A stretch of DNA of 32,000 nt from the NCBI RefSeq assembly GCF_016127575.1, contig NZ_CP066018.1:2100001-2132000 (forward strand), written 5' to 3'. Positions 1 to 32,000 of this stretch are shown here, piece after piece. The position numbers and the translations under genes are program-made. How positions within the stretch are numbered: the stretch's first letter is position 1; every line of letters begins with the position of its first letter. Origin of the DNA: Cupriavidus necator (GTDB taxonomy: Bacteria; Pseudomonadota; Gammaproteobacteria; Burkholderiales; Burkholderiaceae). The notes beneath the pieces were generated by a model. It had not been told where the DNA came from. It saw nothing but the letters and a program-made list of their open reading frames with translations, and did no database searches.

Positions 1-141
1 TCCTCTGGCCTGAACTGATCGAACGGTCGACCTTGGACCAACGGAGATGGCTGCCTTGTGTGAACATCATGGGCGAAGCTTCCGCCCACCGGCGAAATCG
101 TCACGTCCAATCCATACGTTATCGCATCGCGAAACTGGTTC

Positions 142-519
142 CTAGCTTGAATGAACAGCATTCGCTCGACGGAGTAGCCCAGGTTGAAGGGGAACGCCTA
201 TGCGGGGGCCGTAGAGTTGCTTCTTGCGTTGGAACTGCTCGTAATTCATAAGTAAGAGCACCTGCTTGCGAAGGTCCTGCACAGCAACGCTTCGCAACGC
301 GCTGTTCTTCGATTCTTTCCCCTCCTTAATCTTCATCCACTCGTCACACGCACCCAAGAGGGTGCCAAGATGCTGCATACGCCCATCTGCTGTCGGCGGT
401 GGATTGGTCACCCATGTCTCCAGCAGAAAGTCGATTTGCAGTAGCTTCTTCCTGCCTCGAAAGCCAGAAAGCGCAGTCTTACTCTTAAATGCCTCCAGAC
501 TGATCAGGGTGGGTTTCAT
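142..519 (-). CDS. hypothetical protein, no family recognised; 3' end probably disrupted by a frameshift
   Basis: 125-aa ORF in the low-GC left region. After a CCCC run (plus-strand GGGG at 189-192), a second minus-strand frame stays open from 197 to the window edge (FNLGYSVERMLFIQARNQFRDAITYGLDVTISPVGG...). The listed C-terminal tail (GVPLQPGLLRRANAVHSS) looks non-protein-like. Confidence 0.4.
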   Translation of the reverse strand: MKPTLISLEAFKSKTALSGFRGRKKLLQIDFLLETWVTNPPPTADGRMQHLGTLLGACDEWMKIKEGKESKNSALRSVAVQDLRKQVLLLMNYEQFQRKKQLYGPRIGVPLQPGLLRRANAVHSS

Positions 520-662
520 GTGGTGCCTCCTGTAGACTGGAATGATGAGCAGTGCTAGCGCCGGCTTTCGCGCAGCGCTATTGGCTCAGCAAAGGTAGTC
601 CATCATGAGTCCGCGCCAGGCCCTGTGCAATACCTGGAAACTGGTAGTAGTGAATGTACCCA

Positions 663-1064
663 TTACCAGTGAGAGGACCGCAAGGCCGGGGAACAGGAGT
701 CCGATGGCAACAAAAAAAGGTTCTTCGAAGAATTCCGGGGAACGCTGCGCGGATTTTGAGGAAGAAGGCCAACTTGTGCGGCGCTATGCCGCTCAGGAAG
801 CGGACGCGTAACCCGTCGGTCCGTCGCGAGAAACACCGCTACAAACAGGCAGACACCAATGGCGTAGGAGAGAGACGCCCGCAGCCGTTTGCCCGGCCGG
901 CGCAGAAAGACAAAAAGCAAAAGCAACAGACCGATGAGCGCCAATACAGCTGCGCAGAAAACGGTGGTGCCAGCTATCGCAGCTAATGGGCCGGTTGTGG
1001 CTCGTGCGAGTGTAACGGGCGTCCGAGCGGCAATCACCGCGAACGTTATACCCAGCAAGGTCAT
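663..1064 (-). CDS. small hypothetical membrane protein (about 3 predicted TM segments)
   Basis: The N-terminal ~90 aa contain three long hydrophobic stretches (LLGITFAVIAA, AAIAGTTVFCAAVLALIGLLLLLFVFL, LSYAIGVCLFVAVFLA). The C-terminal tail is low-quality sequence, so the true stop and frame are uncertain. Confidence 0.35.
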   Translation of the reverse strand: MTLLGITFAVIAARTPVTLARATTGPLAAIAGTTVFCAAVLALIGLLLLLFVFLRRPGKRLRASLSYAIGVCLFVAVFLATDRRVTRPLPERHSAAQVGLLPQNPRSVPRNSSKNLFLLPSDSCSPALRSSHW

Positions 1065-1275
1065 GGCCGCGGCACATAGAATCCACTAGGCGAACCACCT
1101 TGCTTGCGTTGCGGTTCATCTACCTAAGCCCGTCTATCCCCGTCGTCAAATCGCGCTAGATGGGGGAGGGCACGCAGGAAAAAATGGTTGATGCTGTGCT
1201 ATCCCACGGTACCCCGTCCGGCGCGACCGTTGGATGGAGCCCAAACTCCGTCATGGTGCTACCGCAATTCGTGCG

Positions 1276-1686
1276 TCACGCCGCAGCCACTGAGAACATG
1301 ACTCGAATCACTCTGGTGTCCAAGGCATAGCAGGCAACGGAGGCCACCACGGCTATGCCGGCTACCATCAGCAATGAGCGACGCTGGTCGGGGATGGTCC
1401 AGAGCAAGTATCCCAACGCCCCAAGCCATACCAGCACAAGGATCAGGTCAGCCAGAAGTACCGCAGCTGACACAACGCCCGCATAGCCAACGAACATATC
1501 GTCCCGTGTTGGCGCAGCAACTATGTGAAAGAGGCTTAGCCCGATAGGCGAAGCAGGCAGCAATACGGAAGGCAGCAGGAATAACCAACGCAGAACCATC
1601 ACCTCACACCCCTCCGCTACGATTCGAGCGGCCAACGCCTGCAGCCCATAGATCCCCAAGGGTGAGCCACCGTGCTTGGCCTGCAT
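1276..1686 (-). CDS. small hypothetical polytopic membrane protein
   Basis: ORF with 3-4 hydrophobic helices (LFLLPSVLLPASPIGLSLFHIVAA, GVVSAAVLLADLILVLVWLGALGYLLW, LLMVAGIAVVASVACYAL). The real start may be the internal Met at 1599 (MVLRWLF...). Divergent from the PAAR gene. Confidence 0.5.
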   Translation of the reverse strand: MQAKHGGSPLGIYGLQALAARIVAEGCEVMVLRWLFLLPSVLLPASPIGLSLFHIVAAPTRDDMFVGYAGVVSAAVLLADLILVLVWLGALGYLLWTIPDQRRSLLMVAGIAVVASVACYALDTRVIRVMFSVAAA

Positions 1687-1887
1687 TTCATCCAGATAAA
1701 TCCATCGGCAAAATGATACTGCGCCATTGTCTCCCAGCGCCTGGGGAAAAATCCTGAAAACCAGGGCGATATTTCGCTAACATCTGATTTGAATAATTCA
1801 ATCCGCATTTTTAGGGAAAGACTTATAGATCGAATGACTACCTTCGTTTAGATTCCTCGATTCAAGCTATTTGCTGGGGGACATCCT

Positions 1888-2415
1888 GTGATGAGAAAAG
1901 GCATCATTCGGCAGGGCGACACGACCACGCACGGCGGCGAGGTGTTAGAAGGTATACCGAATTTTAGGATCCACGGCGTACCTGTCGCCGCGGTAGGGCA
2001 TATGGTTTCGTGTCCACAGTGCAAAGGTGCGTTCCCGATCATTGAAGGTGATACGTCTTTTACCGCCTATGGCAAGTCGATCGCACTGCATGGCATGCAT
2101 ACCGCCTGCGGGGCGCAGTTGATTTCGTCAACCAGTGGCTTTGCAAACGTTGAGCACCCGCGCGGGGGAACGGGCTTTGCAAGCGCGGAAGGCGGGATGG
2201 CGCATATCGCAGGTGCATGGGGCAAGAACGACGCGTATGACGACCTGTACGTGCTCCAGGACAGTTCGACCGGAACGCCATTGCCGAATACCGAATATGC
2301 GGTCGTGCGTGAAGGCGCCAGTCCTGAGTTTGGCAAGACCGATGGCCAGGGAAGAACCCATCTGCTGACTTCCACTATGCACGCAGCGGAAGTGACCATT
2401 TACGTAGAGGGGTGA
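1888..2415 (+). CDS. PAAR domain protein (T6SS spike-tip protein) with a ~90-aa C-terminal extension
   Basis: The N-terminal ~85 aa match the classic PAAR pattern: RQGDTTTHGGEVLEG...HGVPVAAVGHMVSCPQC...EGD...YGKSIALHGMHTACGAQLISS. ATG at 1891 follows GTG at 1888, with a GGGGGA Shine-Dalgarno-like run upstream. The extension YVLQDSSTGTPLPNTEYAVVREG...GKTDGQGRTHL...VTIYVEG looks like a small beta-sandwich (TTR/carboxypeptidase-regulatory-like) module. Confidence 0.85.
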   Translation: MMRKGIIRQGDTTTHGGEVLEGIPNFRIHGVPVAAVGHMVSCPQCKGAFPIIEGDTSFTAYGKSIALHGMHTACGAQLISSTSGFANVEHPRGGTGFASAEGGMAHIAGAWGKNDAYDDLYVLQDSSTGTPLPNTEYAVVREGASPEFGKTDGQGRTHLLTSTMHAAEVTIYVEG

Positions 2416-2419
2416 TTGA

Positions 2420-2983
2420 ATGTCGAGCGCGCTTGTTTCCCCATCTGGCAAGACTTTGATTCCTGTCGCCAGGCGCACGACAACGCCAACGCCAGCGAAT
2501 GCACCTAAACCGGTTCCCGTGGAGCGGGAATATTTGGAAGTGCTCATCTTCGATAAGCTACCTCGTCCGGCCTCGGCATTCGGTCATGCTGCAATTGGGA
2601 TTGATGGGACCGTCTATAGCCGCGCACATGAAAAGTACTTCAAGGGCTCGCTTACGGAATACCTGAGAAGCAATACGCAAGGGGTGAAGCGCGATGTTGT
2701 TGGTCTGTACCTATGGGTGTCGCCACGCGAAAGGAGGATCGTTCAGGACGAATTAGAGAGACGAGTGGTCGAAGACGAGAAGTACAGCGTGTTCAGTAAT
2801 TCGTGTAGCTCCAACGTCGCGGACGTTCTCGAGTTGGTCGGTATCATGGCGCACGATCCACGCTACTTCCCGACGCCGGTATCCCCGGCCGATCTGTTGG
2901 CGGTGCTATCGAAATCTAACCGGCTTGTTGAACGCCGATTCTATGGAAAGGGTTACGAAGGTGGCGCCTCCGGCAATTGGTAG
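2420..2983 (+). CDS. putative T6SS effector; permuted papain-like (NlpC/P60-LRAT-YaeF-PPPDE type, His before Cys) hydrolase candidate
   Basis: Starts 4 nt after the PAAR stop, behind GAGGGG. A Pro/Thr-rich N-terminal linker is followed by FGHAAIGIDGTVYS (His56, nt 2585-2587) and YSVFSNSCSSNVADVLELVG (Cys129, nt 2804-2806). This resembles the H...NC motif order of circularly permuted papain-fold enzymes. The function is inferred, not proven. Confidence 0.55.
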   Translation: MSSALVSPSGKTLIPVARRTTTPTPANAPKPVPVEREYLEVLIFDKLPRPASAFGHAAIGIDGTVYSRAHEKYFKGSLTEYLRSNTQGVKRDVVGLYLWVSPRERRIVQDELERRVVEDEKYSVFSNSCSSNVADVLELVGIMAHDPRYFPTPVSPADLLAVLSKSNRLVERRFYGKGYEGGASGNW

Positions 2984-3293
2984 GAAATCAGTCGTTGCTC
3001 TAGGTGTGTCGGGGTTGGCGTTCGCGCTGCTTTACGCATGGTGGAGCGGTTGTAGTATCGACCTGCTAGGGCGAACCACCGTCGCACCCGTACCCCTGCA
3101 CGAAGAGCCGCTAGACGTGTTCAAACGGCAAGGGCCTTTCAGCGGTACCGTTCCATCAGGCACCTTCTGCAGGTTGATTCAAGTTGAAACAAAGGGCTTG
3201 GTTTCGTTTCGGGTCAGGTGCGGGAGCCTTGAGGGATGGACGGACGAAGCCCAATCTTTCGACCCGCCGCTAGGCGTTGGTCTGTTCGGTTGA
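2943..3293 (+). CDS. putative cognate immunity protein (N-terminal hydrophobic or signal segment)
   Basis: ORF immediately after, or overlapping, the effector candidate. Possible starts are TTG 2925, ATG 2943 and GTG 3006. The hydrophobic N-terminus VVALGVSGLAFALLYAWWSGCS is followed by a small soluble domain. Its position fits effector-immunity gene order. Confidence 0.4.
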   Translation: MERVTKVAPPAIGRKSVVALGVSGLAFALLYAWWSGCSIDLLGRTTVAPVPLHEEPLDVFKRQGPFSGTVPSGTFCRLIQVETKGLVSFRVRCGSLEGWTDEAQSFDPPLGVGLFG

Positions 3294-3329
3294 AAGAAGG
3301 CCCGGTCACCCTGATCTGGGCCTCAAAAG

Positions 3330-3867
3330 TTGGACATGCAACTCTTAGGGTGTCCCATGTACAGATACAGCGCGGCCAAGATCGCAGCCCGTGTGTTTAT
3401 CCCAGTGTCGCTGTTGGCTGCTGGACTCCTGGCTGCGTTCCTATACCCCTTTCATCTGTCGGACGAGAACACAGCAATCGATGTCATACACATGCAGTAT
3501 GCCTGCGGAGAGTGCCACGTACAGTATCGAGTGCTAAAGGCTGGCGGCGCGAATGGCCAGACACACGCCCGAACGTTCGGCAACGAGAGCGGTGCCCCCA
3601 TGCGGTTTTATCGGATGGGATGTCGTCGTACTGTACAAGGGGTCTGACCAACCGCTCCTCAAGTATCGGAATTCCAGCGCTGTGTCTGCCGAGGATTGCG
3701 CAAGTCCAGTGCTTCGCCTGAGGGGGCAATTCAAACGTAAGCTGATCTACACGTTTCTATATTCCGGAGACCGGTACGACGGCACATATTTTGATGCGCA
3801 AACCGCTTCCATTGCGCCGCAGGACCCCCATGGCTGTAAGGCGCCTGGCGGGGCATCGATTCGATAG
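3330..3867 (+). pseudogene. hypothetical membrane-anchored protein split over two frames (frameshift or two overlapping small ORFs); contains a CXXCH motif
   Basis: Frame 1 (3330..3647) has a TM anchor (VFIPVSLLAAGLLAAFLY) and YACGECHVQYRV, then degenerates. Frame 2 (open from about 3536 to 3867) becomes protein-like at GFIGWDVVVLYKGSDQPLLKY...LIYTFLYSGDRYDGTYFDAQ. A CCCCC run at 3594-3598 lies in the switch zone. Confidence 0.35.
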
Positions 3868-3976
3868 CCGTCCTTGCTCGCGAGGTTACGTGGGAAATCC
3901 ATAATTGTCTGCGTCGTTCAATAAGTGGAGAATCGCCATTGCCCCCGCCACGCCGCCCACCTAAGCGCCGACCACC

Positions 3977-4915
3977 GTGACGTCCACCGCCCCCCCACGC
4001 ACCCCCCGCCTGCACTTCGACCTCACCACCGTCCAGCTCTTCATCGCCGTATCCGACTTCGGCAGCATCACCCGCGGCGCCGAGCGCCTCCACCTGGCCC
4101 CCGCAGCCGCCTCCCGCCGCATCCTCGAACTGGAAGCCCAACTAGGCGTCTCCCTCTTCGAACGCCTGCCCCACGGCATGGCCCTGACCGAAGCCGGCCG
4201 CGCACTACTGGCCCACGCCCGCGGCATCACCCACACCGTCCAGCGCATGCAGGACGACGCTGCCTCCTTTGTCGGCGGCGACCTGGGCGTGGTCCGGGTA
4301 GCCGCGCCCAAATCCGCAGTCATCCAGTTCCTCCCCTTCGACATCCAACGCTGCGCCACGGCCTGCCCCGGCGTGCGCATCGACCTGCAGGAAATGAACA
4401 GCGCGGAAGTCCAGCAGTCGCTGCGCCGCGGCACCGTGGACATCGGCATTTACGACGGCAGCCTGGGCGTGATCGACCTGCCGACCGCGCCCTATCGGAA
4501 TGATGAACTGGTGCTGGTGGTGGCGCGCGGCCATGCGCTGGCGCGGCGCCGCAAGGTCACGCCGGACGACGTGCTGGACTGCGACCTGATCGTGCTCAGC
4601 GAGAGTTCGGCGATCTCGATCGTGCTGGAGCGGCTGGCGGAGGAGGCCGGCCGCGTGCTGCGCATGCGCATGCGCGTGGGCGGTTTCGACAGCATGGCTG
4701 CGCTGGTGGCGCAGAACCTGGGCGGCGGGGTGATGCCGGAGGCGATCGCGCGCGAGGTGGCGGCCGGCAGCCGCTTTGTGCGGCTGCCCATTGCGGCGCC
4801 CTGGGCGCAGCGGCAGTTTGTGCTGTGTCATCGGCCCCATGGGGCACTTTCCTCGGCGGCGCTCAGCGTGCTGGCGGTGCTTGCGCAAAACGCGAAACCA
4901 GAATCCCCCAATTAG
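3977..4915 (+). CDS. LysR family transcriptional regulator
   Basis: N-terminal wHTH LTTVQLFIAVSDFGSITRGAERLHLAPAAASRRILELEAQLGVSLFERLPHGMALTEAG, followed by an LTTR-like substrate-binding domain. High-GC codon usage. Confidence 0.9.
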   Translation: MTSTAPPRTPRLHFDLTTVQLFIAVSDFGSITRGAERLHLAPAAASRRILELEAQLGVSLFERLPHGMALTEAGRALLAHARGITHTVQRMQDDAASFVGGDLGVVRVAAPKSAVIQFLPFDIQRCATACPGVRIDLQEMNSAEVQQSLRRGTVDIGIYDGSLGVIDLPTAPYRNDELVLVVARGHALARRRKVTPDDVLDCDLIVLSESSAISIVLERLAEEAGRVLRMRMRVGGFDSMAALVAQNLGGGVMPEAIAREVAAGSRFVRLPIAAPWAQRQFVLCHRPHGALSSAALSVLAVLAQNAKPESPN

Positions 4916-4977
4916 CGATAGCCCGCGGCGGATGTATTGCGGATGATGGCTCCATAACTACAGGACGGAGACACGCA

Positions 4978-5943
4978 ATGCAGCGCAGACAATTCATTGT
5001 GGCGGCAGCGGCCGGGCTGGCGATACCCAGCCTGGTGCGCGCCGCCGACATCGCCGGCCCGGTGCGCATTGTGGTGGGCTTCGCCCCCGGCGGAGGCACC
5101 GATGTGCTGGCACGCGTGATCGGGCAGAAGCTCGGGGTCATGTGGAACACCAGCGTGCTGGTGGAGAACAAGCCCGGCGCTACCGGCGCCATCGCCGCCG
5201 CCTATGTGGCCAAGCAGCCGCCTGACGGCACCACCTTGCTGATGGCGCATGTGAACAGCCACGCGATCGCCCCGGCGCTGCTGGACGTCAAGTACGACCC
5301 GCGCACCGACTTCACGCCGATTTCAATGGTGGGCGTCACGCCCAATATGCTGACCTGCCGTCCGGAACAGAAGGTGCGCAGCGTTTCGGACATCGTGGCG
5401 CTGTGCCGGCAGAAGCCGGGGAAGATTTCCTTTGGCTCGTCCGGCATCGGTTCGGCGCAGCACCTGGCGCTGGAGATGTTCCGGTTGCAGGCCAGGCTCG
5501 ATGTGGTGCACGTGCCTTACAAGGGCTCGGGCCCGCTGGTCGCGGACCTGATCGGCGGCCAGATCGACTATGCGTTCGACACCATGACCGCCGCCACGCC
5601 GTTTATCCAGCAGGGCAAGGTGATCGCGATTGCGCAGACCCGCCTGAAGCGCGCGGCCAGCCATCCCAATGTGCCGACGCTGGCGGAGTCCGGCTTCCCC
5701 GGGCTGGACGCGGCGTCGTGGTATGGCCTGGTGGGCCCGAAGAACATGCCGCCGGCGCTGGTGCAGCGCATGAACGCGGACGTCAACCGCGTGCTGGCCA
5801 TGCCCGACGTCGCCGAGCGGCTCAAGAGCTTTGGCGCCGAGGACTCCGGCGGATCGAACCAGCAGTTCGCCGCCTTCATCGCCTCTGAGTCCACCAAGTG
5901 GGCCAAGGTCGTGAAAGACGCCGGCGTAAAGGCCGAGAGCTGA
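4978..5943 (+). CDS. Bug family (TctC-like) tripartite tricarboxylate transporter substrate-binding protein
   Basis: ATG at 4978 behind GGACGGAG. Tat-like signal MQRRQFIVAAAAGLAIPSLVRA. Bug hallmarks are present: VRIVVGFAPGGGTDVLAR, ENKPGATG, DGTTLL, HVPYKGSGP. The 5' extension in the ORF track (from 4825) is rejected. Confidence 0.9.
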   Translation: MQRRQFIVAAAAGLAIPSLVRAADIAGPVRIVVGFAPGGGTDVLARVIGQKLGVMWNTSVLVENKPGATGAIAAAYVAKQPPDGTTLLMAHVNSHAIAPALLDVKYDPRTDFTPISMVGVTPNMLTCRPEQKVRSVSDIVALCRQKPGKISFGSSGIGSAQHLALEMFRLQARLDVVHVPYKGSGPLVADLIGGQIDYAFDTMTAATPFIQQGKVIAIAQTRLKRAASHPNVPTLAESGFPGLDAASWYGLVGPKNMPPALVQRMNADVNRVLAMPDVAERLKSFGAEDSGGSNQQFAAFIASESTKWAKVVKDAGVKAES

Positions 5944-6018
5944 GCGCTGCAAGACGATGGCCGAGAACCGACGCACGCGCGCACGCTGCCCATCCATCTA
6001 TCCAGGAAGAAGCATCCC

Positions 6019-7254
6019 ATGACAGATTTCCGCGACTCGGGCGCACAGGCGCCTGCCTCCACCTTGCCGCTGGCCGGCGTGCGCGTGCTCGACGTCAGCC
6101 AGGTCATGGCCGGGCCCTACGCCTGCATGCTGCTGGCTGATCTGGGCGCCGACGTGATCAAGATCGAACCGCCCGATGGCGGCGACCAGACGCGCGGCGC
6201 GATGGGTTTCAAGATGAAGGGCTCGGACAGCATGGGCTTCCTCAACATGAACCGCAACAAGCGCAGCGTCACCCTGGATCTGAAGACCGAATCCGGCCGG
6301 CAGGTGCTTTATCGCCTGGCGGAAACGGCCGACATCCTGGTGGAGAACTACCGACCCGGCGTGATGAAGCGGCTGGGGATCGACTATGAGACCCTCGCCA
6401 GGATCAATCCCAAGCTGGTCTACTGCAGCATCTCGGGCTTTGGCCAGAGCGGGCCGTGGGCCGGGCGGCCGGGCTTTGACCTGATGGCGCAGGCGATGTC
6501 GGGCGTGATGAGCGTCACCGGCTACCCGGGCGGCGCGCCGGTGAAGGCGGGCGTACCGGTGGCCGACATCGGCTGCGCGCTGTTCGCCACCTACGGCATG
6601 CTGTCTGCCTATATCGGCGCCAGGGAGACGGGCAAGGGGCAGTATGTCGATGCATCGCTGTTCGACTCCGCGCTGGCGTTCTCGGTGTGGGACACCTGCG
6701 AATACTGGGGCACGGGCCGCGAGCCCGAGCCGCTGGGCACGGCCAACCGCATGAGCGCGCCTTACCAGGCGATGAAGTCCGCCGACGGCTACTTCGTCAT
6801 GGGGGCCACCAACCAGAAGCTGTGGCAACTGCTGTGCAACACGCTCGACCGGCCCGACCTGCTCGCGGACGAGCGCTTTGCCACCGTGGCGCTGCGCCTG
6901 GCCAACCGGCAGGCACTGATCGCGATGCTGGAGGAGAGCTTCGTCAAGGAGAGCAGCGACTACTGGATCGAGCGCCTGCTCGGCGTCGGCATTCCGGCCG
7001 GGCCGATCCTGACCTACCCGCAGGCCTTCGACAGCGAGCACGGCCGCCACCGCCAGATGCGCATCGAAATCGATCATCCGATCGAGGGCAAGGTGCCCAA
7101 TATCGGCTTCGCGGTGAAGATGGGCGGCACGCCCCAGCAGGTACGGCGCGCGCCGCCGCTGCTCGGCCAGCATACGGAAGAAATCCTGGCCGAGCTGGGT
7201 ATCCCGAAGGACGAACAACAGTCGCTGGCTGTAGCCGGCGCATTCGGATCATGA
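6019..7254 (+). CDS. CaiB/BaiF family III CoA-transferase
   Basis: PLAGVRVLDVSQVMAGPYACMLLADLGADVIKIEPP..GD, NRNKRS, ENYRPGVMKRLG, DLMAQAMSG and ADGYFVMGA.NQKLW are typical family III CoA-transferase motifs. Confidence 0.9.
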   Translation: MTDFRDSGAQAPASTLPLAGVRVLDVSQVMAGPYACMLLADLGADVIKIEPPDGGDQTRGAMGFKMKGSDSMGFLNMNRNKRSVTLDLKTESGRQVLYRLAETADILVENYRPGVMKRLGIDYETLARINPKLVYCSISGFGQSGPWAGRPGFDLMAQAMSGVMSVTGYPGGAPVKAGVPVADIGCALFATYGMLSAYIGARETGKGQYVDASLFDSALAFSVWDTCEYWGTGREPEPLGTANRMSAPYQAMKSADGYFVMGATNQKLWQLLCNTLDRPDLLADERFATVALRLANRQALIAMLEESFVKESSDYWIERLLGVGIPAGPILTYPQAFDSEHGRHRQMRIEIDHPIEGKVPNIGFAVKMGGTPQQVRRAPPLLGQHTEEILAELGIPKDEQQSLAVAGAFGS

Positions 7255-8066
7255 AGGCCGCGCTGCCGCCGGAGGGCGGTCCCGGCAACGACGGACAAGT
7301 CACGCTCACGATGCAGGGGCAGGTCGCAACGCTGACGTTCGACCGACCAGCCGCGCGCAATGCGATGACGTGGGCCATGTACGAGCAACTCGCCACGCAT
7401 TGCCGCGCGCTTGCGGCGCAAGGCAATGCGGGTGCGCGCGTGGTGGTGCTGCGCGGCGCGGGCGGAGAGGCCTTTGTCGCAGGTACTGACATTGCGCAGT
7501 TCCAGCAGTTCTCCAGCGGCGAGGACGGGGTTGCCTACGAAGCGCGTATCGACGAAGGCGTCCGCCTTGTCGAGCAACTGCCGATGCCAACTGTGGCGGT
7601 TATCGAAGGCTGGGCGGTGGGCGGCGGCCTGGCCATCGCCACTGCGTGCGACTTCCGTGTCGCGACGCCCAAGGCCCGCTTTGGCGTGCCGATTGCGCGC
7701 ACGCTGGGCAACACGCTGTCGGCACTGAACCTTGCCAAGCTGCGTGCGGCCTGGGGGCTGCAGCCGGTGCGCCGCATGCTGCTGCTGGCGCAGATCCTCG
7801 ACGCCGAGGCTGCGCTCGCGTGCGGGTTTCTTGAGGGTGTGTACGCTGCCGACGCGCTGGAGGCCGAGGTCGTCTCGCTATGCGACCGGCTTGGCGCGCT
7901 GGCGCCTGTCACGCAGACGGTGGTCAAGGAGGCGTTGCGGCGCCAGACCGTGCAGTCGGTGGCCGACACGGATGACCTGGTGCGCTTGTGCTACGGCAGC
8001 GGTGACTTCCGGGAAGGGGTGGATGCGTTCGTGAACCGGCGCCCGCCGGTATGGAAAGGGAGTTGA
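7251..8066 (+). CDS. enoyl-CoA hydratase/isomerase (crotonase) family protein
   Basis: ATG at 7251 overlaps the upstream TGA (ATGA), which suggests translational coupling. Contains TLTFDRPAARNAMT, VVVLRGAGGEAFVAGTDI, VAVIEGWAVGGGLAIATACDFRVA and GDFREGVDAFVNRRPPVW. Confidence 0.9.
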   Translation: MKAALPPEGGPGNDGQVTLTMQGQVATLTFDRPAARNAMTWAMYEQLATHCRALAAQGNAGARVVVLRGAGGEAFVAGTDIAQFQQFSSGEDGVAYEARIDEGVRLVEQLPMPTVAVIEGWAVGGGLAIATACDFRVATPKARFGVPIARTLGNTLSALNLAKLRAAWGLQPVRRMLLLAQILDAEAALACGFLEGVYAADALEAEVVSLCDRLGALAPVTQTVVKEALRRQTVQSVADTDDLVRLCYGSGDFREGVDAFVNRRPPVWKGS

Positions 8067-8379
8067 ACGTCGGGGCCTCGTACGCCAGCCGCCGGTGTTT
8101 CAAAATTGAAACCATCTGGCTGATTTACCGTGCAACCGACACATCGCGCGAGCGTCACGCGCCCGCTCGTCAGCCTCCCGCCACGGGTGGCCCGCGATAT
8201 GCATCACATTAATGCTATGGGCGATAAAGACGCTCGAGCCTGCATGCCTGAACCTGTGCCATGCAGTGGGTGTCACCAGCGCGGCTGGCGGTGGAATCGG
8301 TGCAAGATGGCATTTGAAGGTCTGTGCCATCGCCGCGCCGCTTCTACCGTCTGGTTGCCGTCTCAGGAAGGAGCGCGCC

Positions 8380-8853
8380 ATGAAGAACAAGCTTCCCCCG
8401 ATTGCCACACTGGCCTTCGGCGTCTGCCTGACGATGTCTGCGGCATTGGCTGCCCCGCCGGGCGACATGGTCATGGTCACTGCCGACGAGGTCAAATGGG
8501 CGGACCTTCCACTGATACCGGGTGCCAAACTTGCCGTCCTCGAGGGGAAGATGGACAAGAAAGCGCCGTTCACGGCCCGGATCAAGCTGCCCGCGGATGC
8601 CAAGGTGCCGGCGCACTGGCACCCGGGCGTGGAGCGGGTGACCGTGCTTTCCGGGACGTTCAACTATGGCATGGGCGACAAGCTCGACCCGGAAAAGACC
8701 TCGCCGCTCGGCGCCGGCAGCCTGATTGTCATGCCACCCAAGATGCGCCACTTTGGCTGGACCAAGGAGGAAACCGTTATCCAGATCAATGCGTCGGGGC
8801 CCTGGGCTTTCAACTTCGTCAACCCGGCTGATGATCCCAGGAAGAAGAAGTAA
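8380..8853 (+). CDS. secreted cupin domain protein
   Basis: ATG at 8380 behind AGGAAGGAG. Signal peptide MKNKLPPIATLAFGVCLTMSAALA. Cupin-like metal motifs HWHPGVERVTVLSG and GSLIVMPPKMRHFGW. Confidence 0.7.
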   Translation: MKNKLPPIATLAFGVCLTMSAALAAPPGDMVMVTADEVKWADLPLIPGAKLAVLEGKMDKKAPFTARIKLPADAKVPAHWHPGVERVTVLSGTFNYGMGDKLDPEKTSPLGAGSLIVMPPKMRHFGWTKEETVIQINASGPWAFNFVNPADDPRKKK

Positions 8854-8973
8854 TGCCTGGTGCGGGGCTATGGATGTCTCAAAGCGGCGCAAGCCGCGGG
8901 CAGGACCATAGCAGGCATCGGACGTGGCAAATACCTGATGGAGAGGGCGGTGGCTTGCGGCAATTGCCATGAC

Positions 8974-9771
8974 ATGCGTGCGATTCGACGGCTGGCGGTA
9001 ATCCTTGCACTGGTACTCGCTGGCTGTGCGGGGCCCCGGACGGCACCCACGCCTGATGCGCGGAGCGCATTGGCGCCGACGGGGAAACTCCGCGTCGGAT
9101 TCATATCGGGCTCCCCGATCCATGCGACGAAGGATGCTGCGTCAGGGGAGTTCAGAGGCGTTGCCGTTGACCTCGGCAAGGAAATGGCGCGGCGTCTCGG
9201 CGTTTCGTTCGAGCCCGTTGCCTACACTTCGGTCCCGGCGTTGATCGCCGGCGCAAAAACCGGGGAGTGGGATGTCGCCACGATGGGAATCAGTACCGAG
9301 CGCGCGTCGGTCGTGGACTTTACCGCGCCATACATGGAGGTCGAGTTCAGCTACCTCGTTCCGCCGGGTTCGCGCATCACCACGCTGGCGGACGTCGACA
9401 GGCCCGGTGTCCGGATTGGCGTGGTGGAAAAGAGCTCGCCGGATGCCTATCTTGCCAGCACCATGCGGAGTGCCACGCTGGTTCGGTCTTCAACTATTGC
9501 AGACATGGTTGAATCGCTGCGGGCCGGAAGGACAGATGTCATTTTCGGAACCAAGGCAGGCATGTACAGCCAGGCCGAGAAACTCGCGGGTTCGCGCGTG
9601 CTAGAGGGCCGGTCCGGCGGGGAGAAGGCCGGGATGGCAACGCCGAAAGGACGGGATTACAGTGCTGCCTACGCGCGCAAGTTTGTCGAGAGCGCGAAAT
9701 CCGAAGGCCTGGTTGAGGCGGCGATCGAACGCGCCGCATTGCGCGGAGTCGTTGCCGCTCCGCGTGAATAG
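8974..9771 (+). CDS. periplasmic solute-binding protein, family 3 (amino-acid ABC type), lipoprotein signal
   Basis: Lipoprotein signal MRAIRRLAVILALVLAGC (lipobox). LRVGFISGSPIHA...GEFRGVAVDLGKEMARRLGV.FEPVAY, plus DVATMGIS.ERASVVDFTAPYM, is typical of PBPb/SBP_bac_3. No permease or ATPase gene lies adjacent. Confidence 0.8.
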   Translation: MRAIRRLAVILALVLAGCAGPRTAPTPDARSALAPTGKLRVGFISGSPIHATKDAASGEFRGVAVDLGKEMARRLGVSFEPVAYTSVPALIAGAKTGEWDVATMGISTERASVVDFTAPYMEVEFSYLVPPGSRITTLADVDRPGVRIGVVEKSSPDAYLASTMRSATLVRSSTIADMVESLRAGRTDVIFGTKAGMYSQAEKLAGSRVLEGRSGGEKAGMATPKGRDYSAAYARKFVESAKSEGLVEAAIERAALRGVVAAPRE

Positions 9772-9893
9772 TATGCGCTAACACCTGCATCACCCGGCTA
9801 CGACTTCGTTTCCGCCGATTCCAGAGTCCTCTCAATGCCCGCTCGGGCAAGTCCAAAGACAATGCTCCGATCCACTCGGATTGTGCTTATTTT

Positions 9894-9915
9894 CTGGTTG
9901 TCACTTGACAACCAG
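9894..9915. promoter_or_regulatory. perfect 10-bp inverted repeat (CTGGTTGTCA-CT-TGACAACCAG); candidate operator overlapping a TTGACA -35-like hexamer
   Basis: The palindrome was read directly. TTGACA at 9905-9910 is followed by a 17-nt spacer and TAGTCT at 9928-9933, 12 nt upstream of the 9945 start. That would give an almost leaderless mRNA, so the promoter call is tentative. Confidence 0.35.
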
Positions 9916-9944
9916 TCATTGCGCATCTAGTCTCGGAGACACGA

Positions 9945-10229
9945 ATGACCCGCGCCAGGCACCCAAGGAAGGAGATTGAGGCCGCACTCAGGCATGCAGC
10001 GCTGCATGGCTGGCGTGTCGAGCAGGCCAAGGGCAACGGTCATGCGTGGGGCCGCATCTACTGCCCCGACAACCACAAGGAATGCCGCTGCGGCGAGTTC
10101 TGTGTATCCAGCGTCTGGAGCACGCCGAAGAATCCGGGCAACCACGCCAATGCCATCCGGCGGATCGTGGACAACTGCTCGCATCAGCGGGAAGTGACAA
10201 CGCTGCGCGTACTGCAATTCAGGACATGA
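9945..10229 (+). CDS. small Cys-rich protein, possibly a HicA-like toxin
   Basis: 94 aa. KEIEAALRHAALHGWRVEQAKGNGHAWGRIYCP...VWSTPKNPGNHANAIRRIVDNC loosely parallels the HicA pattern (GW-V...KGSHH...P.P...G....I.KQ), with an inserted C-x6-C-x-C-x3-C cluster. Its stop overlaps the next start (ATGA at 10226-10229). Confidence 0.45.
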   Translation: MTRARHPRKEIEAALRHAALHGWRVEQAKGNGHAWGRIYCPDNHKECRCGEFCVSSVWSTPKNPGNHANAIRRIVDNCSHQREVTTLRVLQFRT

Positions 10230-10753
10230 CCATGGAATACGCCTTCACCCTCAAATTTCACCTGTCGCAGGCGGACGGCGATACCGATGTGCTGGTCGAA
10301 CGCCTGGCCGAGGCGGGGTGTGATGACGCGCTGGTGGGCACCGGCCTGCCGGGCCGCGTGGCGCTGGCGTTTGTCCGCGAGGCGGAGTCGGCGCGGGCGG
10401 CCATGGTGAGTGCCCTGGCCGATGCCCGCCGCGCCATGCCATCGGCCACGCTGATCGAGGCGGCGCCGGACCTGGTCGGGCTGACGGATATTGCCGAGAT
10501 GGTTGGCGTGTCTCGCCAGAACATGCGCAAGCTGATGCTTGGCTACCCGGATTCCTTCCCGGTGCCGGTGCATGAAGGCAGCAGTTCGCTGTGGCACTTG
10601 CTGGACGTGATCGTGTGGCTGGGGCAGCGTGGCTACGACATTAAGCCGGAGCTCCTTGAAATCGCGGCCACGGCGATGCAGGTGAACCTGGCCAGGTGCG
10701 CCAGCCAGGTGGCACCGGCGATGGCGCGGGAGTTCCGGTCGCTGGTGGCTTAG
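10226..10753 (+). CDS. two-domain DNA-binding protein (N-terminal alpha/beta domain plus C-terminal HTH), candidate antitoxin/regulator
   Basis: ATG at 10226 is translationally coupled to the upstream ORF. HTH-like segment LVGLTDIAEMVGVSRQNMRKLM. The N-terminal domain YAFTLKFHL...DVLVERLAEAGCDDALVG...GRVALAFVREAESA is common in HicB-like or orphan antitoxin proteins. Confidence 0.65.
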   Translation: MTMEYAFTLKFHLSQADGDTDVLVERLAEAGCDDALVGTGLPGRVALAFVREAESARAAMVSALADARRAMPSATLIEAAPDLVGLTDIAEMVGVSRQNMRKLMLGYPDSFPVPVHEGSSSLWHLLDVIVWLGQRGYDIKPELLEIAATAMQVNLARCASQVAPAMAREFRSLVA

Positions 10754-10876
10754 CGGTCGGCCGTCGACTCCGCTTCCCGGCCCATCCTTTTCGGGTGGTG
10801 GTACGAATCCCGGCCTTTGGCCAAGATGCCCGGACAACCGCCCTAGCCGGGCACCACAACCAGAAGTGGAGACAAG

Positions 10877-11158
10877 ATGGCCGAATCAGACGTGAAAGCC
10901 GTGATGGGCGAGTTCTTCGCCGCCTTTGCCCGCGCAGACATGGAGCGCTTCGCCGCGTGCCTGGACGATGAGTTCGTCTGGACCCTGCCCACCGGCGAAT
11001 CCGACCCGCATGGCCTGGTTGTGCGCGGCAAGGCTGCCGCCACGGACTACCTGAAGCAGCGCTTCTTTGCAGACAAGGCCAATGCGCCGGTGCTGTCGGA
11101 CGTCAAGCTTGAGTACACCGGTGATCTGGCCATCATGCGCTTTCGCGTACAGGTGCCG
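10877..11158 (+). pseudogene. SnoaL/NTF2-like protein, 3'-truncated
   Basis: VKAVMGEFFAAFARADMERFAACLDDEFVWTLP...GKAAATDYLKQRF...LEYTGDLAIMRFRVQ is NTF2-like. After about residue 94 the frame reads through antisense membrane-protein sequence (the ORF-track tail to 11527 is Arg/Gln-rich nonsense). Confidence 0.5.
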
Positions 11159-11478
11159 GCCAGCGATCAGCAGCACGGCCATCGCCAGCCGCGTCGCCAG
11201 GCGGGCGGGCAGGGTGACCGCCATCAGCGTGCCGAGCAGCGCCATCGGCAAGCCCAGTGTCAGCGTCAGCCCGGTCGACCCATAGTGATGCCGACGATCA
11301 GCGACAGCAGGCCCAGCACCCACAGCATGGCCGTCATCAGCTGGTCTGCGCGACGATGCACGCCTTGCAGCAGCGGGGTGTGCGGCGCGGCTGGCGCAGA
11401 AACGGAACTGCCTGCGGCACGGCGGGCAGGGATGGTCGCGGACAGCCGTCCGGACAGGGCGTGGTCAGCGCTGGTCAT
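11159..11478 (-). pseudogene. N-terminal fragment of a membrane transporter-like gene, frameshifted and 3'-truncated
   Basis: ATG at 11478 behind GAGGGA. MTSADHAL...MTAMLWVLGLLSLIVGIT continues in another frame as GSTGLTLTLGLPMALLGTLMAVTLPARLATRLAMAVLLIAG, then runs into the antisense of the NTF2 gene at about 11150-11165. Confidence 0.4.
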
Positions 11479-11616
11479 GGTTCCCTCGCAGCGTAAGTCA
11501 AGAAGACGCTGCACCCCGTCCGCCTGATGGCTTATTGTTTTAATGTCTTAATTTATGGCGTTGCGCGGCTGATTATATCGACGCCTGCCCGCTGCAACAG
11601 GCTCGGCCCGCGCGCC

Positions 11617-12654
11617 TTAATCCAACAGCGCCACCTGCACGTCGCGCGTGCCCTGGTACGGGTTGCGGCCGTGCCAGACCTGCAGGTTGTCCAGCACCAT
11701 CACGTCGCCATCGCGCCAGGGCCAGCTATAGGTGGTCTGGTCGCACAGTTGGTCGATATGCGCGCGTTCGGCATCGGTCAGGCGTTCGCCATTGCCCAGC
11801 GTGGCGCCGGTCGGGTACTTCTGGCGCTTGCGCCGTTCCAGGTCCTGCTCGGGGTTCTCCACCTGCGGCAGCATATGCAGGATCGACCGGTACAGCTTGC
11901 GTCCGGTCTGCGGATGTACCACGAACGGCTCCAGCGCATTGAGCACGGTCAGGCTGCCGTCTTCATGCCAGACTGGTTCCAGCCCGCGCTCGGCGCACAG
12001 CCGGTTCACCTCGGCCGGGTCCTCGGTATGGAACGACTGGTTCCAGCCGCGCTCGTCCATATGCGCGTAAGAGGCATCGTCGGCATCGCGCCGCGGTCCG
12101 AAGTTGATCGCGGTGCGGCTGCCCAGCGTGGCGAGCCTGCCGGCCAGTTCTGGGTCCATGCGCTCGGCCAGGTGGCGCACATCGGTGATCAGGGTTTCGC
12201 CGCCCACCTCGGCGGTCTTGCGCGAGAAGAAGGCGATGCGGCGCGGGTAGTCGCGGCGGTAAGCCATTTCGGAATGTACCGCCAGGCGCACGCTGGCCGA
12301 CAGCCGCGTGGCTTCCATCACGCGGCCGCTGATGGTTTCGCGCGGGGCGCGGCCGCCGGCGTAGCCACCGTCGAAGGCCGGAAACTGCTCGATGAAGTCG
12401 GCAAAGTCCTCCGTGCCGGCGGTCGGGAAGCCGCGCAGCACGATCCCGCCATGTTCCAGGATCAGCGCGTCCAGCGCCGGGCGCACCGTGCGCGACCACT
12501 GGCGGAACTGCGCGCGGTCCAGCAGGCGTTCGCCGGCCGGTTCGATGAACAGCGGCGGGCGGCCGGGCTGCAGCACGTGGCAGCGCACATCGGGGCCAAG
12601 GGCGGGAACGGCTACTGCGAAGGTTGCCGCATCGGCGGCGGTGGCTTGGGTCAT
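11617..12654 (-). CDS. TauD/TfdA family Fe(II)/2-oxoglutarate dioxygenase
   Basis: 345 aa. GGIVLRGFP...FADFIEQF, the HSE facial-triad-like motif (LAVHSEMAY), and C-terminal W.DGDVMVLDN..V.HGR are typical of TauD/SyrP-like dioxygenases. Confidence 0.88.
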   Translation of the reverse strand: MTQATAADAATFAVAVPALGPDVRCHVLQPGRPPLFIEPAGERLLDRAQFRQWSRTVRPALDALILEHGGIVLRGFPTAGTEDFADFIEQFPAFDGGYAGGRAPRETISGRVMEATRLSASVRLAVHSEMAYRRDYPRRIAFFSRKTAEVGGETLITDVRHLAERMDPELAGRLATLGSRTAINFGPRRDADDASYAHMDERGWNQSFHTEDPAEVNRLCAERGLEPVWHEDGSLTVLNALEPFVVHPQTGRKLYRSILHMLPQVENPEQDLERRKRQKYPTGATLGNGERLTDAERAHIDQLCDQTTYSWPWRDGDVMVLDNLQVWHGRNPYQGTRDVQVALLD

Positions 12655-12690
12655 GTTGTCTCCAGTCTTGTGCTCAGGTCGAAGGCGGGG

Positions 12691-13461
12691 TCAGTGCCGG
12701 TAGGACGGGTCGATGTGGTCCAGCTCGCGCCGCACCGCCGCCCATTCGCGGTCGCCGCGGATGGCTACGCGGCCGAAGGCCTTGCGGCTGGCTTCCAGCG
12801 ATGCCGGTGACGGCATCACCAGTTCGCCGCCAGCCATGGCATCGACCTGGATCTTGCAGGCCGATTCCAGCCAGTAGATGTTGAAGAAGGCTTCGGCGAT
12901 GGTGCGCCCGCATACCAGCAGGCCGTGGTTGCGCAGGATCATCGCGTTGTGCTGGCCCAGGTCCTGCACCAGCTGGCCCTGCTGGGCCAGGTCGACTACC
13001 GGGCCGGAGAAGTCGTGGTACGCAATGCGCCCGTAGAACATATGCGCCTGCTGCGACACCGGCAGCAGGCCGCAGGCCATGGCCGATACCGCCGACGATG
13101 CGCGCGTATGCGTGTGCAGCACGCACAGCGCATCATGGCGCGCGGCGTGCACGGCGGTGTGGATCACGTAGGCGGCGGGGTTCAGGCCCAGCTCTCCGGC
13201 ATCGCGCTCGGGCCGGTGGACGATGTCGCCGTTCAGGTGGATCTTGTACAGGCTGGACGCGTTTACTTCCTGGTACAGCAGCCCGTAGGGGTTGAGCAGG
13301 ATGTGCTCAGGCTCGCCCGGAACGCGCGCGGTGATGTGGTTGTAGATCAGGTCGGTCATGCCGTACCGGTGGATGGCGCGGTAGAGCGCGGCCAGCTCGA
13401 TGCGGGTGGCCCACTCGGCGTCCGAAATGGCGGCGGGACGGATGGGATCGGTTTCGCTCAT
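12691..13461 (-). CDS. class II aldolase/adducin family protein
   Basis: RIELAALYRAIHRYGMTDLIYNHITARVPG, AAYVIHTAVHAARHDALCVLHTHT and MILRNHGLLVCGRTIAEAF match the class II aldolase/adducin N-terminal domain. Confidence 0.9.
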   Translation of the reverse strand: MSETDPIRPAAISDAEWATRIELAALYRAIHRYGMTDLIYNHITARVPGEPEHILLNPYGLLYQEVNASSLYKIHLNGDIVHRPERDAGELGLNPAAYVIHTAVHAARHDALCVLHTHTRASSAVSAMACGLLPVSQQAHMFYGRIAYHDFSGPVVDLAQQGQLVQDLGQHNAMILRNHGLLVCGRTIAEAFFNIYWLESACKIQVDAMAGGELVMPSPASLEASRKAFGRVAIRGDREWAAVRRELDHIDPSYRH

Positions 13462-13488
13462 GCGATGGCTCCTTTGCGTGCGTAGGGC

Positions 13489-14481
13489 TCAGTCCAGCCG
13501 GATGCCGAGCTCGGCCACCAGCCGCTTGTCGCTGGCGAATTGCGAAGCGGCGTAGTGCTGGTAGTCGGCGGTATTCATATGGCGGTTGGGCATCGATTCG
13601 GATTCGAGCGCGCGCAGGTAGGCAGGGTCCGATGTGGCCTGGCGGAAGGCATCGTGCAGCGTGGCGACCACCGCGGGGTCCAGCGCGCGCGGGCCGGCGA
13701 TGCCGATTTCGGACTGCACGGTGATGTCGTAGCCCAGCTCGCGCAGCGTGGGCACGGCCTGCCAGCGCTTCAGGCGCTGCGGCTCGGCCACGGCCAGCAG
13801 GCGTACCTTGCCGGCTTCAGCCATGGCGCCCCAGCCGGCTTCGATCATCACGTCGACATGGCCACCCAGCAGCGCGGACAACGCATCGGCGCCGCCCTTG
13901 AAGGGGATGAAATTGAGCTTGATGCCGGCCTGCTGTTCCAGCCGGCGCACGGTGATCTGGCCGAGCGAGCCGGTGCCGACCGATGCCACGTTGACCTTGC
14001 CAGGGTTGGCGCGCGCGTGCTCGACGAAGTCGCCAAAGCGCTTCCAAGGCGAGCCCGCTGGCACCGAGATCCCGTACACATAGCTGGTCAGGCCGATGAT
14101 GTAGGTGAAGTCCTTGATCGCGTCGTAGTTCACCGGCTGCAGGTGCGGCAGGCGGAACAACGCCGGTGTGATCAGCGCCAGCGTGTAGCCGTCGCGCGCC
14201 GCGCTGCGCGCCATCGCGGCGGGCCCGAGCGTGCCGCTGACGCCGGGCTGGTTCTGGATCACGATGGGCTGGCCCAGGGTCTTCGATGCCGCCAGGCACA
14301 GCGCGCGCATCTGCACGTCGGTGGCGCCGCCGGCGGTGAAGGGCACGATCAGGGTGATGGGGCGCGCGGGCCAGGCCTGGGCGCGCACGGTGGCGGGCAG
14401 GCTGAGCATGGCAGGGAAGAGCGCGGCGGCCGGCATGGCCTTGAGCAGTGTGCGCCGGCGGGCGTCGGGTGGGCGGGGCAT
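13489..14481 (-). CDS. Bug family (TctC-like) substrate-binding protein
   Basis: Tat-like signal ARRRTLLKAMPAAALFPAMLSLPATVRA. PITLIVPFTAGGATDVQMR, QNQPGVSG, DGYTLAL and FIPFKGGADA are present. Lies 27 nt upstream of the aldolase gene, so likely in an operon. Confidence 0.9.
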   Translation of the reverse strand: MPRPPDARRRTLLKAMPAAALFPAMLSLPATVRAQAWPARPITLIVPFTAGGATDVQMRALCLAASKTLGQPIVIQNQPGVSGTLGPAAMARSAARDGYTLALITPALFRLPHLQPVNYDAIKDFTYIIGLTSYVYGISVPAGSPWKRFGDFVEHARANPGKVNVASVGTGSLGQITVRRLEQQAGIKLNFIPFKGGADALSALLGGHVDVMIEAGWGAMAEAGKVRLLAVAEPQRLKRWQAVPTLRELGYDITVQSEIGIAGPRALDPAVVATLHDAFRQATSDPAYLRALESESMPNRHMNTADYQHYAASQFASDKRLVAELGIRLD

Positions 14482-14643
14482 GTGGTCTCCTTGTCTGGTC
14501 TGCGGCAGCGCGGGCGGGCTGGTTGCCGGATGCGTTCGAAGCGTCCCGTGTGGTCCGGGCTCTGCGCGATCGCCGTCCTGTGCTGCATGCGGAAAAGTCT
14601 ATGGCGCATGTCGGCGCGCATTGATGCCGGCGCCCGGCAAACC

Positions 14644-14660
14644 GATTCCGAACCGGAATC
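14644..14660. promoter_or_regulatory. LTTR-box-like palindrome GATTCCG-AAC-CGGAATC (contains T-N11-A)
   Basis: Perfect 7-bp arms in the divergent intergenic region between the Bug-aldolase-dioxygenase operon (start 14481) and the LysR gene (start 14728). Confidence 0.4.
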
Positions 14661-14727
14661 GCGGACTAAAATGCCCCGGCCACCGTCGCAACATCGCGCT
14701 ATATCGGCCAACCACAGGAATCGCTGC

Positions 14728-15627
14728 ATGAAGACCGAAGACCTCAGACTGTTCCTGGTGGTGGCCGAGCACGGCAACCTGCACAAGGCTGCCGGCACGC
14801 TGGGGCTGACCCAGTCGTCGCTGTCCAAGGTATTGGCGCGGCTGGAGGGCGAGGCCGGACTGCAGCTGTTCGAGCGCATGCCGCGCGGCGTCATGCTGAC
14901 GCCGGTGGGCCACAAGCTGCTGGCGCACGCGCGGCGCATCGTGCTGGCCAATGACGATATGGAGAACGAGATCAACGACGAGCGCCAGGCGCGCGTCGGC
15001 CAGGTGCGCGTGGCGACGCTGCCGCACGTGGTGCCGTCGCTGTTCTCGCCGCTGCTTGAGCAGTTCCTGGCCAGCCGGCCGCTGGCCAGGTTCTCGATCA
15101 CCACGCACCTGAGCCCGCAGCTGATGGCCGCGCTGCAGGGCGGCGAGGTGGACCTGGTCTGCGCCGCCATGCCGGACGGCGAAACCGATGGCGTCGAGTA
15201 CCTGCCGCTGGGCGCGCTGACGCTGCAGGTGGTGGCGCGCGCGGGGCATCCGCGGCGCGCGCGCTTCCGCTCGCTGGCCGATCTGGTGGACGAGCACTGG
15301 GTGGCGCCCGCCACCTCGCTCTATGTGCGCAGCGGCTTCGAGGGGCGCTTCACCAGCCGGGGCCTGCCGCCGCCGCGCGTGACCGTGGAAAGCACCAGTT
15401 CGTCAGTGTCATTCGCGGACCTGCTGCGCAACACCGACCTGCTCGGCATCATGCCGCAGCGGCTGCTGGGCCAGGCGGTGGCGCAGGGCCTGGAAGCCGT
15501 GGAGGGCGACGGCATGTGCTGGCAGTATGAGCTGGCCGTGTTCTGGCGATCCAGCGCCTACCTGTCGCCGCTGTGCCGCGACTTCCGCGACGCGCTGGTG
15601 CGCTGGTGCGGGGAAGCCGGCATCTGA
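14728..15627 (+). CDS. LysR family transcriptional regulator
   Basis: MKTEDLRLFLVVAEHGNLHKAAGTLGLTQSSLSKVLARLEGEAGLQLFERMPRGVMLTPVG. The ORF-track ORF 13540..15627 is trimmed to the ATG at 14728, because its upstream part is antisense to the Bug gene. Confidence 0.9.
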   Translation: MKTEDLRLFLVVAEHGNLHKAAGTLGLTQSSLSKVLARLEGEAGLQLFERMPRGVMLTPVGHKLLAHARRIVLANDDMENEINDERQARVGQVRVATLPHVVPSLFSPLLEQFLASRPLARFSITTHLSPQLMAALQGGEVDLVCAAMPDGETDGVEYLPLGALTLQVVARAGHPRRARFRSLADLVDEHWVAPATSLYVRSGFEGRFTSRGLPPPRVTVESTSSSVSFADLLRNTDLLGIMPQRLLGQAVAQGLEAVEGDGMCWQYELAVFWRSSAYLSPLCRDFRDALVRWCGEAGI

Positions 15628-15650
15628 GCCGATGCCGGCAACACCATGCC

Positions 15651-16643
15651 TCAATCCAGCCGGATATTGTTTTCCTTGATCACGTTGCCCCAGTACGCCT
15701 GGTCCGCTCTGGCCGTCGCCGCGAACGCCGCCGGCTGCGTCGTCTTGACGATCAGCCCCAGCTCGGCGAGGCGCTGGCGGATGTCCGGCGCGGCCATCAC
15801 CGTTTCCACATCGGCCGAGACCTTGTCGACGATGGCCTGCGGCGTGCCGGCGGTGGTGAACAGGCCCAGCCAGGCCGGGCCGTCCAGGCCCTTGTAGCCG
15901 AGTTCCTGGAAGGTCGGCACATCCGGCAGCATCGGCGCGCGGGTATTGCCGGTGACCGCCAGCGGCTGGAGCTTGCCGGTGCGCGCATGCTGGCGCACCG
16001 TCATCGGCGACAGCGTTCCCAGCGAGATCTGGCCGCCGATCAGGTCGGTGGCGATGGGGGCTTCGCCCTTGTACGGGACATGGACCAGTTCGGCGCCAGC
16101 TCCCTTGAGAAAGACCTGCATATAGAGATGGGCGCCGGTGCCAATGCCATAGGTGCCATAGGAATACTTGTCGGGCTGGGACTTGGCCAGGCTGACCATC
16201 TGCGGCAGCGTGCGCGGCATGGCGCTGCTGGCGGTCAGCACCAGGCTCGAGGTGCACAGCTGGCAGATGGCGGTCAGGTCGCGCAGCGGATCGAACGGCG
16301 GCTTGGCCACCATATAGGGCGTCTGCACCAGGCTGGGCAAGCCCAGCAGCAGCGTGTAGCCGTCCGCCGGCGCCTTGGCGACCACGTCGGCGCCGATCAT
16401 GCCACCCACGCCGGGGCGGTTCTCGACGATCACAGGGCGCTGCCACAGCTTGCTGAGCGGATCGCCCAGCGCGCGCGCCAGCACGTCGGTGGCACCGCCG
16501 GGCGGGTAGGGCACCACCACCCGCACCGGGCGCGACGGGTAAGCCTGCTGGGCCCACGCCCGGCTGATTCCAAGAGTCGAGGCGGTGGCTGCCAGGGAAC
16601 CTGCTCCCAGCCAGTGCAGGGCTTTGCGGCGGTCGGCTTGCAT
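15651..16643 (-). CDS. Bug family (TctC-like) substrate-binding protein
   Basis: ATG at 16643 behind GGAGGA. Signal MQADRRKALHWLGAGSLAATASTLGISRAWA. VRVVVPYPPGGATDVLAR, ENRPGVGG, DGYTLLL and HVPYKGEAP are present. Confidence 0.9.
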   Translation of the reverse strand: MQADRRKALHWLGAGSLAATASTLGISRAWAQQAYPSRPVRVVVPYPPGGATDVLARALGDPLSKLWQRPVIVENRPGVGGMIGADVVAKAPADGYTLLLGLPSLVQTPYMVAKPPFDPLRDLTAICQLCTSSLVLTASSAMPRTLPQMVSLAKSQPDKYSYGTYGIGTGAHLYMQVFLKGAGAELVHVPYKGEAPIATDLIGGQISLGTLSPMTVRQHARTGKLQPLAVTGNTRAPMLPDVPTFQELGYKGLDGPAWLGLFTTAGTPQAIVDKVSADVETVMAAPDIRQRLAELGLIVKTTQPAAFAATARADQAYWGNVIKENNIRLD

Positions 16644-16809
16644 GGTGTTTCCTCCAGTCGTTGACATCGTGTCGGTGCGCGGTACGGGTGCGCCAGGGCG
16701 CCAGTGACCACGGCAACCCGCAGCCTACGAGGCAGCGCCATGGCGGGGCATCGGCGGGATGGACGAAAAGAGTGGGGAGTACTTACCCGGGGGCCTGTGC
16801 GGGAGGGTT

Positions 16810-16828
16810 ATTGCGGCAGTGCCGCAAT
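16810..16828. promoter_or_regulatory. perfect palindrome ATTGCGGCA-G-TGCCGCAAT (ATTGC-N9-GCAAT)
   Basis: Read directly. Lies between the divergent Bug gene (start 16643) and the thioesterase gene (start 16927). It could be an operator or simply a stable hairpin. Confidence 0.25.
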
Positions 16829-16926
16829 CCGAGCCGACGTTTCCCTTATGATGGGCGCCGCCGCTGTCTCTGCTGCTTGCCTGCCTGATCCCGTGCGGCG
16901 TCCGATCCATTTTTTGCTTTTCCATC

Positions 16927-17370
16927 ATGGCCCGCCTCAAACTCGACCTGCCTGCCGACCAGTTCTGCTACGCCACGCACCTGACCGTGCGCGTGACCGA
17001 CATCAACTCGGCCAACCACCTTGCCAACGATTCGATGATCTCGATGATCTCCGAGGCGCGGGCGCGCTTCCTGTATGAATTCGGCAGCGAGGATGTGCGG
17101 CAGGAAGGCGTCGGCATCATCGTGACCGACCTGGCCACGATGTACCGCAACGAGGCGCATGCGCGCGACCAGCTGCAGTTCGAGGTGGGGGTGATGGACT
17201 TCAACAAGTACGGCGGCGACATCATCTTCCGCATCACGCGGCCGGCCGACGGCACGCTGATCGCGATGGCCAAGTCGGGCTTTGTCTTCTTCGACTACGT
17301 GGGGAAGAAAGTGGTGGCGATGCCGGAGGGATTCGCCAAGCGGTTCCCGAAGGTGAACTGGATGGAGTAA
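16927..17370 (+). CDS. hotdog-fold acyl-CoA thioesterase family protein
   Basis: 147 aa. The pattern Y.T.L.VRVTDIN...HLAND....MISEAR..F, then GIIV.DL...Y..EA, resembles 4HBT/YbgC-like thioesterases. Confidence 0.7.
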   Translation: MARLKLDLPADQFCYATHLTVRVTDINSANHLANDSMISMISEARARFLYEFGSEDVRQEGVGIIVTDLATMYRNEAHARDQLQFEVGVMDFNKYGGDIIFRITRPADGTLIAMAKSGFVFFDYVGKKVVAMPEGFAKRFPKVNWME

Positions 17371-17377
17371 TCGCCTG

Positions 17378-17405
17378 CGTGGCGCTGTCCTTCAACGGCG
17401 CCACG
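17378..17405. terminator. hairpin between convergent genes (CGTGGCGC-N12-GCGCCACG), no clear U-tract
   Basis: 8-bp perfect stem in the 55-nt gap between the thioesterase stop and the rdgC stop. Confidence 0.3.
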
Positions 17406-17425
17406 GTTCCTGCAAGAGATTCGGC

Positions 17426-18325
17426 TTACGCCTTGCGCTCGCCGCCCAGCGCCTCGGTGAGGTCGCCGAGCATGCCGGAGAGTTCGCCGGCCATCATGGT
17501 GAAATCGGCGTCGAAGCGCTCGTCTTCATCATGCGCCGTGCCATCGGCCTGTTCCTTGATCACGTCCAGCGGCGCCACCTTCTTCACCACCAGCCCGTCG
17601 GTCAGCACGAACGAGACCCGGTCGTTCCACGTCATCGCCAGGCGCGTGCAGCGCTTGCCGGCGGCGATATGGCGGCGCAGGTCTTCCGGGTCCAGCGGAT
17701 GGCGCACGTAACGGACGGTGGCCTTGCTTTCCGCGCCGGACTGCAGCTCGATTTCCTGGTCGACGGTGAAGCCGCCCGGTGCCGCATCGCCGGCCAGCCA
17801 TTCGGTCATGGCTGCCACCGGCGACTGGTTGACGTGCAGGTTGATCAGCGGCAGCGGATCCAGTGCCTTGAACAGCATGCCGCGCACTTCATCGGCCTTG
17901 GCCGTGGCGGCGGCGTCGATGGCAAGCCAGCCGTTGTCCGGGTCGATCCACACACGCGTGTCGCGGCGGATGCTGAAGGCGCGCGGCAGCAGTTCTTCGG
18001 TGACCTGCTCCTTCAGTTCCTTCATTTGCTTGCGGCCCGGCTTGTAGCCTTGCTGCTCTTCGATTTCCGCGGCGCGGGCGCGCGTGACCTGGTTGACCAC
18101 GGTGGTGGGCAGCAGCTTCTTTTCAGTGCGCAGCGTCAGCAGCATCTGGCCGCCGACGGTATGGACCAGCTGGCCGTTGTCACGCGGCGAGGCCCAGCCC
18201 TGGGTTTGCATTTCGAGGCTGGTACCGGGGAAGAAGGCGTGCTTCGCCAGGCTGGCTTCGACCTCGTCGGCGCTCAGCGACCACGGGGCGGAGAAACGAT
18301 GGACCTGCAGATTCTTGAACCACAT
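17426..18325 (-). CDS. rdgC: recombination-associated protein RdgC
   Basis: [11 protein letters not shown]...[10 protein letters not shown]....[25 protein letters not shown]......[20 protein letters not shown] is the RdgC signature. The start is trimmed to the ATG at 18325. Confidence 0.9.
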
Positions 18326-18434
18326 GGGAATTCGGCCAAAGGGACGAATTCTATCCTCTCGCGGCGCACGGCCGCGAAAAAGGAGGGCGCCGCGCGGCAC
18401 GCCGACCGCGCGACGGTCACCGAGAGGCCCGCCC

Positions 18435-19013
18435 TTACAGGTCGAGTTTGGTGATCTTGCTGCCCTCGAGGCTCAGGCCCGCCATCAGGCCCGCATTGGT
18501 CATGACGAAGCCGACGATGGGTTGCTGGGCGGTCTTGGTGTCCAGCACGCCGCTGGCGCCAACCGTTGCCACGGCCACGGTGGCATCGACGCCCGCGACC
18601 CAGCCTTCGCTGCGCACGAACTTGTCATACGCGTCCTGCGTCAGGAACATCAGGATCACGGACTTGGACTGCGCACCGATCTGCCAGCCGACCGAGCCGG
18701 AGACCAGGCGGTAATAACCGCGCGTGGCGCCGCCTGAGCGCAGGGAACCGTCGCCATACTCGCCGCCGACGATAAAGCCGGCCGACAGCGTCTTCGGGAA
18801 CACCAGGATGCCGCGCGCGCGGTTGCCCAGCTCGCGCGAGCCCTGGACCGAGCTGTACAGGCGCGACAGCGTGCCGTCCACGCCGGAGTCCAGCTCACGC
18901 CGGCGCGCGGCCTTGTCGGTGGGGGCATCGGGCTTTGTGGTGGTGCAGGCACCCAGGGCCAGGCTGCCGAGGGCCAGACCCGCGCTGGCCGAAAGGAAGG
19001 TTCGACGTTTCAT
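18435..19013 (-). CDS. SYLF (Ysc84-like, DUF500) domain lipoprotein
   Basis: ATG at 19013 behind AAGGAGA. Tat-like and lipobox signal [57 protein letters not shown] and [18 protein letters not shown] are typical of SYLF domains. Confidence 0.8.
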
Positions 19014-19217
19014 CTCGTCTCCTTGGTGTTGTTGTCGTCTTTGAAGCATAGGCGCCGGAAGCACCCGGGCAAATGCCGGACCGCGCAGAGACGTTTCCAT
19101 TTGTGACGAAGGTGGTGCCGGGAGGCCATTCGCGGCAAGAATAGCCAGTCTTGCGCCCGGAACGTCCCATGGCTGAACATGGGACGGCCCAATGCGCCGT
19201 GACCACATCATCCAGCC

Positions 19218-19640
19218 ATGAAAAAACTCCTGACAGCCCTGCCGCTGGCCTTCCTGGCCGCGTGCGCTTCACATCCTTCGGGTTCTTCCAATGATGCCGG
19301 CGCCGCGGCTGCCGGATCGCAGTCGGCCGTCGACAGCAGCGGCTGGCAGGCGCTGCGCGCCAAATACATGGACTGCGCCCAGAAGAAGGCCAACGATAAC
19401 CTGTCGGCCAAGGGCCAGCCCAAGGACGTGGCCAACCTGGCGCTGGCCGCGTGCGAGCCTGAGCTGGGCGCCATGCATGATTCCTTCCGCACCTACCTGG
19501 ATGGGCAGATGTCGTCGTCGCACGGCAAGAGCAGCGCGCGCCAGGCTGCGGCGCGCGTGACCACCGACACCCGCGAGAAGGCGCGCAGCTACCTGGTGCG
19601 CTACGTCGAGCGCGAGCGCTACGTGGCCCGCGTGCCCTGA
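19218..19640 (+). CDS. hypothetical lipoprotein
   Basis: MKKLLTALPLAFLAAC lipobox, followed by a small helical-looking domain. No family recognised. Confidence 0.65.
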   Translation: MKKLLTALPLAFLAACASHPSGSSNDAGAAAAGSQSAVDSSGWQALRAKYMDCAQKKANDNLSAKGQPKDVANLALAACEPELGAMHDSFRTYLDGQMSSSHGKSSARQAAARVTTDTREKARSYLVRYVERERYVARVP

Positions 19641-19662
19641 GGGCACGCGCGCGGCAGCCTGG

Positions 19663-20496
19663 TCAAAGCATTTCCAGCGGGCCCGGGCCGTCGGGCGGCG
19701 GGAAGATGCGGTCGAGCTCGGCCAGCTGGGCGGCCGACAGCGTATGCGACAGCGCGCCCAGGTTCTCCAGCAGGCGCTCGCGCCGGCTGGTCTTGGGGAT
19801 GGCGATGACGCCGTCCTGCGCCAGCAGCCAGGCCAGCGCCGCCTGTGCCGCCGTCATGCCGTGGTCGCGCGCAAAGCGCTTCAGACCGGGGTTGCCCAGC
19901 AGGCGTGACTGCTCGATCGGCGAATAGGCCATCACCGGCACGCCGCGCTGGCGCAGCCACGGCAGCAGGTCCCATTCGATGCCGCGCCGGCCCAGGTTGT
20001 ACAGCAACTGGTTGATGGCCAGCCGGTCGCCGCCCGGTGCGTCCCACAACTCCTGCATATCGGACAGGTCCAGGTTGCTCACGCCCCAGCGGCGGATCTT
20101 GCCGTCGCGCTGCAGCGCCTCCATGGCCTGCACGGTCTCTTCCAGCGGCACGCCGCCGCGCCAGTGCAATAAATAGAGGTCGATGCGGTCGGTGCGCAGC
20201 CGCTTCAGGCTGCGCTCGCAGGCTTGCACGGTGCCGCGCCGGCTGGCGTTGAAGGGATAGACCTTGCTGACGAGGAAGGCCTCGTCGCGGCGCCCGGCGA
20301 TGGCCTCGCCGATCATCTCCTCGGACTGGCCCTCGCCATACATCTCGGCGGTATCGATCAGCCGCAGGCCAAGGTCCAGGCCCAGGCGCAGCGTGGCGAT
20401 TTCTTCGGCGCGCGCGGCGCGCGACTCGCCCATATTCCACGTTCCCATGCCGAGCGCCGGGATGCGCTCGCCGTCGGGCAGGGTGACTTGCTTCAT
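19663..20496 (-). CDS. aldo/keto reductase
   Basis: LGMGTW.MG, LIDTAEMYG.GQSEE.IGEAI, RLRTDRIDLYLLHW, GKIRRWGVSN and AYSPI are AKR motifs. Confidence 0.9.
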   Translation of the reverse strand: MKQVTLPDGERIPALGMGTWNMGESRAARAEEIATLRLGLDLGLRLIDTAEMYGEGQSEEMIGEAIAGRRDEAFLVSKVYPFNASRRGTVQACERSLKRLRTDRIDLYLLHWRGGVPLEETVQAMEALQRDGKIRRWGVSNLDLSDMQELWDAPGGDRLAINQLLYNLGRRGIEWDLLPWLRQRGVPVMAYSPIEQSRLLGNPGLKRFARDHGMTAAQAALAWLLAQDGVIAIPKTSRRERLLENLGALSHTLSAAQLAELDRIFPPPDGPGPLEML

Positions 20497-20595
20497 GTGT
20501 CGGCTTCCTGGTTTGCCGGGTCAGGTGCCGGGCGGCACCCAACCACACTAGTTAACAACACCTGGAATGTACAAGCCGCGCGGGCCGGGATTGCT

Positions 20596-21987
20596 TCAGA
20601 CCAGTCCGGTCAGAAAATACACCGAGATGACGAAGAACACCGCGGCGGTCTTGATCATTGTGACGGCGAAGATATCGCGGTAGGACTCGCGGTGGGTCAG
20701 GCCGGTCACCGCCAGCAGCGTGATCACTGCGCCGTTGTGCGGCAGCGTGTCCATGCCGCCGCTGGCCATCGACACCACGCGGTGCAGTACTTCCAGCGGG
20801 ATCTGCATGGCCTGCGCGCCCGCGATAAAGGTCTGCGACATCGCCGCCAGCGCGATGCTCATGCCGCCCGAGGCCGAGCCGGTGATGCCGGCCAGCGTGC
20901 TGACCGAGACCGCGGCATTGACCAGCGGGTTGGGAATCGCGCGCAGTGCGTCGCTGACCACCAGGAAGCCGGGCAGGGCGGCGATGACCCCGCCGAAGCC
21001 GTATTCCGATGCCGTGTTCATCGATGCCAGCAGCGCGCCGCCGACGGCGCCCTTGGTGCCCTCGGCAAAGCGCTCGCGCAGGGCGCCGAAGGCGGTCACC
21101 AGCACCACCGCGATGCCCAGCAGCAGCGCGCCTTCCACTGCCCAGATCGCGGTCACGCTGGCGATCTTGGTTTCCACCGGCTTGGGCAGGCCCGGCAGCG
21201 CCACGCTGTTGGAAGGGCCATACCAGAGCGGGATCATCCGCGTCAGCCAGAAGTTGGCCACGCCCACCACCACCAGCGGCAGCAGCGCCAGCAGCGGGTG
21301 CGGCAGCTTGCCGGACTGGCTGCGCTCGGGCTCGTTGCGCAGGTTGGTGCCGTAGCCTTCGCCACGCGCGGCGGCGGCGCGGCGGCGCCATTCCAGGTAG
21401 CTCAGGCCCACCACCAGGATAAACAGCGAGCCGGCCACGCCCAGCACCGGTGCGGCCCAGGAGGTGGTGTTGAAGAAGTTGGTGGGGATGATGTTCTGGA
21501 TCTGCGGCGTGCCCGGCAGCGAATCCATGGTGAACGAGAACGCGCCCAGTGCGATCGCGCCCGGCATCAGCCGCTTGGGGATGTTGCTCTGGCGGTACAG
21601 CTCGGCCGCGAACGGATAGACCGCGAACACCACCACGAACAGCGACACGCCGCCATAGGTCAGCAGCGCGCATACCGTGACGATCACCGCATTGGCGCGC
21701 GAGCGCCCGATATAGCGGATCGCCGCGGCGACGATGGACTCGGAAAATCCGGACAGCTCGACCACCTTGCCGAATACCGCGCCTAATAGGAACACGGGGA
21801 AATACAGTTTCACGAAGCCGACCATCTTCTCCATGAAGATACCGGTGAACACCGGCGCGACCGCGGACGGGTCGGTCAGCAGCACCGCGCCCAGCGCGGC
21901 GATGGGCGCGAACAGGATCACGCTGTAGCCGCGGTACGCGGCGAACATCAGAAAGGCAAGGGCTGCCAGCACGATCAGAAACGACAT
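20596..21987 (-). CDS. GntP family permease (organic-acid:H+ symporter)
   Basis: 463 aa and polytopic. The segments GITGSASGGMSIAL and MDTLPHNGAVITLL and the overall layout resemble the GntP/hydroxybutyrate permease subfamily. The substrate is unknown. Confidence 0.8.
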   Translation of the reverse strand: MSFLIVLAALAFLMFAAYRGYSVILFAPIAALGAVLLTDPSAVAPVFTGIFMEKMVGFVKLYFPVFLLGAVFGKVVELSGFSESIVAAAIRYIGRSRANAVIVTVCALLTYGGVSLFVVVFAVYPFAAELYRQSNIPKRLMPGAIALGAFSFTMDSLPGTPQIQNIIPTNFFNTTSWAAPVLGVAGSLFILVVGLSYLEWRRRAAAARGEGYGTNLRNEPERSQSGKLPHPLLALLPLVVVGVANFWLTRMIPLWYGPSNSVALPGLPKPVETKIASVTAIWAVEGALLLGIAVVLVTAFGALRERFAEGTKGAVGGALLASMNTASEYGFGGVIAALPGFLVVSDALRAIPNPLVNAAVSVSTLAGITGSASGGMSIALAAMSQTFIAGAQAMQIPLEVLHRVVSMASGGMDTLPHNGAVITLLAVTGLTHRESYRDIFAVTMIKTAAVFFVISVYFLTGLV

Positions 21988-22190
21988 CGGATCTCCTTCA
22001 GGGTTGCCTTGTCCTGAGGTGCGGTCCGTTGCCGCGCGGGGCCTGGCGCTTGTGGCGCCTTGTCTCTGTCAGTCCGTCAGGAAAAGGGATCAGCCGGCGA
22101 CTTTGCCACAGCTTGGCCCGCGGCGTAACCTCCGGTCTCGCCGCGGGGGCACTGGGATGACAGTTGCCGGCATGAAGGAGATGCGCCGTT

Positions 22191-22583
22191 TCAGCCGTGC
22201 TGGTGGCGGTACTCCTGCGTGCGCCCGCCGTAGCCATAGGCCGCGGCGCGGGCGTCGATCACGTGCACGTACGACACCGGATGCAGCTTGCCCAGCAGCC
22301 CCGACATGGTCTCGAACACGGCCTCGATGAACTGCGCTTTCTCCGCCTTGGTGTTGGTTTCATCGGTCACGCTGATGTCCAGGTGGAAGGCGTTGCGGCC
22401 CTGCTCCGACAGCGGCACGTCGGCGATGATCCAGCTGTCGTGCGGGATGTACTGGACCGTGACGGCAATCACCTCGCGCTTCTTGCCGAGCACGCGCTCG
22501 GTCAGGTCGGCGATCGCCCTGGCGCTGCGGCGGGTGAGGTCGGCATCGGGTTGACCGGACAGGTGCAGGACGATGTGGGGCAT
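22191..22583 (-). CDS. tautomerase superfamily protein (~130-aa, cis-CaaD/MSAD-like size class)
   Basis: Begins MPHIVLHL, with the N-terminal Pro1 typical of 4-OT superfamily enzymes, and shows a duplicated beta-alpha-beta-like organisation. Confidence 0.7.
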   Translation of the reverse strand: MPHIVLHLSGQPDADLTRRSARAIADLTERVLGKKREVIAVTVQYIPHDSWIIADVPLSEQGRNAFHLDISVTDETNTKAEKAQFIEAVFETMSGLLGKLHPVSYVHVIDARAAAYGYGGRTQEYRHQHG

Positions 22584-22656
22584 GGCTGGCTCCTTGGTTT
22601 TTCGTGGGTTGGTGATGTCATGGTAGGGGGTGGTGTAGTATCGGAAAAGTGGGAAT

Positions 22657-22677
22657 ATTCGATGTGTGCCATCGGAT
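22657..22677. promoter_or_regulatory. imperfect LTTR-box-like dyad ATTCGAT-N7-ATCGGAT (T-N11-A core)
   Basis: Located in the 130-bp divergent region between the tautomerase gene (start 22583) and the LysR gene (start 22714). Confidence 0.3.
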
Positions 22678-22713
22678 TATCCGAAGTAATGCCACCCTTG
22701 CCGGAGCCTTGCC

Positions 22714-23586
22714 ATGCGTGGATTCGAAACCGACCAGTTACGCACCTTTGTCACGGTCGCGGACAGCGGCAGCCTGTCGGCGGCGGCGCCCAGGCTGTTC
22801 CTGTCGCAGTCGTCGGTCAGCGAGCAGCTGCGCAAGCTGGAGGAGCGCGCCGGCGTGCCGCTGCTGTCGCGCGGCCGGCATGGCGCGGTGCCGACGCCGG
22901 CGGGCGAGCGGCTGCTGGAACACGCGCGGCGCATCCTGGCGCTCAACGAGCTGGCCCTGCAGGACCTGCGCGGCCACGCGCTGGCGGGCGAACTGCGGCT
23001 GGCCGTGACCGACTACTTCCGCCCGGGCGAGATCGCCGGCATGTTGCGGCGCCTGCGCGAGCGCTACCCCTACCTGCGCCTGCACGTGACGGTGATGAAG
23101 AGCGCGGCGATCGACGCCGCCGCGGAGATGGACACCTTCGATATCGGCCTCAGCATGCGCCTGCCGGGCACGCGCGGGCAGGGCACGCGCGGCACTGTGC
23201 TGCGGCGTGAGCCGCTGGCCTGGGTAGCCGCGCCGGCCGAGGCCGACAGCCTGTCCGCGACGCTGCCGCTGGTGCTGCTGCCCGATACCTGCTCGCTGCA
23301 TCAGTACGTGGTGCAGCTGCTGCTGCGCAAGCGGCTTCCGTTCGAGATTGCGCACTCCGCGTCAGGCGTGGCGGGGCTGCATCTGGCACTGGCGGCGGGG
23401 CTTGGGATGTCGTGCCTGAACGCCTCGGCGATCGGCCCCGGCGTGGCGCCGCTGGACGCCGCCACCATTGCACGGCTGGGGCTGCCGCGGCTGCCTGAGG
23501 CGGAGTTCTTCCTGCTGCCCGCGCGGCGCGGGGAGTCAGCGTTTGTAGCCGAGGCGCGCGATGCGCTTGCCGGGCAGCTGGGCTAA
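22714..23586 (+). CDS. LysR family transcriptional regulator
   Basis: LRTFVTVADSGSLSAAAPRLFLSQSSVSEQLRKLEERAGVPLLSRGRHGAVPTPAGERLLEHARRIL. Confidence 0.9.
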   Translation: MRGFETDQLRTFVTVADSGSLSAAAPRLFLSQSSVSEQLRKLEERAGVPLLSRGRHGAVPTPAGERLLEHARRILALNELALQDLRGHALAGELRLAVTDYFRPGEIAGMLRRLRERYPYLRLHVTVMKSAAIDAAAEMDTFDIGLSMRLPGTRGQGTRGTVLRREPLAWVAAPAEADSLSATLPLVLLPDTCSLHQYVVQLLLRKRLPFEIAHSASGVAGLHLALAAGLGMSCLNASAIGPGVAPLDAATIARLGLPRLPEAEFFLLPARRGESAFVAEARDALAGQLG

Positions 23587-23682
23587 GAGACGGGCATTCA
23601 GTACGACACCTCAAGTCGGGGAATGGATCACAAGACGGACTGTGGCAACCGCCACTTGTGTCGAAAGCAACATATATTGATC

Positions 23683-23701
23683 GCGAATAGGAATAATTCG
23701 C
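23683..23701. promoter_or_regulatory. Fur-box-like AT-rich dyad GCGAATAGGAATAATTCGC
   Basis: GCGAAT...ATTCGC arms around GAATAAT, about 80 nt upstream of a TonB-dependent siderophore receptor gene. Only a partial match to the GATAATGATAATCATTATC consensus. A second GTAATCGATAATG element sits at 23726-23738. Confidence 0.35.
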
Positions 23702-23722
23702 AATCTCGTTGACCCTGGCAAT

Positions 23723-23775
23723 CCTGTAATCGATAATGCGCCCGCGTTTTCAAAACTATTACAGCCGATTACAGG
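23723..23775 (+). promoter_or_regulatory. 10-bp perfect inverted repeat (CCTGTAATCG ... CGATTACAGG) whose 3' arm abuts the receptor start codon
   Basis: The arms are at 23723-23732 and 23766-23775, and the ATG is at 23779. A third ATTACAG copy lies at 23757-23763. It could form an SD-occluding leader hairpin or act as repeated operator half-sites. Confidence 0.3.
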
Positions 23776-23778
23776 GAA

Positions 23779-25902
23779 ATGAGAATAAAACTTCACCCGA
23801 TCTGTGCCGCGGTGGCGGGGAGCTTCGTATTTCAACCGGTGCTGACGTGGGCCCAGGCCGCGCCAGGCGCTTCGGCGCAGTTGCCTGAGGTCACGGTCAG
23901 GGCCGATGTCAGCCGCGAGCTTGGCACCGGCTATAACCCGCCCAATGCGGTCAGCGCGACCAAGACCGAGGCGCCGCTGCGCGACATCCCGCAGACCGTC
24001 AACGTGGTCACCGCCGATGTCATGCGCGACCAGCACGCCACTTCGATGCAGGATGCGCTGAAGAACGTGCCGGGCGTGTCGTTCTCGCACGGCGACGGCC
24101 AGCGCGACCAGGTGTCGATCCGCGGCTTTTCCGCCATCGCCGACCAGTTCGTCGACGGCATCCGCGACGATGCGCTGTACTTCCGCGACATGTCCAATGT
24201 CGACCGCGTCGAAGTCATCAAGGGTCCCGCGGCGGTGCTGTACGGGCGCGGCTCGTCGGGCGGCCTGATCAACCGCGTGACCAAGAAGCCGGGCATCGAC
24301 GTCACCGACTTCGCACTCAGCTACGGCATGTGGGCCGACCGCCGCGCCGAAGCCGACGTGGGCCGCGTGTTTGGCGACGGCGCCGCCGCCTTCCGCGTGA
24401 CCGGCGCGGTGGAGAAGGCCAACAGCTACCGCTCGCAGCAGTTCCTGGACCGCTCGGCGATCGCGCCGTCGCTGGAGCTGCGCATCGCTCCCGAAACCAC
24501 CGTGCTGTTCCAGGCAGACTACCTGGAAGACCGCCGCGTGACCGACTTCGGCATCCCGGCCTACAAGGGACGCCCGGTGGACGTGCCGGCCTCGCGCTAC
24601 TACGGCGCGGCCAACGCGCGCGATGCCGACTACTCGCAGTCGCGCGTGTTCTCCGGCACCGCCACGGTCAACCATCGCTTCAATGAGAACTGGTCGATCC
24701 GCAACGCTACGCGCTACTACCACTACTCGCTGGACCGCAACAACACGCTGACCAACACGGTGAACGAGGCGGCGCGCACCCTCACCATGAACCACGGCAA
24801 TGTCCGCCGCGAGGAACATGGCTGGTTCAACCAGACCGACCTGACCCAGAAGGCCACCTTCCTGGGCATGAAGCACGAGATCCTGTACGGCATGGAGATC
24901 GGCCAGCAGAACAAGGACCAGGTCAACAACACCAAGCCGGTGGTCGGCGCCAACGGCCTGCCGATCGCTTTCGACCTGTTCAACCCGGTGTTGGTGGCGC
25001 TGCCGCGCCAGGCACCCGGCACGCCGGGCACGTCGAACCTTGGCGTGTTCAATACCCTGGCGTTCTACACCCAGGACATGATCACCTTCAGCGAGCAGTG
25101 GAAGGCGCTGCTGGGCGTGCGCTACGACAACTTCCAGCAGGAGACGCAGACCCGCATCGCCGGCCAGCGCAACCTGTCGCGCACCGACACCGCCTGGAGC
25201 CCGCGCGCCGGTCTGGTGTGGCAGCCGTCGAAGTCGCAGTCGTACTACGTGTCCTGGAGCAAGTCGTTCCAGCCCTCCGGCGAGGCTTTCGCGCTGGCGG
25301 CCAACAATGCCGACCTGGCACCGGAGACCACCAACAACACCGAGGTGGGCGCAAAGTACGACTGGCTGAACGGCAAGGCGAGCACGACGATCTCGGTGTT
25401 CAGGCTGGAGCGCAGCAATATCAAGATCGCCAACGCCACCAACACGGCGCTGCTGCCGATCGGCGAACAGCGCACCGACGGCATCGAGATCTCCGGCGCG
25501 GCTGAACTCGGCGGCGGCTGGCGCATGCTGGCCGGCTACGCCTACCTGGATGCCACCGTCACCAAGTCCACCGCCGCGCTGCAGGGCAAGCGCGCCACCA
25601 TCACGCCGCGCCACTCCGGCAACGCGTGGCTGACCAAGGACCTGGGCCACGGCTTCGGCGTTGGCGCCGGCCTGAACCTGGTGGGCGCGCGCTATGCCGA
25701 CCCGCTGAACACCGTGACGCTGCCTGGCTATGTCACCGCCGATGCGATGGCCTGGTACCGCCGCGGCGCCTTCGAGGCACAGCTGAACCTGTACAACCTG
25801 TTCGACAAGGGCTACATCGTGTCCGCGCATGGCACCAGCCCCAACCTGAACATGCCGGGTGCCCCGCGCAGCGTGATGGCCACCCTGCGCTACCGGATGT
25901 AA
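23779..25902 (+). CDS. TonB-dependent siderophore receptor
   Basis: Signal peptide ending TWAQA. TonB-box/plug region LPEVTVRA...TKTEAPLRDIPQTVNVV, NVPGVSF and RVEVIKGPAAVLYGRGSSGGLINRVTKKP. Long beta-barrel ending with an aromatic C-terminus (ATLRYRM). Confidence 0.92.
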   Translation: MRIKLHPICAAVAGSFVFQPVLTWAQAAPGASAQLPEVTVRADVSRELGTGYNPPNAVSATKTEAPLRDIPQTVNVVTADVMRDQHATSMQDALKNVPGVSFSHGDGQRDQVSIRGFSAIADQFVDGIRDDALYFRDMSNVDRVEVIKGPAAVLYGRGSSGGLINRVTKKPGIDVTDFALSYGMWADRRAEADVGRVFGDGAAAFRVTGAVEKANSYRSQQFLDRSAIAPSLELRIAPETTVLFQADYLEDRRVTDFGIPAYKGRPVDVPASRYYGAANARDADYSQSRVFSGTATVNHRFNENWSIRNATRYYHYSLDRNNTLTNTVNEAARTLTMNHGNVRREEHGWFNQTDLTQKATFLGMKHEILYGMEIGQQNKDQVNNTKPVVGANGLPIAFDLFNPVLVALPRQAPGTPGTSNLGVFNTLAFYTQDMITFSEQWKALLGVRYDNFQQETQTRIAGQRNLSRTDTAWSPRAGLVWQPSKSQSYYVSWSKSFQPSGEAFALAANNADLAPETTNNTEVGAKYDWLNGKASTTISVFRLERSNIKIANATNTALLPIGEQRTDGIEISGAAELGGGWRMLAGYAYLDATVTKSTAALQGKRATITPRHSGNAWLTKDLGHGFGVGAGLNLVGARYADPLNTVTLPGYVTADAMAWYRRGAFEAQLNLYNLFDKGYIVSAHGTSPNLNMPGAPRSVMATLRYRM

Positions 25903-25919
25903 AGCGCAGCATCGTGGAC

Positions 25920-25958
25920 AAAAAAACCGGGCGGTGATGAACCGCCCGGTTTTTTTTC
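25920..25958. terminator. bidirectional rho-independent terminator
   Basis: AAAAAAA-CCGGGCGGT-GATGA-ACCGCCCGG-TTTTTTTT sits between the convergent receptor gene and the DUF2147 gene. Confidence 0.85.
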
Positions 25959-26037
25959 GACTGCCGTTTCTCGTTCGGCGGGGACACGCAACGGCATGCC
26001 CCGGAGAAACCCTGAGTCCCGCGCCGTGCCGGCAGGG

Positions 26038-26502
26038 TCAGTGGTCGCGTTCCCAGGTCTGGGTGCGGCCGATCAGGCTGATGCCGATGAAGCCGCGCAC
26101 GTTGAGCTTGTTGCCGTCCTCGGCCAGCGACATCTTGCTCTTGTAGACCTTGCCGTTCTCCGGATCGAGGATCTCGCCGCCGCTCCACTCGTTGTCGCCG
26201 GTCTTGCGCAGGCCGGAGAGGATGGTCATGCCGATGACGGGCTGGTCCTTGCGTGCGTCGGTGCACTTGTCGCACACGCGCGGCTTGCCGTCGCTCTCGA
26301 CGAAGGTCTTGACCAGGCGTCCGCTGAAGACGCCGTTCTTCTCGGTGATCTCCACCAGCCCGCGCGGCTTGCCGGTGTTGTCGTCGATGGTCTTCCACAT
26401 GCCGCTGGGCGTGGCCTGCGCCATCGCCGCGGCGCTGCCGAGCAGGGTTGCGGCGATCACGGCGGCGCGCAGGGTCGAAGCAAGGGGGGAATGGATGCGC
26501 AT
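26038..26502 (-). CDS. DUF2147 domain protein (secreted)
   Basis: ATG at 26502 behind AAAGGAGA. Signal ...AAAMA. GMWKTIDDNTGKPRGLVEI...NGVFSGRLVK, C.KC....KD.P..GM.IL, W.GGEILDPENGKVYKSKM and L.VRGFIG....GRTQTWER form the DUF2147 signature. Confidence 0.85.
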   Translation of the reverse strand: MRIHSPLASTLRAAVIAATLLGSAAAMAQATPSGMWKTIDDNTGKPRGLVEITEKNGVFSGRLVKTFVESDGKPRVCDKCTDARKDQPVIGMTILSGLRKTGDNEWSGGEILDPENGKVYKSKMSLAEDGNKLNVRGFIGISLIGRTQTWERDH

Positions 26503-28029
26503 GATGTCTCCTTTGAGGTTCGTAGCCACGCCAATCTACTGGCGCCGGGGGCGCGCCGCAATCCGGCGCGGCGCGGCGCGCGCCTTTCCGCGGCCATTGC
26601 CTGCTACCCGGAAAGCCGCATGCAGCCGCCGTTTGCGGGTTATTGTGATGCAGCAAAAGGCGCCGGCGGGCGGGCGCTGAAGCAATCCTCTAAGCGGACG
26701 TACGACGCGCTGCCGGCAGGGCGAGGCGAGTGGCGCGCAGAGTCGCGAGGGGGAGAGCGCGAACACGCGAGGCACGGCGCGCGCGATCCGGATCGCTCGG
26801 CAAGCGCGCGGATCGAACACGCATGCCGATGGCTTGATCGAAGCGTCTGCCGAAGTGTTGCCGCGATGCTTCGCCAGCGTCGCGGCTTGGCTCGATCGCA
26901 ACGCTTTGATGACCTCGCGATGCCTTCGCGCTGTTGCGTCGATGCAAACCGTTGCGTGCACGCATCACTCTTGGATGGTGTGTGCGACGGTGTCGCGCGA
27001 AGCGCGAAGCGAGCATGGCCGAGGCCTGGTCGCATAACGGCGCGTGCGTGCGCTGACGACTGTGTAAAGCATGCAGGGCGTGTGTCGCGCAGCGCGGCGC
27101 GCGCGCGATCAGGAACGTGTCCGCGCCAGTCGAAGGCTGCCGCACGCGTATCGGTGCATCGCCCGCAAAGCCTTTGTCCATGCGGCTTTTCGGAAAACGC
27201 GATGACGCGCGCAGCGGCATTGCGCAGTCGTCAGGCGCGCGTTGCGATGCTGGTCGTCCGGGTTTGTCGCGGCGTGTAAAAGCTGCGATGCGCGGTGCGT
27301 GCGATGGGGTGTCGCGCTGCATGTGCGAGCGTGCGAAACGAGCGTCGGCACCAGCGTGCGAGCGACGCGTTGCGATGCTATCGGCAACGTCTTCGTGACC
27401 CTGCGCGTGAGAACTAGTTCGAGCGATACATGCAGGCAAGTTTTTTTGCACTTTTTTCTTAACATCATCGTGCAAACGAATTATGATTCGCCTTGACAAG
27501 AGTCTCACTTCATTGCAGAGAAGCAGGAAGCAAGATGGAACGACGAGCGCGATGCGCGCTTCGATGCAGTGACGAAGGTAGTAGCTGAGGAGCACGAGAA
27601 CTTTGACGCAGACCAGGCCGGACCGGCTTCTTAAAACGCGTGCAGTCTCCCTTGGTCCATTAACGGGTTGGACCCGCTACCACCGAATGAATGCCGTCTG
27701 CCGTGCGCGAGGCCAAGCCCGCACCGCGGGCCAGCTGTCCGATATCTCCTCATTTCTGGCCGTGCGCCGGCTCAACGGGCGGTGCGGGCTGATCGAATAT
27801 TCCAGGGCGCGGCACGTGCCCGAGACCCGCTTGCGGGCTCGCTCCGGCCGCCAAGTCACCGCCAGGGGCGGTGCGCCTGCAACCAAATTCATTAGCGTGC
27901 AGCAGTGGTCGGGCCGCACGCCGATGAATCGCTCGCTCGACTGGGGCCGCGCTGCTGTAGTGCGCCTCGGGTCGGTCGGGTCGCCAACTTAGGTCATTCG
28001 ATATTCACTCTCTAGTGAAGGAGTTATCC

Positions 28030-28602
28030 ATGGCAACTGCTGCAAAGAAAAAGCCGGCGGCTAAGAAGGCCGCCAAGCCGGCCGCCAAGAAGGCTGCTGT
28101 GAAGAAGGTAGCCGCCAAGAAGGCAGCACCGGCCGCCAAGAAGGCACCGGCCAAGAAGGCCGCTGTGAAGAAGGTCGCCGCCAAGAAGGCCGCACCGGCC
28201 AAGAAGGCAGCCGCCAAGAAGGCCCCGGCCAAGAAGGCCGCGGTGAAGAAGGTAGCCGCCAAGAAGGTCGCGACCAAGAAGGTTGCAGCCAAGAAGGCTC
28301 CGGCCAAGAAGGCCGCGGTGAAGAAGGTAGCCGCCAAGAAGGTCGTGGCCAAGAAGGCTGTCGCCAAGAAGGCTCCGGCCAAGAAGGCTGCAGTGAAGAA
28401 GGTTGCTGCCAAGAAGGCTGCGCCGGCCAAGAAGGCTGCCGCCAAGAAGCCGGCTGCCAAGAAGGCTGCTGCCAAGAAGCCGGCTGCCAAGAAGGCTGCC
28501 GCCAAGCCTGCCGCGGCCCCTGCCGTTGCTCCCGCTTCGGCTGCCAAGACCGCGCTGAACCCGGCTGCTGCCTGGCCGTTCCCGACGGGCAACCGTCCGT
28601 AA
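28030..28602 (+). CDS. histone H1-like, Lys/Ala-rich nucleoid-associated protein (AKKA repeats)
   Basis: ATG at 28030 behind GAAGGAG. Almost the whole protein is made of (P)[13 protein letters not shown]-type repeats, with a short non-repetitive tail ([20 protein letters not shown]). Confidence 0.85.
28078..28449 (+). repeat. five tandem 69-78-nt (23-26-aa) coding repeats within the histone-like gene
   Basis: The units each begin [14 protein letters not shown]... (residues 22-44, 45-70, 71-95, 96-120 and 121-145, counted from the GTG at 28015). Nucleotide copies are near-identical apart from wobble positions. Confidence 0.8.
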
Positions 28603-28718
28603 GCTGCTTCGCCACGGAGTGGACCTTACACGTTCCGCAAGGAACCGCACCGGCACGCAGCGCGTGCCCGCATGACCGGATACTGCGTATCCGGTCCGCA
28701 AGACACCAGGTCTTGCCG

Positions 28719-28751
28719 ACCCGCCGATGGCATCCGCCCGGCGGGTTTTTT
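28719..28751 (+). terminator. rho-independent terminator of the histone-like gene
   Basis: ACCCGCCG ... CGGCGGGT stem followed by TTTTTT. It is preceded by two other perfect hairpins: GACCGGATAC-TGC-GTATCCGGTC at 28674-28696 and CAAGAC-N5-GTCTTG at 28699-28715. Confidence 0.65.
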
Positions 28752-28810
28752 CATGGGCGCGCGCCCGCGCGCGGAGCGGTCCGCCGCAATGTTACGGAAT
28801 TGCAAAGCCG

Positions 28811-28844
28811 AAAAAAAGCGCCGCGACCCTTGCAGGTGCGGCGC
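28811..28844 (-). terminator. rho-independent terminator of the slyB-like gene
   Basis: On the minus strand, a GCGCCGC-N13-GCGGCGC hairpin is followed by TTTTTTT (plus-strand A-run at 28811-28817). Confidence 0.65.
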
Positions 28845-28886
28845 GTTCTGCTGCGCCCTGGCGCGGCCCTGCGGGGCCGCGAGGGC

Positions 28887-29354
28887 TCAGTGCGTGACCC
28901 GGGTCACGCCGCCCGAGGACAGCAGCCGTACGCGTTCGCCAGGGCGGAAGGCTTCGTCGGCCTCCTGCGTGATCGCGCGCATCTCGCCGTTGTCCAGGCG
29001 CACGGTGATTTCCAGCCCGCGGCGCTGGTTGATCTTGTTCTCGGCCGCGCTGCCGGCAATGCCGCCGAGCACCGCACCAAGGATCCCGGCCGCCACCGCG
29101 CCGTTGCCGCCGCCGATGGTGCTGCCTGCGGCAATGCCGCCGATGGCACCGCCCGCGAGCGTGCCGGCACCGCTCTGGCCACCCTGGATGGTGACCTCGC
29201 GGATGCCTTCGACCACGCCGTAGCGCACGGTCTGTTCACGCTGCGCCTGGCCCGTGCCATAGACGCTGTTGGAGTTGGATTGGGTAGCGCAGCCGGCAAC
29301 CAGGGCGGTGACGGCAAGGACGGCAACGGCACCGCCACGTAGCTTGTTGTTCAT
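28887..29354 (-). CDS. slyB: glycine-zipper outer-membrane lipoprotein (SlyB/Pcp-like)
   Basis: Lipobox LVAGC. Glycine-zipper segment GAGTLAGGAIGGIAAGSTIGGGNGAVAAGILGAVLGGIAG, followed by the conserved tail G.EITVRLDNGE...ITQEAD..F..G.RVR. Confidence 0.8.
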   Translation of the reverse strand: MNNKLRGGAVAVLAVTALVAGCATQSNSNSVYGTGQAQREQTVRYGVVEGIREVTIQGGQSGAGTLAGGAIGGIAAGSTIGGGNGAVAAGILGAVLGGIAGSAAENKINQRRGLEITVRLDNGEMRAITQEADEAFRPGERVRLLSSGGVTRVTH

Positions 29355-29391
29355 GTCGTTTCCCGAGAAGAAGCCACGCGCTGGCCGCAGG

Positions 29392-30339
29392 TCAGGCGTA
29401 GCGGTACCCGAATGCAGACTGGAACCGGTTGCCGATTTCCTCGCGCGACAACCAGTGATTCTGCGGACCCTGTTGCGCGATCTTGACCGAACCCATCAGC
29501 GATGCCAGGCGGCCAGTCGTTTCCCAGTCTAATCCGTTTTCAATGCCGTAGAGCAGGCCGCCACGGAAGGCATCGCCACACCCGGTCGGGTCCACGATGC
29601 GCTCGGCCGCAACCGCCGGAATCGCGTACTGGCGACCATCGGCAAAGATGCTGGCGCCGCGCTCGCCGTGCGTGACGATGAAGGCACGAACCTTGGCGGC
29701 AACCTCGGCGCTGGTCCAGGCGGTGCGGGACAGCAGGACCTGCGCCTCGTAGTCATTGACTGTCACGTAACTGGCGAGTTCAACGAACTCGCGCAGGTCT
29801 TCCCCGTTGAACAGGGGCATGGCCTGACCCAGATCAAAGATGAACGGCACGCCGGCCTCGGCGAACTGGCGCGCGTGGTGCAGCATGCCCTCGCGGCTGT
29901 CGGGCGCGACGATGCCCAGGCCCGGCGCGCTGGCGCCGCCCAGCGCATCCTTGACGTGGTTCAGCTGCGACTGGCTCATTGCGCCAGGGTGGAAGGCGGT
30001 GATCTGGTTGTTGTCCAGGTCAGTGGTGATCATGGCCTGCGCCGTGAAGGTCTCCGGCAGCACGCGGATGTGGCCGGTGGGGATCTCCAGCTTGCGCAGG
30101 TAGTCCAGATAGGGTTCGGCATCGGCGCCGACGGTGGCCATCACCACGGGATCGCCGCCCAGCATCTTCAGCGTGTAGGCGATGTTGCCGGCGCAGCCGC
30201 CGAACTCGCGGCGCATGCCGGGCACCAGGAACGAGACGTTCAGCATGTGGATCTGGTCCGGCAGGATGTGTTCACGGAAGCGTCCATCGAACGTCATGAT
30301 GGTGTCGTAGGCGACGGAGCCGCAGATCAGGCTGGCCAT
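29392..30339 (-). CDS. PfkB family carbohydrate/nucleoside kinase (adenosine-kinase-like)
   Basis: GGCAGNIAY.L..LG, the length and layout, and the C-terminal anion-hole motif VDPTGCGDAFRGGLLYG. Confidence 0.88.
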   Translation of the reverse strand: MASLICGSVAYDTIMTFDGRFREHILPDQIHMLNVSFLVPGMRREFGGCAGNIAYTLKMLGGDPVVMATVGADAEPYLDYLRKLEIPTGHIRVLPETFTAQAMITTDLDNNQITAFHPGAMSQSQLNHVKDALGGASAPGLGIVAPDSREGMLHHARQFAEAGVPFIFDLGQAMPLFNGEDLREFVELASYVTVNDYEAQVLLSRTAWTSAEVAAKVRAFIVTHGERGASIFADGRQYAIPAVAAERIVDPTGCGDAFRGGLLYGIENGLDWETTGRLASLMGSVKIAQQGPQNHWLSREEIGNRFQSAFGYRYA

Positions 30340-30402
30340 GCTCTCTCCAGGTGTTGGGGTGATTGGTGGAATGGAGCCCTTGCGGGCAGTATCGGTCGGG
30401 CA

Positions 30403-30442
30403 GAAAACAAAAAGCGGCCGCCCCGGGATGCGGGCGGCCGCT
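30403..30442 (-). terminator. rho-independent terminator of tpx
   Basis: 11-bp stem AGCGGCCGCCC/GGGCGGCCGCT, followed on the minus strand by TTTTGTTTTC. An additional 13-bp perfect palindrome lies at 30445-30472, directly after the tpx stop. Confidence 0.75.
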
Positions 30443-30482
30443 GCCGCCCGGGAACCCGCGGGTTCCCGGGCGTGCCGCTGAT

Positions 30483-30983
30483 TTACTTCAGCGCGGCCAG
30501 GGCTGCGTCGTAGTCCGGCTCGGTCTTGATTTCCGGCACCAGCTGGCTGTACTTGACGGTGTCGTTCTCGTCGAGCACCACCACGGCACGTGCGGTCACG
30601 CCGGCCAGCGGGCCGGACTTGATGTCCACGCCGTAGTTGCCCTTGAACTCGGCGCCGCGCATGGTCGACAGCGGCACCACGTTGGCCAGGCCTTCAGCGG
30701 TGCAGAAGCGGCCCATGGCGAACGGCAGGTCGGCCGAGATCGTCAGCACCACGGTGTTGGCGAGGCCGCTGGCGGCTTCATTGAACTTGCGCGCGGAGGC
30801 CTGGCACACCGGGGTGTCCAGGCTCGGGACGATGTTCAGCACCTTGCGCTTGCCGGCGAAGTCAGCCAGCGTGACGTCCTTCAGGTCCTTGCCGACCAGC
30901 GAGAAGGCGGGGGCCTTGTCGCCGGCTTGCGGGAACTTGCCTGCGACTTCGATGGCGTTGCCGCCGAGGGTGACGTTGCTCAT
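30483..30983 (-). CDS. tpx: thiol peroxidase (atypical 2-Cys peroxiredoxin Tpx)
   Basis: [43 protein letters not shown] and ADLPFA..RFC.AEG are canonical Tpx motifs, with peroxidatic and resolving Cys present. Confidence 0.93.
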
Positions 30984-31082
30984 GTCTACTCCTTGTTGTC
31001 TGATGGATTTCCGGTTCGTGTCCGGAGCGGGGGGCGCGGCCTGCCGCCGGACTCGGATCCGGTCCGGCGGCGGGCCAGGGAT

Positions 31083-32000
31083 TCAGGGGTAAAAAATCAG
31101 CACGCGATAGTTGGCCGGCGCCTGCTGCGTCCGGAATCGTACCCGAACCGGCAGCTCCATGCCCGCGCGAAGACCCTGCGCGGCAAAGGCCTTTTGCGAC
31201 GGCTCCAGGTACTCCGCGGGTTGCAGCACGCGGCGCAGCAGCAGCTGGTCCTGCAGGTCGGTCATCACCAGCTCGATCGCGGGCAGGGCGGTGCTGGCGC
31301 GGCCCAGGTTGCGCAGCGTGACCGACAGCAGGTAGGTGTCGCCGTCTTCATCCTGGCGCTGCAGCTGCGAGGTCTCGATGCGCAGCGCATCGATGTCGCG
31401 CCATGGCGGCACGTCGCAGCCCAGCGGCGCGCAGGCGGCCTCGAGTGCCGGGCGCAGCATCGGGAACTGGCCGGCCAGCTGGCTGCGTGCCAGGTAGACC
31501 ACTTGCACGGCAGCGGCGATGGCAAGCACCACGGCGGCCACGCGCCAGGCGGAGCGGGGCACCGTCACGGGCTTGCGGGGCTGCCGTTCGCGCTCGCGCT
31601 CGCGCTCGCGCTCACGCGCGTGGCGCAGGAAGTCGGGGGCGAAGACCGGGCCGGCCGGTGCTTCGGTGCGTGCCCAGCGGCGCGTGGTCTGCTCGCGCGC
31701 GACGGCGCCGCCGGTGACGCTGGACGGCTGTCCGGTGTCGGGGGCGTTGTCGTCGTCGCCAACGGTGGGTGAGGTGGGCGCGGCAGGCGAGGTGGCAAGG
31801 CGGGCCGATGCCTCATCCGGCCATGCGGTCGGCTCGGACCCGGCATCGGCAGACGCCGCGCGCAGGAACTCGCTTGCGCTGGGGATGTTGGCAGCGGGTG
31901 CCACTGGCACGGGCTTGGCGTCAGCATCAGCCGGTTGCGGTGCTGCCGGTGCCGCCGCAGCGGCCGGGGAGGGGGGCGGTGCGGCCGGGGTATCGAGCGC
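31083..32000 (-). CDS. DUF3426 domain protein, 5'-partial (continues beyond the window)
   Basis: The minus-strand frame is open from 32000 with no stop. A Pro/Ala-rich linker is followed by a TM segment (WRVAAVVLAIAAAVQVVYL), then the C-terminal domain LSVTLRNLG...ALPAIELVMTDLQDQLLLRRVLQPAEY, typical of DUF3426. The N-terminal zinc-ribbon expected in this family would lie outside the window. Confidence 0.7.
   Translation of the reverse strand, partial: ALDTPAAPPPSPAAAAAPAAPQPADADAKPVPVAPAANIPSASEFLRAASADAGSEPTAWPDEASARLATSPAAPTSPTVGDDDNAPDTGQPSSVTGGAVAREQTTRRWARTEAPAGPVFAPDFLRHARERERERERERQPRKPVTVPRSAWRVAAVVLAIAAAVQVVYLARSQLAGQFPMLRPALEAACAPLGCDVPPWRDIDALRIETSQLQRQDEDGDTYLLSVTLRNLGRASTALPAIELVMTDLQDQLLLRRVLQPAEYLEPSQKAFAAQGLRAGMELPVRVRFRTQQAPANYRVLIFYP
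31588..31617. repeat. hexanucleotide microsatellite (TCGCGC)x4 plus one imperfect unit, coding for (RE)n
   Basis: Read directly. It encodes ARERERERERER in the DUF3426 protein linker. Confidence 0.85.

Follow-up and report, generated by a model that had tools for sequence, protein, structure and literature searches.

Judged by its sequence, the locus described here is indeed an orphan cassette of the PAAR–effector–immunity type: a PAAR protein, an effector that is modelled as a circularly permuted NlpC/P60 enzyme, and a downstream gene that is probably its antidote. The window analyzed is a stretch of 32,000 nucleotides of chromosome 1 of Cupriavidus necator H16. By analogy with known systems, membrane lipids are the most likely target of the effector. 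It is a real three-gene bacterial weapon cassette and, given that its toxin family was already described in 2024-2026, a sound but not surprising find. Its features, numbered by position in the window, are as follows.

1891..2415 (+): PAAR protein, 174 aa, matching Pfam PAAR_motif
2230..2415 (+): TTR-like (transthyretin-like) C-terminal domain of the PAAR protein, about aa 115-175, by profile match
2420..2983 (+): effector, 187 aa, by permuted NlpC/P60 model and family alignment
2420..2527 (+): N-terminal segment of the effector, about 36 aa, consensus SPxGKxL..VA.RTTTP...K
2528..2983 (+): predicted catalytic domain of the effector, permuted NlpC/P60 (papain-like), Tox-Act1/DUF4105-like
2585-2587 and 2804-2806: codons of effector His56 and Cys129
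2943..3293 (+): immunity candidate (ORF 3), 116 aa, by family alignment and hydropathy

All three ORFs are intact and run in the same direction on the + strand. ORF 1 can be read from a GTG codon (1888-2415, 175 aa), while the gene callers behind the public records start it at ATG 1891 (174 aa). Only 4 nt (2416-2419) separate the PAAR gene from the effector gene, which overlaps ORF 3 by 41 nt, and a Shine-Dalgarno-like GAGGGG lies 8 nt upstream of the effector start at 2420. The original prediction of three packed, co-directional ORFs, comprising a clear PAAR protein, a 187-aa protein with a Pro/Thr-rich N-terminus and a putative catalytic domain, and an overlapping ORF of ~100-120 aa with an N-terminal hydrophobic segment, was borne out on all of these points.

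All three genes fall inside a low-GC island, with a GC content of 52%–59% against ~67% in the flanks. The island also holds a second PAAR cassette, and a neighbouring alpha/beta-hydrolase effector follows a paralogous PAAR-TTR. As originally stated, no VgrG, Hcp, adaptor, or Rhs genes were found in the window, and a scan of the locus for promoters and terminators was uninformative. One T6SSi has been reported in H16 (bioRxiv 10.64898/2026.04.04.716520; PMC8356804), and the objection that the genome might have no T6SS therefore fails. A neighbouring gene is split in H16, and an uncalled, orphan immunity-like copy is present at 663-1064 of the window. In another strain, an IS element is inserted beside the cassette.

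The PAAR protein and its predicted cargo

The PAAR_motif (PF05488) occupies aa 9-80 of ORF 1 and scores 91.8 bits against a Pfam cut-off of 27 (E 3e-26). In the PDB the protein matches a T6SS PAAR by sequence (8gra), and hydropathy analysis revealed neither a signal peptide nor a hydrophobic segment. The PAAR gene, with its TTR-like domain, stands directly before the toxin gene in 21 other Betaproteobacterial loci. No T6SS gene was found among 10 large ORFs scanned upstream of related cassettes, so that these cassettes are orphan as well. Since VgrG and adaptor genes are adjacent neither here nor in 10 other loci, it is the PAAR protein by itself that points to the predicted T6SS dependence.

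The TTR-like domain is kept in 21/21 aligned PAARs, with Y137, D152, G155, T157, and G175 invariant. A profile of the whole aligned PAARs (A5) matches two VgrG proteins in their TTR domains, namely P. aeruginosa VgrG2b (6h56, E 4e-5) and EAEC VgrG1 (6sjl, E 5e-4), and it is the C-terminal part of the profile (118-162 and 107-157) that aligns. The latter of the two domains is reported to load the Tle1 lipase. In the VgrG systems, the cargo is a lipid-targeting effector whose gene adjoins the spike gene, and the layout of the H16 locus is the same, with a lipid target predicted. The TTR domain is carried by VgrG in the known systems, whereas it is carried by the PAAR protein in the H16 cassette. 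We propose that the TTR-like domain may serve as the effector docking site.

The other half of such an interaction may reside in the effector itself. The protein has a Pro/Thr-rich N-terminus and, by hydropathy, neither a signal peptide nor a hydrophobic segment, and the first ~36 residues are conserved only in stand-alone toxins. In 21/21 loci this segment co-occurs with an upstream TTR-bearing PAAR, and it is missing from proteins that carry the catalytic domain in direct fusion with PAAR or PG_binding_1. We infer, solely from this co-occurrence, that the segment acts as a PAAR-TTR docking tag and linker.

The effector and its relation to Tox-Act1

The AlphaFold2 model of the effector (pLDDT 84) has a permuted papain-like fold. 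In a Foldseek search, the top and only significant PDB match was the Vibrio cholerae T6SS effector TseH of the TseH/TsiH pair (6v98, DUF6695; E 1e-4, TM 0.53), which has the same type of fold. PPPDE and DUF862, a fold class that had been guessed at the outset, came next as weak matches. The likeness to TseH does not extend to sequence, as a PDB sequence search with the toxin profile gave no match, TseH included, and DUF6695 was hit by 0/51 family members. Across 51 diverse catalytic domains, G55, H56, C129, and P156 are invariant. His56 precedes Cys129, an order that is circularly permuted and the reverse of that in canonical Tae-type NlpC/P60 amidases, in which Cys comes before His. As modelled, the effector is thus a circularly permuted NlpC/P60 enzyme with His56/Cys129 as its predicted catalytic pair.

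In public records (NCBI, UniRef), the effector is named a DUF4105 or Lnb domain-containing protein. The best Pfam match is indeed Lnb_N/DUF4105 (PF13387), the domain of a Bacteroides lipoprotein N-acyltransferase with which it has the permuted NlpC/P60 core in common, although the score of 21.7 bits falls short of the gathering threshold of 22.2 and only aa 73-142 are aligned. The earlier view that no known toxin domain is present therefore needs amendment by a match just below threshold. Among the 51 family members, Lnb_N was detected in 29 (E<0.01) and Peptidase_C97 in 3. Lnb is a sister clade of Tox-Act1, and the H16 effector differs from it in having no export signal or membrane region. 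Moreover, the Lnb/DUF4105 genes occur in a lipid-metabolism context, whereas the H16 gene is flanked by those of a PAAR protein and an immunity candidate.

The family comprises 196 representatives of 50%-identity clusters and includes proteins in which the catalytic domain is fused to PAAR (P0015, P0018, P0066, P0069, P0083, P0116, and P0291) or to the C-termini of RHS proteins (P0131, P0175, and P0233). Other relatives carry PG_binding_1 at the N-terminus (P0111, E 5e-8; P0078, 22.6 bits). Searching the database again with a broad alignment brought up close relatives only. Three cluster look-ups shared no accession with the tables of PMC12994826 and added only further 'RHS repeat-associated' names.

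The effector probably belongs to a family that was first described in 2024-2026. The Tox-Act1 clade consists of permuted NlpC/P60 toxins and is sister to DUF4105, a clade whose gene context is lipid metabolism (Nicastro et al., PLoS Biol 2026, PMC12994826). Tox-Act1 of the Salmonella enterica SPI-6 T6SS is toxic in the periplasm, requires its His and Cys residues, and has phospholipase activity towards PG and PE; the intoxicated cells lyse and leave the sacculus intact (PMC12994826). The same study describes the permuted form, with His before Cys, as typical of the lipid-acting LRAT, YiiX, DUF4105, and Tox-Act1 clades, and places TseH, which shows phospholipase activity under some conditions, in a different clade of the tree (PMC12994826).

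The H16 effector resembles Tox-Act1 in several respects. Both are small, T6SS-associated proteins (a predicted role for that of H16) with a permuted NlpC/P60 core and a His...Cys order, and both give weak or no Pfam signals besides DUF4105 or Peptidase_C97, the Pfam pattern of the H16 family running parallel to the Pfam entries in the homolog list published for Tox-Act1. In both groups some members are joined to PAAR, RHS, or further delivery modules, and directly downstream comes the immunity gene (a candidate in H16). The H16 layout is also that of a Massilia entry in the homolog list, in which the gene of a 189-aa protein (570-nt entry) has a PAAR gene on one side and a small ORF on the other (PMC12994826).

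The comparison by sequence was made with two plasmid-borne homologs listed in PMC12994826, from Pseudanabaena and A. caviae, and the likeness to these two clade members is remote. A broad family HMM (A3) scored 29.7 bits on the Pseudanabaena Rhs C-terminus, aligning over its entire catalytic core, and 20.3 bits on the A. caviae homolog, aligning over the Cys motif. A close-family HMM gave weak scores of only 8–9 bits against the listed homologs, and hhalign reached 69% probability over 29 columns. The spacing from His to Cys also differs, with 73 residues in the H16 effector and 108 in Tox-Act1. We therefore describe the effector as a weak DUF4105/Lnb_N relative that appears remotely homologous to the two listed Tox-Act1 clade members.

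The immunity candidate

ORF 3 may start at TTG 2925, the first start codon, at ATG 2943 (116 aa), or at an alternative GTG 2961. Hydropathy analysis revealed one hydrophobic segment (aa 16-35), and a signal-anchor helix followed by a beta-rich domain is predicted. The AlphaFold2 model of the protein is of low confidence (pLDDT 54). When ORF 3 was aligned with 20 downstream ORFs of related loci, C76, C93, G98, and W99 proved invariant, and the family members carried a lipoprotein signal in some cases and a membrane anchor in others. A topology of one anchor helix and an invariant Cys pair fits a domain that would lie in the periplasm. We also considered whether the protein encoded in the window is a lipoprotein by virtue of its WSGC motif; this reading was dropped because P0303 and P0304, its closest homologs, have Arg in place of the motif's Cys.

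A small ORF directly follows the toxin gene in 32/34 related loci. ORF 3 is 39% identical (E 3e-22) to a called gene behind a paralogous toxin (P0008) of another C. necator strain, and immunity-type ORFs occur in tandem, as three copies, in two Cupriavidus loci (L005 and L006). The synteny, the conserved downstream ORFs, the alignment of the ORF 3 family, and the identity to a called gene argue that these ORFs are not chance. ORF 3 is probably the cognate antidote gene of the effector. The gene is absent from all four NCBI records inspected, and as a called protein it appears in Logan assemblies only (P0302). A Pfam search with the ORF 3 family gave no match, and a database search with the immunity alignment returned 12 proteins, all of which are 'hypothetical protein' or unnamed.

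The downstream ORFs of related loci are of two unrelated types. The second type is a three-helix membrane protein found behind the Burkholderia, Paraburkholderia, and Trinickia toxins, and it shows no similarity to the ORF downstream of the A. caviae homolog, which encodes two long hydrophobic segments. Imm-Act1 is a two-helix membrane protein, whereas the H16 candidate has one anchor and a predicted periplasmic Cys-Cys beta domain. The pair had been put forward as undescribed; this no longer holds for the toxin, the superfamily of which has meanwhile been published as the Tox-Act1 clade, while the immunity type is without a Pfam family.

Proposed mechanism and its alternatives

We consider it likely that the locus is a lipid-targeting T6SS PAAR-effector-immunity cassette that operates as follows. 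The cassette would reside in a horizontally acquired low-GC island, and the PAAR protein would cap a VgrG spike whose gene lies at another site in the genome. Its TTR-like domain would carry the effector, probably by way of the ~36-residue N-terminal segment, and the T6SS would inject the effector into a Gram-negative neighbour, where it would reach the periplasm. There, the His56/Cys129 domain may cleave or transfer the fatty-acyl esters of membrane phospholipids, or possibly of lipoproteins, with lysolipids and lysis as the expected result, as for Salmonella Tox-Act1. The ORF 3 protein would be held in the inner membrane by one helix, with a small and probably disulfide-bonded beta domain facing the periplasm, and this domain may block incoming or sister-cell toxin by binding it directly. 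The PAAR and RHS fusions, the TseH fold, the synteny, and the topology of the immunity candidate all lend support to the original proposal of a spike-tip cargo effector with an exported immunity protein.

It is possible that delivery by PAAR and T6SS and periplasmic immunity are as proposed, but that the target is peptidoglycan, which the effector would attack as an amidase or peptidase in the classical NlpC/P60 Tae style. The effector domain does belong to the NlpC/P60 superfamily, the PG_binding_1 domains of P0111 and P0078 would suit a cell-wall target, and a soluble periplasmic immunity domain is akin to the Tai/Tsi type. The substrate of TseH is debated, and TseH was reportedly first proposed to be a cell-wall hydrolase. 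However, the permuted core is tied to lipid-acting clades and the sacculus stays intact after lysis by Tox-Act1 (PMC12994826), while by sequence it is Lnb_N, the domain of a lipoprotein N-acyltransferase, that is matched. Moreover, the three-helix membrane partner of the Burkholderia, Paraburkholderia, and Trinickia toxins fits action at the membrane. We regard a peptidoglycan target as unlikely.

A silent or decaying orphan cassette, with intact genes that the single H16 T6SS does not deploy and with at most the immunity function retained, is a very improbable alternative. Such a relic would account for the lack of vgrG linkage and for the signs of decay nearby, which include the split gene, the 663-1064 copy, the IS element of the other strain, and related loci that are themselves degraded (L007, L022, L028, L033, and L037). 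Yet the three ORFs are intact and tightly coupled, the catalytic His/Cys pair and the immunity cysteines are kept, and the identical effector protein is present on 124 contigs. Finally, it is scarcely credible that the effector has a housekeeping role, as an Lnb-like acyltransferase of lipoproteins or lipids in the cell's own envelope, with a coincidental PAAR neighbour, as its public naming and weak Lnb_N match might suggest, because that match is partial and below the cut-off, the protein has no signal peptide or membrane segment, the lipid-metabolism context of the DUF4105 clade is missing, the PAAR adjacency recurs in 21 loci along with direct PAAR and RHS fusions, and a second PAAR cassette shares the low-GC island.

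A further extension of the lipid-targeting T6SS cassette, which we regard as doubtful, is that the Betaproteobacterial subfamily forms a distinct branch, for example of lipoprotein or envelope-lipid acyltransferases, with two unrelated immunities, one of them a periplasmic, disulfide-bonded family that Pfam does not match, and a short transferable peptide tag for PAAR-TTR docking. If this were true, the N-terminal tag would act as a signal for T6SS cargo in general, and the neighbouring alpha/beta-hydrolase effector behind the paralogous PAAR-TTR may bear a similar tag.

These findings correct how an organism in wide industrial use is annotated in public records: what is named a 'DUF4105/Lnb domain protein' is most probably a toxin directed at other bacteria, and the records lack the gene for its probable antidote. 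They would extend the Tox-Act1-type lipid toxins to soil Betaproteobacteria and indicate that the toxins of a single family have immunity partners from two or more families unrelated to each other. With its TTR-bearing PAAR protein and putative ~36-residue tag, the compact H16 system is well suited to tests of cargo pick-up by PAARs of this kind.

Gene layout and genomic setting

The locus is positioned on chromosome 1 at about 3.45-3.47 Mb, and the 187-aa effector is 100% identical to a C. necator H16 protein found on 124 contigs in a database search. GC content is 52-59% in window 1-4000 vs about 67% elsewhere in the window, where LysR regulators, TctC binding proteins, a CoA-transferase, a TonB receptor, and further metabolic genes are encoded. 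T6SS core genes were not found within the 32-kb window; a single T6SSi has been reported in H16 (bioRxiv 10.64898/2026.04.04.716520; PMC8356804). The ORFs match the three-gene arrangement described in the original prediction, and are listed below with their surroundings.

Features of the cassette and its surroundings (window coordinates; the last line refers to L002, an NCBI record of the C. necator locus)
142-519 (-): ORF, 125 aa; tail end of a 395-aa gene found in other C. necator strains
663-1064 (-): uncalled ORF, 133 aa; two hydrophobic segments
1276-1686 (-): small hydrophobic ORF, 136 aa; three hydrophobic segments; called by gene finders
1891-2415 (+): PAAR; Pfam PAAR_motif E 3e-26; first possible start of the ORF is a GTG at 1888
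2420-2983 (+): effector; 4 nt past the PAAR stop
2943-3293 (+): third gene; 41-nt overlap with the effector
3357-3647 (+): small hydrophobic ORF, 96 aa; one hydrophobic segment; uncalled
L002 11094-12371: Transposase_mut IS element; corresponds to just after window 3293-3976

The putative GAGGGG ribosome-binding site of the effector sits within the 3' end of the PAAR gene. None of the four NCBI records examined has a gene call for the third gene, which turned up only in Logan assemblies (99% identity). Among species-representative genomes, 34 related loci were identified, and every one with a lineage on record is betaproteobacterial. The ORFs at 1276-1686 (-) and 3357-3647 (+), which flank the cassette, have no homologs in these loci and no Pfam match. 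The 395-aa gene, whose product has no Pfam family, is full-length in L002 and L004 (6913-8100) and split into 276 + 125 aa in the other two of the four records (L001 and L003). In strain GCA_051903405.1, the immunity gene is separated from the LysR gene by a Transposase_mut IS element.

Effector family and its probable relation to Tox-Act1

Lnb_N/DUF4105 was the only Pfam family to approach the effector, scoring 21.7 bits where the cut-off is 22.2, and the family profile had no match among PDB sequences. A database search recovered 99 homologs from Cupriavidus, Chromobacterium, Burkholderia, Paraburkholderia, Trinickia, Collimonas, Herbaspirillum, and others, several of which are PAAR fusions of about 300 aa. 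In an exhaustive HMM search, 196 representatives of 50%-identity clusters matched the family, 47 of them at E<=1e-30. Distant members include proteins named 'RHS repeat-associated' by their sources, and in several distant sequences the catalytic domain is directly preceded by DPxGL, the motif that ends the Rhs core. Across 51 diverse domains, there is no variation at G55, H56, C129, or P156, and next to none at Y81, R91, or Y122.

The AlphaFold2 model of the effector is confident (pLDDT 84, pTM 0.74), and among PDB structures only TseH, a T6SS effector of V. cholerae, matches it significantly (6v98; E 1e-4, probability 1.0, TM 0.53). Weak matches to human PPPDE1 and DUF862 follow; PPPDE/DUF862 had been among the checks suggested in the original prediction. 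Because His precedes Cys and the fold resembles those of TseH, PPPDE1, and DUF862, the effector is classed as a circularly permuted NlpC/P60 enzyme.

Such a permuted core has been described in Tox-Act1, an effector of the Salmonella SPI-6 T6SS (Nicastro et al., PLoS Biol 2026; PMC12994826). Tox-Act1 is toxic only in the periplasm, requires His43 and Cys151, and is a phospholipase with PG and PE as substrates, while Imm-Act1, with two transmembrane helices, neutralises it; DUF4105/Lnb is the sister of the Tox-Act1 clade, whose members are fused to or adjoin T5SS or T6SS modules (PMC12994826). The published homolog list shares the Pfam pattern of the window effector's family (DUF4105, Peptidase_C97, or nothing) and includes a 189-aa Massilia protein (570-nt entry) flanked by a PAAR gene and a small ORF; Cupriavidus and Burkholderia are absent from the text searched (PMC12994826). 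Direct comparison covered two plasmid-borne listed homologs, a Pseudanabaena Rhs C-terminus and an A. caviae protein. The broad family HMM aligned the complete catalytic core of the former at 29.7 bits and the Cys motif only of the latter at 20.3 bits, the close-family HMM gave just 8-9 bits with either, and hhalign reached 69% probability. By these scores the window effector is a remote relative, probably within the Tox-Act1 clade, and is placed in a distinct Betaproteobacterial subfamily of Tox-Act1/DUF4105-like toxins.

Proposed PAAR-TTR loading and neighbouring cassettes

A homologous PAAR stops a few bases 5' of the toxin start in 21 of the 34 related loci, and three further loci carry decayed PAAR C-terminus remnants beside the toxin. 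A C-terminal domain of ~60 aa is common to all 21 PAARs in the alignment, and the profile built from these PAARs matches, via its C-terminal positions, TTR domains in VgrG2b (6h56, E 4e-5) and EAEC VgrG1 (6sjl, E 5e-4). The latter domain reportedly loads the Tle1 lipase as cargo. Conservation of the first ~36 residues of the effector is limited to stand-alone toxins: the segment is found in 21/21 loci with a TTR-bearing PAAR and is missing from toxins fused straight to PAAR or PG_binding_1. This co-occurrence, together with the absence from fusions, suggests a putative tag that may dock on the PAAR TTR domain. No VgrG was found upstream of the toxin cassette in the 10 loci examined.

Architectures vary among relatives. 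Two PAAR-TTR genes in tandem precede the toxin in Paraburkholderia adhaesiva (L030 6759-7980), and L013 and L017 have an additional short PAAR-like ORF upstream. In toxins of Acidovorax, Delftia, and Achromobacter (L014, L021, L029, L031; P0078, P0111), an N-terminal PG_binding_1-like domain replaces the PAAR partner, and a type-A lipoprotein immunity gene is still downstream. In strain GCA_051903315.1, IS605 OrfB occupies the expected PAAR place at the paralogous toxin (L042), with DUF4123 and VasX_N genes 6 kb away.

A second cassette of divergent orientation lies outside the window, some 2.4-4 kb upstream of its start (L001 3505-5189 (-)). It encodes a 184-aa PAAR that shares the TTR-like C-terminal domain, followed by an alpha/beta-hydrolase of 231 aa (GYSYG motif; Thioesterase/Abhydrolase matches) and a 127-aa membrane protein; the N-terminus of the hydrolase (LKTVNVRLTPVSDREPVKV) loosely resembles the toxin's tag. 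The ORF at 663-1064 (-) is 74% identical (E 9e-51) to this membrane protein and looks like an orphan immunity-gene copy.

Candidate immunity genes and the predicted target

Toxin genes at 32 of the 34 loci are followed by a small ORF that overlaps their stop or starts within ~20 nt of it. These ORFs are of two unrelated types. Type A, to which the window gene belongs, comprises proteins of about 90-116 aa with an N-terminal anchor or lipoprotein signal and a periplasmic domain motif, G[DE]xC...C..GxGW (C76, C93, G98, and W99 invariant), with up to three tandem copies in Cupriavidus loci. Type B, of 93 aa with three hydrophobic segments, occurs in Burkholderia, Paraburkholderia, and Trinickia, and pairs with toxins in which an insert of 15-20 residues precedes the Cys motif (L012, L013, L015, L017-L019, L022, L033). 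As insert-bearing toxins have an unrelated membrane partner, one toxin family has two candidate immunity solutions. Unlike the type A gene of the window, the ORF downstream of the A. caviae Tox-Act1 homolog encodes a polytopic membrane protein.

The window immunity candidate has no Pfam family, just 12 database relatives, and a poor model of one helix followed by beta strands. A lipoprotein was considered and rejected since the Cys of 'WSGC' is not conserved, and residues 16-35 are thus read as a signal anchor. Behind P0008, a 64% identical paralogous toxin in another C. necator strain, a called 110-aa gene is 39% identical to the third gene (E 3e-22).

We judge the effector/immunity interpretation of the original prediction to be correct and the finding real, the three genes very probably forming an effector-immunity cassette. 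The T6SS effector, loaded on PAAR-TTR, would act from the periplasm to attack acyl-ester bonds in envelope lipids, and a periplasm-facing immunity protein would counter it. A lipid substrate is favoured with modest confidence. The main alternative, that the effector targets peptidoglycan, draws on the PG_binding_1 fusions among relatives; against it stand the permuted catalytic core, an affinity to Lnb_N, and the fact that type-B immunities are membrane-embedded. That the cassette is a silent relic is a minor alternative, opposed by three intact ORFs with intact key residues, and a housekeeping Lnb-like protein is very unlikely.

Nothing described in the sources searched corresponds to the type-A immunity family or to the putative TTR-docking tag, and the same holds for the missing annotation. 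As effectors of this kind were published in 2024-2026, the locus adds a further member to a known kind.
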